Shown here: positions 1 through 64,000 of the stretch, piece by piece
Layout: the number at the start of each line of letters is the position of its first letter
Position numbering within the stretch: position 1 is the first letter of the stretch
Origin: Micromonospora sp.
Lineage (GTDB): Bacteria > Actinomycetota > Actinomycetes > Mycobacteriales > Micromonosporaceae
Assembly: GCA_036563645.1 (NCBI GenBank)
Contig: DATCMA010000056.1
Span: 9,898 to 73,897, forward strand
Length of the DNA: 64,000 bases
Direction: 5' to 3'
The notes under the pieces: model-generated
Databases searched by the model: none
What the model saw: only the letters and a program-made list of their open reading frames with translations
What the model was told of the DNA's origin: nothing
Position numbers and translations under genes: made by a program

Positions 1-2
1 AG

Positions 3-122
3 AAGGCGCTGTCGTCTAGTTCCTCGTGCGCGGTCGGCCAGCCATGGCAGGTCTGGGTCGACTGGCTGGATCGCCGCCTCGTCTTCGCCCAAATGATGAT
101 CGGCGATAGCGCGTACTTCTGA
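3..122 (+). CDS. 3' end of an unidentified CDS entering from the window edge (partial)
   Basis: Frame open from base 3 to TGA at 120-122 (..GQPWQVWVDWLDRRLVFAQMMIGDSAYF*). Third positions are mostly G/C. No family recognised. Confidence 0.3.
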   Translation, partial: KALSSSSSCAVGQPWQVWVDWLDRRLVFAQMMIGDSAYF

Positions 123-146
123 GCGGGCGTTCGCTCCTAACGGCCC

Positions 147-1323
147 TCACCTGGTGTCACGCCAGGCGACGTGGTCGGCTGAGCCAAGCCAGTATTGGTG
201 TTCGCCGGTCGCGGTGACGGTGAGACCTATCCGCTCCCTCGGCGGACAACCCGCCGCCATCCACTGGGTCCACACTCGTTCGAGCTCATCCCACAGCGGA
301 CGCCCACGCTGCGTGACCTCATTCGTGTCGACATCGCGGCACGCCCAGGAGCCATCGGCGGCCAGCAACCAATCCTGCTCGGCCCCACCGTCGGAAGGCA
401 TGAAGCGCACCCGCACCACGTCCCGCAGCCGCAGCGCCACGACCAGGCCCGCGTGCTGGTCGTCGAACACCTCAACGGGCACGGAGGTCGTCCGCGGGGG
501 ATGATCTGGGTCCGTACGCATCGCTGTCTGAAGCAGGGGCCCGGCGGCGGGAGCGGTGCCGTGACCGCGGGCGGGCATGAACCCACCCGGACCGGAAAGG
601 CAACAGCCAGAGGCCTGCCCAGCCTCCACGGTAAGCCGCACGAGAGGACCACCGCCGAGCGGACGATGGAGGCTGGCCAGGATGATGCCGCCGTCGCGGA
701 CCTGCTCACACCACGCCATCGGTACGCGGTCCACCGAACACGTGGCGATGAGCCGATCGTTAGGGAGCACCCGCAGGATCGCCCGCGAGACCATCACCAA
801 CGACGACGCGCGGTGCATACCCGATGTCTCCCAAGCGTTGACGGGCGGTCGCGGCGAGCCCGGGATCGACCTCAACCGTGGTGACGTTCTCCGCGCCTAA
901 CCGATGGCAGAGCAGCGCCGCCTGATAGCCCGTACCGGTGCCGATCTCCACCACCCGATGCCCATCGCGGATGTCCAACGCCTCCAGCATCGTGGCCATG
1001 AGAGAGGGCTGACTGCTTGACGAGGTCGGCTCCCCGGTCACCGGCTCCGTGAGCGCACGCTGCCAAAGCTGGTCATCGCCGTTAATCTGCGTGATCAGCA
1101 CGTCGTCGCGGTAGATCGCGTCGAGCCAGCCCGGATCGGAGGGCGGGACTGCAACGAACCGGCCGTAATCCCCCTCGCTAACAGGACGATAGATGCGAGG
1201 CGTGAACACGTGCCGAGGCACGATGTGAAACGCCTCAATCCAGGCGGGATCTCGCAGGTACCCACCATGAATGAGAACTGCGACGTACCTTTCCCGTAAG
1301 GCCTTGTCAGAATTCGTTTTCAT
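147..1323 (-). pseudogene. PIMT-like O-methyltransferase of an ATP-grasp (graspetide) RiPP system, interrupted by a 1-nt frameshift
   Basis: ORFs 760..1323 and 147..875 are two halves of one protein. The N-part has SAM motif VVEIGTGTGYQAALL and ends ..GDGLAGDPAGAP*; the C-part continues NDRLIATCSVDRVPMAWCEQVRDGGIILASL. Removing one T of the TT at 760-761 turns minus-strand cccTAAcgatcgg into ccc-tac-gat-cgg (P-Y-D-R), restoring the canonical PIMT PYDRI motif. The start overlaps the upstream ATP-grasp stop as ATGA. Confidence 0.75.
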
Positions 1324-1862
1324 TCCGGATCCCGAAGCAACGCATCCGCGATCGCAGCAGTAATCGGGAGTCCGGTCGCGTCTTCAATCCATGCCCACTG
1401 TCCATTTGGATTCGCTTCCAAAAACCACACTTGTCCGCACGTGTCCACGACCAGGTCTATAGCGGCAAACCGAAGCCGGAGCTTAGCCACAAGCCTGCGC
1501 AATTTGTCCGCGACATCATCGGGCAGAGTAATCGAGGAATATCGCACTCCGTCCGGATCCGATCGCCAATCCACCTTTGCTGCAGGTGTTATTGCGTCTA
1601 TCCTCGCAGCAAGCACGGTACTGTCAACAACGGTCACGCGTACCTCGTACTCTTTTTCGATCTTGCTCTGGAAAAGATGAGCAGTATACGCGACCGAAGG
1701 ATCCAGATTGTCGTCAGTGATCGGAGTCGTATAGAGAACACGCCCACCTGATATCGGCGCCGTTGTGAGCGGCTTGTATATCACCGGACCCCGTACGGTG
1801 CCGGACCGTCCTGCGATGGCAGGATCGATGACCTTCCGAAGCGTGTACCGAGCGGAAATGTG
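1320..1862 (-). pseudogene. ATP-grasp ribosomal peptide maturase (microviridin/graspetide type), 5'-truncated remnant
   Basis: C-terminal half of a RimK-like ATP-grasp: ..VIYKPLTT.. and ..RFAAIDLVVDTCGQVWFLEANPNGQWAWIEDATGLPITAAIADALL. The frame is closed by an in-frame TGA at 1863-1865. Upstream DNA becomes AT-rich and unrelated, so the N-terminal pre-ATP-grasp region is absent. Confidence 0.7.
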
Positions 1863-2053
1863 TCACGAGCAGGGGAAGTGAGCATGCCTCCTCCACGTCA
1901 CTCGTAGGTTGGAGTGCATTGAGCATAGATACATCAATTTCTTGAGCACTACTCGCAGCAGATCATCTTCGTATTATGAAAGTTAATCAAGGAAGATTGC
2001 TATATGTAAGTCCATATTTGATCATCTCATCACCAGCTATCAAGAAAACTTTT

Positions 2054-2245
2054 TCAGGTCGCGACACAGCCGTTCAGCGCGGTGATGAGCGCGGCGATCG
2101 CGCCGATGAGCGAAGCGAGCGCGTAGAGCGTCGTGTTTCCGTTGTGCCACCAGCTGGAACCAGCCGGCTCGGGCCTGTCCATGGCGCCCACATCCCTTCG
2201 GTCGTTCTCCCCTGGGGTGACTGCAGTGGGGGCACCGGCGGACAC
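2054..2245 (-). CDS. small hypothetical membrane protein (63 aa from GTG 2245, or 42 aa from ATG 2182)
   Basis: GC-rich ORF embedded in AT-rich flanks. C-terminal hydrophobic helix LYALASLIGAIAALITALNG. GAAGGGA lies about 11 nt before ATG 2182. No family recognised. Confidence 0.4.
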   Translation of the reverse strand: MSAGAPTAVTPGENDRRDVGAMDRPEPAGSSWWHNGNTTLYALASLIGAIAALITALNGCVAT

Positions 2246-2272
2246 AACACCCCGTCTATCCGTTAAATGTCG

Positions 2273-2284
2273 ATTAGTACTAAT
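2273..2284. promoter_or_regulatory. perfect 12-bp palindrome ATTAGTACTAAT upstream of the small ORF
   Basis: Read directly from the sequence. Lies in an AT-rich stretch about 30 nt upstream of GTG 2245 on the minus strand. Confidence 0.25.
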
Positions 2285-2504
2285 ACGTCGGTAAGCTCAG
2301 TGTATGTTCACTAAACATCGGCTTCTAGATACGCTCCGTATAGATCACATTCAGACATTCGCCCCAGAGGAGCCGGCGCGGGCCGCATCAGCCTGTCACC
2401 TGCTCAAGCCCGTCTCATCCCCCGTAAACGCTGCCAACGGAAAGGAAATTGGCAAACGATCGCTATTCGGCAGGAATCAGAGAGAACCACCCGCGCACAG
2501 CAGC

Positions 2505-2530
2505 AGGGCCGCCCGTCTCCGGGCGGCCCT
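2505..2530 (-). terminator. GC-rich hairpin downstream of the MCP gene
   Basis: agggccgcccg-tctc-cgggcggccct, an 11-bp perfect stem about 100 nt past the MCP stop. No T-tract, so an I-shaped terminator at best. Confidence 0.4.
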
Positions 2531-2633
2531 CCCCATGACCGCGCGTGGCCTAAACCGGTTCACCATCAGCGCGTCCTCGCCAGCCTGCGGTCACGCGAGC
2601 CATAGCCCCGTCACCGGCTGAGCGTCTGCCGTC

Positions 2634-4244
2634 CTATCCGACGAGGGCGGGGGCTGCTGTCTGGGCGTCGTGCTCGGGATGCGCGCTGGCATCCTCCTGC
2701 CCTCCCCGCAGGTGGTTCAGGAGGACGCTGAACTCATTGCGCAGTCGGTCAGCCGCGGCGGACAGGTCGTGGGACAGCTGCTGGATGCGCTCCGCGACCT
2801 GCCCCGTGGCCTCCGCCGCGCTGCGCACACTCCCGCCGCTCGCGTCCCCTTCCCGGCCAGCGATCGCGAACGCCACCTCCTGGGTGCTGTCGCCGAGGCG
2901 TTTGACCGTCCCCGCCATCCGGTCGATGACCCGCGCCGCCTCCTGGGAGGTCGTTTGAATCGACTCGATCTCGCGCGCGATGTCGTCCGTCGCCCGGGAG
3001 CTCTGCTGCGCGAGCTGCTTGACCTCGTCGGCGACGACCGCGAAACCCTTGCCGAGCTCGCCGGCGCGCGCCGCCTCGATCGTGGCGTTGAGCGCGAGCA
3101 AGTTCGTCTGCTCGGCGACCTTCCGAATGACCTCGACGACCCCGCCGATGGTCTCCGCGGCGGTGGTGAGGCCGTTGACGGTGCCGCTGGCGTCGCTCGC
3201 TTCCGCGGCGGCCCGCCCGGCCACCTCCGTCGACTCCTCGGCCTGTGCGGAGATCTCGCGGACCGCGTCCACCAGGTGGTTGGTGGTCACGCTGAGCTCT
3301 TCCGCGCCCCGCTGCATCGCGTCCACCGCCTCGTCGAGCCGGCGCGCCACCGCGGTGACGGTCACCTCCAACCGATCGGCGATCTCGTTGGCGGCGCGCT
3401 TGCGCTCGGCCTCCGCCTGGGCGCGCATCCGGTCGCGGTCCTTGGCGAGCGCCTCCCGCTCCACCATGCCGTCGCGCAGCACGCTGAGCGCCTCACACAT
3501 CTGGCCGATCGCGTCCCGGCCAGCGGTCGGCAAGCTGACGTTGACATCGCCGTCGGCGAGTCTCCGCGTCGCCTGAGTGATCATGCGGATCGGACGGGTG
3601 ATGCTCAACCCGACGACCACCAGCACCACCGCGACACCCGCGATGATGGCGCTGATCTGTAGGAGGAGCTCCCGTTGCTTGTCGGCGATCGCCGCATGCA
3701 TGTCGTCGATGTAGATGCCGGTGCCGATCACCCAACCCCAGGGCTGGAACCCGGCGACGTAGGTCAGCTTGTCGACCGGTTCGCGATGCCCGGGCTTGGG
3801 CCACTGGTAGTCGACGTATCCCGCCCCATTCTTCGAGACCGTCTTGACGAACTCGACAAAGAGCAACTTGCCGTTGGGGTCGGCGTAGTCGCTCAAGTCT
3901 TGCCCGTCGAGCTCCGGCATCATCGGATGCATGACCATCCGTGGATGCATGTCATTGACGAAGAAGTAGTCGTTGTCGCCGTACCGCATCGACCGCAGCG
4001 CCTCGAGCGCCCGGGTCTGAGCCTCCTCCATCGACATGACGCCGGCTTGCGCGTCCTGGTGGAAGGCCGATACTGCGGTGACCGCACTCTCGACGAGGGC
4101 GCGGATTTTGGCTTTCCTGCTGTCGAGCTCCGCCGGTGCCACGGCAGCGACTTGGGCAATCCCCATCCCGACCAAACCGACTATCGCGACGCCCGCTAAG
4201 ACCCCGAGCTTGACGAAAATGCCCACGTTCCTCCAGCGGAGCAT
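2634..4244 (-). CDS. methyl-accepting chemotaxis protein with periplasmic single-Cache sensor, HAMP and MCP signalling domains
   Basis: Cache-like block ..[47 protein letters not shown].. Signalling hairpin ..[40 protein letters not shown].. Start ATG 4244 ([10 protein letters not shown]..) follows GAGGAGG 9 nt upstream. Confidence 0.9.
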
Positions 4245-4362
4245 TCGCAACAACCTCCTCCAGACAGCTCGTTCCTTGCGTCGGCACGATGACGGCCGAT
4301 GTGAGGACAAACACCAAAAACGCCGAAGGAATATGCGTGACAAAACCGGGTAAACCGGCATC

Positions 4363-4911
4363 ATGACGGGCAATCACGGTCTTCTTCGTGCCGGTGTGGT
4401 GGGCGGCGCGCTGGTGCTCGCCCTCGGCCTACCGGGCGCCGCGTCGGCGACGGTCGCCCACGTTCCGGAACGCGACCGGCTGTTCCTGCACAGCGCCCAT
4501 CAGATGCACCTGACCGCGATGACGGCAGGCAAGATCGCGGAACACAAGTCGATCAGCATGCCGGTCCGCGACTACGGCATCCGCCTCGCCATCGACCACA
4601 AAGAGCTGGATGAGGCGGTCCAGAAAGCGGCTTCGAAACTCCGGGTGCCGCTGCCGGATGAGCCCAACGAGACGCAACAGGCGACGCTCGAGCATCTCCA
4701 GGCCGCCGACGGCACCGAGTTCGCGGTGGCGTTCGTGTTGAGTCAGCAGGAGCTGCACCTGCGGGCCCGGCAAGCGGCCGAGCAGGAGGTGGCGAGCCGT
4801 CGCTCCGACTCTCGCGCCAAGCGGGTGGCGAAGGAGAGCCTGCCGGTACTCCAGGCGCACGAGGAGACCCTGCGCGACCTCGCGAAGGGTTTGGGCTTGT
4901 CGACGCGGTGA
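4363..4911 (+). CDS. secreted DUF4142-like protein
   Basis: Signal peptide ..[10 protein letters not shown]. Repeats typical of DUF4142: [43 protein letters not shown].. Confidence 0.7.
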
Positions 4912-4990
4912 GCCGGTGGTCATTTCGGCCGGAGGCCGACCGGTCCCCCGGCCCGGCCGGCTGCGGCACCCCTTGGGCGGGGTTGCGCGC

Positions 4991-5668
4991 TTACCCGATG
5001 GTCAACCGCAGATCGGTGAGGCACACGCTCCACCACGGGCGGCGCCCGGCCAGGAACCCCAGTGGCCCGTCAGGCTGCACGTCCCAGTCGACGGCGCACA
5101 ACCGCACCCGCGCGCTGCCCCGGGCCGCGGTCAGCCGCACGGAGGGCGAGGCGTCCGCGGGAGCCGAAGGGCCGACCGGCGCGTCGGCGACCGGGTACGC
5201 CTGGGCGACGGTGACCCGGAACGGCCACCGCCCCGGAAGCGGCCGTCCGAGGCGGAGCCGGGCCGCGGCGAGGGGGACGCCGCGGGCTGCGGCACAGCGC
5301 GGCGCGGCCGCCACCGGCGCGTCGACGCGCACCCGCGCCAGCTCCTTCGGGATCCCCCACTGGGCGCGGGCGCCGGCACGGGAGTGCGGGTCATCGACCC
5401 AGATGCCCGCGAGGGTCACCGCCGGTCGCCGGCCTATCCGCGCCGCCACGGCGGTGAGCAGTTCGCGGTACGCCAGCACCCCGCCGGGGGCGTACCGCGC
5501 CCACGCGACGGCGACCACCGCCCGGCCGGCGACCCGGATCGGTCGCACCGGCCCCGCCCGGGTGACCGGGAGGTCGGGCAGGTGCTCCGGCGGCACGCCC
5601 CACAGCGACAGGTACATCCAGCCGCGCAGCCGCCACGGGGTCGGCGGGTAGGTCGCCACGGCCGACAC
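4991..5668 (-). CDS. acetoacetate decarboxylase (ADC)-family protein
   Basis: N-terminus ..YPPTPWRLRGWMYLSLWGVP.. resembles the ADC-family opening. Size about 225 aa. Assigned by motif recall only. Confidence 0.55.
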   Translation of the reverse strand: MSAVATYPPTPWRLRGWMYLSLWGVPPEHLPDLPVTRAGPVRPIRVAGRAVVAVAWARYAPGGVLAYRELLTAVAARIGRRPAVTLAGIWVDDPHSRAGARAQWGIPKELARVRVDAPVAAAPRCAAARGVPLAAARLRLGRPLPGRWPFRVTVAQAYPVADAPVGPSAPADASPSVRLTAARGSARVRLCAVDWDVQPDGPLGFLAGRRPWWSVCLTDLRLTIG

Positions 5669-5693
5669 GCTACGGGGCGCGCCGGCGGGTGTC

Positions 5694-7325
5694 TCAGTTT
5701 TCGAGCTCCCGGTAGGCGGCGTAGTCGAAGTCGGCGTACACCCCGTCGGCGCCGATGTCCTGCACCCACAGCCCGACCATCGCCCCGGTGAAGCCCCACA
5801 GCTCGGGCTCCCCGGGCACGATCCGCGCCGCGTGCTCGTCGGAGAGGATCGTCGCGTCCAGCTCCAGCGGCAGCTCGCGCCACCCGTCCCCCAGGTAGTA
5901 GCCGAAGCGCAGCTGCGGCCCGTCGAAGGTCACCCGCAGGCCGACGCGCTCCACGTGGCTGACGTCGACCTCGACCTCGGGGTACGGCCGCCGCTGCCCC
6001 TGGTCGCAGGAGAGCACCGACAGCACGCGGCGACCGTCATCGGCGCGGGTGACGTACAGGAAGTGCCAGTTGTTGACGTTGTAGTAACCGGTGACGCCGG
6101 CGAGCTGGCGGAAGCTGGTGGGCCGGAACTCCATGACGGTCTCCAGCACGCAGCGGGGCGCGCTGACCCGGCGCGCCACCAGGCTGGGCCGCTGCCGTCC
6201 GACCGGCGACTGGCCGCCGTAGATGCGCAGGTGCGACGGGCGTTCGGTGAGGGTGGCCCAATCCGGTGTCACCGGACGGCGCAGGGATGACCACTCCGGC
6301 CGCAGCTCCGTCCCCTCGAAGTCGTCGACCTCGGGCGGGGTAGGCCAGGGGTGCAGCGGCAGGTCCGGGGCGGGCACCTCCTCGGCGGGGATCCCGCCGG
6401 CCACCCGCGGCCAGCCGTCCGGGCTCCAGGTGACCGCCTGGATCGCGGTCTCCCGCCCGAGGACGCACTTGCCGAACGGGGTGTAGGGCCGGCCGACGAG
6501 GTGGGCGACGTACCACTGCCCGGTCTGGGTGCACACCAGGCTGCCGTGGCCGGCCTTCTGCAAGGTGAGCTCCGGGTGTCCGACGCTGGTAAGCATCGGC
6601 CCGTTGGGATCCGGCTCGTACGGCCCGAACAGCGAGCGCGACCGCGCCACGGTGATCTGGTGGTTCCAGCTTGTCCCGCCTTCGGCGGTCATGAGGTAGT
6701 ACCAGCCGTTGTGGCGGTAGATGTGCGGGGCCTCGGTGTAGCCGGCCTCGGTTCCGGTGAAGATGACGACCGGGTCACCGACGAGTTGGCGACGCTCGCG
6801 GTCGAAGCGTTGGATCTCGATTCCCCCGAATCGGTTGCGGCCCGGACGCCAGTCGGCGCTCATGGACAGCAACCAGGAGCTGCCGTCGTCGTCGTGGAAG
6901 AGCGAGGCGTCGAAGCCGTGCGCGTGCAGCGGCACCGGGTCCGACCACGGTCCCGTGATGTCGGGCGCGGTGATCAGGTAGTTCTGGGGGTCCCAGTAGC
7001 CGTTACTGAAACTCGACACATCACTGTAGACGAGGTAGAAAAGCCCATCTACATACGACAAATCGGGCGCCCAGACACCGCAGGAATCGGTACTTCCCCG
7101 CAAGTCAAGCAAACGTCGTTCATTGAGCAATCCGCCTAGGGGTCGCCAATGCACCAGATCGCGCGAATGGTGCACGGTGACGCCTGGGTACCACTCAAAG
7201 GTCGAAGTTGCGAGATAGTAGTCCTCACCCACCCGGAGAATCGACGGGTCGGGATAAAAGCCGCGGAGCACCGGGTTCCGGATGGTCGCGGCTCCCGTCG
7301 CGGCTTGGGTGATCTCGGTCGACAT
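5694..7325 (-). CDS. glycoside hydrolase family 43 (beta-xylosidase/alpha-L-arabinofuranosidase type)
   Basis: ..IRNPVLRGFYPDPSILRVGEDYYLATSTFEWYPGVTVHHSRDLVHWRPLG.. plus a C-terminal beta-sandwich. Start ATG 7325 (MSTEITQ) preceded by GGAAGGGA. The longer track ORF upstream is not coding-like. Confidence 0.9.
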   Translation of the reverse strand: MSTEITQAATGAATIRNPVLRGFYPDPSILRVGEDYYLATSTFEWYPGVTVHHSRDLVHWRPLGGLLNERRLLDLRGSTDSCGVWAPDLSYVDGLFYLVYSDVSSFSNGYWDPQNYLITAPDITGPWSDPVPLHAHGFDASLFHDDDGSSWLLSMSADWRPGRNRFGGIEIQRFDRERRQLVGDPVVIFTGTEAGYTEAPHIYRHNGWYYLMTAEGGTSWNHQITVARSRSLFGPYEPDPNGPMLTSVGHPELTLQKAGHGSLVCTQTGQWYVAHLVGRPYTPFGKCVLGRETAIQAVTWSPDGWPRVAGGIPAEEVPAPDLPLHPWPTPPEVDDFEGTELRPEWSSLRRPVTPDWATLTERPSHLRIYGGQSPVGRQRPSLVARRVSAPRCVLETVMEFRPTSFRQLAGVTGYYNVNNWHFLYVTRADDGRRVLSVLSCDQGQRRPYPEVEVDVSHVERVGLRVTFDGPQLRFGYYLGDGWRELPLELDATILSDEHAARIVPGEPELWGFTGAMVGLWVQDIGADGVYADFDYAAYRELEN

Positions 7326-7618
7326 GGGGTTCCCTTCCTGCCGGCCGTGACGATGCGTCGCGCTTCTGGTTACGGCGCGCGGCGGATTCGCTCGTCGTGG
7401 ATTCTTTCGGTAGCTTTCCGGAAGTCTGCCGTTGAAGCAAGCCGGTCGGGATCGGAAGATAACGCTTGGACCACGCCTTGTGGCAGGCCTTGACCAGAGC
7501 TCGACACGGTCGTAGCGTCGCGGCAGCACCGCAGGATCTTTCCGGTAGATAGCCGAATGTTTCAATCGGGGCACGGCCATACGGCCGATCGCATCCGCCC
7601 TCTGGGGAAGGGAATCCG

Positions 7619-8914
7619 ATGACCACGTCACTCTCGCGCAGATCGCTGCTGGGGCTGGCAGGAGCCGCTGCCGGGACCGTGTTCCTGGTTGGATGCGGCA
7701 ACGATGACGACAAATCCGGCAACTCGGGTGGCAGCTCCACGATCGAGTGGTGGCACATCTCGAACACCGACCCGCTGCTCAGCATCTGGCAGAAGGCAGC
7801 TGACGACTTCATGGCCCAGAACAGCGGGGTGAGCATCAAGATCACTCCACTGGCGAACGAGGCCTTCAAGTCCAAGCTGACGACGGTCACCCAGGCCGGA
7901 AACGCCCCGAGCCTGTTCCAGTCCTGGGGTGGGGGCGTGCTCAAGCAGCAGGTTGAGGCGGGCCTGCTCAAGGACATCACGGCCGAGATTTCGTCGTTCG
8001 TCGGCAACCTCACGCCCGCGCCGTTGAAGTACTACCAAGTGGACGGCAAGTACTACGGGCTGCCGTTCGACAACGGCATGGTGGGCTTCTGGTACAACAA
8101 GGAACTTTTCGAAAAGGCCGGCATCAAGGACACGCCCAAGACCTGGGGTGAGCTGCTGGAGGCGATCCGCAAGCTCAAGGCCGCCGGCATCACGCCGATC
8201 GCCCTCGGCGGCAAGGACAAGTGGCCGGGGCACTTCTACTGGTCGTACCTGGCGATGCGGGTCGCCGGCGGCGAGGCGCTCGAGGCCGCGATGAGCGAGA
8301 AGAACTTCGAGACGCCGGACCTGCTGGAGGCCACGAAGAAGCTCAAGGACCTCGTCGACCTGCAGCCGTTCCAGAAGGGCTTCCTGGCCGCCACGTACGA
8401 CGGTCCGGACGGCCAGGCCGCGCTCGTCGGCAACGGCCAGGCGGCGATGGAGCTCAACGGCCAGTTCGCCCCGTCCAACCAGGCCGCGTTCTCCAAGTCG
8501 AAGGAAGGGCTCGGCGACAAGCTCGGCTTCTTCCCGTTCCCGGAGGTCGAAGGCGGCAAGGGGAAGATCACTGACGTCTTCGGCGGCGGCAACGGGTTCG
8601 TCGTGGGCAAGGACGCTCCGCCGGAGACGGTGGAGTTCCTCAAGTTCCTGCTGAGCCCCGACGTCCAGCGCAAGGCCGCGGAAGCCGGCGCGATCCTGCC
8701 CACCAACAAGGAGGCGAGCGACGGCGTCAAGGACCCCAACCAGCAGATCGTCGCCAAGACGGTCGCCGAGGCGACCACGTTCCAGCTCTACCTGGACCAG
8801 GCGTGGGAGCCGAAGGTGGGTCAGCAGGTCAACGACAGCGTCGCGGAGCTGATGGCCGGCAAGGCCAGCCCCGAGCAGGTTCTGAAGTCGATCACCGATG
8901 CCGCAAAGCGCTAG
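7619..8914 (+). CDS. sugar ABC transporter substrate-binding lipoprotein (family 1)
   Basis: Tat/lipobox leader MTTSLSRRSLLGLAGAAAGTVFLVGCG. Typical SBP_bac_1 body. RBS GGGAAGGGA. Confidence 0.9.
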   Translation: MTTSLSRRSLLGLAGAAAGTVFLVGCGNDDDKSGNSGGSSTIEWWHISNTDPLLSIWQKAADDFMAQNSGVSIKITPLANEAFKSKLTTVTQAGNAPSLFQSWGGGVLKQQVEAGLLKDITAEISSFVGNLTPAPLKYYQVDGKYYGLPFDNGMVGFWYNKELFEKAGIKDTPKTWGELLEAIRKLKAAGITPIALGGKDKWPGHFYWSYLAMRVAGGEALEAAMSEKNFETPDLLEATKKLKDLVDLQPFQKGFLAATYDGPDGQAALVGNGQAAMELNGQFAPSNQAAFSKSKEGLGDKLGFFPFPEVEGGKGKITDVFGGGNGFVVGKDAPPETVEFLKFLLSPDVQRKAAEAGAILPTNKEASDGVKDPNQQIVAKTVAEATTFQLYLDQAWEPKVGQQVNDSVAELMAGKASPEQVLKSITDAAKR

Positions 8915-9929
8915 TGGATCGCTCGGAGCGGCGCGCGGGACTGGGGACACCCGTCCCGCGCGCCCTCCGGCGCCCGACACAGCCCCGTCAACAACCCGCG
9001 CACCCCGGCCACGAGTCACGCGGAGGGACATCGGCCGCTGGGCGACGATCGCGACGTTCCTCACCCCGGCGCTGCTGCTCTTCGGCGTGCTCGTGCTCGT
9101 GCCGATTGGATTGGCCGCCTACACCAGTTTCTTTGACTGGAACGGTTTTCCGGGGACCGAAAAGTTCATCGGACTGGAGAACTTCCGCCGTCTGGTGAAC
9201 GACGAGGTCTTCCGGGGCGACCTGTGGCGCGGGTTCGTCCTGATTGTCCTGTCCGTCACTGTCCAGCTGCCGTTCGCGCTCGCTCTGGCGCTCCTGCTCA
9301 ACCAGCCACTGCGCGGTCGGGCCATCTACCGGGTGATGTTCTTCGCGCCGTACGTGCTCTCCGAAGTCATCACCGCGGTGCTGTTCTCGATGGTGCTCTC
9401 CCCGAACGTGGGGCTCGCCAACCAGGTGCTCCGGTACGTCGGGCTGGAAGAGCTGGCGGCGGAGTGGCTCGCCGATACCTCCACGGTGCTCTACGCCGTC
9501 TTCGTGGTGATCACCTGGAAGTACTTCGGCTTCTACATGATCCTCTTCCTCGCCGCGCGGCAGAGCATCCCCGCGGAGATCATCGAAGCGGCTGCGGTGG
9601 ATGGCGCCAACGCCTGGAAGACCTTCTGGCACGTCACCCTGCCCTTGCTCGGGCCGACGATCCGGATCGCCGTCTTCCTCTCGATCATCGGGACCATCCA
9701 GCTCTTCGACGCCGTCTGGGTGCTCACCGGCGGTGGCCCGGTACACGCGTCGGAGACGATGGCGATCACCATGTACCGGTACGGCTTCCAGAGCTACGAG
9801 GTCGGCTACGCCAGCGCGATCAGCATCGCGATGTTCATGATCAGCCTCGTGTTCGCGTTGCTGTACCAGCGGTTTGTGCTGCGCCGCGACACGGAGGGGG
9901 CGGTCACCGTGATCGGAGGCAAGCGATGA
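8898..9929 (+). CDS. carbohydrate ABC transporter permease (MalF-like)
   Basis: Six-TM permease with EAA-type loop ..IIEAAAVDGANAWKTFWHVTLPLLGP.. Only ATG 8898 is available in frame, overlapping the SBP stop. Confidence 0.85.
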   Translation: MPQSASGSLGAARGTGDTRPARPPAPDTAPSTTRAPRPRVTRRDIGRWATIATFLTPALLLFGVLVLVPIGLAAYTSFFDWNGFPGTEKFIGLENFRRLVNDEVFRGDLWRGFVLIVLSVTVQLPFALALALLLNQPLRGRAIYRVMFFAPYVLSEVITAVLFSMVLSPNVGLANQVLRYVGLEELAAEWLADTSTVLYAVFVVITWKYFGFYMILFLAARQSIPAEIIEAAAVDGANAWKTFWHVTLPLLGPTIRIAVFLSIIGTIQLFDAVWVLTGGGPVHASETMAITMYRYGFQSYEVGYASAISIAMFMISLVFALLYQRFVLRRDTEGAVTVIGGKR

Positions 9930-10771
9930 GCCGCACCAAGACGAAACGGCGCGGCACACGGGCCGCACCGCTCCTGCACCTCATAGCGATCAGTATCGGC
10001 GCCTTCATCGTCGTTCCCATCATCTATGGGGTGCTCGGGGGGTTCAAGGACAACGCCCAGCTCGCGCAGAACCCGATCGCGTGGCCTGATCCGTGGCGGC
10101 CGAGCAACTACACCGAGATCCTCACGTCGTCGTCGTTCTGGCGGCAGGCCTGGAACAGCCTGTTCATCGCCGTGTCGACGACGGTGCTCGTGGTGGGCGT
10201 GGCGGCGATGGCGGCGTTCATCTTCGCCCGCTACGCGTTCCGCGGCCGGGAGTTCTTCTTCACGCTCTTCGCGATGGGGCTGATGTTCCCGTTCGCGGTC
10301 GCGATCCTGCCGCTGTTCGTCCTGCTGCGCTCGATGGGGTTGCTCGACAACCCGCTCGGTGTGATCCTCCCGCAGGCCGCCTTCGGCTTGCCGATCACGA
10401 TCATCATCCTGCGCGGCTTCTTCCGCGAGATCCCAGCGGAGATCGAGGAGGCAGCGACCCTCGACGGCTGCTCGCCGTTCACGTTCTTCGTGCGGATCTT
10501 GCTGCCGATGGCCCGCCCGGCGCTCGCCACCGTCTCGGTGTTGGCGATCGTCTCCAGCTGGAACAACTTCATGCTGCCGCTGGTCGTCTTCAGCGACCAG
10601 ACCTGGTGGACCCTGCCGCTGGGCGTGCAGCAGTTCCAGGGGCAATACACCAGCGACACCGCTCGTGTCCTGGCGTATGTCGTGATGGCGATGCTCCCCG
10701 CGTTGGCGTTCTACTCCGTGGCGGAGCGTCAACTCATCGGCGGGCTCACCGCCGGGGCGACCAAGGGGTGA
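9926..10771 (+). CDS. carbohydrate ABC transporter permease (MalG-like)
   Basis: MSRTKTKRRG.. with EAA loop ..IEEAATLDGCSPFTFFVRILLPMARP.. ATGA overlap with the previous permease. GGAGG at 9915-9919. Confidence 0.9.
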   Translation: MSRTKTKRRGTRAAPLLHLIAISIGAFIVVPIIYGVLGGFKDNAQLAQNPIAWPDPWRPSNYTEILTSSSFWRQAWNSLFIAVSTTVLVVGVAAMAAFIFARYAFRGREFFFTLFAMGLMFPFAVAILPLFVLLRSMGLLDNPLGVILPQAAFGLPITIIILRGFFREIPAEIEEAATLDGCSPFTFFVRILLPMARPALATVSVLAIVSSWNNFMLPLVVFSDQTWWTLPLGVQQFQGQYTSDTARVLAYVVMAMLPALAFYSVAERQLIGGLTAGATKG

Positions 10772-10786
10772 CGATTCGACACCTCG

Positions 10787-10824
10787 GAGCGCGGAAGGTG
10801 GGTCGTGCCGCTCACCTTCCGCGC
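10787..10824 (+). terminator. hairpin after the sugar ABC operon
   Basis: gagcgcggaaggtg / caccttccgcgc, about a 12-bp stem starting 16 nt after the stop. No T-tract. Confidence 0.4.
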
Positions 10825-11005
10825 CCGATCGCTCCCCTAGTCAGACGTCGTCCGGTCGAGGGGCGTGGCGGAACCCACCGGGCGGCGCGACGCCACGGGT
10901 CGACCATCCTCACCGGCGAGGAGGCCGGTCCGACCGCCACCGGGAGCTGAGGTCAGCCGGGGGCTGGGGTCAGCGAGGAGACACGAGAGAGACGAGAGCC
11001 ACATC

Positions 11006-11020
11006 GTGACGAAATTCACA
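11006..11020. promoter_or_regulatory. CRP/FNR-type inverted repeat GTGA-N6-TCACA
   Basis: cGTGAcgaaatTCACa read directly. Matches 9 of 10 positions of the generic TGTGA-N6-TCACA consensus. Confidence 0.25.
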
Positions 11021-11209
11021 TAGACGAGCCGCGTTGGATGACATCGTCTGTCATCATCGTCTACGAGGTGGGCTGCTCCCCTGGCCTGTGCCGCGCCGAA
11101 CCCCCCAGAAATGTTGTTTCATCGCGGTTTCGCGTGCCTGCCCCCGCCGGCCGTGGGCAGGCCGACAACCGGGGACGGCGGCACGGACCGGGCGCGGCGA
11201 CAGCGCCAT

Positions 11210-11246
11210 ATTGGGCAGGTCACGGTAGGAACATTGGGCGGGTCAC
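11210..11246 (+). promoter_or_regulatory. two 14-nt direct repeats ATTGGGC(A/G)GGTCAC, 23 bp start-to-start
   Basis: Copies at 11210-11223 and 11233-11246, 13 of 14 identical, about 70-110 nt upstream of ATG 11319. Confidence 0.3.
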
Positions 11247-11318
11247 TGGCATGAGCAGGTGAGATGAACAGATAGTTACCTGGAGCGACCTGTTGTCGAG
11301 CTGCGAGAGGTGGCCCTG

Positions 11319-11660
11319 ATGGACGAGCCGATACCCGACGAGAACGTGCCGCCGGACGTCACGGACATCATGCTCTGGCGCCTGGCTTCCCAGGTCGCCG
11401 AAAGCCACCGCCCTGACCCGAATGACCCGACGCGGTGCTCCAACCTGCGGTGCGCGCGCGAGACGTACCCGTGCGAGGCGGCACGCTCCGCGGAGTACGC
11501 GCTGCGCGCGAGTCGTGCTCGGCCCCAGGCGCCGGAGGCGGAACCCGCACCGGCTGGTGAAGCCCCGACGCCAATGGCGACGACCTCCCAGCCACGCGTC
11601 GACCTGGACGCGACCTCGGGGTGGTCCGCAGGACGGCGCCGCTCGCGCTCCGCGGCTTGA
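11319..11660 (+). CDS. hypothetical protein (113 aa, three Cys: CSNLRCARETYPC)
   Basis: ATG 11319 preceded by GAGAGGTGG. High GC3 through the first two thirds. No family recognised. Confidence 0.45.
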   Translation: MDEPIPDENVPPDVTDIMLWRLASQVAESHRPDPNDPTRCSNLRCARETYPCEAARSAEYALRASRARPQAPEAEPAPAGEAPTPMATTSQPRVDLDATSGWSAGRRRSRSAA

Positions 11661-12168
11661 TCGCTCGACCGCCGGTCCTCAGCTCACTCGTCGTCTCACT
11701 CGTCCCGGAACGCCAGATCCTGTCGACGACAGGCGGTCGGTGTCCGCCGAGCGCGGCGTGCTCCAGGGCGGGCCGCCCAGATCGTGCCACCGGACCGACC
11801 GGTGCCCGTGCACCGCGGTCCTCGCGACCACTGCTTCCGCTGCGGCGTCCAGCGGCTCGTCGACAACGACGTCACCACGTCGGCGGTGAGCCCAGCGCGC
11901 GGAGCTGGGTGATCGCCGCGTCGACGGCCGCGCGGGCGGTATCGCGCGCGTGGTCGTATGACTGGTGGGCCCGCTCGGTCACCGCTCCTGCCTGCGACGC
12001 CCGCGCCACACCAGGGCCAGGCTGATCTCGACAACGACCGATCCTCCGTCGGCGCCTGTCCAGGCTGCCCTAGGCCATCGGGTTGTCGGCCGGACAAGAC
12101 AAGCCTGGACAGCGATCGGTCAGGCGCGATTGTGGGCGTGCCCGCTCCGATGACTCCCGAGGCCAGGG

Positions 12169-12921
12169 TCACTGGCCGACCAACACCGGTGGTGCGACCC
12201 GCGCGCGATGGGCTTCCGCGCACCGTTGGGAGAGGGCGTATCGAACGAGGACGACGTCCTCGATCTGCCGAACCTCCAGCACGGTGGCGCGATTTCCCGG
12301 ATGCCAGGGGAACCGCCCATCGCCGACGAATCGGGGCGCGCGCCGGTCGCCGATGAAGAATGGGGCGACCACCAGGTGCAGCTCGTCGGCGAGCCCGGCG
12401 GTGAGGAACTGCGAATGCATCGACTCACCGCCCTCCACCAGCAGCCGGCGCACACCGCGGAGCGCAAGATCAGCGAGGACGCGCTCCGGGCGTACCGGAT
12501 CCCCACCGTCGACGACGGTCGCCACGCCGCCGAGCGCTTCGCGTGTCTTGGCCCAGACCCGCGTGGCGCAGTACACCACCTTCTCCACGTTGCCCTGGGT
12601 GAAGAACCGAGAACTCGGGTCGAGGTCGCCGCTGGCGGTGACGGTGACCTTCATCGGCGACGGCGACAATCCTCGCCGCACCCGCCACGCGCGCCGGGAC
12701 GGCGAGCGCACGAGCAAGCGGGGATTGTCGGCTCGGACGGTGCCGGCGCCGACCAGGATCGCGTCGCACTCGGCGCGCACCGCGTCGACCCGATCCAAGT
12801 CGGCCGCGTTGGACAGCAACAGCCGCTGACCGCTGGCGTCGTCGATATACCCGTCGATCGACATCGCGCAGCTCAGCAGGACGTACGGACGCTCAACCAT
12901 GGGCCACGGACGGTCAGTCAT
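12169..12921 (-). CDS. RibD C-terminal-type reductase / dihydrofolate-reductase-family protein (no deaminase domain)
   Basis: ..YVLLSCAMSIDGYIDDASG..DRVDAVRAECDAILVGAGTVRADNPRL..RRLLVEGGESMHSQFLTAGLADELHLVVAPFFIG.. Start 12921 overlaps the ribA stop. Alternative ATG at 12900. Confidence 0.8.
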   Translation of the reverse strand: MTDRPWPMVERPYVLLSCAMSIDGYIDDASGQRLLLSNAADLDRVDAVRAECDAILVGAGTVRADNPRLLVRSPSRRAWRVRRGLSPSPMKVTVTASGDLDPSSRFFTQGNVEKVVYCATRVWAKTREALGGVATVVDGGDPVRPERVLADLALRGVRRLLVEGGESMHSQFLTAGLADELHLVVAPFFIGDRRAPRFVGDGRFPWHPGNRATVLEVRQIEDVVLVRYALSQRCAEAHRARVAPPVLVGQ

Positions 12922-13570
12922 GGACCAGCGGCATCTCGAGGGCGTGTCCTCCGCGGCTGGCCTTCGCGGCCAGGTAGTTCGCGTTGGACGGGGACAGGTG
13001 GACCCCGGTCGACACGCGCTCGGTGATCGTCACACCGAGCCGATCCAGCTGCGCAACCTTGTCGGGGTTGTTCGTCAACAAGGCCACTCGCCGAATGCCC
13101 AAGGCGAACAGCATCTGCGCGGCCACCGTGTAGTCCCGTTCGTCCTCCCGATGACCCAACGCGACATTCGCCTCGTAGGTGTCGAGCCCGGCGTCCTGTA
13201 GCGCGTAGGCGTCGAGCTTGGCGTACAGTCCCACCCCGCGCCCCTCCTGCCGGAGGTACAGCACGAGGCCACCGACGGCGGCGATGCGTTCGACCGCCTC
13301 GCGTAACTGGGGACCACAGTCGCAGCGCTCACTGCCGAACACGTCACCGGTCAGACACTCGCTGTGCGGGCGGACCAGGGGGACGTTGGGAGACACACTC
13401 CGCCCGTGCCACGGCTGCGCCCACTCCCCGAGCCCGATGGCGAGGTGTTCCCGACCGTCGACCAGCCCGTGGAACGAGAACACCCGAGCCATCGTGGTGT
13501 AGCCGTCGGGGAAGCGCAGCGGCACCGCCACCTGCGTCCGGACTCTTGCTCCACCCAGTGCTTCGTCCAT
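12914..13570 (-). CDS. ribA: stand-alone GTP cyclohydrolase II
   Basis: ..VRPHSECLTGDVFGSERCDCGPQL..GLVLYLRQEGRGVGLYAKLDAYALQDAGLDTYEANVALGHREDERDY..LLTNNPDKV.. Start ATG 13570 after AAGGGAG. No DHBP-synthase (RibB) domain is fused. Confidence 0.9.
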   Translation of the reverse strand: MDEALGGARVRTQVAVPLRFPDGYTTMARVFSFHGLVDGREHLAIGLGEWAQPWHGRSVSPNVPLVRPHSECLTGDVFGSERCDCGPQLREAVERIAAVGGLVLYLRQEGRGVGLYAKLDAYALQDAGLDTYEANVALGHREDERDYTVAAQMLFALGIRRVALLTNNPDKVAQLDRLGVTITERVSTGVHLSPSNANYLAAKASRGGHALEMPLVHD

Positions 13571-13581
13571 TGGACTCCCTT

Positions 13582-14547
13582 TCAGACACCGCCGGACGCG
13601 CCGGCGGCTACCGGCACCCGGATCCGGCGGGCGATCACGAAGGCAGCGCCGGGAAGGCTCGCCACCATCACCAGCGCCCCGTAGACCATGGCGGTGGAGA
13701 GCCCTTGGGCCGCGGAGAGCCCCGCCTCCGCGAACGCCCACGCGGCCACGCCCTCCCGCGGGCCGAAGCCAGCCAGGTTCATCGGCACCGCCATGGCGAG
13801 CAACGCCAGCAGCGTCAACGGCACCAAATGGGACAGTGGCGCGGTCGCGCCGGCCGTCCGCGCGGCGATCAGGAATGTCGCCACGTGCCCGGCGACCGCC
13901 ACCGTCGACGCCAGCAGGACGCCGAGCCACGTGCCTCGGGCGAGCAGACCGTGGCGGAGATCGGCACCGGCGGCGCGTACCGCCCGCGCCCACCGTGACG
14001 CCGGGCCGCGCCGCACCGCCCACGCCAGCACGGCGACGCCGACTCCCCCAGCGAGCGCCAGCGCGGCGGCCACCGGGAGGTACGGGCGCACCGGCGACGG
14101 CAACACGCTGAGGACGACGACCGCGATCGCGATCTGCACGACCTGGCCCGCGGTCCGCTCCCACACCACGGCGCGAATGCCCCGACCGAGATCACCAACG
14201 TCGCGGCCGTGCCGTACCGCCCGCTCCACGTCGCCCACGACGCCACCGGGGAGCGTCGCGTTGAGGAACACGGCCCGATAGCAGTGGGCGATTGCCCGGC
14301 CCAACGGCAGCCGGACGCCGAGGCCGCCCGCCACCAGCTGCCAGCGCCAGGCGCAGCACACCGTCGTGACCAGACCGATCGCCACGGCGGCCCCCACCGC
14401 CCAGCCGTCGATTGCGCGCAGTCCATCCAGGAACGGTCCGGTGCCCAACCGCCACAGCAACACCGCGAGGATCGCGGCCCCGCCCACAGTGCGCACCACT
14501 GCCCACCACCGGCGCGCCGGAGCTGGGCTACCCGTGCTGGTGTGCAC
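13582..14547 (-). CDS. flippase-like / lysyl-phosphatidylglycerol-synthase-TM-type (UPF0104) membrane protein
   Basis: Polytopic protein with ..WRWQLV..LPLGRAIAHCYRAVFLNATLPGGVVGDVERA.. and ..NLAGFGPREGVAAWAF.. Start GTG 14547 after GAAGGGAG. Upstream track sequence is Arg-rich shadow. Confidence 0.8.
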   Translation of the reverse strand: MHTSTGSPAPARRWWAVVRTVGGAAILAVLLWRLGTGPFLDGLRAIDGWAVGAAVAIGLVTTVCCAWRWQLVAGGLGVRLPLGRAIAHCYRAVFLNATLPGGVVGDVERAVRHGRDVGDLGRGIRAVVWERTAGQVVQIAIAVVVLSVLPSPVRPYLPVAAALALAGGVGVAVLAWAVRRGPASRWARAVRAAGADLRHGLLARGTWLGVLLASTVAVAGHVATFLIAARTAGATAPLSHLVPLTLLALLAMAVPMNLAGFGPREGVAAWAFAEAGLSAAQGLSTAMVYGALVMVASLPGAAFVIARRIRVPVAAGASGGV

Positions 14548-14606
14548 GCGACTCCCTTCTCTATCGAGCGTCCTGGTTGCCTCTACGCACCCCAGGGCGC
14601 GCTGGT

Positions 14607-15416
14607 TCAGCTCACGCCAGCGAGCAGGTCGCTGTGGTGGACGACCACGCGTAGCCGGCCGGCGGCGGCGTCGGCCAGCCGCTGGCGGGCGTACGCCTGG
14701 GTTCGCTCCACCAGCTCCGGCCGCTGTTCGCAGGCGGCGCCCCACCACCCGGTGAACCACTCCGCGATCAGCTCCGCTTGCTGCGGCCCGAGCCGCCACG
14801 GGCTCGGCCGCACCACGACGTCCACACCGCGGCGGCCAAACGCCGCCACGCAGGCATCGACGGCGTCCGGTCCCAACAGGGCTCGTCCGTCGACGGTCCG
14901 GCGCTGGTGCGCGTTGAACGCCTCCGCGATCTCCTGGTCGAGGGGATCGGCCGGGGTGAGCTCAACCCGACCGACCACCGAGATCATGAAGAGCGCCGAG
15001 CAACCGGCCGCGACACACGCCTCGACGATCCGCTCGAGTTCGTCGGCGGTGAGCATGTCGAGCAACGCGGAGGCGGTGACGACCGCGGCGCCGGAGAGGT
15101 CGGCGGCGGTCAGGCGGGTGATGTCGCGGAGCCGGGTCTCCACGGTGACCGGTGCGCCGTTCGCGGCCCGGTCCCCCAGGCGCACGCGCGCCAGAAGGGA
15201 CGGATCCCGGTCGTACAGGATCCAGTGCTGGGGCCCGGGCAGTTGCGGGGCGAGCCACCGGCCCAGGGAGCCGGTGCCGGAGCCGAGGTCGTGGATGACC
15301 ACCGGGGACGCGCCGGCCACGCGCCGCCGCAGGAGCGCCACGAGCTCAGTCGATCGCGCCGCGGCGTCCGCCGGTTCCCGCAGGCGCAGCCAATCGGGGA
15401 AAGACAGCGTCGTCAT
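14607..15416 (-). CDS. class I SAM-dependent methyltransferase
   Basis: Motif I VVIHDLGSGTGSLGRWL. ATGA overlap with the GT4 stop. Confidence 0.8.
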   Translation of the reverse strand: MTTLSFPDWLRLREPADAAARSTELVALLRRRVAGASPVVIHDLGSGTGSLGRWLAPQLPGPQHWILYDRDPSLLARVRLGDRAANGAPVTVETRLRDITRLTAADLSGAAVVTASALLDMLTADELERIVEACVAAGCSALFMISVVGRVELTPADPLDQEIAEAFNAHQRRTVDGRALLGPDAVDACVAAFGRRGVDVVVRPSPWRLGPQQAELIAEWFTGWWGAACEQRPELVERTQAYARQRLADAAAGRLRVVVHHSDLLAGVS

Positions 15417-16525
15417 ACCGCCACCGCCTCCGTGAGGACCTGTGCGAGTCGGGCTGTGGTGACGTCCCAGCCGGTGAGCTGGGCGCGACGGGCGCGCGCC
15501 GCGCGCCGGAGCCGCTCGCGCAGCGCGGGATCCCCCAGCCACCGGCGCAGCGCGTCGGCGAGGGCCCCGGGGTCGTCCCGCGCCACCAGCACCCCGGGCC
15601 GGTCGCCGTCCGGCGTCTCGCCCATCGCCTCCGGCACACCGCCGACCGCGGTCGCCACCACCGGGATCCCGCGGGCCAGCGCTTCGGTGACCACCATTCC
15701 GTACGTCTCGGCGCGCGAGGCGAGCACGAGCAGGTCCGCCGCCGCGTACGCTGCGGCGAGGTCCGCCCCGGTCCGTGGGCCCACCAGCGGCATGCGGTCG
15801 GTGAGTCCGTCGGCGTCGAGCTGGGCGCGCAGCGCCGCGACGAACCGGGGATCTCGGGTTACCGACCCCACGCAGACGCAGCGCCACGGCAGCTCCGCGA
15901 CGCGCGCCAGCGCCTGGGCGAGGAGGTCGTGGCCTTTTCCGGGGGTGACGGCCGCGACGCACAGCAGCCGCGACCCGCTCGGCGATCCGGGTGTCAGCGG
16001 CGCGGGATCCACCCCGGGGTGCACGACGTGGACCCGGTCGACGGGGAGGGGATAGCGCGCCAGCAGGGTTTGCCGGGTCCACTCGCTGGTCGTGACGATG
16101 CGGGTCGCCGCGGCCAGCGCCCTCCCTTCGCCGTCGTCGAGCAGGGGCATGTGGATGAGTGGCACGAGGCGCAGCCGGTGGGCCTGCGCGCAAAGCGCGT
16201 CCGGCGCCGCGGATCCCACCAGACCATCGATGAGGACCAGGGCGCCGTCGGGCAGCGCGGCGAGCTGGCGCGCGAGCCTCGTCTGCTCCTGCGCGGTGGG
16301 CTGGGGCCACGCCCCGGGCACCGCGTGCTCGTGGACGGCCCAGCCCGTCGCGGCCAAACCGTCACAGACGCGCCGGTCGTAGGTGTTGCCGCCGCTGGGG
16401 GTCGCGGGATCGTCGATGTCGTTGGGCAGGATGACGTGCACGTCCCGCGGCCCACGGCCGCAGCGCGGCGGCGGCCCGGTGCCGTGGAGGCGGGTCTCAC
16501 CCGAGGCGCGCATCGTCGCCCTCAC
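15413..16525 (-). CDS. glycosyltransferase family 4 (GT-B, GT1/GT4 type)
   Basis: ..[35 protein letters not shown].. (EX7E region). GTGA overlap with the PTPS-like stop. Alternative starts at 16513 and 16441. Confidence 0.85.
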
Positions 16526-16926
16526 AGGGATCGCTCGTAGCTGGCCCAGGCGATGTGCGACTCGCGCAAGGTGACCGTGATGCCGGTCAGGCCACGCGCC
16601 CCGTCGCCGAGGGCGCCGGCGTGGACCCGCTCAGCCAGCCGGTCGGCGATGTGCCGCGCGAGCACCTCGGTGGTGGTGTTCACCCCCGCGAAGGCGGGAT
16701 CGTCGTCGAGGTTGCGGTAGTTGAGGTCACTGAGGATCTCGCGCAAGACCGCGCTGGCGCGTCCAATGTCGACGACCACACCGTCGGCGTCGAGGTCCGG
16801 GCGGCGAAACGTGGCGTCGACGACGTACGTGGCGCCGTGGAGTCGCTGCGCGGGGCCGAAGACCTCGCCACGAAAACTGTGCGCGATCATCATGTGATCG
16901 CGGACGGTCACGCTGAACACGATCAC
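16522..16926 (-). CDS. 6-pyruvoyl-tetrahydropterin synthase/QueD-family (T-fold) homologue, non-canonical active site
   Basis: ..[52 protein letters not shown].. The canonical Cys-x4-HGH is replaced by [13 protein letters not shown] overlap with the upstream dehydrogenase. Confidence 0.85.
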
Positions 16927-17984
16927 TCTCCGTCGTAGGTGATGAGGTGGCACAGCGCGGGGAGCTCCCCGGCTGCTAGGCGGGGCATGACGTCGGGGAG
17001 GTCGGCGAATCGGGACCTTCCGGTGAGCAGGGAGTCGAAGGCGGGATCGGCGAGGAGCTCCACGGCCAACGCCAGCCGGTCGGCGGCGCTCCGCCGGCCC
17101 TGGCGGGCGGGCGAGAGCGTCCCCACTTGGCTGCTGCGGATGGCGAGCCGCCGCGAGTGGAACACCCCGCCGAGCGCGAGGCTGATCGGGCGATCGCCGT
17201 ACCAGCTCAGCTCGACGACCGTGCCGTCGGGCACGAGGAGCTCGAGGGCCCGCTGTAGCCCGGCGGCGGTGGCGCTGGTGTGGATGACGAGGTCACGGCC
17301 GCCGGAGGCCTCCTCGGGCAGGGCGAACGCCACACCGAGGGCCGCGGCCACCGCGGCCCGCGCGGGATTGACGTCGACCAGCTCGACGTGGACCCCGGGG
17401 AAGCGAGCCAGCAGAGCCGCCACGCAGCACCCCACCATGCCGGCCCCGATGACGGTGACTCGGTCGCCGATGAGGGGCGCGGCGTCCCACAGGGCGTTGA
17501 CCGCGGTCTCCACGGTCCCGGTCAGCACCGCTCGTGCGGCGGGGACCCCGTCGGGAACGGGGACGACGGCCTCCACCGGCACCACGTACGCGGTCTGGTG
17601 TGGATAGAGGCAGAAGACCGTGCGGCCCCGCAGCTCCGGGGGCCCGACCTCCACCAGCCCCACGTTGAGGTAGCCGTACTTGACCGGCCCGGGGAAGTCG
17701 CCCTCTTGGAATGGCGCCCGCATCGCCGCGTACTGGTCCGTGGGAACCCGACCGGTGAAGACCAGCGTCTCGGTGCCGCGACTGACGCCGGAGTAGCGGG
17801 TGCGCACGAGCACCTCGCCAGGGCCGGGATCCCGCAGCGGCACGGATCGGATCTCGCCGTGCCCGGGGCTCCGGATCCAAAACGCGCGGGCCTCGCTGGC
17901 CATCGAGTGTGTCGTCACCGTCATCTCCCCACCGAACCAAACGGCCGCGGCGCCCGTGTCCCCAGGCAGCGGCTCGTCGATCAC
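16923..17984 (-). CDS. MDR-superfamily zinc-type alcohol dehydrogenase-like protein
   Basis: ..[48 protein letters not shown].. (Rossmann GxGxxG). Start uncertain: 17984, 17924 or 17903. Confidence 0.8.
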
Positions 17985-18000
17985 TAGTCACGGAGGCACG

Positions 18001-18780
18001 GTGCGCAGAGTTCAATCCGGTCCCACGATCGGGATGACCATCCAATTTGTCCTGTTGGCGGCCCTAGACCAGATCGTTGGGCTCAGCCTGGTCGGCTGGA
18101 TGGCGGGTGCCGGCTACGCCGCGGTGGTCTGCGCGACGCTCACCCGCGGCTTGCGCCGCGCCGGCGCCGCCGGCCTCGGCCCGGCTGACCGGGTGACCCT
18201 CGCCAGGGCGATCCTCGTCGGCGGCGTGACCGCGCTGACGGTGGACTCAGTCACCCGTCCGGCCCCCGTCGGTCTCCTGGTCGCGCTCACGGCGGTGGCT
18301 CTGGCGCTCGACGCCGTCGACGGATACGTCGCGCGCCGCACGGGGACGGCGAGCCCGCTCGGCGCCCGGTTCGATATGGAGATCGACGCTTTCCTCCTCC
18401 TCGTGCTCTCCGTCCTCGTCGCCCCATGGGCCGGTGGCTGGGTCGTCGCCATCGGCGCGATGCGCTACGCCTTCGTCGCCGCTGGCTGGCTCCTCCCGTG
18501 GCTGCGCGCGCCCCTGCCGCCGCGCTATTGGCGAAAGGTGGTGGCCGCGACACAGGGCGTGGTGTTGGCGGTCGCGGTGTCGGACCTCCTCCCCCGCCCC
18601 ATCACGATCAGCGCGCTGGTGGTGGCGCTCGCAATGCTCGTCGAATCCTTCGGGCACGACGTGGCATGGCTGTGGCGGCACCGCCCCACCCGGACCGCCG
18701 TCCCCGCGCCGGCGGGCGGCCCCACCGAGACCGCGCTGCCCGAGGCGGCGCCTCAGTTGGCGGCTCCGCTGTCAGTGTGA
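18001..18780 (+). CDS. CDP-alcohol phosphatidyltransferase family protein
   Basis: Complete signature DG-x2-AR-x8-G-x3-D-x3-D seen in ALDAVDGYVARRTGTASPLGARFDMEIDAFLL. Multi-TM. GTG 18001 follows GGAGG. Alternative ATG at 18034. Confidence 0.85.
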   Translation: MRRVQSGPTIGMTIQFVLLAALDQIVGLSLVGWMAGAGYAAVVCATLTRGLRRAGAAGLGPADRVTLARAILVGGVTALTVDSVTRPAPVGLLVALTAVALALDAVDGYVARRTGTASPLGARFDMEIDAFLLLVLSVLVAPWAGGWVVAIGAMRYAFVAAGWLLPWLRAPLPPRYWRKVVAATQGVVLAVAVSDLLPRPITISALVVALAMLVESFGHDVAWLWRHRPTRTAVPAPAGGPTETALPEAAPQLAAPLSV

Positions 18781-18889
18781 GCCGGCGAGTTAGAGCGGTC
18801 ACGTCGGTCGCGGCCGGCGCGTGGCGCGGACCGCGACCGGTCCGATGACATGACTCCGCGCTCAGGTAACCGAGAAAGGGCGTATCACC

Positions 18890-20620
18890 GTGGTGCTCTC
18901 CACTCGGCCGCGGCGACCAACTGACCTCGGCCCGGCCACAGGGGACGACCGGACGACGGGGCGTCCCCGCCATCCGTCCACCAGCGACAAATCCTCCGTA
19001 GAGGATCTCCCGACGCGGCGGCGCGGGAGAAGCAAGCTCGCCACGGCACTGGCCGCAGGGCTGGTCGTGGCCGCCGCCCTCACCCCCCATCAGCTCGACC
19101 AGCTCACCCCCGCCGCGATGCTGCGGATTCCGTTGGAAGGCCTCCTCGCCGTCGCCGTCCTGCTCGCGCTCCCGCCGCGGGCGCGGCGGGTGGCGGCGGT
19201 CGCGCTCGGCGCGCTCCTCAGTCTCCTGGTCGTCGTGAAGCTCGCCGACCTCGGCTTCGCCACGGCGCTCGGGCGGCCGTTCCACGTGCTCTTTGACTGG
19301 GTCCTCCTCGACGACGCCGTGGGCTTCGTCGCCACCTCCTTCGGCCGCACCGCCGCGATCGTCGCGGTCGGGGTCACCGTGCTCCTCCTGCTCACCCTGC
19401 CCGTGGCGCTCATCGCCGCGGTGCTGCGGCTGTCCCGCGTGGTCGCCCAGCGCCGCGCCGCGGCGACCAGAGCGGTGGCGGCGCTGACGGCCCTGTGGGT
19501 CGTCTGCGCGGCGTTCGACGTCCGCATCGTCCCGGCGGTGCCGATCGCCGACACCCACGCCACCGACCTCGCCGCCGCGCACCTGCGTCAGGTGCCCGAG
19601 GGTTTGCGGGACCGGGACCGGTTCGCCACCGAACTCGTCAACGATCCGTTCCGATACACCCCGGGCGAGGAGCTCCTCACCGCGCTGCGCGGCAAGGACG
19701 TCCTGTTCGTCTTCATCGAAAGCTACGGACGGAACGCGGTCGAGGCTCCCGAGTTCGCCCCCGCGATCGGCGCTGTCCTCGACGAGGGGTATCGCCGGCT
19801 CCAGGCCGCCGGATACACCGCCCGAAGCGCCTTCCTCACCTCGTCGACCATCGGAGGGGCGAGCTGGCTCGCCCACGACACGCTGTTCTCCGGGCTGTGG
19901 ATCGACAGCGAGCAGCGCCACCGCGCGCTCCTCGCCAGCGACCGGCTGACACTACACAAGGCGTTTCGGCGCGCGAACTGGGAGACCGTCGGGGTGATGC
20001 CCGCGGTCACGCACGACTGGCCCGAGGGCAAGTTCTTCGGCTACCAGCGGTTCTACGACAGCCGCCGGCTCGGCTACCGCGGGCCGACCTTCGCCTACGC
20101 CCCCGTCCCCGACCAGTTCACGCTCGCCGCGTTCCACCGCCTGGAGCGCGCCCGGCGCGACCGCGGCCCCCTGATGGCCGAGATCGACCTCGTCTCCAGC
20201 CACTCGCCGTGGACCGTGCTTCCCCGCATGCTGGAGTGGTCGGAGGTCGGGGACGGTGCGGTGTACCACCAGTCCCGGGTCGTCACTCAGCGGGACAAGC
20301 GGGGGGAGACCGCGCGGCAGGCGCGTGACGCCTACCGCCAGACCATCGAGTACTCCCTCCGCTGTCTGATCTCCTATGTGGAGACGTACGGGGACGACAA
20401 CCTCGTGGTCGTGTTCCTCGGCGACCACCAACCCTCGCCGCTCATCACCGGACCGAACCCCAGCCGGGACGTGCCGATCGCGATCCTGGCGCGGGACCCG
20501 GCGGTGATTGACCGGATCGCCGACTGGGGGTGGCAGGACGGGCTGCGGCCCGGGCCCCACGCGCCGGTGTGGCGCATGGACGCCTTCCGCGACCGGTTCC
20601 TCACCGCCTTCAGCTCCTAG
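18890..20620 (+). CDS. membrane-anchored alkaline-phosphatase-superfamily (sulfatase / LtaS-EptA-like) protein
   Basis: N-terminal multi-TM region, then an extracytoplasmic domain ..VLFVFIESYGR..TSSTIGGASWLAHDTLFSG..VVFLGDHQP.. Assigned by architecture and motif recall. Confidence 0.65.
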   Translation: MVLSTRPRRPTDLGPATGDDRTTGRPRHPSTSDKSSVEDLPTRRRGRSKLATALAAGLVVAAALTPHQLDQLTPAAMLRIPLEGLLAVAVLLALPPRARRVAAVALGALLSLLVVVKLADLGFATALGRPFHVLFDWVLLDDAVGFVATSFGRTAAIVAVGVTVLLLLTLPVALIAAVLRLSRVVAQRRAAATRAVAALTALWVVCAAFDVRIVPAVPIADTHATDLAAAHLRQVPEGLRDRDRFATELVNDPFRYTPGEELLTALRGKDVLFVFIESYGRNAVEAPEFAPAIGAVLDEGYRRLQAAGYTARSAFLTSSTIGGASWLAHDTLFSGLWIDSEQRHRALLASDRLTLHKAFRRANWETVGVMPAVTHDWPEGKFFGYQRFYDSRRLGYRGPTFAYAPVPDQFTLAAFHRLERARRDRGPLMAEIDLVSSHSPWTVLPRMLEWSEVGDGAVYHQSRVVTQRDKRGETARQARDAYRQTIEYSLRCLISYVETYGDDNLVVVFLGDHQPSPLITGPNPSRDVPIAILARDPAVIDRIADWGWQDGLRPGPHAPVWRMDAFRDRFLTAFSS

Positions 20621-20676
20621 CGAGCATCGAAGCGGCGACCGAGCGGGGCGAGGCGGCGGACCCGGGCGCGGTGGGA

Positions 20677-21462
20677 TCAGCGGCCGACGAGGGTCGTCCC
20701 GATGACGGCGAGCAGCGCCACGCTGTTGACGATCTCGATGAGCCCTATCTGGACCGGGGCGAGGCGGCGGCGCGGCAGCAACCAGGCGCGCAGCGCGGTC
20801 CAGGCGAAGAACGCCGCTGCCGCGGGCCCGAGCGGGAGGCTCGCGACGAGCGCCGCCGCGTGGTAGCCGAGCGACCAGCGGTGGAACGTCCGGTTGTCGC
20901 GCTCGCGGATCATCGTCTTGACGAAGAAGGCGGTGCCCGCGAAGTACAGCGCGCAGGCGGCGAACGCCCCGGCCCCGGCCCACGGGTCCGCGCCGGCCAC
21001 GGTGACCACGACCGCAACCATGAGGCAGCTCTGCGCCACCGCGGCGAGGTCGTTGAGGAGGGTCCGTTCCCGGCGCCGCCAGGCGCTCACCGCGTTGATC
21101 CCGAGGAGGACGGCGAACACGGGGGCGTACCACAGCACGGCCGGGCGCAGCGCCAGCACCAGCAGCGCCGCGGGCAGCGTCACCGCCCCGTAGACGAGGA
21201 GTTGGGCGCGGAACCGACGGGGCCGACGGCTCTTGAGCGCCTGAAAGACGTAGTAGGACCACAGGTAGCCGCCGATCCACGCGACGAGCAGCGGCGCGTG
21301 CAGCCAGCGCGCCCCGACGACGAGCAGCCCGGCGAGGTACGGCACGAGCAGCATCGCCCACGCGCCGTGCTGCGGGGGAATGAACTGTCGGCGGCGTGCC
21401 CCGGCCGAGCTCCGCCGCGCCGGCGCCGCCTGCTCCACCCTCGAGGGGGTTTCGGTGCTCAT
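20677..21462 (-). CDS. YwiC-like membrane protein
   Basis: ..FIPPQHGAWAMLLVPYLAGL.. opening and polytopic body. ATGA overlap with the upstream regulator stop. Confidence 0.65.
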   Translation of the reverse strand: MSTETPSRVEQAAPARRSSAGARRRQFIPPQHGAWAMLLVPYLAGLLVVGARWLHAPLLVAWIGGYLWSYYVFQALKSRRPRRFRAQLLVYGAVTLPAALLVLALRPAVLWYAPVFAVLLGINAVSAWRRRERTLLNDLAAVAQSCLMVAVVVTVAGADPWAGAGAFAACALYFAGTAFFVKTMIRERDNRTFHRWSLGYHAAALVASLPLGPAAAAFFAWTALRAWLLPRRRLAPVQIGLIEIVNSVALLAVIGTTLVGR

Positions 21463-22193
21463 TCCTGCGCGCCTCCTCGCATCGCAACGGGATCGCCGAC
21501 CGGATCGGTGGGCGGCGTCAGTCGGACGATGCACGCGGTCGACGCGCCGAACGGGGTGAGCGTCACCGTCGGAGCCGCCCCACCCGAGGTGCCCACGGCA
21601 CCCCGAATGATTCCTAAGTGGATTCCGCAGATCACGTCCGCGCTCGCGTCGACGAGGTCCCGGAATGGACAGTTCCGCAGGTGAATCTCGACGGGCTCCG
21701 CGCCCTGGCGGCGGGTGACGGTGGGGTCGAACCCGAGCTGGTTCACCACGGTGACGACCCGCTCCCCCGGGCTGCCCGCGTCGAGCCCTGCCGCGAGGCG
21801 CCGCCCCCAGCCGCGCCCCGCCGCGATGCCGGCGCGCCACGGGTCGTCGGCGGTGGCCGCGAGGTACTCCGCCAGCGCCATCGCCATCTCGCGATAAGGG
21901 CCGACCGCTGGATCGACCCCGGCGCGATACCGCCAAGCCGGACGTCCCGGAACCCCAGTGGGAACGCGGTCGCGCCGCAGCAGCCCGGCGGCGGTGAGCT
22001 GGTCGAGGTGCTCCCGCACCGTGCTCAGGCGGCGGCCCACGCCCTCGGCGACCTCCGCGGCGGTCACACCCTCCGGCGCGGCGCGCACGAACCGCAGGAT
22101 CGCTACCCGGATCGGGGAGGCCAAGGCGCGATGCCGGGACGGATCGACCCCTATGGCCGAAGGCCCGGCCCTACCGTTTTCCACGAACAGCAA
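21459..22193 (-). CDS. winged-helix (ArsR-like) transcriptional regulator with C-terminal extension
   Basis: ..HRALASPIRVAILRFVRAAPEGVTAAEVAEGVGRRLSTVREHLDQLTAAGLLRR.. TTG/GTG start uncertain. Confidence 0.7.
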   Translation of the reverse strand: MLFVENGRAGPSAIGVDPSRHRALASPIRVAILRFVRAAPEGVTAAEVAEGVGRRLSTVREHLDQLTAAGLLRRDRVPTGVPGRPAWRYRAGVDPAVGPYREMAMALAEYLAATADDPWRAGIAAGRGWGRRLAAGLDAGSPGERVVTVVNQLGFDPTVTRRQGAEPVEIHLRNCPFRDLVDASADVICGIHLGIIRGAVGTSGGAAPTVTLTPFGASTACIVRLTPPTDPVGDPVAMRGGAQE

Positions 22194-22257
22194 CGTTACA
22201 ACGGAAATCCCCGGTGTAATTCGCCGGGGTGCCGCTCCCTCGCGCAGGGCGGGCGCG

Positions 22258-23307
22258 TCACCGAGCGAGCACGACCTTGAGCGCCCCCGTCTCCCCGGGG
22301 CGGGCGAAGACGTCGTACGCCGCCACGGCCTCCGCCAGGGGGAACCGGTGAGTGATCATCTGCTCCGTCGGGAGGTGTCCGGCCGCGAGCATCCGCAACA
22401 GCGTGGGGATGGTGACGGTGTCCACCAGACCCGTGGTCAGCGTGATGTTCCGGTTCCACAGCTCCTCGAGGTGCAGGGTGACCGGCTTGCCGTGCACGCC
22501 GATGTTGGCGACGCGCCCACCGGGGCGCACCATTTTCAGGCACAGCTCGAACGTCACCGGAAGCCCCACCGCTTCCATGACCACGTCCGCGCCGAGCCCA
22601 TCGGTGAGGGCGCGCACGTGCTCGACCGGGTCGTCCTCGGGGGACAGCGCGACGTCGGCTCCGAACCGCTGAGCCGCGTCCCGGCGGCTCTCCGCGGTGT
22701 CGATCGCGATGACCTGTGCGGGCGAGAGCATCCGGGCGGTGAGGATCGCGGCCAGGCCGATCGGCCCCGCGCCAACGATCACCACGACGTCGCCGGGCCG
22801 AACCTGACCGTTGAGAACCCCCACTTCGTACGAGGTGGGCAGGATGTCGGCGAGGAGGACCGCCGATTCGTCACTGACCTCCGCCGGCAGCGGGTAGGTG
22901 GACAGGTCCGCGAACGGCACCCGCACGTACTCCGCCTGCACCCCATCGATCGTGTGCCCGAGGACCCACCCTCCCCCGCCGGTGCATTGGCTGTAGCGGT
23001 GGCTGCGGCAGAAGCGGCAGCGGCCGCAGGCGGAGATGCACGAGAGGAGGACACGGTCGCCGGGACGGATCGTGCTGACCGCAGCCCCCACCTCCTGGAC
23101 GGTGCCGACGGCCTCGTGGCCGAGCACCCGCCCCGGCCTCGCGGTCGGCACGTCGCCGTGGAGGATGTGCAGGTCCGTCCCGCAGATCGTGGCGGTGTCG
23201 ACGCGGACGATCGCATCGGTGGGCTCGACGATCGTGGGGTCGGGCACGTCGGTCCACGCCGGATCACCGGGGCCGCGGTAGACAAGCGCTTTCACCGATC
23301 CCCCCAT
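22258..23307 (-). CDS. zinc-dependent alcohol dehydrogenase
   Basis: ..ICGTDLHILHGD..GHEAVGTVQEVG..CGRCRFCRSHRYSQC..VVIVGAGPIGLAA.. Start 23307 or GTG 23295. Confidence 0.9.
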   Translation of the reverse strand: MGGSVKALVYRGPGDPAWTDVPDPTIVEPTDAIVRVDTATICGTDLHILHGDVPTARPGRVLGHEAVGTVQEVGAAVSTIRPGDRVLLSCISACGRCRFCRSHRYSQCTGGGGWVLGHTIDGVQAEYVRVPFADLSTYPLPAEVSDESAVLLADILPTSYEVGVLNGQVRPGDVVVIVGAGPIGLAAILTARMLSPAQVIAIDTAESRRDAAQRFGADVALSPEDDPVEHVRALTDGLGADVVMEAVGLPVTFELCLKMVRPGGRVANIGVHGKPVTLHLEELWNRNITLTTGLVDTVTIPTLLRMLAAGHLPTEQMITHRFPLAEAVAAYDVFARPGETGALKVVLAR

Positions 23308-23414
23308 CGCTCCCCGCTATCGATGGCGGCCCTCGCCGCGACTCCCCCACCACGGGGCCCGCCGATGGCCACCCCAGCCGCCACGCTACGGCAGGCGCGG
23401 CACGCCGGACGACA

Positions 23415-23460
23415 CATCGACAGAGACTGTGACGGCGCATCGACAGAGACGGGGACGGCC
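23415..23460. repeat. tandem direct repeat, 2 x 23 bp (CATCGACAGAGAC-N-G-N-GACGGC)
   Basis: catcgacagagacTgTgacggc and catcgacagagacGgGgacggc. The 13-nt cores are identical, at 23415-23427 and 23438-23450. Located in the divergent ADH/USP intergenic region. Confidence 0.6.
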
Positions 23461-23541
23461 GGTCAGAAGGACATCACTCGTGACCTAGCTCGGCATACGT
23501 GCTCAACGCCGGGATGGGCGGTAGGTTCGACCGGGAAAGGG

Positions 23542-23553
23542 CGTGACGTCACG
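23542..23553. promoter_or_regulatory. perfect 12-bp palindrome CGTGACGTCACG
   Basis: Read directly. About 43 nt upstream of the USP ATG. Confidence 0.3.
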
Positions 23554-23595
23554 AACCGCCGGAGCATCCGGACCGGCGCGAACAGGAGGTTGATC

Positions 23596-24498
23596 ATGAC
23601 GGCTGCCGCCCCGCGTCCGGTCGTGATCGGAGTGGATGGCTCGGCGTCGGCATCCGCCGCCGTGCGGCTCGCCGCCCACGAGGCCGCCCGGCGCGGCTGC
23701 CCGCTGCGGGTCGTGCACGCGTTCATCTGGCCCTTGCTGCGGGTGCCGCTCGGCCCTTCCCCTCTCGGGCCGCCGGAGGGAGGTCTCCGCGCGCAAGCGG
23801 ACCGCATCGTCGCCGACGCGATAACCGACGCCCACGCGGCCGCCCCCGATGTGCCAGTCACCGGCGAGGTCGTGGAGGGCGCCCCGGCGGCGGTGCTGCT
23901 CCGCGAGTCGCGGCGGGCTGAGCTCGTGGTAATCGGCAGCCGCGGGCTCGGCGGGTTCGCCGGGTTGGTGCTCGGGTCCGTCGCCACCCAGGTCGCCGAG
24001 TACGCCCACTGCCCGGTGCTGGTGGCCCGGGGTGAGGAACACGCCGGAGGACCCGTAGTCGTCGGCGTCGACGGGTCTGAGCACGCCACGCTCGCGCTTG
24101 ACTTCGCGTGGGAGCAGGCCGCGCGGCGCGCCACCGACCTGGTCGTCGTGCACGCCTGGCGCTCGCCGGGCTTGCGCGTGCGGGCGACCGCGCCGCCACC
24201 GAGCCCCGACCGCACCGCGGAGGCGGAGGGCGAGAAGCTGCTCGCCACGCTGGTGGCCGACGCGCGCCGTCGCCACCCCGAGATACCCGTCACCGAGCGG
24301 CTCCTGCCGGGCCCGCCGGCCAAGGCCCTGCTCGCCGCCGCGGAGACGGCGCAGCTCATCGTGGTCGGAGCCCGAGGCCTCGGTGGGTTCGCCGGGATGC
24401 TCCTCGGCTCCGTCAGTCAGGCGGTGGTGCGCCACGCCCCGTGCCCGGTGGCGATCGTCCGGCCCCGCGCCACCGCGAGCGAGCCGGCAGAATCCTGA
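23596..24498 (+). CDS. tandem universal stress protein (two UspA domains)
   Basis: ..VVIGVDGSASASAAV..LVVIGSRGLGGFAGLVLGSVATQVAEYAHCPVLV.. repeated in the second half. AGGAGG 7 nt before ATG 23596. Confidence 0.9.
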   Translation: MTAAAPRPVVIGVDGSASASAAVRLAAHEAARRGCPLRVVHAFIWPLLRVPLGPSPLGPPEGGLRAQADRIVADAITDAHAAAPDVPVTGEVVEGAPAAVLLRESRRAELVVIGSRGLGGFAGLVLGSVATQVAEYAHCPVLVARGEEHAGGPVVVGVDGSEHATLALDFAWEQAARRATDLVVVHAWRSPGLRVRATAPPPSPDRTAEAEGEKLLATLVADARRRHPEIPVTERLLPGPPAKALLAAAETAQLIVVGARGLGGFAGMLLGSVSQAVVRHAPCPVAIVRPRATASEPAES

Positions 24499-24544
24499 TT
24501 CGATTCCCTCACGATCCCGTCCTATCGGCCTCTACCGTCGCGCG

Positions 24545-26320
24545 ATGTCCACCACCACCCCCCGCATCGAACCGAACGATGACCCGCGAGACCACCCCTC
24601 GCTCGGGCTGAGCCCGCTGTCCCGGGTGCGCCTGGACGAGTTGCTCCAGGAGATGCTCGACCGGGTCAGTGAGGTCATCGACAGCCGAGAGCGGCTACGG
24701 GCGCTGCTGGACGCGGTTGTCGGGATCAGCACAGATCTCGACCTGCGCAGCACGCTGCAGCGGATCGTGCAGGCCGCCTGCCAGCTCGCCAACGCCAAGT
24801 ACGGCGCGCTGGGCGTGGTGGGCAAGGATCGGACGCTGCAGGAATTCGTCACGCACGGGCTCAGCCGACAGCACGAGGCGTACCTGAACGATCCGCCGCA
24901 CGGCCGGGGGATCCTCGGTCTGCTCCTTGAGGAGCCTCGTCCGCTGCGCCTCACGGACCTCACCACGCACCCCAAGGCGTACGGGTTCCCGCCCAACCAT
25001 CCCCCGATGCGCAGCTTCTTGGGGGTGCCGATCCTCGTCCGCGACCGCGTCTTCGGCAACTTGTACCTCGCGGACAAGAAGAGCGGCGGAGAGTTCACTG
25101 AGGACGATGAGGAGATCGTGACGGCGTTGGCAGCCGCCGCGGGGGTGGCGATCGAGAACGCCCAACTCTACGAGGTGACGCAGCGGCGGGAACGGTGGAT
25201 GGCCGCCAGCCTAGAGATCACCAAGGCGCTCCTGGGCGACGTCCGCCGCACCGACGCGCTGAGCCTGGTCGCCCGGCACGCCCGCGAGGTCGCCAACGCC
25301 GACCTGGTGCTCGTCCTGCTCTACGACGACGGCACCGGCCAGTTCATCGTCGACGTGGTGCAGGCCACCGAGGGCGTCGTCGCCCCACCCGTGGGGAGCA
25401 CGGTCGCCGCGGCGGAGACCACCTTCGCCGATGTCGTCACCACCCGGCGACAGACGGTGATCGACAATTTGGCGACCGCCGCGCCGTGGCCGGTGTCGAT
25501 GCCGCCCACCTCGGCCGTCGTCTCCCCGCTCGCCGCTGGCGACACCTTACACGGGTTGCTGGTCGTGGCCGGGAGCCAGCGGGGTGAGGATGAGGCGCGG
25601 TTGCTGGCCACGTTCGCGGGGCAGGCCGCGCTGGCGATGGAGCGGGCCCGGGCTCAGGAGGAACGCGCGCTGCTCGCGGTCCTCGAGGACCGGGAGCGCA
25701 TCGCCCGGGACCTGCACGACGTGGTGATCCAGCGGCTGTTCGCCACGGGCCTGCAACTCCAGAGCACCGTGCCGCTGATCGGGCGGGCGGACGTGGGACA
25801 GCGCATCAACGACGCCGTCGACGAGTTGGACTCGACGATTCGCGACATCCGACGCACGATCTTCGAGCTGCGCACCCCCATGACCGCCGCGCTGCGCACG
25901 GAGATCCGCAAAGAGGTGGACGCGGCCGCGGCGTCCCTGGGGTTTCGCCCCACGCTCCACCTGAACGGGCCGATCGACAGCGCGGTTCCGGACGAGATCC
26001 GTCCGGATATACTCGCCGTGCTCCGCGAAGCACTGTCCAATGTGGTACGTCACGCGCACGCCAGCCGGCTCGCGGTGACCGTGGCGGTAGACGAGGGTCG
26101 CCTCACCCTCACCGTGGCCGACGACGGCGTCGGGACGAACCCGGACGCGGCCCGCGGCGGGCTGGTCACCATGCGGGAACGCGCCGCCACGCACGGGGGC
26201 GAGTTCGCGATCATGCCGAACGACCCCTCCGGCACCGTGCTGCGCTGGAGCGTGCCGCTCCACGGCGCAGACGCCGCGGCGGATCCCCCGGTCAGAGCCG
26301 AGGCCCGAGGAGCCGAGTAG
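24545..26320 (+). CDS. GAF-GAF sensor histidine kinase (DevS/DosT-like, HisKA_3 + HATPase)
   Basis: Two GAF-like blocks (..LQRIVQAACQLANAKYGALGVV..SFLGVPILVRDRVFGNLYLADK..). H-box ERERIARDLHDVVIQRLF. ATPase region ..VADDGVG..GGLVTMRERA.. Confidence 0.9.
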   Translation: MSTTTPRIEPNDDPRDHPSLGLSPLSRVRLDELLQEMLDRVSEVIDSRERLRALLDAVVGISTDLDLRSTLQRIVQAACQLANAKYGALGVVGKDRTLQEFVTHGLSRQHEAYLNDPPHGRGILGLLLEEPRPLRLTDLTTHPKAYGFPPNHPPMRSFLGVPILVRDRVFGNLYLADKKSGGEFTEDDEEIVTALAAAAGVAIENAQLYEVTQRRERWMAASLEITKALLGDVRRTDALSLVARHAREVANADLVLVLLYDDGTGQFIVDVVQATEGVVAPPVGSTVAAAETTFADVVTTRRQTVIDNLATAAPWPVSMPPTSAVVSPLAAGDTLHGLLVVAGSQRGEDEARLLATFAGQAALAMERARAQEERALLAVLEDRERIARDLHDVVIQRLFATGLQLQSTVPLIGRADVGQRINDAVDELDSTIRDIRRTIFELRTPMTAALRTEIRKEVDAAAASLGFRPTLHLNGPIDSAVPDEIRPDILAVLREALSNVVRHAHASRLAVTVAVDEGRLTLTVADDGVGTNPDAARGGLVTMRERAATHGGEFAIMPNDPSGTVLRWSVPLHGADAAADPPVRAEARGAE

Positions 26321-26930
26321 CGAGCACCGCCGCCTGTGTCCGCCGTTCGAGCCCCAGCTTCGCCAGCAGGCTAGAGACGTAGTTCTTCACGGTCTTCTCC
26401 GCGAGGTACATCCGCGCCGCGATCTCGCGGTTGGTCAGCCCTTCGGCGATGTACTCCAGAATGCGCCGCTCCTGCTCGGTCAGGGCCCGCAGCTCCCGGG
26501 GCTCCTCGACACCGGACCGAATCCGCTCGAGCACCCGCTGGGTGACGGCCGGATCCAGCAGCGACTGCCCGTTGGCCACGCGGCGTACCGCGTCCACCAG
26601 GTCGGTGCCCCGGATCTGCTTGAGCACATACCCCACGGCACCCGCCATGATCGCGGCGAACAGGGCCTCGTCATCCTCGTACGAGGTGAGGATGAGGCCC
26701 TTGATCGACGGGTCCACCGCCCGGATCTCCCGGCAGACGTCGATACCGTTGCCGTCGGGCAGCCGGGCATCGAGAATGGCGACATCGGGCCGCAGCGCGG
26801 GGATCCGGCGCACCGCTTCCTGAGCCGAGCCCGACTCCCCGACCACCTCGATATCCCCGGCGCTGTGCAAGAGGTCGATCAGACCACGGCGCACAACCTC
26901 GTGGTCGTCGAGCAGGAACACACGGATCAC
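26292..26930 (-). CDS. NarL/LuxR-family response regulator (DevR/DosR-like)
   Basis: Receiver MIRVFLLDDHEVVRRGL..PDVAILDARLPDGNG.. and LuxR HTH ..LTEQERRILEYIAEGLTNREIAARMYLAEKTVKNYVSSLLAKLG.. Its 3' end overlaps the kinase 3' end by 29 bp (convergent). Confidence 0.9.
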   Translation of the reverse strand: MIRVFLLDDHEVVRRGLIDLLHSAGDIEVVGESGSAQEAVRRIPALRPDVAILDARLPDGNGIDVCREIRAVDPSIKGLILTSYEDDEALFAAIMAGAVGYVLKQIRGTDLVDAVRRVANGQSLLDPAVTQRVLERIRSGVEEPRELRALTEQERRILEYIAEGLTNREIAARMYLAEKTVKNYVSSLLAKLGLERRTQAAVLATRLLGPRL

Positions 26931-27056
26931 TAGCCCTTTCTAGGCCACGGACTCCAGTCGGCGACAGAGTCGAAGGTCCCGGATTGTCCACCCGGATCGC
27001 GACGGTCGCGACAGATACGTCCCGGATGCCCAGTGCGGGCACGTCTACCTGACACA

Positions 27057-27073
27057 TTCGGGACTTGCGGCCC
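27057..27073. promoter_or_regulatory. candidate DevR/DosR-type half-box TTCGGGACTTGCGGCCC
   Basis: The first 10 nt match TTSGGGACTW of the mycobacterial 20-bp consensus. The second half is only partial (G..CCC). Lies about 110 nt upstream of the nitroreductase ATG. Confidence 0.3.
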
Positions 27074-27180
27074 TGCCCCCGAGCGGCACCACACCCGCAC
27101 TCTGGGGAAAAGACCGAGCCGTGGCCGCGCCGCAGAGCGGCGCGGGCGAGGAACGGTCGAGCGCGGCGGAGAGGCAGGGC

Positions 27181-28137
27181 ATGGCGAAGGCGTACACCGA
27201 GGAGGAGTTGCGCACCGCGGTGGCGGCCGCGATTCGCGCGCCCTCGCCGCTCAACAGCCAACCCTGGCGCTTTCGGCTGCGGGACGGCGGCATCGAGGTG
27301 CTCATCGACCCGCAGCGGACACTGCCGGTCACCGACCCCAGCGGGTGGGGCGCCCGGGTGGCCTGTGGGGCGGCGATATTCAACCTGCGACTCGCCCTCG
27401 CCGTCGCCGGCGTGCCCGCCGCCACGCGGCTGCGCCCCTACCCGGACCAACCGCTAGTGGTCGCGCGGCTGACCCCGACGACTCCCCGTCCGCCGACCCC
27501 GGTGGAGCGGTGCCTGCACGCGGCGATCCCGCACCGGCGGAGCCACCGGGCGCCGTTCTGGCCGACCCCGGTGCCGGCCGAGGCCCGCTGGCGGCTGGTG
27601 ACCGCCGCGCGGGACGAGGGCGCCACGCTCCAGCTCGTCATCGGCATGAGCGCGGTCGGGGCGGTGGCGGAGATCGCCCGGAGCGCGAACCGCGTCCTCG
27701 ACCGGAATCCGGAGTATCGGGCCGAGGTCGCCCGATGGACGCGGGACGGCGACGCCCCCGACGGGGTGCCGATCGCCGTCGGCGGCCCCGCCCCCGAGCC
27801 CCAGGACCTCCTGCCGGCGCGACCGTTCGCCCGGCAGGCGCGGGCCCCGGGCCGCGATTTCGAGCCAGAGCCCCTCGTGGCGGTCCTCATGACCACCGGG
27901 GACACCCCAACGGATCAGCTCATCGCCGGGCAAGCGCTGCAACGCGTGCTGCTCACCCTCACCGACGCCGGGCTGGCCGCATCCATGCTGTCGCAGCCCA
28001 TTGAGGTGCGGGCCGCGCGCGAGCAGCTTCGTCGGGCGCTGGGCCACTCGGGCATCCCGCAGATGGTGATGCGGATCGGGTACGGCGAGCCCGGCACGGC
28101 GACCTCCCGGCGCAGCGTCGACGAGGTGATCGACTGA
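27181..28137 (+). CDS. Acg-family nitroreductase-like FMN protein
   Basis: ..AAIRAPSPLNSQPWRFRL.. and ..AIPHRRSHRAPF.. with a double nitroreductase-fold layout. GGAGAGG before ATG 27181. Confidence 0.85.
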   Translation: MAKAYTEEELRTAVAAAIRAPSPLNSQPWRFRLRDGGIEVLIDPQRTLPVTDPSGWGARVACGAAIFNLRLALAVAGVPAATRLRPYPDQPLVVARLTPTTPRPPTPVERCLHAAIPHRRSHRAPFWPTPVPAEARWRLVTAARDEGATLQLVIGMSAVGAVAEIARSANRVLDRNPEYRAEVARWTRDGDAPDGVPIAVGGPAPEPQDLLPARPFARQARAPGRDFEPEPLVAVLMTTGDTPTDQLIAGQALQRVLLTLTDAGLAASMLSQPIEVRAAREQLRRALGHSGIPQMVMRIGYGEPGTATSRRSVDEVID

Positions 28138-28187
28138 TTCCCCCAGGGCGCGCCCGGCGCGGCGGGCCCGACGCCGCCCCGGCCTGA

Positions 28188-29381
28188 TCAGGCGTACACG
28201 GGCGCTTTCGCCGGCATGTGCAGCGCGAACCCCTCGGGGATCACGAGGTCCTCGGGGCTCAACTCCTTAATCGAGCGGTGCCCGAGCCCGATGAGCGCCT
28301 CATCGATGCCGCTGCGGAGGATCTCCAGCACCTGCCGGACCCCCTGCTCTCCTCCGGCGGCCAGCCCCCACAGCCAGGCACGGCCGATGAGCACCGCGCG
28401 CGCCCCGAGCGCGAGTGCCTTGACCACGTCGCTGCCCCGTCGGATCCCCCCGTCGAAGAGGACCTCGACCTGGTCACCGACGGCCTCGACGATCGCCGGC
28501 AGGGCGCGCAGCGACGCGGGTGTGCCGTCGAGGTTGTTGCCGCCGTGGTTGGACACGGAGATCGCGTCCGCGCCGGCGTCGACGGCGCGGCGGGCGTCGT
28601 CCGGATGGAAGACCCCTTTGACGACGAACGGCCCTTTCCACTGCTCCCGCAGCCACTCGACGTCGCGCCAGGTGGGCAGCGGGGTCTGGGCCCACTCCAG
28701 GTACGCCTGTTTGAAGGTGGGGACGCCCTTGCGGGAGGTGGCGAGGTTCGGCGCGCGCAGATCCGGGATGCCGCCGAGGAGGAACTGCAGGGCCCAGCCC
28801 GGGCGGGACATCGCCATCGGGAGGAACTTCACCAGGGTCGGCAGGGTCACCTTCTCGGGCATCTCCGGGGTGCCCCAGTCCCGGCGGCTGGCGAAGGCCC
28901 AGTCCAGGGTGAGGATCAGCGCTTTGGCGCCGCACTTGCGGGCGTTCTCCACGCGCTCGGCGATGTCGTCGCGACTGCCCACCCAGTACGTCTGGTAGAA
29001 CGCCTTGGGGTTGGCGGCGACGACCGCCTCAAAGGGCATGCTCGCGAAGGAGCTGAGCCCGATCGCCGTGCCCGCCGCCGCGGCCGCCCGAGCGGCCCCC
29101 ACTTCGCCGTCCGGATGGACGGCCTGGGCCCCCGCCGGCGAGATGATCACCGGCATGGAGAGCTCCTGGCCCAACACCGTGGTCCGCAGATCGCGGACGT
29201 GGGGCACGTCCCGGGCGATCCGGGGTCGAAAGCTCACGAGGTCGAACGCCCGGACGTTGTCGGTGAGGGTGATGCCTTTCTCCGTGCCGGCGATCAGCGC
29301 ACTGTAGACCGCCTTCGGGAGGCGTTTCTTCGCTCGCCGTTGGGCCTCGGCCACCGTTTCCAGGGGTGCACGACCAAACAC
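28188..29381 (-). CDS. FMN-dependent alpha-hydroxy-acid oxidase/dehydrogenase (L-lactate dehydrogenase LldD-like)
   Basis: ..ISPAGAQ..ALILTLDWAFASRRDWG..GADAISVSNHGGNNLDG..DGGIRRGSDVVKALALGARAVLIGRA.. Confidence 0.9.
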   Translation of the reverse strand: MFGRAPLETVAEAQRRAKKRLPKAVYSALIAGTEKGITLTDNVRAFDLVSFRPRIARDVPHVRDLRTTVLGQELSMPVIISPAGAQAVHPDGEVGAARAAAAAGTAIGLSSFASMPFEAVVAANPKAFYQTYWVGSRDDIAERVENARKCGAKALILTLDWAFASRRDWGTPEMPEKVTLPTLVKFLPMAMSRPGWALQFLLGGIPDLRAPNLATSRKGVPTFKQAYLEWAQTPLPTWRDVEWLREQWKGPFVVKGVFHPDDARRAVDAGADAISVSNHGGNNLDGTPASLRALPAIVEAVGDQVEVLFDGGIRRGSDVVKALALGARAVLIGRAWLWGLAAGGEQGVRQVLEILRSGIDEALIGLGHRSIKELSPEDLVIPEGFALHMPAKAPVYA

Positions 29382-29634
29382 GGCACACCTCGCTTCAGAT
29401 AAGGAGGGATACTCCCCACGCCTCGGACAGCCCCGCCATGACCGGACGCGCGCCGGCGGCCGGTGCGCCGGCCGGGGTGATGCACGCCGCCACCCTAACC
29501 GTGGCGATCCACCCTAAAGGCCTGATTCGCTGGATTAGTCCGTTCGCGGACGCCCCCCGGAGTGCCACCCCACGGCCGAGTCGACCGATCTCAACTCCGT
29601 GATCAAGACCTCGCGTGATCACCAACAGTCGTTA

Positions 29635-29651
29635 TTGCAAATTCTTTGCAA
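29635..29651. promoter_or_regulatory. inverted repeat TTGCAAA-TTC-TTTGCAA
   Basis: Perfect 7-nt arms, about 90 nt upstream of the family-5 SBP ATG, in a locally AT-richer stretch. Confidence 0.25.
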
Positions 29652-29740
29652 CTACTGCATGGTGTCAAAAGGAGGACAGTGTCGTCAGCCCTGTGCCGTC
29701 ACGTCGCGACCTCGCATCGCGTCAGACAGAGGAGTTGCCC

Positions 29741-31408
29741 ATGCACGAGCGGGACCCCGCAATCGGGACACGCGACCGCGGGCGCCGGCGGCGCGGCCCT
29801 GAGGCCGGACGCCGAGGGCGCGGCGGCCTCCGATCCCTCACCGCGATCGCCGTGATCGCGGCAAGCCTAGCCGCCACCGCGGCCTGCGCCTCCAGTGGGC
29901 AACAGGCGGCGGCGCGAGCCGACACCCTGGTCATCGGCGTCGACAGCGAGCCGGACACGCTCAACCCGGTGCTCAACTACGGCGCTGACGGCGCGTCGCT
30001 GATCTTCGACGGGCTGGTGAGCCGCGACGAGAACAATCAGCTCGTCCCGGGGTTGGCCACGGAGCTGCCGACGGTATCGGACGACGGGCGCACCGTGACC
30101 GCGACGCTGCGCGACGGGGTGGTCTTCCACGACGGAACGCCACTCACCGCAGAGGACGTGGTCTTCACGTACCAAGCGGTACTCAACCCGAAGGTCGACT
30201 CCACGCTGCGCTCGGATCTCGAGATGCTCGAGGCGGTCGAGGCTCCGGATCCGAAGACCGTGGTCTTTCGCCTGAAGTACCCCTACGCGCCGTTCCTCCA
30301 GCGACTCACCCTCGGCATCGTGCCCGCGGCGGCGCTGCGTGACCAGGACATCAACAAGGCCGAGTTCAACCGCAAGCCCATCGGCACCGGGCCGTACAAG
30401 GTCGAGTCGTGGACGCCCGGCGACCGACTGGTCCTCGTCGCGAACGACCGCTACTTCGGCGGCCGACCCGCTACCGACCGGGTCGTCGTGGCCTTCGTCC
30501 CCGACGACAACGTCCGCGCCCAGCGGACCCGGGCCGGGGAGTTCGACGCGGTCGAGCTCGCGCCGAAGCTCGCCGCCGGATTCGCCGACACCCCCGGCTA
30601 CCGCGTCCACGCCGTGCCGACCGCGGACTACCGCGGGGTCATGCTGCCGATGGAGCACCCGGTCACCGGGGACCGCGCCATCCGCCGGGCCCTCACCCTC
30701 GCCGTCAACCGGGCCGCGATGATCGAAGGGGTGCTCGGCGGGGCGGGCGAACCGGCCTTCGGCCCCGTGCCCCCGACCTCGGAGTTCTTCGAGCCATCGA
30801 TCGTCGGCCCGGCCAGCGGCGATCCCCAGGCGGCCCAAGCCCTCCTCGACGCGGCGGGCTGGCGGCCCGGCCCGGACGGCATTCGCGTCAAGAACGGCCA
30901 ACGGGCGGCGTTCACGCTGATGTACCCGGCCAGCGACAGCGTCCGCAAGGAGCTCGCCCTGGCGGTGACCGCCGACGCGAAGAAGATCGGGATTGAGATC
31001 ACCCCCGAAGGGCTGACCTGGGATGCGATTACCCCGCGGATGCGGCGCGACGCGCTGATCATGGGGTACGGCACGCCGTACGACCCGGACTTCGTCTCCT
31101 ACAAGCTGTTCGGCTCACGGTTCGCCGGTCAGGGCTTCTTCAACCCCGGCTTCTACCGCTCGGAGGTGGTCGACCGGGCGCTGGAGCAGGGCCGCAGCTC
31201 GGCGGATCCAGCTGCTCGCCGCACCGCCTACCGCACCTTCCAGCGCCAGTTGGCCGAGGACGTGCCGTGGGTCTTCTTGACCTACCTCAAGCACACCTAC
31301 GTCGTCCGCGACGACATCGAGGGGGTTACCCCCCGGGTCGAGGCGCACGAGCACGACGTCGCCAACAGCCTGTGGTGGAACATCGAGCGGTGGAGCCGGA
31401 AGCGGTGA
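29741..31408 (+). CDS. ABC transporter substrate-binding protein, family 5 (peptide/nickel/opine type)
   Basis: Leader ..LTAIAVIAASLAATAACASSG. Body ..DTLVIGVDSEPDTLNPV..PIGTGPYKV.. GAGGAG before ATG 29741. Confidence 0.9.
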   Translation: MHERDPAIGTRDRGRRRRGPEAGRRGRGGLRSLTAIAVIAASLAATAACASSGQQAAARADTLVIGVDSEPDTLNPVLNYGADGASLIFDGLVSRDENNQLVPGLATELPTVSDDGRTVTATLRDGVVFHDGTPLTAEDVVFTYQAVLNPKVDSTLRSDLEMLEAVEAPDPKTVVFRLKYPYAPFLQRLTLGIVPAAALRDQDINKAEFNRKPIGTGPYKVESWTPGDRLVLVANDRYFGGRPATDRVVVAFVPDDNVRAQRTRAGEFDAVELAPKLAAGFADTPGYRVHAVPTADYRGVMLPMEHPVTGDRAIRRALTLAVNRAAMIEGVLGGAGEPAFGPVPPTSEFFEPSIVGPASGDPQAAQALLDAAGWRPGPDGIRVKNGQRAAFTLMYPASDSVRKELALAVTADAKKIGIEITPEGLTWDAITPRMRRDALIMGYGTPYDPDFVSYKLFGSRFAGQGFFNPGFYRSEVVDRALEQGRSSADPAARRTAYRTFQRQLAEDVPWVFLTYLKHTYVVRDDIEGVTPRVEAHEHDVANSLWWNIERWSRKR

Positions 31409-32427
31409 GCGCGCCCGCCACCCCGCAGCGACCGGCGCGGCCTCGGCGATGGCGCGCCGGCGCCGGCGCGGTGATCCGGCGGCGCTTGATCGTCGCCGTC
31501 CCCGTGCTCATCGCCACGAGCATCGGGATGTTCCTCCTCGGCGCGGCGTCGCCGATCGACCCGGCGATGCAGTACGCGGGCGCGGCCGCCTTCACCGCGA
31601 CCGAGGAGAACCTCGCGCAACTGCGCGCCAACTGGGGTGTGGACGATCCCGTGCCGGTGCAGTACCTGCGCTGGATCGGCAACCTGCTGCGTGGCGACCT
31701 GGGGTGGTCGACCAGCCGGCATGAACCGGTGAGCGCAGTATTGGCCGCGCACGCGGGATGGACGCTCCTGCTCGTCGGCGCCGCTCTCCTGGTGGCGTTG
31801 CTCATCAGCCTGGTGCTCGGCACCATCGCGGCGTACCGGCGCAACGGCCTCCTCGACCGAGCGGTCCGGGCCGTGGCGTACGCGCTGCAGTCAATGCCCG
31901 TGTTCTGGCTCGGCATCGCCGCCATCGCGGTGTTCGCCCTCGCCCTCGGCTGGCTGCCCGCCGGGGGGTTGACCAGCGCCGCGCAGCTGGGGACGTCCTG
32001 GTGGGACATCGCCCACCACCTCATCCTCCCCGTCGGGGTGCTCGCGGTCGCCCAACTCCCCTGGTTCGTGCTCTTCGTCCGCGACGCCGTCGTAGACAGC
32101 CTGCGCGAGGACCACGTGCTGTTCGCCCGCGCCCGCGGCCTGCGCCCGCGGACCGTCCTGTTCGGACACGCGTTGCGCACCGCGCTGCTGCCGTTCCTCA
32201 CGCTCATCGGCACTCACCTGCCGGAGCTGGTCGGCGGCGCGGTGCTGGTCGAGACCGTGTTCTCCCTCCCCGGCCTCGGCGCGGTGACCGTGCAGGCGGC
32301 CATGGGCAGCGACTTCCCTCTCCTCGCCGCCACCACCTTGATCACCACAGTCGTGGTCCTGGCCGCGAATCTCGCCGCCGACCTCGCCTACCTCGCCGCT
32401 GATCCCCGGGTCCGCTTCGATGACTGA
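31405..32427 (+). CDS. ABC permease (DppB/OppB-like)
   Basis: GTGA overlap with the SBP stop. ..IRRRLIVAVPVLIATSIGMFLL.. and a BPD_transp_1 core. Confidence 0.9.
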   Translation: MSAPATPQRPARPRRWRAGAGAVIRRRLIVAVPVLIATSIGMFLLGAASPIDPAMQYAGAAAFTATEENLAQLRANWGVDDPVPVQYLRWIGNLLRGDLGWSTSRHEPVSAVLAAHAGWTLLLVGAALLVALLISLVLGTIAAYRRNGLLDRAVRAVAYALQSMPVFWLGIAAIAVFALALGWLPAGGLTSAAQLGTSWWDIAHHLILPVGVLAVAQLPWFVLFVRDAVVDSLREDHVLFARARGLRPRTVLFGHALRTALLPFLTLIGTHLPELVGGAVLVETVFSLPGLGAVTVQAAMGSDFPLLAATTLITTVVVLAANLAADLAYLAADPRVRFDD

Positions 32428-33295
32428 GCTCACTGTTCCGCGCGCGCTGGGCCGCCGACGCCTCCCCTGGCGACCCGGCCAGCTCGGCTTCACGGTCGCC
32501 ACCGTCGTCCTCGTCACGGCGGTCGCGGCCTGTCTCCTCGCGCCGCTGCTCTGGCCACTGGACCAGACCGCGGTCCACCTCGACCGCACCCGTCTCGCGC
32601 CGTCGTGGGCGCACCCCGCCGGCACCGACGACATGGGGCGCGACGTGTTGCACCGCAGCCTCTACGGCCTGCGCGTCTCCCTGCTCGTGGGCGCCGTCGC
32701 CGCGCTCGTCGCCACGGTCATCGGGGGCGTGGTCGGCACGATCGCCGGGACGCTTGGCGGCACCGTGGACCGGATTCTCATGCGCGCGGTGGACACCGTC
32801 GCGGCGCTGCCGCACCTGCTGCTGGGCATCTTCATCGTCGCCATGCTGCGCCCCAGTCTCGGCGCGGTGATCGCTTCGATCGGGCTGACGCACTGGCTCA
32901 CGACGGCCCGGATCGTCCGATCCGAGCTGCTGAGTCTGCGGACGCGACCGTTCATCGACGCCGCGATCAACGGCGGGGCGAGCCGCTGGCAGGTCATGGT
33001 CCGACACCTGCTGCCGCACGTCCTGCCCCGCATGGCGCTCGCGACCACCCTGATGGTGCCGCACGCGGTGTGGCACGAGACCTCGCTGTCCTTCCTCGGC
33101 CTCGGCCTCCCCCCGCACATGGCCTCCCTCGGCAACATGATCAACGACGGGCAGCGCTCCCTCCTCGCCGGCGCCTGGTGGGCCAGCCTCGTCCCCGGCG
33201 CCGTGATGATCATCGTCACGCTCGCGCTGGCCGCGGTCGCCGCCCGCTGGCGTGAGCACCTCAACCCTCGGCTGCGATCGGAGCTGGACCTGTGA
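32420..33295 (+). CDS. ABC permease (DppC/OppC-like)
   Basis: Overlaps the previous stop. ..GTDDMGRDVLHRSLYGLRVSL.. typical DppC N-region. Confidence 0.9.
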   Translation: MTELTVPRALGRRRLPWRPGQLGFTVATVVLVTAVAACLLAPLLWPLDQTAVHLDRTRLAPSWAHPAGTDDMGRDVLHRSLYGLRVSLLVGAVAALVATVIGGVVGTIAGTLGGTVDRILMRAVDTVAALPHLLLGIFIVAMLRPSLGAVIASIGLTHWLTTARIVRSELLSLRTRPFIDAAINGGASRWQVMVRHLLPHVLPRMALATTLMVPHAVWHETSLSFLGLGLPPHMASLGNMINDGQRSLLAGAWWASLVPGAVMIIVTLALAAVAARWREHLNPRLRSELDL

Positions 33296-34296
33296 TCGGA
33301 GAGACCGCCACCGCCACCGTGACCGCCAGCACGGACCGCGCGAGCGTCCTGCGCGTGGACGGCCTCACGGTCCGCTTCCGGATCCGCGACGGAATCGTCC
33401 ACGCGGTGACGGACCTCAGCCTGACCCTCCATCGGGGCGAACTGCTCGCCGTCGTCGGCGAGTCCGGCTGCGGGAAGTCGGTGCTCGCGCACACGCTGCT
33501 CGGTCTGCTGCCGGCGAACGCCGCCGTGTCCGGACACGCCTACCTCCAGGTGTCGCCCGACACCGCCCCCATCGACGTGATCCACTGCGGGGAGCGACGC
33601 CTTGCCCGAGACATCCGGGGTCGCCAGCTCGGTCTCGTCCCCCAAAGCCCGGCCACCGCGCTCACGCCGGTCCGCACCGGCCGACGGCTGCTCGAGGAGA
33701 CCTTGCGCGCCCACGGTTCTCCCCGGCACGAGGCCGCTCACCAGGCGGAGCGGCTGGCCCGCGAGGTCGGCCTCGACCCCGCCGATCTCGATCGGTATCC
33801 GTTCGAACTCTCCGGCGGCATGGCCCAGCGCCTCGCCACCGCGCTCGCCCTCGCCCCCGATCCCGCGGTGCTGATCGCCGACGAACCGACCACCGGCCTC
33901 GACCGCCCGCTCGTCGACCACACCCTCGACGTGCTGCGGCGGCGCTGTGACGCCGGCTACGCGGTCCTGCTGATCACCCACGATCTCCGCGCCGCCCGCC
34001 GGGTCGCCGACACCGTCGCCGTCATGTACGCCAGTCGGATCGTCGAACGTCAACCGGTGGACCGCTTCTTCACCGCCCCCGCCCACCCCTACAGCGCCGC
34101 CCTCCTCGACGCGCTCCCCGAGCGCACCTTCCGTCCCATCCCTGGTCACCCACCGATGCTGACCGCGCTGCCGGACGGCTGCGCCTACGCGCCGCGCTGC
34201 CCGCGGGCAACGGCGCGCTGCGCACGCCAGCCGGAGGTCACCACCACCGAGTCGGGCGCGGTCGCCTGTCACCGTCCCCGAGAGGAGGCCGCGTGA
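33292..34296 (+). CDS. ABC transporter ATP-binding protein (DppD/OppD-like)
   Basis: Walker A GESGCGKS, signature LSGGMAQR, Walker B VLIADEPTTGLD. C-terminal oligopeptide-type extension with Cys cluster. Confidence 0.9.
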   Translation: MIGETATATVTASTDRASVLRVDGLTVRFRIRDGIVHAVTDLSLTLHRGELLAVVGESGCGKSVLAHTLLGLLPANAAVSGHAYLQVSPDTAPIDVIHCGERRLARDIRGRQLGLVPQSPATALTPVRTGRRLLEETLRAHGSPRHEAAHQAERLAREVGLDPADLDRYPFELSGGMAQRLATALALAPDPAVLIADEPTTGLDRPLVDHTLDVLRRRCDAGYAVLLITHDLRAARRVADTVAVMYASRIVERQPVDRFFTAPAHPYSAALLDALPERTFRPIPGHPPMLTALPDGCAYAPRCPRATARCARQPEVTTTESGAVACHRPREEAA

Positions 34297-34982
34297 GCGA
34301 CGTCCGCGGCTTGGCGGCCGAACACGTCACGGTGTCGTTCGACGGCACACCCGTGCTGACCGACGTGACGCTGCGCATCGCGCGCGGCGAGACCGTTGGG
34401 CTGCGCGGCGCCTCCGGGAGCGGGAAATCCACGTTGGCGCGGGTCCTCGCCTTCCTGCACTCACCGGATCGTGGTCACGTCAGCCTCGACGGCACCCCGA
34501 TCATCGGCGCGCGCTTCCGCGTGCCCCCGCAGATCCGCACCCGCGTCGCGTTGCTGTTCCAAAGCCCTCGCGCCGCCGCCGACCCCCGCCTGCGCCTCGT
34601 CGACCTCATCGCCGAGCCCGTGCGCGCCACCGGCGCGGCGCGCCAGGAGGCCCGACACCGGGCACGCGACCTCGCCGACCGGGTCGGGCTCACCCCCGAC
34701 CTCCTCGACCGGCGTCCGCATGAGGTCAGCGACGGCCAACTCCAGCGCGCCTGTCTCGCCCGGGCACTCGCCCAGCAGCCTGACTACCTCCTGTGCGACG
34801 AGGCCACCGCCATGCTGGACGCCTCCACACAGGCCCAGCTCGCCTCGGTCATCATCGACTACCAACGGCACCGCGACGCCGGCGTGCTGCTCATCTCCCA
34901 CGACCCCGCCTTGCTGGCGCGGTGGGCGGATCGGGTCGTCGACATCGCCGACGGTCGACTCCTCGCCCCGGCGCCGCGGTAG
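34293..34982 (+). CDS. ABC transporter ATP-binding protein (DppF/OppF-like)
   Basis: Walker A GASGSGKS, signature VSDGQLQR, Walker B YLLCDEATAMLD. Overlaps the previous stop. Confidence 0.9.
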   Translation: MSDVRGLAAEHVTVSFDGTPVLTDVTLRIARGETVGLRGASGSGKSTLARVLAFLHSPDRGHVSLDGTPIIGARFRVPPQIRTRVALLFQSPRAAADPRLRLVDLIAEPVRATGAARQEARHRARDLADRVGLTPDLLDRRPHEVSDGQLQRACLARALAQQPDYLLCDEATAMLDASTQAQLASVIIDYQRHRDAGVLLISHDPALLARWADRVVDIADGRLLAPAPR

Positions 34983-35112
34983 GGAGCCGGGCGCGCGGGC
35001 CGCGCTATTCTGGCGGCGTTCCGCTTCTCCATCCACGTCGACCGACGCAGGCGATTAACGGAATACCGCAATTGATTCACGAGGTGAACGGCGCCACGTT
35101 ATCGGGGATCGA

Positions 35113-35130
35113 CCATTTCCCAAGAAATGG
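35113..35130. promoter_or_regulatory. inverted repeat CCATTTC-CCAA-GAAATGG upstream of the copper operon
   Basis: Perfect 7-nt arms in the lower-GC spacer, about 85-120 nt before the PCuAC start. Confidence 0.3.
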
Positions 35131-35213
35131 ACGAGAAGAATTCTCCGTGAGATCGACCACATATCGGCATTCCCAGGGAACCAGCTGCGAATAGCCGGCG
35201 ACTAACTCGGCGG

Positions 35214-35846
35214 ATGCACGCAACAAACCCGCGAGCCTTCGGAGCGTTCATGCGTAAGCGAATGACGCGTCCCGCACGCCGGACGCCTCAGCCCTGCACG
35301 ATCACCCTGGCGGCGAGCGCCGCGGCGGCCCTGCTCCTGCTCGGCGTACCGGGGTGCAGTGCGGGGGACTCGGGGGCCGCCTCCCCGACCCCGACCCCCT
35401 CGGCCACGTCGAGCAGCAGCTTCGCCATCGAGGATCCCTGGGTCAAAGCGGCTGACGAGGGCATGACCGCCGCCTTCGGCACGCTGGTCAACCGCGGTGA
35501 CCGCGATGTCCGCGTGGTGGGCGCGACGTGTGACGTGGCGCGCGTCGAGATGCACACGATGGCGATGCAAGGCGGCACGATGGTCATGAAGAACGAGCCC
35601 AACGGCTTCACGGTCAAGGCCGGTGGGACGCACCGTCTGGAGCCAGGCGGCGACCACCTCATGCTCATCGACATCACCAAGCCGATCCGCGCCGGCGACA
35701 CCATCGCGTGCACGCTCACCCTCGACGACGACCGAACCGTCGACTTCACCGCGGTGGCCAAGCCCTTCACCGGCGCCGAAGAGCAGTACGACCCGGACGC
35801 GCCCGACTCCGAGCACGACGCGAACACGCACAATGGCGGACACTGA
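35214..35846 (+). CDS. copper chaperone PCu(A)C (ECuC-like) lipoprotein
   Basis: Lipobox LLGVPGCSAG. Cu(I) motif region ..VEMHTMAMQGGTMVM..GGDHLMLIDI.. (H/M ligands, HxM). Alternative start ATG 35250. Confidence 0.85.
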   Translation: MHATNPRAFGAFMRKRMTRPARRTPQPCTITLAASAAAALLLLGVPGCSAGDSGAASPTPTPSATSSSSFAIEDPWVKAADEGMTAAFGTLVNRGDRDVRVVGATCDVARVEMHTMAMQGGTMVMKNEPNGFTVKAGGTHRLEPGGDHLMLIDITKPIRAGDTIACTLTLDDDRTVDFTAVAKPFTGAEEQYDPDAPDSEHDANTHNGGH

Positions 35847-37080
35847 CCCGACAACCGACTCCGCGGCCCAGCGGCCCACGATGAGCCGCCGCCGGTTGCT
35901 CACCGGTGGCGCGCTCGCCGCCGGTGGCGCCCTCGCCGGGGCAGGGCTCACCTGGGGCGTGGCGGATCGCGAGCCGCCAGCGGGCACCGCTGACCCGGTC
36001 TCCTTCGGCGAGCAGGTGGAGCCGTTCTACGGTCCGCACCAAGCCGGCATCGCCACGCCGGCGCAGGCCCACGCGTCGTTCGTCGCCTTCGACCTCCTGC
36101 CGACCGTCGACCGCGCCGCGCTGGGCCGGCTGATGCGGCTGTGGACCGACGACGCGGCCCGGCTCACCCAAGGGCAACCGCCGTTGGCCGACACCGAGCC
36201 GGAACTCGCCCTCCTGCCCGCCCGGCTGACGATCACCTTTGGCTTCGGCCCGGGCCTGTTGCGGGCCGCGGGGCGCAGCGACCAGTGGCCGGAGGCGATC
36301 GGCTCCCTCCCCTCGTTCTCCGTCGACCGGCTCCAGCCGAATTGGTCCGGCGGTGACCTGCTCATTCAAATCTGCGCGGACGATCCGGTCACGGTCAGCC
36401 ACGCGCAGCGGATGATGATCAAGGACGCTCGCCCGTTCGCGACGGTCCGCTGGATTCAACAGGGTTTCCTCCACGGTCGCGGGGTCCGGGGCGACGGGCA
36501 GACGCCTCGCAACCTGCTCGGCCAGCTCGACGGCACGACCAACCCCAAACCCGGAACACCCGAGTTCGACGCGGCGGTCTGGGTGTCGGACGGGCCGGAG
36601 TGGCTGCGCGGCGGCTCGGCGCTGGTGCTGCGCCGGATCCGGCTCGACCTCGACGACTGGGATCGGCTCGGACGGGCGGAGCGGGAGTACGTCCTCGGCC
36701 GGCGACTCGACACCGGGGCTCCGCTGACCGGCCAGCGGGAGGACGATCCGCCGGACTTCACCGCCACCGACGAGTCGGGCCTCTACGTGATCCCTGAGTT
36801 CTCGCACATTCGGCGGGCGCACGTCGCGGACCCGCGGCTGCGCATGCTGCGCCGGTTCTACAACTACGAGCTAGCCCCGGCCACCGGCGGCCCTCCGGAG
36901 GCTGGCATGATTTTCGCGGCGTACCAGGCGAACGTGCAGCGCCAGTTCGTGCCAGTCCAACGGAAGCTCGCCGAGGCGGATCTCTTGAACAAATGGACGA
37001 TTCCTATCGGGTCGGCGGTGTTCGCCATCCCGCCAGGCTGCGAACCCGGCGGGTGGATTGGGGAGCGACTGTTGGCATGA
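35833..37080 (+). CDS. Tat-exported Dyp-type peroxidase (EfeB/DtpA-like)
   Basis: Twin-arginine leader MSRRRLLTGGALAAGGALAGAG. ..FYGPHQAGIATP.. and ..RNLLGQLDGTTNP..HIRRAH.. 14-nt overlap with the PCuAC stop. Confidence 0.9.
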   Translation: MADTDPTTDSAAQRPTMSRRRLLTGGALAAGGALAGAGLTWGVADREPPAGTADPVSFGEQVEPFYGPHQAGIATPAQAHASFVAFDLLPTVDRAALGRLMRLWTDDAARLTQGQPPLADTEPELALLPARLTITFGFGPGLLRAAGRSDQWPEAIGSLPSFSVDRLQPNWSGGDLLIQICADDPVTVSHAQRMMIKDARPFATVRWIQQGFLHGRGVRGDGQTPRNLLGQLDGTTNPKPGTPEFDAAVWVSDGPEWLRGGSALVLRRIRLDLDDWDRLGRAEREYVLGRRLDTGAPLTGQREDDPPDFTATDESGLYVIPEFSHIRRAHVADPRLRMLRRFYNYELAPATGGPPEAGMIFAAYQANVQRQFVPVQRKLAEADLLNKWTIPIGSAVFAIPPGCEPGGWIGERLLA

Positions 37081-37673
37081 GCGTGACTGACCGTCGACGG
37101 CGTCCCCGACACCCGTGGCGCCTGCTCGCCACCGCTCTCGCGGCGACCGTGCTCGCCGTGCTCGTCCCCACGGCACCGGCCGCCGCGCACAACCAGCTCA
37201 TCGACACCGCCCCGGCCAAGGACGCCGTCCTCGACGAGCCCCCGGCCGAGGTGGCGCTGGAGTTCGTCGAGCGGCTGGACCCGACGTACACCACCATCGT
37301 GGTGACCGACGCGCAGCGGCGGACCGTCGCCACGAGCGCGCCGGAGATCTCGGGCGCGCGGGGCGTCGTGCGGTTCACCGAACCACTGGCCCCGGGCACG
37401 TACACGGTCGCCTACCGGGTGGTGTCCCTCGACGGGCACCCCGTGCAAGGCTCCTTCCGCTTCACCGTGGCCGGGGACGCGCCAGCGGCGACCACCGCGC
37501 CCGTCGCCACGCCGACCACGCCCGATCCGACCGCGACGCCCGCCACCGCGGCCGAGGAGCGAGAGGCGAGCCGGGGTGTGGCGATCGCCGTGGCCGTGGG
37601 CGTCGGGGTGGTGGCGCTCGCCGCCCTGGCCGGCGTGCTCGCGCGGCGGCGGAGTGGGAACGGTCAGCGATGA
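37077..37673 (+). CDS. copC: CopC-domain copper-binding protein with C-terminal membrane anchor
   Basis: Signal ..PTAPAAA|HNQLIDTAPA puts His at mature position 1. ..YRVVSLDGHPVQGSFRFTV.. Pro/Thr linker and a TM helix. ATGA overlap with the DyP stop. Confidence 0.9.
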   Translation: MSVTDRRRRPRHPWRLLATALAATVLAVLVPTAPAAAHNQLIDTAPAKDAVLDEPPAEVALEFVERLDPTYTTIVVTDAQRRTVATSAPEISGARGVVRFTEPLAPGTYTVAYRVVSLDGHPVQGSFRFTVAGDAPAATTAPVATPTTPDPTATPATAAEEREASRGVAIAVAVGVGVVALAALAGVLARRRSGNGQR

Positions 37674-39703
37674 ATCGCCCCGCGCCGACCGGCCGGCGGT
37701 GGCCAGTCGCCGTCACCGGACTCGCCGTCGCCGCAGCCGCGTTGGCCGCCATGTTGTGGTACGGCGGGGCGGTCCGGCAGGAGGCGCTGCCGGGTCTGCC
37801 CTACCCCGGCACGGGCACCCTCTGGGCGCTGCCGGTGGCGCGGCTCGGGGTACACGTCTTCGCCATCGCCACCGTCGGCTTCCTGCTCGCCGCGGTCGTG
37901 CTCTCGCCACGGGACGGCGGCGGGCTGTCGGCGGTGGGATTCCGACGGCTGCGGGCGGCGAGCTGGACGGCCCTCGGGTGGTCGCTGTCCGCCGTGGCCA
38001 CCCTCTGCTACACGCTGTCTGACCTCGCCGGCGCGCCGGTGCCCGACGTGCTGTCGGTCGCCGCCCTGGTGAACTTCATCGAGCTGGTCAACGTCGGGAA
38101 GTCCTTCGCGCTGACCGCCGTCACGGCGCTCGCGGTCTTCGTGATCTGCCGGGTGAGCTTGCGTCCGCTCGGCGCCACCATCGCGTTGGCCGTCGCGGTC
38201 GCGGCCCTCGTCCCACCGATCTTCACGGGTCACGCGGCATCCGCCGGCGACCACCAGATCGCGGTCTCCGGGATGCTCCTCCACGCCATCCCGGTGACGC
38301 TGTGGGCGGGCGGACTGCTGGCGCTGCTGCTGACCAGCCGGGCGCAACCCGCGCACCTCGCCGTCGCCGTGCGCCGGTTCTCCCCGCTGGCGACGGTCTG
38401 CCTCGCGCTCGTCGCCGGCGCCGGTGTGGTCTCCGCGAGCGTGCGGTTGCCCACCCTCCACGACGTCCTGACCCACCCGTACGGGCACGTCACCCTCGTC
38501 AAGGTCGCGATCTTGCTCGCCATCGCGGCGGTCGGGCTGTGGCAGCGGCGCGCGGCGCTGCCGGCGCTGGAGCGCGGTGAGCGACGGGTCTTTCTCCGGG
38601 TGGCCTGGATAGAGGTGCTTCTCTTCGCCGCGGCGCTCGGCACGGCCGTCGCGCTGGCCCGCACCGCCGCCCCGGCCGGCAAGACCGAGAGCGACGACCT
38701 GGCCACGGCGATGCTCGGCTTCCCGATGCCGCCGCCGTTGACCGCCGCCACCCTGGTGTGGGGGTGGCTGCCCGATCCCCTGCTGCTCCTCGCGCCGATC
38801 GCAGCGGCCGGGTGTTATCTGGCGGGGGTACGGCGTCTGGCGCGCCGAGGCATCGCGTGGCCGGTGGCGCGCACGGCCTGTTTCCTCGTCGGCTGTCTGG
38901 TGACCCTGGTGGCCACGGTCAGCGGCATGGCGCGATACGGCCCGGTGCTGTTCTCCGTTCACATGACGCAGCACCTGCTGCTCGCCATGATCGCGCCGAT
39001 CTTCCTCGTCCTGGCCTCCCCGGTCACGCTCGCCCTGCGGGTGCTGCGGAAGTCCGCCGACCCGGCCTGGCCCGGCCCGCGGGAGTGGCTGCTGGCGCTC
39101 CTCCACTCCCGCTACGCCAAGCTCATCACGCATCCCGTGGTGGCGTTGGCCCTCTACGGCCTGAGCATGTACGCGGTCTACTTCACCCGCTTCTTTGAGA
39201 TCGCGCTACGCTCGCACGCCGCCCACCTTTTCATGACCGTGCATTTCCTCGCGGCTGGCTATCTGTTCTTCTGGCTCGTCCTGGGCAGTGATCCCGGGCC
39301 GCGCCCGACGCTGTCGCCGCCGTTGCGGATTCTCCTGCTGCTCATCAGCATGGCGCTCCACGCCTTCCTCGGCGTGGCGATCATGCAATCGCACACCCTG
39401 CTCGCCCCCGACTGGTTCACCACGCTGCCCCGCGACTGGGGCCCCAGCCCATTAGAGGACCAGCGAATTGCGGGCGGAATCGCGTGGTCGTTCGGCGAAA
39501 TCCCCTCCATATTCATCATGATCATGCTGGTTCGGGAATGGATCGCTGCCGACAAGCGCGAGCAGCAGCGACTCGACCGCGCCGCGGAACGCGCCGAAAC
39601 CGAGGGAATCGAAGACGCCCACGCGGCGTACAACCGGATGTTGGCGCAGCTCGCGGAGCAGGAACGGCGGCTTCGGGACAATCCCCCCACGCCCCGCTCG
39701 TGA
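37670..39703 (+). CDS. copD: CopD / cytochrome c oxidase assembly factor CtaG (Caa3_CtaG) fusion membrane protein
   Basis: ATGA overlap with copC. About 16 TM segments. C-half ..FSVHMTQHLLLAMIAPIFLVL..HAFLGVAIM.. typical of the CtaG-like domain. Confidence 0.9.
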   Translation: MNRPAPTGRRWPVAVTGLAVAAAALAAMLWYGGAVRQEALPGLPYPGTGTLWALPVARLGVHVFAIATVGFLLAAVVLSPRDGGGLSAVGFRRLRAASWTALGWSLSAVATLCYTLSDLAGAPVPDVLSVAALVNFIELVNVGKSFALTAVTALAVFVICRVSLRPLGATIALAVAVAALVPPIFTGHAASAGDHQIAVSGMLLHAIPVTLWAGGLLALLLTSRAQPAHLAVAVRRFSPLATVCLALVAGAGVVSASVRLPTLHDVLTHPYGHVTLVKVAILLAIAAVGLWQRRAALPALERGERRVFLRVAWIEVLLFAAALGTAVALARTAAPAGKTESDDLATAMLGFPMPPPLTAATLVWGWLPDPLLLLAPIAAAGCYLAGVRRLARRGIAWPVARTACFLVGCLVTLVATVSGMARYGPVLFSVHMTQHLLLAMIAPIFLVLASPVTLALRVLRKSADPAWPGPREWLLALLHSRYAKLITHPVVALALYGLSMYAVYFTRFFEIALRSHAAHLFMTVHFLAAGYLFFWLVLGSDPGPRPTLSPPLRILLLLISMALHAFLGVAIMQSHTLLAPDWFTTLPRDWGPSPLEDQRIAGGIAWSFGEIPSIFIMIMLVREWIAADKREQQRLDRAAERAETEGIEDAHAAYNRMLAQLAEQERRLRDNPPTPRS

Positions 39704-39856
39704 CGGACGCTGGCTCCCACCCCGGTGGCGCGTGACGTCGACGCGCACTACGACGAAGGTCGTATTTATGGGAGTTCATTAGTCGTAATGACAGCCAAAT
39801 CCGCGGGTACTCCTCCCTATCCTCAGTGCGGTGGCCATCGATAGGGAGGACAGCCG

Positions 39857-40810
39857 ATGAAATACCTTCCGTTGAACGACGGGTCAGGCACCCGAGTAAG
39901 CAGCATCTGCCTCGGGGCTATGCCATTCGGCACCACCGTCGACGAAAAGACGTCCTTCGCGATCCTGGACCGCTTTGTCGACGCCGGCGGCACCACCATC
40001 GACACCGCGAACTGCTATTCGTTCTGGGTGCCCGGCGGCAAGGGCGGAGAGAGTGAGACGGTGCTCGGCCGGTGGCTGGCGAGCCGTGGGGGCCGCGACC
40101 GACTGGTGCTCGCCTCCAAGGTCGGCTCAGGGCTCGACGCGAACGGCCGCCCGGAAGGGCTGTCCGCGCCGGTCATCCGGGAGCAGTTGGCGGGCTCGCT
40201 GCGCCGGTTGGGCACCGACTACCTCGACATCTACTACGCCCACCGAGAGGACCGCACCACCCCTGACGAGGAGACGCTCGCAGCCTTCCACGAGGCGGTG
40301 CAGGCCGGCACCGTGCGGTCGCTCGGCGCCAGCAACCACGCTTCGTGGCGGCTCGCGGAGACGCGCGCGCTTGCGGCGGCCAAGGGGTGGACGCCGTACA
40401 GCGTGGTCCAACAGCGCTACTCGTACCTGCTGCCTCGCCCCGCCACCACGCTGCCCGAAGGCGGGCACGTCCACGCCACGGACGAGCTGCTCGACTACGT
40501 CCGCACCCACAAGCTGACGCTCTTCGCCTACAGCACCCTGCTGTGGGGCACCTACTCCCGGCCGGACAAGCCGCTGCCTGAGCACTACGACCACCCCGGC
40601 ACCCACCGGCGGCTGCGGATCCTGGAGGAGGTCGCCAAGGAGCTCGGTGCGACCGTCATCCAGGTGGTGTTGGCCTGGCTGATCGGCGGGGACCCGCCGA
40701 TCGTGCCGATCGTCGGGGTGAGCTCGGTCGCCCAGCTCGACGAGGTGCTCGGCGCGGTCGACCTGGAGCTGCCGAGCGACCTGCGCAAGCGGCTCGACGA
40801 GACGGCCTGA
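39857..40810 (+). CDS. aldo/keto reductase
   Basis: ..SSICLGAMPFG..DAGGTTIDTANCY..LDIYYAHRED..LGASNH.. GGGAGGA before the ATG. Confidence 0.9.
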   Translation: MKYLPLNDGSGTRVSSICLGAMPFGTTVDEKTSFAILDRFVDAGGTTIDTANCYSFWVPGGKGGESETVLGRWLASRGGRDRLVLASKVGSGLDANGRPEGLSAPVIREQLAGSLRRLGTDYLDIYYAHREDRTTPDEETLAAFHEAVQAGTVRSLGASNHASWRLAETRALAAAKGWTPYSVVQQRYSYLLPRPATTLPEGGHVHATDELLDYVRTHKLTLFAYSTLLWGTYSRPDKPLPEHYDHPGTHRRLRILEEVAKELGATVIQVVLAWLIGGDPPIVPIVGVSSVAQLDEVLGAVDLELPSDLRKRLDETA

Positions 40811-40838
40811 CCTCCCACGCAGCGGCGACGCGAACGAC

Positions 40839-40869
40839 AGCGCGGCGGCATCCCCGATGCCGCCGCGCT
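40839..40869. terminator. bidirectional hairpin between convergent AKR and EEP genes
   Basis: agcgcggcggcatc-ccc-gatgccgccgcgct, a 14-bp perfect stem. Confidence 0.5.
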
Positions 40870-40910
40870 TCGTTGTCTCGCGCGCCGCGTCGACGCCCCG
40901 CGCGCTCCCG

Positions 40911-42053
40911 CTACGTCCGGTGTCCCGTGTCGGTGTCGGCCTGCGCCGACACCGACACGGCCACCACTTGCCCCCAGTGGTCCGAGAGCCCGTGGCTGGG
41001 GACCATGCGGTACTCGTGAACCCGCACGGGACCAGCGGTGAACGACCAATCCAGTCTCCACAGTGGATGGCTAGCCGGCCAGGAGGCGAGGTAGAGCTTC
41101 CCACTGGCGGGCAAGGCGTCTCGGAGGCGTGCGCCGAACTCGCGCAGCTCCCCCATCGCCGCGGTGGCGTTGAAATCGCCGGAGACCACCGTCGGTGCGG
41201 GGTTGCGAGCCAAGTCGGCGCGCAACGCGCGGTACAGGGCTTGTCGACGGTCCTCCTGAGATCGCATGAACTGGTAGAAGTCGGCCCGCCGCGGATCCAT
41301 CGTGATGTCCAGCTGCACCGGAACGTGCACGTTGTACACCGACAGCACCTGCCCACCGAGGTCGAGATCGGTCCGCAGGGCCTTGTAGCGGTAGTAGTCG
41401 GGGAAGTCGGTATCCGCGGGCGGACCGCCGACCGCCGGATCGGACAGGTAGGGCAGGTTGTCCACCGGGAGGCTGCGCACGACGGGGAACCGGGACATGG
41501 TGAGCAGCTCGCCGATGGCGACGACGTGGAAGTCGGGGAAGCGGCGGCGCAGCTCCTCCCGGTGGTCGACCGGTACCGGCCGGTGCCGGGCGAGGTCCCA
41601 CCCGACGTGCTCTTGCAGCAGGTAGACGTCCGCCCGCTGCTCGGCGAGGAACCGGTAGAAGCGCTCCAGATCGTCGCCGTCCGCCCAGTACTCGGTGTTC
41701 CAGGAGAAGATCCGGATGGCCCCGGGTGGGGCGGCGGTGGCCGCCCCACCCGACAGTGCCGCGAGGTTCAACCCCGACAGGTGGGCCCCGACCACCGCGC
41801 AGCCGAGCGCCGCGGCGGCGACACGGCCGCGCACCGGCCGGGCGAGCGGGGCGAGCGCCGCGAGGAGCGCCGGCACCGCCAGGAACACCAGCGGCGGTAC
41901 CAACTCCATCGGGCGCCACCACCAGTAGCGGCCGGTCAGCAGGAGGAACAGCGCCAGGGACACCGTCCACCCGGCGGCGAGGCCGACGAGGATCCGGGTA
42001 CGCACCGGCCAGCGCGCCCGACGTTCCCTAGTGGAGTGTGCCGTACCGCTCAT
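40911..42053 (-). CDS. membrane-anchored endonuclease/exonuclease/phosphatase (EEP) family protein
   Basis: N-terminal TM segments, then ..IRIFSWNTEYW..VYLLQEH.. ..GDFNAT.. ..LSDHWG.. ATGA overlap with the GT2 stop. Confidence 0.8.
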   Translation of the reverse strand: MSGTAHSTRERRARWPVRTRILVGLAAGWTVSLALFLLLTGRYWWWRPMELVPPLVFLAVPALLAALAPLARPVRGRVAAAALGCAVVGAHLSGLNLAALSGGAATAAPPGAIRIFSWNTEYWADGDDLERFYRFLAEQRADVYLLQEHVGWDLARHRPVPVDHREELRRRFPDFHVVAIGELLTMSRFPVVRSLPVDNLPYLSDPAVGGPPADTDFPDYYRYKALRTDLDLGGQVLSVYNVHVPVQLDITMDPRRADFYQFMRSQEDRRQALYRALRADLARNPAPTVVSGDFNATAAMGELREFGARLRDALPASGKLYLASWPASHPLWRLDWSFTAGPVRVHEYRMVPSHGLSDHWGQVVAVSVSAQADTDTGHRT

Positions 42054-43090
42054 GCCGCCACCCGCTCCACGGTTCGGCCGGCCAGCACCGGCCCCTCATA
42101 CGGCTCGTACAGCCGGCGGAAGCTCGGCGAGACCAGCCACTGCAGGGCACCCACCGCGGCACCGGCGGCGATCGCCACATTGGTGAGGAAGGCGAAGCCG
42201 GTGAACAGCGCCAGGAAGGCCGGTCCCTTCTTCCGCAGGACGTACCGGTACATCGCGGGATCACCGGTCAACGACAGCCCGAACAGCGCCACGGGCAGCG
42301 CGATCCAGGCCGGGTGCAGTGCGACCAGGGGTGTTGTGAGGAGGGCCGCGAGCGCCGCGGCCGCCGCCGACGAGCGGGTGCCGGTCTCAAACCCCTTGGC
42401 GAAGCGGCGTCGCTGAGCGAACAGCGGTACGCGCAGCCGAGCCCGCCGGAACAGCTTGCGCAGCAAGGGACCGAGTCGGTCGTCGTCATCGTGTCGCCCC
42501 CGCACCGCCGCGGTGACCATGATCGGGTAGCGGGCGGACATCCGCTCGCCGTAGTCCACCTCCTCGGTCTGCCTCAGCCTCGGGTTGAACGGCCCGACCG
42601 TGTCGAAGACGTGCCGGGGAATGGCGGTCAACGAGGAGAACAAGAAGCTGACCTCGCCGAGGGAGTCCATCCGCCAGCAGTACGCCTGAAGCACCCGGCA
42701 CTCCTCCACGACGCTGTCGCGGTAGAGCGGCTCATCCTCGTAGATGCCACACACCGCCCCGTACTCCGGGTGAGCGCGGAGCTGCTCGACCGCCTTCTCC
42801 ACCGCGTCCGGGTTGAGCGCCACGTCGGAGTCGACGAAGAACAAGATCTCCCCGCGGGCGGCCGCGGCGCCGATGTTGCGCGCCACCGCCACACCACTGT
42901 TCCGCGGTGTCTGCAGCACGCGCACATTGCGCTGTCGCGCGATCTCCACGGAGTTGTCGGTGCTGTGGTCGTCGACGACGATGACCTCCAGCGGCTGGTA
43001 GGTCTGCGCGAGCGCGGCGTCGATGCACGCCCCGAGGGACGCGCCGTAGTTGTAGTTGGGGATGATCACTGAGACGAGCGGGTTGGTCAT
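42050..43090 (-). CDS. glycosyltransferase family 2 with C-terminal TM region
   Basis: VSVIIPNYNYGASLGACIDAALAQTYQPLEVIVVDDHSTDNS..FFVDSDV.. (DxD). RBS GGAAAGGA. Confidence 0.9.
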   Translation of the reverse strand: MTNPLVSVIIPNYNYGASLGACIDAALAQTYQPLEVIVVDDHSTDNSVEIARQRNVRVLQTPRNSGVAVARNIGAAAARGEILFFVDSDVALNPDAVEKAVEQLRAHPEYGAVCGIYEDEPLYRDSVVEECRVLQAYCWRMDSLGEVSFLFSSLTAIPRHVFDTVGPFNPRLRQTEEVDYGERMSARYPIMVTAAVRGRHDDDDRLGPLLRKLFRRARLRVPLFAQRRRFAKGFETGTRSSAAAAALAALLTTPLVALHPAWIALPVALFGLSLTGDPAMYRYVLRKKGPAFLALFTGFAFLTNVAIAAGAAVGALQWLVSPSFRRLYEPYEGPVLAGRTVERVAA

Positions 43091-43123
43091 GGCGAAGTCC
43101 TTTCCACGGGGAACGCGAGCGCG

Positions 43124-44080
43124 TTAGCTGAGGATCAGCGGGAGCTGGGTGGCCGCGAGCGTGCCGGCCAGCAAGGCGCCCCACAGCAGGGAGTTGACCC
43201 GCAGCGCGGGGTCGTGCAGCAGCAGGCGCGTGGGGTCGCCGCCGTCCCCGTCGACGAGCAGCACCTGGAGGTAGCGGGCGAGCGCGAAGAGCGCGAAGGG
43301 CGCGGAGCCGAGCAGCGCCAGGGTCAGGTATGGGCCGTCGAGCCGCTGCTGGAGGTGGAGGAAGAAGGACACCACGGCGAGCACCGCGCACAGCACGGCC
43401 AGGTGGTCGAGGTACTGGGTGGAGTAGCCGCGCAGCGAGGGGCGGTGCGCGGCACCCCCGACGGTCACCTCGTGCCGCCGCTTGCCGAGCAGGAACAGCA
43501 GGCACACCGCCAACACGGCGATCAGCAACCACGGGCCGACCGGAGCGTCGACCACGAGGTAGCCCTGCACCACCCGGAGCACGAAGCCGAAGGCGACGAC
43601 GAACACGTCCACCAGGGGCAGGTGCTTGAGCCGGCGGCTGTAGACGAGGTTCAGCGCGAGGTAGACGGCGACCGGCCAGCACACCGCCGCCGGCACCGGG
43701 CCGAGGACCGCGGCCGCCACCAGCAGGGTGACCAGCAGCGCGGCGATGGCGGACGCCACCGGCACGCTGATGCGTCCCGCGGCGATCGGGCGGTGTCGTT
43801 TGGTGGGATGATTCCGGTCGCGGTGCCGGTCGGCGATGTCGTTGCAGACATAGACCACAGTCGAGGCAAGGGTGAAGAGCAGCACCGCCCACGCCAGTCG
43901 CACCGCGAGCCCCGGCGCGATGACCGAGACGTCGAGGAGCGCGAGCGGAACGACGAGCAGGTTCTTCACCCACTGGTGCGGTCGGATCAAGGCGATGACG
44001 TCCCGCCACACGCGGCGGGGCCGCGCCGGCGCGAGCGGCGGCGCGCTCGCCGCGACGCGGGTTTCCGCAGTGATAGTCAC
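43124..44080 (-). CDS. UbiA-family prenyl-phosphate phosphoribosyltransferase (decaprenyl-phosphate 5-phosphoribosyltransferase-like)
   Basis: ..IRPHQWVKNLLVVPLAL.. and ..YVCNDIADRHRDRNHPTKRHRPIAAGRIS.. (NDxxDxxxD plus KRxRP). GTG 44080 follows GGAGG at 6 nt. The track start 44137 is TTG. Confidence 0.85.
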   Translation of the reverse strand: MTITAETRVAASAPPLAPARPRRVWRDVIALIRPHQWVKNLLVVPLALLDVSVIAPGLAVRLAWAVLLFTLASTVVYVCNDIADRHRDRNHPTKRHRPIAAGRISVPVASAIAALLVTLLVAAAVLGPVPAAVCWPVAVYLALNLVYSRRLKHLPLVDVFVVAFGFVLRVVQGYLVVDAPVGPWLLIAVLAVCLLFLLGKRRHEVTVGGAAHRPSLRGYSTQYLDHLAVLCAVLAVVSFFLHLQQRLDGPYLTLALLGSAPFALFALARYLQVLLVDGDGGDPTRLLLHDPALRVNSLLWGALLAGTLAATQLPLILS

Positions 44081-44133
44081 GAGATACCTCCGGAAGGATG
44101 GGGTGCCGCACCGCGCACGCGGTGCGGCACCGG

Positions 44134-45171
44134 TCAAAACACGGCCTTGGCGAGGGCGAGCACGCCCTGTTTCCAGGGCTCACGGCTGGTCCGCCCCGTC
44201 GACGCGGCACTGGTCACCCGGTGGTGCCGCCACCACTCGTAGGTGCGCAGGATGGCGTCCCGGTTGGTGTAGCGCGGGGTCCACCCCAAGACGTCGCGTG
44301 CCTTGTCGGTGCTGACGTAGGAGTCAGCGAGCAGCTTGTGCAGCAGCCGTCCGTACACAGGGGACAGACGCAGCCGGCGGAGCAGGTCGAGGATGGCGAC
44401 CGCGGGCCGCGCGGGGATGGAGACGACGCGTTTGCCGTGCCCGGCCGCGTCGAGCACCGCTTGGAAGTCCTCGCGGAGGGTGCCGAACTCGGCGGCGGCG
44501 ATGTTGAACGTGTCGTTGGCCCGCTCGGCGGGAGCAGTGAGTACGACCTGCACCGCCGCGACCAGGTCCTCCACCGCGAGCCACTGGATACGGACGTCAC
44601 CGCGGCCGAGCACGGGGAAGTTGCGCCCTTCCTCCGCCCATTCGAAGAGCATCGCGAACAAGCCCATGCGCCCTGGGCCGAGGAACGTCTTCGGTCGCAG
44701 GATCGGCACGCACATCCCTCGGCCGCGGAATTCCTCCGCGATCTCCTCGGCGCTGGCCTTCGCGCGGCTGTACGGATCCACCGGCCGACGCGGGTAGTCC
44801 TCGGTGGTGGGCACCACGTCGGGCAGCCCGTACACGGCGGTGGAGGAGATGTGCACCAGCCGCGGTACGCCGCAGCGCGCGGCCGCCTGGAACACCGTGC
44901 GGGTGCCCCCGACGATGATCGACCGGATCTCGTCCTCGGGATAGCTCGGCAGGGCGGCCGCGGTGTGCACCACCGCGGCGCAGCCGGCGAGGGCGGATTG
45001 GACACGTCGCTCGTCGCGGACGTCGGTGCTGATGTACTCCACCCCGGCGATCGGCTCCTCCGGCGGGCGGATATCGAGGCTGCGCACCTGCCACCCGTCG
45101 GCGGCCAACGCGCGCACCAGGTTCCCGCCGAGCATGCCGCTGCCGCCGGTGACGGCTACCGTCCTCACCAC
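44134..45171 (-). CDS. NAD-dependent epimerase/dehydratase (extended SDR)
   Basis: VAVTGGSGMLGGNLV (GxxGxxG), catalytic YSRAK. GTG start overlaps the aminotransferase stop. Confidence 0.9.
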   Translation of the reverse strand: MVRTVAVTGGSGMLGGNLVRALAADGWQVRSLDIRPPEEPIAGVEYISTDVRDERRVQSALAGCAAVVHTAAALPSYPEDEIRSIIVGGTRTVFQAAARCGVPRLVHISSTAVYGLPDVVPTTEDYPRRPVDPYSRAKASAEEIAEEFRGRGMCVPILRPKTFLGPGRMGLFAMLFEWAEEGRNFPVLGRGDVRIQWLAVEDLVAAVQVVLTAPAERANDTFNIAAAEFGTLREDFQAVLDAAGHGKRVVSIPARPAVAILDLLRRLRLSPVYGRLLHKLLADSYVSTDKARDVLGWTPRYTNRDAILRTYEWWRHHRVTSAASTGRTSREPWKQGVLALAKAVF

Positions 45172-46593
45172 AGCGAGCTCACCTTCTCCCGCACGAACCG
45201 CGTCACCAGCCGCGGCAGGCCCTGGGCGAGGGTGGCGTCCAGCGCGTCGAGGAAACGCTCGACCTCGGGTGGGCCGGCCACCAGCGGCGGACCCACCACC
45301 AGCGGGTTCTTGCCGTTGAGCGTGTAGTAGGTGTAGATGTCGTGGTCGCGGTAGAGGGCGTTGACCACCGCGCAGGTCACCAGCTTGATGCCGAAGTTCG
45401 GGTCACGGGTGAGCCCGGCGGGGACGAGCTTGGCGAGCAGGTCCAGCACGGGTGAGCTGGTGAGGAAGACACCCCAGAGGGCGCCCGCGCCGCGCACGTC
45501 GGTGACGAGGTCGGAGTGCTCCTTGGCGATCCGGGCGAGCCCGGGGGCGAGCACCCGCTCGATATCCCGCGCCCGGGCCGGGAAGTCCTCCTCGATCGCC
45601 ACGTTGATCGCCTCGATGGCGGTCGCGGTCTCCTCGCCGAAGCCGTAGTAGGTGGTGCTGGTGCTCTGGAGAAGCGCGTCGGTGAGGTTGTCGTAGGCCT
45701 TCGTGAAGATCGGCCGACGGGCGATGTACGCCGAGATGGAGCTCTTGCCACCACCGAACGACTTGGAGGTGGTGAGCACGTCGGGGACGAGCCCGGGATA
45801 GCGCATGAAATAGAAGAGGGTGCCGGTCTTCCCCCACCCGGTGTAGATCTCGTCGAAGATGAGGACGATGTCCTCTTTGGTGCACAGCTCCCGTAGACCG
45901 CGGAGGAACTCCTCGGAGCACCAGCGCATGGTGGACGCGCTGAACGGCTCCACCAAAATGGCGTAGACGTCGCAGCGGCCCTTCCGATCCCGCGCCGCCT
46001 CCACCTTGGCGCGCAGGTCATCGAGGTCGTCATACCGGTAGCGGACCACGCCCGGGATGCCGGGGAACTTGAACTGGTGCTGCGCGCTCGCGGTCAGGCT
46101 GCCGGAGCCGAGGAGCTTGCCGTGGAAGCTGATGTCGCTGTGCAGAATCGTGTTGCGCCGGCCGCCGTGGTACTTGTACGCCAGCTTGACCGCGCCCTCG
46201 ACCGCTTCGGAGCCGGAGTTGGGGAAGAACGACATGTCGAGGTCGCCGGGGAGCACCGCGGCGAGGTTGTGGGAGAGCGCCGCGAGGTACGGCGAGAAGT
46301 AGGGTCTTGTGCACCTCCATCCGGCGCCGTTCGGCGAATCGACGCCGGGCGGCCAAGATCCGCGGGTGGTTGTGCCCGTGGTTGAGGACGCCGACGCCAC
46401 CGGTGAAGTCGAGGATCTTCCGTCCGTCCTTGGTGTAGATGTAGGCGCCTTCGGCGTGGTCGACGAGGTCGTGACCGAAGCCGAAAGAGGTCATGAGGTT
46501 GACCTGGCTCTTGTTGATGTACTTCCGGTACAGGTCGTGCACCTGCTCGACGGTGAGCTGCTCGGCTTCCTCGAGGGTGATGAGCGAGGACAT
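45165..46593 (-). pseudogene. class-III (PLP) aminotransferase, interrupted by an apparent +1 nt indel near 46302-46305
   Basis: N-part from ATG 46593 (GGGAGG RBS): MSSLITLEE..GGVGVLNHGHNHPRILAARRRFAERRRMEVHKT. Then another frame: YFSPYLAALSHNLAAVLPGDLDMSFFPNSGSEAVEGAVKLA..FDEIYTGWGKTG..TSKSFGGG.. Dropping one G of GGG 46302-46304 joins ..HKT-YFSPY.. Confidence 0.8.
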
Positions 46594-46654
46594 TGAGGTA
46601 CCTCCCTGACTGTCTGCTGTGGATTTCCGATTCGGACGTACGGTTGGGGGCGCG

Positions 46655-47604
46655 TCACGCGGCCACGGCCGCTTCGCGCGGTCGCCGCAGGGGCGAGAAG
46701 CGGTTTGCGGTGAGGAGCAGGACGCCCACTGACCAGAGCACCTCAGCGAGCGTGCTGACAATCCGGCTGGCGATGGCGGTGGCACCGCCGCTGGCCACGG
46801 CAGCACCACGGTGAGGGCCGCGAGGAGCACCAGCTCCCGTACGCCGGCCCCATCCGGCACGACGATCGCCAGCGTGCCGGCGGCGGCCGCCAAGGCGTAG
46901 CCCCCGACCGCAGCCGGCCCCGCGGCCAGGGGATCCGCGCCGAGGAGCACCGCGATGACCCACACGTGCGCGCCGGAGAGCACCCAGGACACCGTCTGCA
47001 GGACGATCGACCGGCGCAGCGCGGCCGGATCGGCCAGGGGTTCGGGGTCTGGGCGGCGAGTCAACCGCGCCGCGGCCCGGGCGAGTCGGTTGACCAGGTG
47101 GGGCCGCGCCACCAGGAGCGCCACGACGAGGAGCGACGGCGCGACCCATATCGGGGTCGGTCCCGGCAGGACCGGCGCCACCAGCAGGCCGACCGCGCCG
47201 GCGGTGACGAAGACGACCACGAGGTTGAGCACGTAGGTCCCGAGCATCCGCGCGCGCGGCACGCCCAGCCGCTGCCCCATCGCGATCTGGGCCACCAACC
47301 CCCACAGGCGCCCGGGGACGAACTTGCCGAGGAACCCGACGACGAACATCCGCGCCCCCGCGCGCCGGGGAACCGGTGACCCGAGGGCGGCCAGGGTGAA
47401 GGTCCACGACCGCATGCCACAGCGCAGACCGATCGCGGTGACGCCTACGGCGACGAGCAGGGCCGGCAGCGTGCTGAGGCGGAGCATGCGGGCCAGTGCG
47501 TGCCAGTCCTGGTCGCCCATCGCCGCGGCGATCCCCGCGATCACCGCGACGCCGAAGACGGTGGCCGCGACGCGGACCGCCCACCCCCGCCACTGTGGAC
47601 TCAT
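46655..47604 (-). pseudogene. flippase-like / LPG-synthase-TM-type membrane protein, apparent -1 nt indel near 46798-46803
   Basis: N-part MSPQWRGW..PDGAGVRELVLLAALTVVLP in one frame. Family-like C-terminus VASGGATAIASRIVSTLAEVLWSVGVLLLTANRF..* in another, with stop at 46655. The span is not divisible by 3. The C-end parallels paralog 13582..14547. ATGA overlap with the GT2 stop. Confidence 0.75.
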
Positions 47605-48605
47605 CGGGTACCTACCGGTCGGCTCAGCGGACGGACCGAGACCTGCCGCAGGCGGCGGACCGCGCCCACGGCCACCCCGGCGGCCGTGGCGAGCTGGGTC
47701 ACCAGGTGCGCCACGAAGAAGGCCGGGAGGAAGGACCAGCCCCGTTCCCGGCGGACGAAGGAGAACAGCCCGGGATCGGCGACCGCGAAGAGCGCCACGA
47801 ACGCGAGGGGGACGACGGCCAGCGCGGGCCCGACGGCGATGAGAGGCAGGGTCGCGACTGCGGCGGTGCCGCCGATGAGCCCAGCGGCGGGGTTGACCAC
47901 GACCCCTCCGTCCGCCAGCCGGTGTCGTCCGGCGAACCCGGCGAGCGGAAGCGAGCGCCGGTACTGCTCCCGCACCATGGCGATGAAGCCGGCGCAGTCG
48001 TCGTGCCGGCCGACGACGGTGTCCGTCAGCCGGATCGTCGTCACCCGCGCGAGCCGGTCGCTGTATTCGACGTCCTCGGCGTCCCGCAGGGCCTCGTTGA
48101 ACGGACCCGCGGCGAAGAACACCGACCGGCGGATCGCCGCCAGGGCGAAGATGGCGGTGCGGACCCGGCCGACGCTGCGCCGCCGCCACCAGTGCGCGTG
48201 CAGGACCTTGTAGTGCTCAACCCAGCCGTCGTCGAACAGCGGACGGGTGTCGTAGGTGCCGTGGACGCACCCGCAGGAGGGGTCGTCGCGGAGAATGCGC
48301 ACGGCGTTGGCGATCGCGTCGGGACGCAGCGCCACGTCCGAGTCGACGAAGAACAGCACCTCTCCCCGGGCCTCCCGGGCGCCGCGGTTGCGCGCCGCGG
48401 AGACACCTCGGTTGCCGCCAGTCGTGATGAGGCGGCACGGATAGCGGGCGGCGATCTTTCGCGATTCGTCGGTGGACCCATCATCGACCACGATCACCTC
48501 ATACGGCGCGTATGTCTGCGCGAAGATGGCGTCCAGGCACGCGCCGAGGGTTTTCGCGTAGTTGTAGTTGGGAACGATCACCGACACCGTCGGTTCATGG
48601 CCCAT
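47601..48605 (-). CDS. glycosyltransferase family 2 (paralog of 42050..43090)
   Basis: VSVIVPNYNYAKTLGACLDAIFAQTYAPYEVIVVDDGSTDES..FFVDSDV.. ATG 48605 after AAGGGAGAAGG. Confidence 0.9.
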   Translation of the reverse strand: MGHEPTVSVIVPNYNYAKTLGACLDAIFAQTYAPYEVIVVDDGSTDESRKIAARYPCRLITTGGNRGVSAARNRGAREARGEVLFFVDSDVALRPDAIANAVRILRDDPSCGCVHGTYDTRPLFDDGWVEHYKVLHAHWWRRRSVGRVRTAIFALAAIRRSVFFAAGPFNEALRDAEDVEYSDRLARVTTIRLTDTVVGRHDDCAGFIAMVREQYRRSLPLAGFAGRHRLADGGVVVNPAAGLIGGTAAVATLPLIAVGPALAVVPLAFVALFAVADPGLFSFVRRERGWSFLPAFFVAHLVTQLATAAGVAVGAVRRLRQVSVRPLSRPVGTR

Positions 48606-48849
48606 CCGGCCTTCTCCCTTCGCTGACATCTCGACGTCCCCGAGAGCGCGTTCTTTTGCGGGACATCGACTCGGGCTTGTCGGTGAGCGACGTTAGGGGC
48701 CGCGGGGAGAAGGGCCAAGGTGGCGACCGCGGAAAGGCGAACGGGTTGTCGGCCAAGGTCGCATTCTCCGCTACGACTATCGGCGCACCCCGGGTGCCCT
48801 TGGGTGACGATTCCTACGCCCATCGCCGCACGTCAGGCGTGGGACAGCC

Positions 48850-48892
48850 AAAAAACGAAAACTCCCCGGCCCGTGCGGTACCGGGGAGTTTT
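48850..48892 (-). terminator. rho-independent terminator (minus strand)
   Basis: aaaactccccgg / ccggggagtttt, a 12-bp perfect stem at 48858-48892. On the minus strand it is followed by cgTTTTTT. Lies 12 nt after the stop of ORF 48904..49089. Confidence 0.7.
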
Positions 48893-48903
48893 CGTGAGAT
48901 CTG

Positions 48904-49089
48904 CTATGTGAGTCGCATCAGGGGAATGAGCATCGGGGGATAGTTGTCCGCGATTCCCGTAACCAGTCGGTCGAACGCGGTTCCCGGCGGCTTTCCACCA
49001 CCCCTTCGGTGCCGTCGCTCCTCACGACCCCGTCCCCTATCCGGGATCGTCGCCAATTGACTTTCGGCGACCGCGTTGCTTTTCTGCAT
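48904..49089 (-). CDS. small hypothetical protein, 61 aa (or a leadered small RNA)
   Basis: AGGAG 6 nt before ATG 49089 and a strong terminator just after the stop. Third-position G/C is only about two thirds by my hand count, far below neighbouring genes. Arg/Gly-rich middle. No family recognised. Confidence 0.4.
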   Translation of the reverse strand: MQKSNAVAESQLATIPDRGRGREERRHRRGGGKPPGTAFDRLVTGIADNYPPMLIPLMRLT

Positions 49090-49223
49090 TATTCACTCCT
49101 TTCGTACGAAGGAATAGCCCAACGTCGGGATCGACGAATCGCCCGGCCGATGTGGGTAGGACGGGCTCGGCGACACGCGGGATCCGAAATGAGCGACCTG
49201 AGGAGAGAATTCGCACGAAGCGG

Positions 49224-49946
49224 CTACACGTCGGCCATGCGCAATTCGGCGAGGTCGCTCCATCGGCCGGCCTGCGCGGCCAGGCCGAGTTTGCGGTACG
49301 CCTCCACGAGCTCCTCACACGCGAACCAGTCGTAGGGGTCGATCTCGAGCGCCCGCTCTGACCACTCGATGACCGCCCACGGGTCGCCGGCGGCGCGCGC
49401 CCGCTCGATCAAGAACTGCACGGCGCGCAGCGCCGCGCTGCGTAACCGCTCCCGGTGCTCGAGGATCCACGGCGCGTCCTCGGCGGGCAGCAGGGTGCCC
49501 CCGTAGTGGTGAAGTGCCCGCCGATAGTGCGCGCCGGCGGCGTCCAGATCCCGGGCGCCGCGCGCCGCGTCGCCGGCACGCATCGCGTGCAGGAAGTCGT
49601 CGACGTCGGTGCGAAGGCCGTCCCCGGTCAACACGTACCCGTCGCGGGTACAGCGCAACTCGACCGGCGCCCCCGCGTCCACGAGGGGGCGCAGCACCCG
49701 TCGCACCCCGTGGACCGCGGCCTTGACCGATGTCGCTCCTGCCGGCGGTACCAGGTGTGGCCACAGCTCAGCCCGCAGGCGGTCGCGATGCACCGGGCGA
49801 TCGCGGTGCAACACGAGGTATTGGAAGAGTGCCCGGGACCTGCCCGCCCGCCACGCGGTGACCGGTCGGCCCTGCACCGTTAACCGGAAGCCGCCCAACA
49901 GGACGGCGTACGCCGACACGTTGTCGCGGAAAACGACGGGGTTCAC
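49224..49946 (-). CDS. small SARP-family regulator (OmpR-type winged helix + BTAD)
   Basis: ..YAVLLGGFRLTVQGRPVTAWRAGRSRALFQYLVLHRDRPVHRDRLRAELWP.. then BTAD ..DVDDFLHAMRAGD..YRRALHHYGGTLLP.. Confidence 0.85.
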   Translation of the reverse strand: MNPVVFRDNVSAYAVLLGGFRLTVQGRPVTAWRAGRSRALFQYLVLHRDRPVHRDRLRAELWPHLVPPAGATSVKAAVHGVRRVLRPLVDAGAPVELRCTRDGYVLTGDGLRTDVDDFLHAMRAGDAARGARDLDAAGAHYRRALHHYGGTLLPAEDAPWILEHRERLRSAALRAVQFLIERARAAGDPWAVIEWSERALEIDPYDWFACEELVEAYRKLGLAAQAGRWSDLAELRMADV

Positions 49947-49948
49947 GT

Positions 49949-50058
49949 CCGTCGTAGCCGAGTATCACCAATCCCCAGGCGGCGATCCCGAAACCCACGA
50001 GCGGGATAACCCAGTGCTCGGCGAGGTACGAGATATAGACGGTGATCCCTTGTATCAC
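49949..50058 (-). CDS. tiny hydrophobic protein (about 37 codons look coding; end uncertain)
   Basis: GTGA-coupled to the upstream gene. MIQGITVYISYLAEHWVIPLVGFGIAAWGLVILGYDG has high GC3. The rest of track ORF 49768..50058 runs through the SARP gene with poor codon usage. Confidence 0.3.
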
Positions 50059-50411
50059 GTGCGCTCCGGGGAACAGGACATGCGCGCGGTTCCGTCAAAC
50101 CAGGGGTAGACCCGAGTTCCGGTGACGTGGAGGGCGCGCTGCCTGGGTGCGGGTGGCACCTGAACGTACCGTCTCTCCGCAGACTCTGGCGAAATCACGC
50201 ATTGGGGCTCGTCCGTCCTGCTGGAGCTGGTGAGGCAAATCGGTCCCGCCTCACTCTTCCAGGTGTGCCCGTCCGCGCTCGGTGCCCACAGGGTGGAGAA
50301 CACGAACAGCACACATGCACCAGCGAGAGTGGCGCCGAACACGACCAGGATGCGGCCGAGAATCGTGGCACGCCGCGAGCGGGCTGTCGACATCGTGCTT
50401 CCACTCATCAT
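50055..50411 (-). CDS. hypothetical single-pass membrane protein (118 aa)
   Basis: ATGA-coupled to the upstream gene. TM helix ILGRILVVFGATLAGACVLFVFSTLW. Three Cys in the ectodomain. Confidence 0.5.
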   Translation of the reverse strand: MMSGSTMSTARSRRATILGRILVVFGATLAGACVLFVFSTLWAPSADGHTWKSEAGPICLTSSSRTDEPQCVISPESAERRYVQVPPAPRQRALHVTGTRVYPWFDGTARMSCSPERT

Positions 50412-51042
50412 TGCCGAGTGTGGGGGTAAGACGCGGTCTCGCCACGTCTTCCCAATAAGCCAGAAGTGGCCTGGGCAGCCCTGGCGATGACCTCATCACG
50501 TTTCGGGTCACCGGTGAGGTGGCCGGTGTGGGCCAACGCAGCGGTGCAATCCGCAATGGAGTGAACGTCAAGGCATTCAACAGCGGCAAGAGCCCGGGCG
50601 AAGTAGTCGCGGTATACGGGTTGGCTGAGCAGCGCGCGCGGAGGCTCGCCCCCCATCTCGGTCAACGCCATTCCGATGTTGTGGAACACATCCGCACACC
50701 CGCGCACCCCTGCCCAATCGCCCGTCAGTGGCTTGACAATGGCTTCGTATGGGTCGTATGGCCGGTCACAGACGCCCAGCTCGGTAGCCAACACGGTCTC
50801 TTCCGAGAGGTCGACCTGCCCACCGCGGAGCGTGGCATCGAGCCTGGCAGCCGTCTGCCTGTCAGTCGATTCGTAATAGCTGATGGCCTGGCGCACGGCG
50901 TCGCTTGTCCGGGCGACGTATTTCGTGATGGACTCGAGGAAGAAACGCAGATAATCGGTAGGGCTCTGGCGTCCTCCCAGTGCCGGTCGAGCAGCCGAGG
51001 CAAGCCTTGCAGGCCCGCAGGGTCAACCCGAAAACCCGTCAC
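50408..51042 (-). pseudogene. hypothetical helical protein (about 211 aa) with an apparent -1 nt indel near 50954-50960
   Basis: GTG 51042 after GGGAGAGAG: MTGFRVDPAGLQGLPRLLDRHWEDARALP. It continues in another frame: DYLRFFLESITKYVARTSDAVRQAISYYESTDRQTAARLDATL..PLTGDWAGVRG.. Weak resemblance to ESX/T7SS-associated helical proteins only. Confidence 0.5.
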
Positions 51043-51396
51043 GCCACTCTCTCCCGCACGCGATTCTCCCTAGGCGCGCACGCTACCGCAGCTGAGCAAC
51101 CTTTGCATGTTTGGATTTCACGAGATCCGTGATCATACGGTCTGCTCCGCAGCGGCATCCGGGCGTTCCTCCGCGCTGGCCCTCTGCCGGACCGCGGTCA
51201 ATCGATTCACGACGGACGAACCGATGTGCGGTCCACCCAATCCACAGATTGCTCGGGGCTCGGAGGAGCAGGAGACCACGTCCCGCATACGGGGCCGGTC
51301 TCATTGGCAGGCGGACGGCTCCCTCGGTATGCCGACTCGCTCAGGGAGCGTCACTCCGGCACGTTCTCACCCGAGCGCGATGACCGATAGCGGCGC

Positions 51397-51435
51397 ACAT
51401 GCGAACGGGGCCTCCGCGGAGGCCCCGTTCGCATG
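51397..51435 (-). terminator. long perfect palindrome abutting the tRNA 3' end
   Basis: acatgcgaacggggcctccg|cggaggccccgttcgcatg, arms of about 19 bp. Confidence 0.55.
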
Positions 51436-51522
51436 TGGTGTCCGAGGGGGGACTTGAACCCCCACGCCCTATACGGGCACTAGCACCTCAAGCTAGCGCG
51501 TCTGCCATTCCGCCACCCGGAC
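51436..51522 (-). tRNA. tRNA-Leu (anticodon GAG), type II with long variable arm, CCA encoded
   Basis: Folded by hand. Acceptor GTCCGGG/CTCGGAC, anticodon stem CTAGC/GCTAG with loop TTGAGGT, variable arm TGCCCGTATAGGGCGT, T-arm GGGGG-TTCAAGT-CCCCC, then A-CCA. Confidence 0.9.
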
Positions 51523-51929
51523 ATGGACGACTACCACCAGGCTAGATGATGTAGCGCCACGACGCCATCATCTCTCGGCCGCCTGGCGGGCCGCACGGAC
51601 CACAACTGTACACCGCATCGCCGAGTTCCGCACATCCACCCCACGCGTGTGGCACATGTCAGTCACAAACTACGCATTTCGGCATGAATTTCCACGAGGA
51701 GTGGGTGCCGCGCCCGGCACCCGCGGCCGGACCGCCGTCTTCCCCTAGCCGATCGGCGGCCCACGATGGCCACAGCCCGGCTGGCCGGGGTGTGCCGATA
51801 GGCTCACAATTCCAGAGGAGCGCCGTCGCTCAGGCGGGCTGTATCGACTGATATGCGTCGCGTGAGCGATGCTCATCATGTCCCCTCACGGACTGGCGAA
51901 GCACGTCCTCGATATCGGAGCATGACCCC

Positions 51930-53300
51930 GTGTCCCAGCAGTCCTCGCTAACGGCCGTACAGCGCCACGCTCAGGCATTGCGCGATTCCGGGAACCTGCC
52001 CGCGGCCCGTGCCTACCTCGAGCGCGCACTCGAATCCGCCCGGCCCGCCTTCGGTGAGGATCACCCGGAGGTACTCGCCGCCGCGCACCAGTTGGCGAAG
52101 CTGCATCGGGAAGCTGACGATCTCATGGCGGCCCGCCGCACCCTCGAACAGGCGATCGCCGCCGGTGAGCGCCGCCGGGGTTTCTCCGACCCCCTGATGG
52201 TGTCGCTCTGCTACGAACTGGGCGCGGTCGCTGAGGAGCTCGGCAACCGGCACGAGGCCCGCAAGAACTTCACGCGGGTGACCACCTACGGCCCCGCCGT
52301 CCTCGGCGACGACCACTGGCAGGTCCGAGCGGCGCGGGAATACCTCGGTGAGGCGCGGACTGAGGCCGCCCCACGGCCGTCGACGCCGCCGGAGACGGCG
52401 CAGTCCGGAACGTCGGTGGCCCCGCCGCCGGTGAGCTCGACGTCCGCGCTGGAGGAGCCCACCACCGTCCTGCCGATCGCGTCACCCGTGGCCACCCCAC
52501 CCGCCGATGACACGACGCCCGCCCGCGACGCGGCGCCCACGGTTCCCCTCCAGCGGGAGGCCAGCCCGGCCACCGAGTCGACCGCGGCTGCTCCCCAGAC
52601 CGCCCCGACGACAACGCCGACGGTCGCCCCGCACGCCCCGGCTGATCAGGGCGCTGCGCAGCGGGGGCCCGAGGTCACGCAGGCCGCCTCCCACCACGCC
52701 CCATCGCCGGCGCCGATGGAGGGCGAATCCCACCCGCAGGTGGGCGTGGAGCCGGTGTCGCCGCGGCTCACGTACCCGGTGAGCACCGACACGGCGGAGC
52801 CGGCCCCCTACCCGAGCTTCCAGTACCCCGTCGTCGCGCCGCAGCCGGCGCCGCCGACCCCACCGGCTCCGCCCGCGTCCCGCGGGCGCGGGCTGACCAT
52901 CGCCGTGGCGGTCGTCGCGGGTATCGCCGCGGTGGCCGCGACGTTCGCCGGGATCGCGGTGCTCCTCAAGGACGGGGACGAGGCGCCACCGAGCCCTCCC
53001 GGGCCCGTGTTGGCTGGGGATCCCCCCACCGACCTCCAGCTCCGCGATGACGGATCCACGATCACGCTGACCTGGAAGGACCCCTCCCCCGGCACCGTGC
53101 CGTTCATCGTGGCCGGCGGCCGGGCAGGGCAGTCCTTGAGCGCGATGGCCACCGTCAACGCGGGTGAGACCAGCTACACCATCAACGGGCTCAGTCCGCG
53201 GCTGGACTACTGCTTCACCGTGCTCGCCGTGTACTCCGCGGACCGCTATGCGACATCTGGTCAGGTGTGCACCAATCGGTCGGCTCGTAACCCCGACTGA
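51930..53300 (+). CDS. TPR - Pro-rich linker - TM - fibronectin type III domain protein
   Basis: N-terminal TPR-like helices (..ARAYLERALESARPAFGEDHPEVLAAAHQLAKLH..). TM LTIAVAVVAGIAAVAATFAGIAVLL. C-terminal FN3 (..LTWKDPSPG..YTINGLSPRLDYCFTV..). Confidence 0.8.
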   Translation: MSQQSSLTAVQRHAQALRDSGNLPAARAYLERALESARPAFGEDHPEVLAAAHQLAKLHREADDLMAARRTLEQAIAAGERRRGFSDPLMVSLCYELGAVAEELGNRHEARKNFTRVTTYGPAVLGDDHWQVRAAREYLGEARTEAAPRPSTPPETAQSGTSVAPPPVSSTSALEEPTTVLPIASPVATPPADDTTPARDAAPTVPLQREASPATESTAAAPQTAPTTTPTVAPHAPADQGAAQRGPEVTQAASHHAPSPAPMEGESHPQVGVEPVSPRLTYPVSTDTAEPAPYPSFQYPVVAPQPAPPTPPAPPASRGRGLTIAVAVVAGIAAVAATFAGIAVLLKDGDEAPPSPPGPVLAGDPPTDLQLRDDGSTITLTWKDPSPGTVPFIVAGGRAGQSLSAMATVNAGETSYTINGLSPRLDYCFTVLAVYSADRYATSGQVCTNRSARNPD

Positions 53301-53472
53301 GGACGAAATTCGTATCCCTATATCCCTTTCCAACACCGTCCACTAAGAGGTCAATTTCGACACAGAGTCGTCCATAGGTCGCGGTTGTCGCTGTCCACAC
53401 TCGCCCTGGCCACCCCGGCCCGTTGAAGGCAGGCCATATCATGGCTCCCGGTTTTTCGGCCGGGTACCGGCC

Positions 53473-56133
53473 ATGCCCAACAATCGCAGTCCCGAGATGG
53501 GTGGGAGGCGGCCGGCTGTGGTCAACCCAGGCAACGGCACCACAACCAGCACGACCAACGGCCAGGGCAAGCGGCGGCTCCGCAAGCGCGGCTGGCTCGT
53601 GACCGGTGGCACGGTCACCGCCCTGGTCGCCGCGATGGGATTGACTGTTCTCGGACTTGGCGCCACCGATAACGCCGTAGCCAGCTTTGACGCGAGCTCC
53701 TGGCTGTGGAGCGCGGTGAAGAGTGAGATGGCCCGGGTCAATGGCGTCACCGCCCGGGTCGACACCCGGCTGCGCGTGCCCAACGCCCACGGGCACGCCA
53801 TGCAGGTGAGCCAGACCGACCGGTTCCTCATCCTGCGCGATCTGTCCACCGGGCGGATCAGCTCGCTCGACCTCGCCACCCTGCAATTCACCGCCACGAT
53901 GCAGAGCACCGCGGGGCTCGGCGTCACGGTCGCTCTCCACGATGACGCGGCGTTCATCGTCGACGCGGTCCAGGGCGTTGTACGGCAGCTCGATCCGCGC
54001 ACGCTCAATCCGGTCGGAGAAGCCCTGCGGTTCCCACCCGGTATCACGGGCGGATTCTTCGACGGCACGGGCAAGCTCTGGGTGGCGGTGCCGAGTGAGG
54101 GCACGGTCACCGCGATCGCGCCGGCGTCGACCTCCTCGGAGAACACCGGGAGCCCGACGTCGGTTCGCACGGTCACGGTCGCTCCCCCTAGCAACGACCT
54201 CGTGCTGTCCGCATTGGACGACGGTGTCGCCGTGCTCAACCGCACATCGAACGCGCTCACCATCGTCCGCGATGAGGACCAACGCGACGTCCCCCTGTCC
54301 ATGGCGGGCCCCGGCGTCCTGCCGCCGCGGACCAACGGGGACCGCATCCCCGTCACCGTGCCCGACAACCGGGAGATCCTCGTCGTCGACGACAGCACGG
54401 TGCAGGAGCTGTCGGTACCCGGGGAAGGGACGCAGCTCAGCGCTGCCGTGGCCTGGGCGGGGCGCATCTACTGCGCTGACGACGCGACGGGCACCGTGTA
54501 CGCCTTCGACGAGACCGGCGCGCTGGTCGCGACGATCACCGTCCCGGGCGCCAACGGCCCGCTGGAGCTGGAGGTCCGCGAAAACCGCCTGTTCATCAAC
54601 GCGCCGAACTCGTCCACCGCACGCGTGATCGACGACCAGCACACGGTGCGGTCGGTCGACAAGTACGCCAACGACGTCCTCGGCGGGGAGACACCGCAGA
54701 CGCCTCCGCCACCGCCTCCGCCGAAGGAGCCTCCGGCCGACAAGCCGGGTGCACCCAGCAGCGTCACCGCCTCGGCCGGCGATGCGCGCGCCCGGGTGAG
54801 CTGGGGGCCGGCCCCGGCGAACGGCGCGCCGATTCTCCGGTACGTCATCCAGGGCGCGGGGAAGACCTTCGAGGTTGGCGCGAATCAACGCTCGCTGGAG
54901 ATCACTGGGCTGACCAACGGCGAGACCTACCGCTTCTCGGTCCACGCGGTCAACGCCAAGGGCGCGGGCCCGGCCCGGTGGAGCAACCCGGTGGTGCCCA
55001 CGGCTGAGGTGCCGGATCCGCCGGAGCGCGTGACGGCGACGGCACGCCCGGACGGCTCGGTGCAGGTGACGTGGCCGGCCGCGAACGGCCAGGGCAACCA
55101 CATCGTCAAGTACGCCGTGACCGCGGTCTCGGCCAAGGGGACCACGCCGGTGGGCGAGACGCCCAGCACGGAGCTGGTGATCAGCCCGGGAACGGTGGAG
55201 TACGGCAGGCAGTACGCCTTCACGGTCGTCTCCATCACCGACAAAGGCGCCGGCTCCAAGGAGTCCCCGCTGAGCAACACGGTGGTGCCGTTCACGGTCC
55301 CGAGCGCACCGCGCCAGCTGCGCGCCACCACCGTGGCCTCCGAACCGGGCGCGATCCGGGTGACGTGGGCGGCGGCGGCCGACAATGGACGGCCGATCCT
55401 CCGGTACGTGGTTGAGGCGGCCGGCCGGCGCGTCGAGGTCACCGACGATACCCGCGTCACGCTCACCGGCCTCGGCGACGGTAAAACGGTGACGGTCCGG
55501 GTCCACGCGGTCAACGAGGCGGGAGACGGCCCCGTCGCCACCGCCACCGCGCGGACCGTGGCGAAGCCGCAGGTCACCATCACCGGGGTCACGAGCACCT
55601 ACGGATCGGTGACGGTGAGCTTCACCGTGGACTCTGGTGGTGGCCAGGCCGAGTGCAGCGCCTCGATCTCCGGCGCGACGACGGCGAAGGGCAACTGCTC
55701 CAAGCTGACCGTCAGCGGCCTCAAGGCCAGCAGCAGTTACACGATCACGGTCAGCGCCACGAACGCCGCGGGCACGGCGACCGCCTCGCGCAAGGTGAGC
55801 ACGAGCACGTTGGTCGGGGTCGCGACCTGCGTCAACGGCTCCTCCGGCGACACGGCCACGTACTGCGACGCGGACGTGGATGGCCGCAACGGCAACGAGA
55901 TCTTCTCCGTGCCTCGGCAGGACAACAGCAAGCAGGTCGGATGGGCACGGCCTGGCACGAAGCTGACGGCCTACTGCAAGATCCGGGGCGAGGAGATCTA
56001 CGCCTACATCTACAACAACCACAAGCGCAGCACGTGGTGGCTGGAAGTGGAGTGGACGACGAAGCCCGCTTACATCCCGTGGGCGTGGCTCAACTTCGAC
56101 CCCGACGACATTGACGTCGTGCCCACCTGCTGA
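53473..56133 (+). CDS. membrane-anchored multi-FN3 protein with N-terminal beta-rich (propeller-like) region and Cys-containing C-terminal domain
   Basis: TM WLVTGGTVTALVAAMGLTVLGL. At least four FN3 repeats (..RVSWGPAPANGAPILRYVI..GETYRFSVHAVNAKGAG.. and similar). Poly-Pro hinge. Confidence 0.85.
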   Translation: MPNNRSPEMGGRRPAVVNPGNGTTTSTTNGQGKRRLRKRGWLVTGGTVTALVAAMGLTVLGLGATDNAVASFDASSWLWSAVKSEMARVNGVTARVDTRLRVPNAHGHAMQVSQTDRFLILRDLSTGRISSLDLATLQFTATMQSTAGLGVTVALHDDAAFIVDAVQGVVRQLDPRTLNPVGEALRFPPGITGGFFDGTGKLWVAVPSEGTVTAIAPASTSSENTGSPTSVRTVTVAPPSNDLVLSALDDGVAVLNRTSNALTIVRDEDQRDVPLSMAGPGVLPPRTNGDRIPVTVPDNREILVVDDSTVQELSVPGEGTQLSAAVAWAGRIYCADDATGTVYAFDETGALVATITVPGANGPLELEVRENRLFINAPNSSTARVIDDQHTVRSVDKYANDVLGGETPQTPPPPPPPKEPPADKPGAPSSVTASAGDARARVSWGPAPANGAPILRYVIQGAGKTFEVGANQRSLEITGLTNGETYRFSVHAVNAKGAGPARWSNPVVPTAEVPDPPERVTATARPDGSVQVTWPAANGQGNHIVKYAVTAVSAKGTTPVGETPSTELVISPGTVEYGRQYAFTVVSITDKGAGSKESPLSNTVVPFTVPSAPRQLRATTVASEPGAIRVTWAAAADNGRPILRYVVEAAGRRVEVTDDTRVTLTGLGDGKTVTVRVHAVNEAGDGPVATATARTVAKPQVTITGVTSTYGSVTVSFTVDSGGGQAECSASISGATTAKGNCSKLTVSGLKASSSYTITVSATNAAGTATASRKVSTSTLVGVATCVNGSSGDTATYCDADVDGRNGNEIFSVPRQDNSKQVGWARPGTKLTAYCKIRGEEIYAYIYNNHKRSTWWLEVEWTTKPAYIPWAWLNFDPDDIDVVPTC

Positions 56134-56159
56134 CCGCACGACCGCCGAGGAGCGTGACC

Positions 56160-57155
56160 GTGAATCGCCAAGCGCCCCTCACCCCACAACAGGTGCAGGG
56201 ATTCGCCGCGCTCGCGGGGCGGCTTGCCGACACCATCTCCACGGTGGTGCTCGGCAAGCCGCACGTCGTGCGGCTGGCGTTGACCGCGCTCTTCGCGCAG
56301 GGGCACGTCCTGCTCGAGGACGTGCCCGGCGTCGGCAAGACCACGCTCGCGCGCGCGATCGCCACGACCGTCCGGGGGCAGTGCCGGCGCATTCAGTTCA
56401 CCCCCGACCTGCTGCCCAGTGACGTCTCCGGGGTGACGATCTTCAATCAGGCCACCCGTGCCTTCGAGTTCCACCCGGGGCCGGTCTTCGCCAACATCGT
56501 CATCGCTGACGAGATCAACCGCGCGTCGCCGAAGACGCAGGCCGCGCTGCTGGAGGTCATGGAGGAACGGCACGTCACCGTGGACGGCGTGCGCCACCCG
56601 GTGCCGCAGCCGTTCCTCGTGGTGGCGACGCAGAACCCGGTCGAGATGGACGGCACCTACCGGCTTCCTGAGGCCCAGCTCGACCGTTTCCTCGTCCGGC
56701 TGTCGATGGGCTACCCCGACGAGCACGCCGAGATCGAGGTGCTGCGCGGCGCGACCGTGCGCTCTCCGGAGGCGCTGCCCGTGGTCACGGATACCGCGAC
56801 GATCGGAGAGATGGTGCGCATGGCCCAGCGGGTGCACATCGCCGATCCGCTGTATGCGTACATGGTCCGCCTCGCCGCCGCCACCCGTCACCACCCGCAT
56901 GTCCGCGTCGGAGTCAGCCCGCGCGGGGTGATCGCGTTGACGCGGGCGGCCTGCGCGTACGCCCTGATGCACGGGCGCGGCTACGTCCTCCCCGAAGACA
57001 TCAAGGAGCTCGTGGAGCCGGTCTTCGCGCACCGGGTGCTGCTCTCCCCCGACGCCCAACTCCGCGGGATCAGCGCCGCGGACGTGGTGCGGGAGGCGGT
57101 CCAGTCGGTGCCGGTGCCGCTGCCTACCGGGCAATCCGCCCCGGTGGGTGCGTAA
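56160..57155 (+). CDS. moxR: MoxR-family AAA+ ATPase
   Basis: Walker A EDVPGVGKTTLA, Walker B IVIADEINRASPKTQAALLEVMEE. GTG 56160 is 7 nt after GAGGAG. The track start 56154 is too close to the SD. Confidence 0.95.
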   Translation: MNRQAPLTPQQVQGFAALAGRLADTISTVVLGKPHVVRLALTALFAQGHVLLEDVPGVGKTTLARAIATTVRGQCRRIQFTPDLLPSDVSGVTIFNQATRAFEFHPGPVFANIVIADEINRASPKTQAALLEVMEERHVTVDGVRHPVPQPFLVVATQNPVEMDGTYRLPEAQLDRFLVRLSMGYPDEHAEIEVLRGATVRSPEALPVVTDTATIGEMVRMAQRVHIADPLYAYMVRLAAATRHHPHVRVGVSPRGVIALTRAACAYALMHGRGYVLPEDIKELVEPVFAHRVLLSPDAQLRGISAADVVREAVQSVPVPLPTGQSAPVGA

Positions 57156-57166
57156 CCGCGACGACC

Positions 57167-58333
57167 ATGATCCTCACGTCACGCGGTTGTGGGGTGCTCA
57201 TCGGCGGTGCCGCGCTGCTCGCGGCCGGTTTCGCCGGTGGCTACCCCGAGCTGTCGGTCCTTGGCGCGGTCGGGGTGGTCGCGCTGCTGTGCGCTGGCGT
57301 CTACGCGGCGTGGTGGCCGCGCCTCGAGGTGTCGCGCCGGGTGGATCCGGACCGGGTCGAGCGGGGCGAGGACGCCACGATGGAGCTGACCGTTCGGGCA
57401 CGGGGCCGGTTCCGCCCCGCCACCCTGATCGCCAAGGACCGCTGTGGCGATCGCGAGCTGTCCGTACCGCTGCTGCGCGTGCGGTCAGGCCGGGTCACCG
57501 AGGTGACGTACCCGGTGCCGACTCAGCGGCGCGGCGTCGTGCCGATCGGTCCCCTGCGGATCACCCGCCGGGACGCGCTCGGCCTCATCACCCTCACTCG
57601 CCGCTACGGGCCGACCGCGCAGGTCCGGGTGCACCCGCGCGTTCACCCGCTCGTGGCGGTCCCCGCCGGGGTGGCCCGGAGCCTGGACGGGCGGTTCGAC
57701 CGCGTCCCCCACGGGACGATCACGTTCGACACGTTGCGCGAGTACGTCATCGGCGACGAGCTGCGCAAGGTCCACTGGCGGACCAGCGCCCGCATCGGGG
57801 AATTGATGGTCCGCGAGGACGTCGACACGAGCCTGCCGCGCCTCGTGGTGCTCCTCGACAACCGCGCGAGCGCCTACCCGGACCGCGTCGACGGCGTGGC
57901 GGAGACGTTCGAATCGGCGTGTGAGGCGGCGGCGTCGATCGTCGTGGCCGCGGTCCGCGAGGACCTTCCCGTGGCCTTGATGATCGTCGACGACGATCCT
58001 CCGATCGACGGCGACCACCTGGACCGGCTCACCGAGGTGCGGCTCCGTGACCGCCCCGGGGTCGATCCCCAGGAGCCGCTGCGTACCGCGGCGATGCGGC
58101 TGCGCCAGCAGCGCGCCGGCGACACCCTGATCTTCCTCACCGGGCCGGGCGCGCGCGACGACCTCGGCCACATTGGCGCGCTCCGCGGGCCGTACGCGAC
58201 GGTGCTGGTCGGGGTGCTGCACGGCGACGCCGCTGAGGCGGCCCACGCCCGCACGGTCGACCCGATGTTGATCATCAACGCCCGAGACGGCGCGGACTTC
58301 GCCGCCGAGTGGAATGGGGTGCCGGCGTGGTGA
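57167..58333 (+). CDS. DUF58 domain protein (MoxR partner, vWA-like)
   Basis: ..FDTLREYVIGDELRKVHWRTSARIGELMVRE.. then ..LVVLLDNR.. Confidence 0.9.
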   Translation: MILTSRGCGVLIGGAALLAAGFAGGYPELSVLGAVGVVALLCAGVYAAWWPRLEVSRRVDPDRVERGEDATMELTVRARGRFRPATLIAKDRCGDRELSVPLLRVRSGRVTEVTYPVPTQRRGVVPIGPLRITRRDALGLITLTRRYGPTAQVRVHPRVHPLVAVPAGVARSLDGRFDRVPHGTITFDTLREYVIGDELRKVHWRTSARIGELMVREDVDTSLPRLVVLLDNRASAYPDRVDGVAETFESACEAAASIVVAAVREDLPVALMIVDDDPPIDGDHLDRLTEVRLRDRPGVDPQEPLRTAAMRLRQQRAGDTLIFLTGPGARDDLGHIGALRGPYATVLVGVLHGDAAEAAHARTVDPMLIINARDGADFAAEWNGVPAW

Positions 58334-60600
58334 GGCGCGTCCTGCTCATCCCACTGATCCTGAGCGGCATGATCGCGCTGGTCGGGGTGTCGCTCGGACA
58401 GATCTACGCGGGCCCGCTGCTCACCCAGCTCGTCGCCGGCGCCGCGCTCGGCTCGGTCGGCCTCAGCGTCGTGGCCCGGCGGCTGCCCAACTGGCTGGTG
58501 GCGCCCGTGTCGGCGGCCGCGCTCGTCGGCTACACGACGGTCGCGATGGACGTGGCGGCGCGGCGGGCGGAGATGCCGGGCCCGATCACTCAGGTGTTCC
58601 TCGACGCCGCCCGCAACGGGATCCCCCGGCTGCTCACCGCCATGATCCCGGTCGAGCCGTTGCCGGACACGGTGGTAGTCCCCGTCGCCGCGACCTGGTT
58701 GGCTGGCTTCGCCGCGGCCGAGGTGGCGCTGCGCGCCGGCCGGCTGTTGCTCGGCTACGTTCCGCCGACCCTGCTCTACGCCGGCGCGCTGTACGTGATG
58801 GGTCCGAACGCGGAGACGACCCTGTGGATTCCGCTGGCGTTCGCCGCCCTGGCCATCGCCGGGCTGGCGCTCACCGCCCGGCCACCGGCTCGGTCCGCTG
58901 ACGTCGAGGAGCCGCTCCGTGGGGCGCTGCGCGTTCGGATCGTCACCGGCCACCTCATCGGCCTCACCGTGGTGATCGCCCTGGCGGCCGGACTCGCGCC
59001 CATGGTCAGCGCTCGGGTCGAGGTGGAGCCCGTCGATCCCCGTCGCTACGTGCAGCCACCTCAGGTCGACAGCCTCGACGAGAGTCCACTCATTCGGATC
59101 TCCGGATGGGCGCTGAACCCCGAGCAGAAGCTACTCGACATCACCACCGAGGTCGTCTCCGAGACCTCCGATGAACCGCAGGATGGTGCCGCGCTGCCGG
59201 ATGAGGCGGCGGACTCCGGTGAGGCCCCGAGCGTGGGCGCGGGGATCCGGATTCGGTTGGCCGTCCTCCACGACTACGACGGGGTGACCTGGAGGGTCGG
59301 CGGCACCTACCGCAACGCGGGTCGGGTCCTCCCGTCGGTCACGCCCCATCCCGACGCCACCGTGGACACCGTTCGCCAGGAGATCACCATAGGCGAGTTG
59401 ACCGGTCGGCTGCTGCCGGCGGTGGCCACCCCGCAGCGCATCGAGGGCGCCCGCGTGGCGTATGACCCGGACAGCGGCACGTTGATCCGCCCGGAAGGGC
59501 TGACCCCTGGCTTGCGGTACGCGGTGACCTCGGTGCGGGAGCGTCCGGACTACACCCAGTTGACCGCGGCCAACGTGCCCGCCGGGGACGAGGTGGCGCG
59601 GGTGCTCCACGTGGCGGATGGGGTGCCCGAGCAGATGCGACGCCTCGCCGACAAAATCTCCACGGAGAACGGCTCCCCGTACCAGCGCGCGTTGGCGATC
59701 GAGCAGTTCTTGTCGGAGCACTACCGCTTCGACGCCGACTCGCCGAGCGGCCACGCGTATCCCAACCTCGCGTTCTTCCTCTTTGGGCCACGCCACGCCG
59801 GTGGCCAGCGGGGCACCTCGGAGCAGTTCGCCGCGGCGTTCGCGGTGCTCGGGCGGCTCGTCGGGCTGCCCACCCGCGTCGTCGTCGGCTTTCGCCCCGC
59901 CCGGGGCACCGGCCCGGTGGTGGCCGGGGACGCCGTGGCCTGGCCTGAGGTGCTCTTCGCTGGACTCGGATGGGTGCCGTTCGATCCTCTCCCCAAGCCG
60001 AACAGCGAGCCCCGGCCGGTCGAGGAGGAATTCAAGCCCTCGCCGGAGCCGACCACGCCACCACCCAGCCCGGAACCGACCCCCACGATCGACCCCACCG
60101 CGTCCTCAGGTCCGGAGTTGGTCCTCGCCCCATCGGGGAATGGCCCCACGGGCGCCGTCCTCGCCGGGGTGGGCGTCGGCACGCTGATCGTGCTCCTCGC
60201 CGCAGCGCTTGTCACGGTGCTCGTGTTGCGCCGGTCGCTGCGGCGGCGTCGGCTCACGACCGGGCCGCCAGCGGCGCGGGTCGTCGGCGCGTGGCTCGAG
60301 GTCATGGACGCCTTGCGGCTGGCGGGGCACCCGGCCGCGGCCCACCTGTCCGCGAGCGAGGTAGCCGCCCACGCCCGCCAGGCCCCCGCGCCAGGGGTCC
60401 GTCCCGCGGTGCCGCCGATCGACGAGCTCGCCGAGCTGGTCAACCGCATCACGTTCGGGTCAGGGGCCGCCGAGGAGAGCCAGGCGCGCGCGGCGGTCGC
60501 CCAGGCTCAGGAGTTCACGGAGCGCTTACGCGCCGCGCGACCGTGGTGGCGTCGTCTGCTGTGGGCGGTGCACCTCGGCCCGCTCCGCTGGCACCGGTAG
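58309..60600 (+). CDS. TgpA-like polytopic transglutaminase-fold protein with substituted catalytic Cys and His
   Basis: N-terminal multi-TM (DUF3488-like) region. Core ..GQRGTSEQFAAAFAVLGRLVGLPTRVVVGF..GDAVAWPEVLFAGLGWVPFDP.. Start ATG 58309 or GTG 58327/58330 (GTGA overlap). Confidence 0.9.
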   Translation: MEWGAGVVRRVLLIPLILSGMIALVGVSLGQIYAGPLLTQLVAGAALGSVGLSVVARRLPNWLVAPVSAAALVGYTTVAMDVAARRAEMPGPITQVFLDAARNGIPRLLTAMIPVEPLPDTVVVPVAATWLAGFAAAEVALRAGRLLLGYVPPTLLYAGALYVMGPNAETTLWIPLAFAALAIAGLALTARPPARSADVEEPLRGALRVRIVTGHLIGLTVVIALAAGLAPMVSARVEVEPVDPRRYVQPPQVDSLDESPLIRISGWALNPEQKLLDITTEVVSETSDEPQDGAALPDEAADSGEAPSVGAGIRIRLAVLHDYDGVTWRVGGTYRNAGRVLPSVTPHPDATVDTVRQEITIGELTGRLLPAVATPQRIEGARVAYDPDSGTLIRPEGLTPGLRYAVTSVRERPDYTQLTAANVPAGDEVARVLHVADGVPEQMRRLADKISTENGSPYQRALAIEQFLSEHYRFDADSPSGHAYPNLAFFLFGPRHAGGQRGTSEQFAAAFAVLGRLVGLPTRVVVGFRPARGTGPVVAGDAVAWPEVLFAGLGWVPFDPLPKPNSEPRPVEEEFKPSPEPTTPPPSPEPTPTIDPTASSGPELVLAPSGNGPTGAVLAGVGVGTLIVLLAAALVTVLVLRRSLRRRRLTTGPPAARVVGAWLEVMDALRLAGHPAAAHLSASEVAAHARQAPAPGVRPAVPPIDELAELVNRITFGSGAAEESQARAAVAQAQEFTERLRAARPWWRRLLWAVHLGPLRWHR

Positions 60601-60757
60601 CGCCTGGGGGTCGATTGCGCGCCGATCTGGGGATGTGCCCCAGGACTACCCGAGAGTAATCTCGCGAACGGACCCAGGATGTGATCACCGAGGACGCCTC
60701 GGTGATGACGTCCGGTGCGCGTCCTCGGGACGGGGCGGCACAGCGTGGAGGCAGCAC

Positions 60758-61468
60758 ATGACCTCGAATCGCGAGCGCGCGGAGTCGCTCAGCGACATGC
60801 TCGGAGGTCGGCGTGGTGCGATCGACGCGACGCTCCCCGCGGTCGCGTTCGGTGCCGGCTGGTGGGCGAGCGGCCACTCCATCATGGGTGGTGGCATCGC
60901 CGCGGTCCTCGTCGCCGCCGGGGTCGCCGGGTGGCGCCTGCGTCGGGGCGACCGCCCGGGCTCGGTGCTGATTGGGCTCCTCGTCGTCTGTCTCGGTGTG
61001 CTCATCGCGCTGCGCACGGGCCGAGCCAGCGACTTCTTCCTCCTCCAGCTCGCGGCGAACATGACCAGCGCGCTGGCCTGGTTGGTCAGCATCGTGATTC
61101 GATGGCCGCTACTCGGCGTCGTCGTCGGGCTCGTGCTGGGTCAAGGCCGCCGGTGGCGGCGTGATCCCGCGCTGCTGCGCGCCTATGGGCGGGCGAGCTG
61201 GGTGTGGGTCGCACAATACCTCATCCGACTCGCCGTCTTCATCCCGCTCTATCTCGCCGATCACGTCGTCGGCCTGACCATCGCGCGCGCGGCGCTCACC
61301 TGGCCACTGGTCGCCACCTGCATCGCGGTGAGCTGGTGGGTCCTCCAACGCAGCCTGCCCGCGGGACATCCTGGCCTCCGCTCGCCCGTGACCACCCCAC
61401 CCACAGCCGCGGCGTCTTCATCGACCACTGAGGGCAGTGACTCCCCACACCCCACGGATGGCAGGTAA
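60758..61468 (+). CDS. DUF3159 membrane protein
   Basis: ..LGGRRGAIDATLPAVAFGAGW..RASDFFLLQLAANMTSALAWLVSIVIRWPLLGVV.. GGAGG 7 nt before ATG 60758. Confidence 0.8.
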   Translation: MTSNRERAESLSDMLGGRRGAIDATLPAVAFGAGWWASGHSIMGGGIAAVLVAAGVAGWRLRRGDRPGSVLIGLLVVCLGVLIALRTGRASDFFLLQLAANMTSALAWLVSIVIRWPLLGVVVGLVLGQGRRWRRDPALLRAYGRASWVWVAQYLIRLAVFIPLYLADHVVGLTIARAALTWPLVATCIAVSWWVLQRSLPAGHPGLRSPVTTPPTAAASSSTTEGSDSPHPTDGR

Positions 61469-61476
61469 TCTATATA

Positions 61477-61517
61477 GAGGAGGGGCCGCTTCCCCCGTGG
61501 CGGCCTCTCCCCTTTTC
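61477..61517 (+). terminator. rho-independent terminator after the DUF3159 gene
   Basis: gaggaggggccgc / gcggcctctcc stem (one G-U pair) followed by cccTTTTcg. Confidence 0.6.
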
Positions 61518-61737
61518 GTGTTGCGCGGTGAGTTCGGCTGGAATGTGGCTGGTCGCGCACGCGTTCCCACCACGTCCCCGCACACCGTCACCGACTGATT
61601 GACCGCCGACACGCTGTGTTTTCCGGTTCGCGGAGACAGATTTGCGGGCGTGAGATCTGTTATGGCGGTCGGCACTACCCAGTGATTACAGTGGCGACGC
61701 TATCCGCATCCGGTGCAGGTTGAGGAGGGCAGCGTTC

Positions 61738-63003
61738 GTGGCCGAGCACGATGAGCCCGACGTGCCCAACGCGCGCGCGCATGCCACGGCTGAACCGTCT
61801 GACAACCAGGCATCCTCCACACACCACATTCCTCACCCGCGGCCGCCCGCGGCCGAGCCGTCCGCGCCACGGGACGGCGGGCCAAATGGGGCGGGGCAGG
61901 CCAGGGCCGCTGATCCCGCCGAGGGCCGCCCGGCCGACGATCCCTCGCCCTACGCGGACCTGACGGTACGGTCCGCGCTGGAATCGGCCACGATGGAGTT
62001 GCCGTTCCTCGTGGAGTCACTGGCGGCGGCCACCCGACGGGCCCGGGCGGCGATGGAATCCGGCGCCGACGGCGAAGCCGGGATCCTCGCGGACATCGGC
62101 GGGCTCGCCACGCCTCCTGCCGAGACTCCACCGACGAGCGCGAGCCACACCGACACCGCGACGCACTCGGCTCCCTCCACCGGGGAGATATCGTTCCGTG
62201 GTACGGCGGCGGTGCCCGGCACGGCGGCGCCCACCGCCGCGGCGTCCGACACCGCGACGACTACCCGCTCCGAGCCGGCGCGCGAGGGGTCACCCGGCGT
62301 CTCGGAACCGGCGACGACGGTGATGGGGGACGCGCAGACTGGGCCAGAGGGCTCCCGGTTTCGGCGTCTGGTACGCCGCTACGGCTGGCTCGTCGCCGTT
62401 CTGGTCGTTGTCGCGGTGGCGATCGCCGGCTTCCTCGCCCTCTCCTCGCCCTCCTCGGACGGGGACGCCGGAGCACACCCGCCCCCATCGTCGTCACCCG
62501 TGGCCGCCCAGCCCAGCGCGTCCGCCCCGGCGGAGGACGCCACTCCCCACCTGCCGCCGAGCGACGAGGCGGTTCCGAGCCCGGGGGCGAGCCCGAACAC
62601 CGGTGGCGGAGCGCCCTCCCCCGCCTCGATGGGGTCCGCCCCCGCCCAGAAGCCTGCGCCACCGGAGACCCCAGCGGCCCCGGCAGCCGGCCCGCCACCA
62701 CCCGCCACCCCCGCGCCGCCCTCCGACAACGCCGGCCCCAAGCCCGCCCCACCGCCACGGCCACGGCGGCCCCTCGGCCCTCCAATCGGGCCGTGGAACG
62801 CGGACGATCGGAGAGCCACTCTCGACGCCTATTGCGAGGCGGTCAAACCTTCCGCACACGCGGATGATGTCTCGCGATTGACCTGCAAAGACAGCACCGG
62901 AAAAGTCTTCAGTGTCAACCTCGACGACGTGTGCGCCCACCGATTCGGCACCGCGTATGGGAGCTTCGTACCCGGGGGCGACTGGTATTGCTTCCGCGGC
63001 TGA
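61738..63003 (+). CDS. Pro/Ala/Thr-rich single-pass membrane protein with small 4-Cys C-terminal domain
   Basis: GTG 61738 lies 8 nt after GAGGAGGG. TM WLVAVLVVVAVAIAGFLAL. C-end ..LDAYCEAV..LTCKDSTGKVFSVNLDDVCAHRFG..DWYCFRG. Confidence 0.6.
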   Translation: MAEHDEPDVPNARAHATAEPSDNQASSTHHIPHPRPPAAEPSAPRDGGPNGAGQARAADPAEGRPADDPSPYADLTVRSALESATMELPFLVESLAAATRRARAAMESGADGEAGILADIGGLATPPAETPPTSASHTDTATHSAPSTGEISFRGTAAVPGTAAPTAAASDTATTTRSEPAREGSPGVSEPATTVMGDAQTGPEGSRFRRLVRRYGWLVAVLVVVAVAIAGFLALSSPSSDGDAGAHPPPSSSPVAAQPSASAPAEDATPHLPPSDEAVPSPGASPNTGGGAPSPASMGSAPAQKPAPPETPAAPAAGPPPPATPAPPSDNAGPKPAPPPRPRRPLGPPIGPWNADDRRATLDAYCEAVKPSAHADDVSRLTCKDSTGKVFSVNLDDVCAHRFGTAYGSFVPGGDWYCFRG

Positions 63004-63440
63004 CGAGGCGACACGTCCCGCCGGCACTGGCCGCGAGAACGCCTTCAGCGCTCCCATGTGGAGCGCCGTGCGAAAGCCACGGCGGGTGAGACGACCCAAC
63101 CCGCTCGACATCACTCAGTCAGTAGGCCGCGGCGCGGCTCGGCACCCACGCGCGGGTGACGAGATGCCGGACGCGGCGCCATCCCATCCGGCTGCGCAGC
63201 GCCTGTGGTGACAGTGGACTCACCGAGTCCTTGTACGAAGGTCCATCCCGGCGATGGATCGTCACTGAGGAGCGCCTGCCCATCTCCGTGTCGCATCCGA
63301 GCGTCACCGACGCGTCGCGGGTACCCGTCGCCGGTCCGGTGGCGTGGGTATCGCCGGGGAAAGGCAGGAGTCGCGGCGCCGACTATCGCCCCGCCCCAGC
63401 AGGAACCTGCTTTGGGAAAAGGAGACAGGAAAGAAAGAGA

Positions 63441-63472
63441 GCCGGTCGTGGCCCAGCTGGGCCACGACCGGC
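63441..63472 (-). terminator. rho-independent terminator (minus strand)
   Basis: gccggtcgtggccc-agct-gggccacgaccggc, a 14-bp perfect stem. On the minus strand it is followed by tctctttctttcctgtctccttttccc. Confidence 0.55.
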
Positions 63473-63675
63473 GGGACCGGTAACCCGGGTGCGTGCTCCC
63501 GGGGGGTGGCGGAGCGACCAGGCCGCTGCGTTGACCAGCCTGGCCGCCCGGACCACCCGGCCTGACCGTGGGCATCAGGCCTTACTGCCGCGCTCCCCGC
63601 TGGTGGCCGACGGGGGTTCCTGCGCGGCGGTGAGGCGATCCGGGTGGGCGGGCAGGCCGCCCACCCGGATCGGAC

Positions 63676-64000
63676 TCAGCCGTTAGGGAAGAGGTGACCG
63701 TAGTCGGCGAAGGCCATCGCGATGTCCGCCTGCGCCCAGAACCGGTGGTAGTAGAAGACCGGAGCCGGGCCGCCGTTCAGGTACCGCTCGACCTTCGGCC
63801 AGTCCGGGTCCTGCTTGTAGAAGGACCGGATGTCGACGAAGCTCTTGCCCGGGGCGATCTCGTCGCCGTTCGGCATCCGCCCACGCCAGCCCTGCGGGAT
63901 GTAGAGGCCCTGGCCGGTCGAGGAGTCGTAGACGTCGTCGAACCGCCGGTAGTCCTCACGGGTCTCCGGAGTGGAGATGCCCTTCTCCTCCGCGTGGGCG
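63676..64000 (-). CDS. 3' part of an unidentified CDS (partial, continues beyond the window)
   Basis: Frame open from the window edge: ..AHAEEKGISTPETREDYRRFDDVYDSSTGQGLYIPQGWRGRMPNGDEIAPGKSFVDIRSFYKQDPDWPKVERYLNGGPAPVFYYHRFWAQADIAMAFADYGHLFPNG*. High GC3. Family not recognised. Confidence 0.6.
   Translation of the reverse strand, partial: AHAEEKGISTPETREDYRRFDDVYDSSTGQGLYIPQGWRGRMPNGDEIAPGKSFVDIRSFYKQDPDWPKVERYLNGGPAPVFYYHRFWAQADIAMAFADYGHLFPNG

What the first reader, a model, noticed from the sequence alone, without database searches (positions are those of the whole stretch)
58309..60600. Transglutaminase-fold partner of MoxR/DUF58 has Cys to Ser and His to Val at the catalytic triad
TgpA-like proteins use a papain-like Cys-His-Asp triad (established for the transglutaminase-like superfamily). 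Typical motifs are G-x-C-E-x-F/Y-A.. and ..H-A-W-x-E-V..G-W-x-x-x-D-P. This protein reads ..RGTSEQFAAAFAVLGR.. and ..GDAVAWPEVLFAGLGWVPFDP.. Cys is replaced by Ser and His by Val, while the Asp is kept. The rest of the core is well conserved, so this is not random decay. It may be a pseudo-enzyme (scaffold or substrate-binding partner for the MoxR chaperone) or have altered chemistry.
Basis: partly seen in the sequence, partly recalled or inferred. Interest (0 to 1): 0.6.

Follow-up and report, generated by a model that had tools for sequence, protein, structure and literature searches.

The report
Dead transglutaminase in conserved surface-protein operon
This membrane protein keeps the transglutaminase fold but has lost its catalytic residues, as has a whole old actinobacterial clade that is nearly always encoded next to a surface propeller/FN3 protein, and that clade includes the "transglutaminase" of the bifidobacterial PFNA operon.

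Summary
In the 763-aa ORF at 58309-60600, Ser504, Val543 and Asp559 align with the Cys, His and Asp of P. aeruginosa TgpA (PDB 6g49). An AlphaFold model (pLDDT 89) matches that structure best.

This is a clade trait, not decay. About 270 relatives at 30-81% identity almost all lack the Cys. The nucleophile position is mostly Ser but also Ala, Pro, Thr, Asp, Gly or Glu. The His position varies freely (Leu, Tyr, Phe, Val, Ile, Thr). The rest of the core is nearly invariant.

This genome and 10 other actinobacterial genomes also carry a canonical Cys-His-Asp/Glu TgpA with its own MoxR and DUF58. Trees of the transglutaminase domain and of MoxR each separate the two operon types by one branch.

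The dead type sits beside a membrane-anchored beta-propeller/FN3 surface protein: 71 of 76 loci, plus 5/5 Bifidobacterium, 4/4 in a random phylum sample and one Occultella paralogue. The canonical type never does (0/29).

The bifidobacterial PFNA "tgm", published as a presumed cysteine protease in an operon "found only in bifidobacteria", belongs to the dead clade.

Best reading: a pseudo-enzyme that links the surface protein outside to MoxR-DUF58 inside. Earlier notes of this scan report Cys-to-Ser TgpA-like proteins in other phyla.

The parts
51930..53300 (+). Bitopic membrane protein: cytoplasmic TPR domain, Pro/Ala-rich linker, one TM helix, one extracytoplasmic FN3 domain. It is the first gene of the Micromonosporaceae version of the module.
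   Evidence: Pfam TPR_12 and fn3. The translation shows a TM segment before the FN3 domain. A homologue lies upstream in the Micromonosporaceae loci.
53473..56133 (+). Surface partner protein: N-terminal TM anchor, beta-propeller (about residues 75-400), four FN3 domains and a Cys-containing C-terminal domain. The database version has 871 aa, so the true start may be 45 nt later.
   Evidence: Pfam fn3 x4. The AF2 model of residues 40-430 has pLDDT 88. Its best Foldseek matches are propellers: NirF, cd1 nitrite reductase, an archaeal S-layer YVTN propeller and BamB. A homologue lies directly upstream of MoxR in 71 of 76 loci. The 871-aa form is P0275.
56154..57155 (+). MoxR-type AAA+ ATPase (MRP subfamily), cytoplasmic.
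   Evidence: Pfam AAA_3 at 211 bits and AAA_lid_2. MoxRs of dead-TG operons and of canonical-TG operons separate on one branch, SH-aLRT 93.
57167..58333 (+). DUF58 protein with an N-terminal two-helix membrane hairpin and a cytoplasmic DUF58 domain. It overlaps the next gene by 25 nt.
   Evidence: Pfam DUF58, translation.
58309..60600 (+). TgpA-like pseudo-transglutaminase. About seven N-terminal TM helices, an extracytoplasmic beta-sandwich plus transglutaminase-fold domain (about residues 235-615), an eighth TM helix, and a cytoplasmic DUF4129 tail.
   Evidence: Translation, Pfam TgpA_N, Transglut_core and DUF4129, AF2 model with pLDDT 89, Foldseek top hit 6g49/6g4h.
59641..59988 (+). Transglut_core domain, residues 445-560.
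   Evidence: alignment to 6g49.
59818..59820 (+). Ser504 (TCG) at the position of the catalytic Cys. It is the first residue of helix 504-517.
   Evidence: Column counts in A1: S93 A18 P5 T3 V2 D1 C1.
59935..59937 (+). Val543 (GTG) at the position of the catalytic His, inside strand 542-550.
   Evidence: Column counts: L32 Y27 F17 V13 H9 T8 I4.
59983..59985 (+). Asp559 (GAT) at the position of the catalytic Asp.
   Evidence: Column counts: D85 Y12 N8 E5 S4.
60157..60243 (+). Eighth TM helix (about residues 617-645), followed by an Arg-rich stretch, which places the C-terminus in the cytoplasm.
   Evidence: The topology follows from the positive-inside rule, so it is an inference.
60289..60504 (+). 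DUF4129 domain (residues 661-732), cytoplasmic tail.
   Evidence: Pfam at 24.7 bits, just under the 24.8 cut-off. G660, A661, W662, L669, A729 and R749 are nearly invariant in the clade.

Best explanation
The gene encodes a catalytically dead paralogue of the membrane transglutaminase TgpA. Its outward-facing transglutaminase-fold domain has lost the Cys and His of the triad but keeps the fold and the surrounding core residues.

It is one subunit of an old four-gene module of Actinomycetota: a membrane-anchored beta-propeller/FN3 surface protein, a MoxR AAA+ ATPase, a DUF58 protein and the pseudo-TgpA. This module runs in parallel with a canonical MoxR-DUF58-TgpA operon elsewhere in the same genome.

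The proposed mechanism is inferred, not shown. The pseudo-enzyme would act as a transmembrane scaffold or binding subunit. Outside, its dead domain would hold the propeller/FN3 protein or a peptide ligand. Inside, its DUF4129 tail would contact DUF58 and MoxR. ATP-driven remodelling in the cytoplasm would thereby be coupled to assembly, display or signalling of the surface protein. No transamidation or thiol proteolysis would occur.
For: Shown:
- The triad positions are Ser, Val and Asp by alignment to a solved TgpA.
- The fold is kept: AF2 pLDDT 89, and Foldseek to 6g49 gives E 1e-11 and target TM-score 0.68-0.70.
- The loss is conserved. All 121 of the closest homologues scored (of 123) have Ser. 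Among the top 150 cluster representatives at 50% identity, the nucleophile is Ser, Ala, Thr, Pro, Gly, Val, Asp or Glu, and only a few are Cys.
- Of 80 genome loci, 79 lack Cys.
- Flanking residues G502, E505, Q506, F507, A508, R523, G527, W545, E547, G554 and W555 are at least 90% conserved or invariant, so the domain is under purifying selection.
- The residues seen at position 504 (Ser, Thr, Asp, Pro, Gly, Ala) are typical of helix N-termini, and 504 starts a helix in the model. This fits structural rather than catalytic constraint.
- This genome also has a canonical operon with a Cys-His-Asp TgpA. So do 10 of 10 other actinobacterial genomes tested.
- Dead and canonical forms separate on one branch in the transglutaminase tree (SH-aLRT 88, 82 rows) and in the MoxR tree (SH-aLRT 93).
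- The surface partner lies directly upstream of MoxR in 71 of 76 dead-type loci, and elsewhere in the locus in 3 more. It is also there in 5/5 Bifidobacterium and in one further Occultella paralogue, and in 4/4 dead-type loci of a random phylum sample. Canonical loci show it in 0 of 13 and 0 of 16.
- The partner stays linked even where the gene order changed (L072, L082, L256), which argues for functional coupling.

Inferred: the topology, from hydrophobic segments, the positive-inside rule and the experimentally periplasmic TgpA domain (PMC3507681).
Against: - No biochemical test exists for any member, so loss of activity is inferred from sequence.
- Ser is kept in about three quarters of the clade, and Asp in about 70%. 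That could reflect a residual function for Ser.
- A few members, including the closest relative L004, have His at the second position (Ser-His-Asp).
- No physical contact between the pseudo-enzyme and the propeller/FN3 protein, or between DUF4129 and DUF58/MoxR, has been shown or modelled here.
- Two Nocardiopsis loci lack the partner within 10 kb.
- The association is effectively one evolutionary event, a clade trait, so the counts are not independent observations.
Confidence: 0.7

Rival explanations
1. Altered chemistry. Ser504 is a working nucleophile, as in a Ser/Asp or Ser/other-base hydrolase or acyltransferase, so the protein is still an enzyme with a new mechanism.
For: Ser is the majority residue (93 of 123 in A1). 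Asp559 is kept in 85 of 123. A clade-specific His482 is present in 96 of 123. Some members read Ser-His-Asp.
Against: Position 504 is Ala, Pro, Thr, Val, Asp, Gly or Glu in subclades that keep the same operon and partner. The His position is mostly hydrophobic. His482 is not coupled to Ser504: His is kept when 504 is Ala, Pro, Thr or Val, and Ser is kept when 482 is Ser or Asn. Outside Micromonosporaceae the Asp position is often Tyr, Asn, His, Ser, Phe or Gln.
Confidence: 0.08
2. Regulator of the active paralogue. The dead TgpA pairs with, or competes with, the canonical TgpA of the same cell and tunes its activity, as many pseudo-enzymes do for their active relatives.
For: A canonical Cys-His-Asp/Glu TgpA co-exists with the dead one in this genome and in 10 of 10 other actinobacterial genomes tested.
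Against: Each type has its own MoxR and DUF58, and these diverged together with it. Three of five Bifidobacterium genomes have the dead type but no canonical TgpA-like paralogue at the sensitivity used. The specific linked partner is the surface protein, not the paralogue.
Confidence: 0.12
3. Artefact or decay: a misaligned motif, a sequencing error or a pseudogene.
For: None beyond the unusual residues.
Against: The frame is intact at 763 aa. The identical protein is on record (P0005). The same state is seen in hundreds of relatives with an almost invariant core. The alignment to 6g49 has high posterior probability at all three positions.
Confidence: 0.01

Closest known systems
TgpA (PA2873) with PA2875 (MoxR) and PA2874 (DUF58) of Pseudomonas aeruginosa; periplasmic domain PDB 6g49/6g4h
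   Same: The architecture is the same: a polytopic N-terminus, an extracytoplasmic transglutaminase-fold domain, a further TM helix and a DUF4129 tail. The operon order MoxR-DUF58-TgpA is the same. TgpA is the best sequence match and the best structural match.
   Different: TgpA has the Cys-His-Asp triad and shows transglutaminase activity in vitro (PMC3507681). The window protein has Ser-Val-Asp. It belongs to a separate clade and has an extra surface-protein gene upstream. The true counterpart of TgpA in this genome is the paralogue on contig C19.
PFNA cluster of Bifidobacterium (pkb2, fn3, aaa-atp, duf58, tgm)
   Same: The core order is the same: FN3 surface protein, MoxR, DUF58, TgpA-like protein. 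The Bifidobacterium Tgm also lacks the triad (Ser, then Thr or Gln, then Tyr or His) in 5 of 5 species examined. It falls on the dead side of the tree.
   Different: PFNA Tgm forms a distinct subclade with the motif G-D-S/D-E-Q-Y-A rather than G-T-S-E-Q-F-A. Its partner is a protein of about 2000 aa with Big_9, cadherin-like and FN3 domains, not a propeller-FN3 protein. A Ser/Thr kinase gene precedes it, and none was found upstream in the window. [quoted passage not shown] Neither statement fits the data here.
Inactive transglutaminase-fold proteins of eukaryotes (band 4.2/EPB42, Rad4/XPC, fission-yeast Cyk3)
   Same: The transglutaminase fold is kept while the catalytic residues are lost, and the domain is used for binding or scaffolding (PMC10318531, PMC3386208).
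   Different: These are unrelated lineages and contexts. None is a bacterial membrane protein coupled to MoxR and DUF58.
MoxR-vWA-beta-propeller ternary systems (Kaur et al. 2020, PMC7159879; Pfam bpMoxR PF20030)
   Same: A MoxR ATPase is combined with a vWA-like partner and a beta-propeller protein. The window MoxR scores 37 bits on bpMoxR, above the cut-off of 27.
   Different: That paper never mentions DUF58 or TgpA and mentions transglutaminase-like peptidases only once, in passing. Here the propeller is extracytoplasmic and fused to FN3 domains. The MoxR matches AAA_3 far better, at 211 bits. I do not file the module there.

Membership tests
Transglutaminase-like superfamily (Pfam PF01841) | Profile match above the gathering threshold over the whole domain | tested here: met
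   64.8 bits against a cut-off of 23, model positions 2-108 of 108.
Transglutaminase-like superfamily (Pfam PF01841) | Papain-like transglutaminase fold | tested here: met
   AF2 pLDDT 89. Foldseek top hits 6g49/6g4h with E 1e-11 and target TM-score 0.68-0.70.
Transglutaminase-like superfamily (Pfam PF01841) | Cys-His-Asp/Glu catalytic triad (needed for membership as an enzyme) | tested here: not met
   Ser504, Val543 and Asp559 align with the Cys, His and Asp of TgpA. The same loss is seen across the clade.
TgpA-like membrane proteins (TgpA_N/DUF3488 + Transglut_core + DUF4129) | Domain architecture and membrane topology | tested here: met
   Pfam finds TgpA_N (only its C-terminal part, 237-331 of 333), Transglut_core and DUF4129 (24.7 bits against 24.8). 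The model shows 7 TM helices, an ectodomain, one more TM helix and a helical tail. The side of the membrane is inferred.
TgpA-like membrane proteins (TgpA_N/DUF3488 + Transglut_core + DUF4129) | Encoded after MoxR and DUF58 | tested here: met
   MoxR at 56154-57155 and DUF58 at 57167-58333, overlapping the TG gene by 25 nt.
TgpA-like membrane proteins (TgpA_N/DUF3488 + Transglut_core + DUF4129) | Transglutaminase activity of the ectodomain | not testable with these tools
   Predicted to be absent from the missing Cys and His. This needs an enzyme assay.
PFNA-type cluster (Bifidobacterium) | Gene order: FN3 protein, MoxR, DUF58, Tgm | tested here: met
   Window genes at 53473-60600. Bifidobacterium loci L217-L221.
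PFNA-type cluster (Bifidobacterium) | Ser/Thr kinase pkb2 as first gene | tested here: not met
   No Pkinase domain among ORFs of at least 150 aa at 37-53 kb of the window. A kinase is present in Bifidobacterium L217.
PFNA-type cluster (Bifidobacterium) | Tgm in the same subclade as bifidobacterial Tgm | tested here: not met
   Both lie on the dead side of the tree. The window protein is in the G-T-S-E-Q-F-A main clade. Bifidobacterium Tgm groups with other G-D-S/D-E-Q-Y-A proteins.
MoxR-vWA-beta-propeller ternary conflict systems | bpMoxR-type ATPase, classical vWA protein, cytoplasmic propeller and effector domains | tested here: inconclusive
   bpMoxR scores 37 bits against 211 bits for AAA_3. 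The propeller is extracytoplasmic. DUF58 stands in place of a classical vWA protein. The paper does not cover DUF58/TgpA operons.

The most novel reading that the evidence does not exclude
The four genes form an undescribed envelope machine found across Actinomycetota. A cytoplasmic MoxR ATPase would act through DUF58 and a catalytically dead TgpA scaffold to fold, anchor, display or signal through a dedicated propeller/FN3 (or giant FN3/Ig) surface protein. The bifidobacterial PFNA operon, interpreted so far as a genus-specific host-cytokine sensor with a cysteine-protease Tgm, would then be one host-adapted version of this general machine. The Cys-to-Ser TgpA modules that this scan noted beside pilus or adhesin genes in other phyla may follow the same logic.
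Probability: 0.4. Interest if true: 0.7.

Novelty: new variant of a known kind. Interest (0 to 1): 0.55.

Why it matters
MoxR-DUF58-TgpA operons are very common and have no known mechanism. A natural paralogue pair in one genome, one active-looking and one dead, each with its own ATPase, separates what needs catalysis from what needs only the scaffold.

The dead type comes with an obvious candidate client, the linked surface protein. That makes the long-standing question of what MoxR and DUF58 act on directly testable.

The result also corrects two published statements about the bifidobacterial PFNA operon. Its Tgm lacks the catalytic triad. Its fn3-MoxR-DUF58-tgm core is not confined to bifidobacteria but belongs to a family spread across Actinomycetota, including soil actinomycetes. 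This weakens a purely host-immune reading of that operon.

Tried and rejected
- The search for related loci with the single protein returned only 3 loci. An alignment query was needed.
- I tried to separate dead from canonical proteins in a phylum sample by E-value against the clade profile. This failed. Canonical Cys-His-Glu proteins of other classes score 1e-100 or better, and this genome's own canonical paralogue scores 1e-47. I therefore fetched 20 loci and read their residues. The 121/201 tally mixes both types and includes four genomes flagged unpublished (G016, G063, G103, G135). No claim here rests on it, and no sequence was taken from those four.
- I tested whether the clade-specific His482 could be a replacement base for Ser504. 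There is no coupling between the two columns.
- I considered filing the module under the MoxR-vWA-beta-propeller conflict systems. The evidence does not support that.
- NCBIfam has no model for the TG protein, DUF58 or the FN3 protein.
- The downstream DUF3159 gene (60635-61468) is not a conserved neighbour, so it is not part of the module.
Distances around Ser504 could not be measured.
- A literature search for DUF58, MoxR and Streptomyces found no study of this module.
Full report
**What is there.**
The window carries five co-directional genes:
- 51930-53300: a protein with a cytoplasmic TPR domain, one TM helix and one FN3 domain.
- 53473-56133: a protein with a TM anchor, a large N-terminal domain, four FN3 domains and a C-terminal domain.
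- 56154-57155: a MoxR AAA+ ATPase (AAA_3, 211 bits).
- 57167-58333: a DUF58 protein.
- 58309-60600: a 763-aa TgpA-like protein with TgpA_N, Transglut_core (64.8 bits, full model) and DUF4129.

The organism belongs to or near Micromonosporaceae. The best matches are Micromonospora, Phytohabitans and Plantactinospora at 58-81% identity.

**Check of the observation.**
A phmmer alignment to the solved periplasmic domain of P. aeruginosa TgpA (6g49) gives three clear correspondences. Ser504 lies under the Cys of G-F-C-A-H-Y. Val543 lies under the His of D-A-H-A-W. Asp559 lies under the Asp of V-D-P. Posterior probability is high at each position. The codons are TCG, GTG and GAT. No alternative register restores a Cys or a His.

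**The fold is kept.**
An AlphaFold2 model built on a 123-sequence alignment (A1) has mean pLDDT 89 and pTM 0.76. It shows about seven N-terminal TM helices, a beta-rich domain followed by the transglutaminase core, an eighth TM helix and a helical tail. Foldseek against the PDB returns the two TgpA entries first, with E 1e-11 and target TM-score 0.68-0.70. Ser504 is the first residue of helix 504-517. Val543 lies in strand 542-550.

By the positive-inside rule, the transglutaminase domain is outside the membrane and DUF4129 is inside. An Arg pair precedes TM1, Arg-rich loops follow TM2 and TM6, and an Arg-rich stretch follows TM8. The TgpA domain is experimentally periplasmic (PMC3507681). This topology is an inference.

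**A clade trait, not decay.**
All 121 of the closest homologues scored (of 123) have Ser at the first position. The second position is Tyr, Phe, Leu, Val, Ser or His. The exhaustive representative search found 14,581 hits, 712 of them at E 1e-30 or better. In its top 150 (32-58% identity) the nucleophile position is mostly Ser, then Ala, Thr, Pro, Gly, Val, Asp or Glu. The His position is Leu, Phe, Tyr, Val, Ile, Thr, Met and others. The Asp position is Asp, Tyr, Asn, Ser, His or Glu. Cys-His-Glu/Asp appears almost only in a few giant proteins with several transglutaminase domains.

In alignment A1 the three columns read as follows:

| Position | Residue counts |
|---|---|
| 504 | S93 A18 P5 T3 V2 D1 C1 |
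| 543 | L32 Y27 F17 V13 H9 T8 I4 |
| 559 | D85 Y12 N8 E5 S4 |

By contrast, G502, E505, Q506, F507, A508, R523, G527, W545, E547, G554 and W555 are invariant or nearly so. The domain is therefore under strong purifying selection, but the triad is not.

The residues tolerated at 504 are those favoured at helix N-termini. This fits a structural role there. His482 is specific to this clade, but it shows no coupling with Ser504.

**Two parallel operons.**
The window's genome has a second MoxR-DUF58-TgpA operon on contig C19, with an intact triad (G-F-C-Q-Q-Y-A, L-H-A-W-T-E-V, W-V-P-F-D-P) and no FN3 gene upstream. Ten other actinobacterial genomes that carry the dead type each also carry a canonical Cys-His-Asp/Glu paralogue. 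These are Micromonospora, Streptomyces, Lentzea, Nocardioides, Phycicoccus, Actinomadura, Nonomuraea, Parafrankia, Occultella and a Microthrixaceae MAG.

A maximum-likelihood tree of the ectodomain has 82 rows, 52 dead and 30 canonical. One branch separates the two states (SH-aLRT 88). A smaller 73-row tree gave 75. A tree of the linked MoxR proteins makes the same single split (SH-aLRT 93). So whole operons diverged, not just the last gene. These are quick searches without bootstraps and without a root. They are compatible with a single old loss but do not prove one.

**The linked surface protein.**
A profile search of one genome per species returned 80 loci with 10-kb flanks. They span Micromonosporaceae, Glycomycetaceae, Thermomonosporaceae, Streptosporangiaceae, Nocardiopsidaceae, Streptomycetaceae, Pseudonocardiaceae, Nocardioidaceae, Intrasporangiaceae, Ruaniaceae, Cellulomonadaceae, Frankiaceae and Microthrixaceae. 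Seventy-nine of the 80 lack the Cys.

With these 80, the three loci and the window, 76 loci had enough upstream sequence to judge. In 71 of them a homologue of the N-terminal domain of the FN3 protein lies directly upstream of MoxR. In three more it lies elsewhere in the locus. Two Nocardiopsis loci have none.

Canonical operons have no such gene: 0 of 13. In a separate sample of 20 loci drawn across the phylum, 16 were canonical and none had an FN3 or propeller gene. The other four were dead (Glu-Ser-Asp, Gly-Glu-Asp, Asp-His-Asn, Asp-His-Asp), and all four had a giant FN3 protein directly upstream of MoxR. One further dead paralogue, in Occultella (L255), also has a giant FN3 gene there.

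The conserved N-terminal domain of the partner is a beta-propeller that follows a TM anchor. Its AF2 model has pLDDT 88, and the best matches are NirF, cd1 nitrite reductase, an archaeal S-layer YVTN propeller and BamB. The association follows the clade, so it counts as roughly one event rather than many. It does persist where the gene order was rearranged (L072, L082, L256).

**Link to the literature.**
The order FN3 protein, MoxR, DUF58, transglutaminase is the core of the PFNA cluster of Bifidobacterium (PMC8430577, PMC6803598). I located Bifidobacterium genomes with a 16S probe sequence and searched five of them with the clade profile. Each has the cluster, and in B. moukalabense the preceding kinase was confirmed with Pfam. 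Each Tgm reads Ser, then Thr or Gln, then Tyr or His at the triad positions. Two of the five genomes also have a canonical Cys-His-Asp paralogue.

The PFNA papers describe tgm as "presumably a cysteine protease". PMC6803598 does not use the word cysteine at all. [quoted passage not shown] The data here show two things instead. The Tgm is degenerate. The fn3-MoxR-DUF58-tgm core belongs to a family spread across Actinomycetota.

Bifidobacterial Tgm forms its own subclade together with proteins from other actinobacterial families. That subclade has the motif G-D-S/D-E-Q-Y-A and giant Ig/FN3 partners. The window protein is in the main G-T-S-E-Q-F-A subclade, with propeller-FN3 partners.

I found no paper that describes the loss of the triad in bacterial TgpA-like proteins. 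Inactive transglutaminase folds are known in eukaryotes, such as EPB42, Rad4 and Cyk3 (PMC10318531, PMC3386208).

**Mechanism.**
Shown: the dead triad, the kept fold, the separate clade with its own MoxR, and the linked surface protein.

Inferred: the ectodomain is a binding module for the propeller/FN3 protein or for a peptide ligand. The cytoplasmic DUF4129 tail couples it to DUF58 and MoxR. The module would then assemble, display or signal through the surface protein without covalent chemistry. I put about 0.85 on "not a thiol transglutaminase or protease" and about 0.5 on the scaffold-for-the-partner mechanism.

The rivals are a serine enzyme (0.08), a regulator of the canonical paralogue (0.12) and an artefact (0.01).

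**Earlier notes of this scan.**
A first-reader note on the same stretch (e1-3865820) pointed to the FN3 genes. I tested that and it holds. Four follow-up notes on other genomes report Cys-to-Ser or otherwise dead TgpA-like proteins: SAR202 Chloroflexota (e1-691002), a Clostridia pilus operon (e1-3920948), a multi-phylum pairing with a giant vWA protein (e1-780180) and marine Group II archaea (e1-1236497). I did not test them. They suggest that dead TgpA domains paired with surface proteins recur more widely.

**Verdict.**
Val is incidental. Ser is the commonest of several non-catalytic residues at the nucleophile position. The novelty lies in recognising a clade-wide dead TgpA with a dedicated surface partner, and in tying it to the PFNA operon. 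I class it as a new variant of a known kind, with interest 0.55.

Noticed in passing
whole genome G000 (window = C7:9898-73897): The assembly is only 2.84 Mb in 68 contigs at about 90% estimated completeness. Its proteins are closest to Micromonosporaceae, whose genomes are usually 6-10 Mb (for example G006 at 7.1 Mb). This may be a reduced-genome relative or an incomplete bin.
   Followed up: no
P0183, P0207, P0220, P0222, P0255: These are giant proteins of 2559-3251 aa with three or four transglutaminase domains. In four of the five the first domains read Ser, Gly or Ser at the nucleophile followed by His-Asp (or Ser-Ser-Asp), and the later ones read Cys-His-Glu/Asp. Dead and live domains therefore sit in one chain. 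P0255 has only Cys-His-Glu domains.
   Followed up: no
L258 (Nonomuraea, second dead paralogue, Thr-Leu-Tyr): A propeller-FN3 gene is followed directly by DUF58 and the dead TG gene, with no MoxR gene between them. This is a module copy that may borrow an ATPase from elsewhere.
   Followed up: no
L256 (Lentzea, Ala-His-Asp paralogue); L072 and L082: The propeller gene lies downstream of the TG gene, or on the other strand, instead of upstream of MoxR. Linkage is kept despite the rearrangement.
   Followed up: partly
L054, L060 (Nocardiopsis): These are dead-type operons (Ser-His-Asn, Ser-Tyr-His) with no propeller or FN3 gene within 10 kb. They are the only such loci among the 76 that could be judged.
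   Followed up: no
L048 (Micromonospora sp. M12): Every gene of the module is split into several frames. This points to a frameshift-rich assembly or a decayed copy.
   Followed up: no
L040:14631-16208: A second, partial copy of the C-terminal half of the TG core lies about 2.4 kb downstream of the full gene.
   Followed up: no
window 53301-53472: A 170-nt gap separates the TPR-FN3 gene from the propeller-FN3 gene, whereas the next three junctions are tight or overlapping. An internal promoter may lie here.
   Followed up: no
window 58309 vs 58369: The start codon is ambiguous. One database record begins at GTG 58309 (763 aa). Another begins at the Met 20 codons later. Homologues align from residues 4-10, which favours the longer form.
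   Followed up: partly
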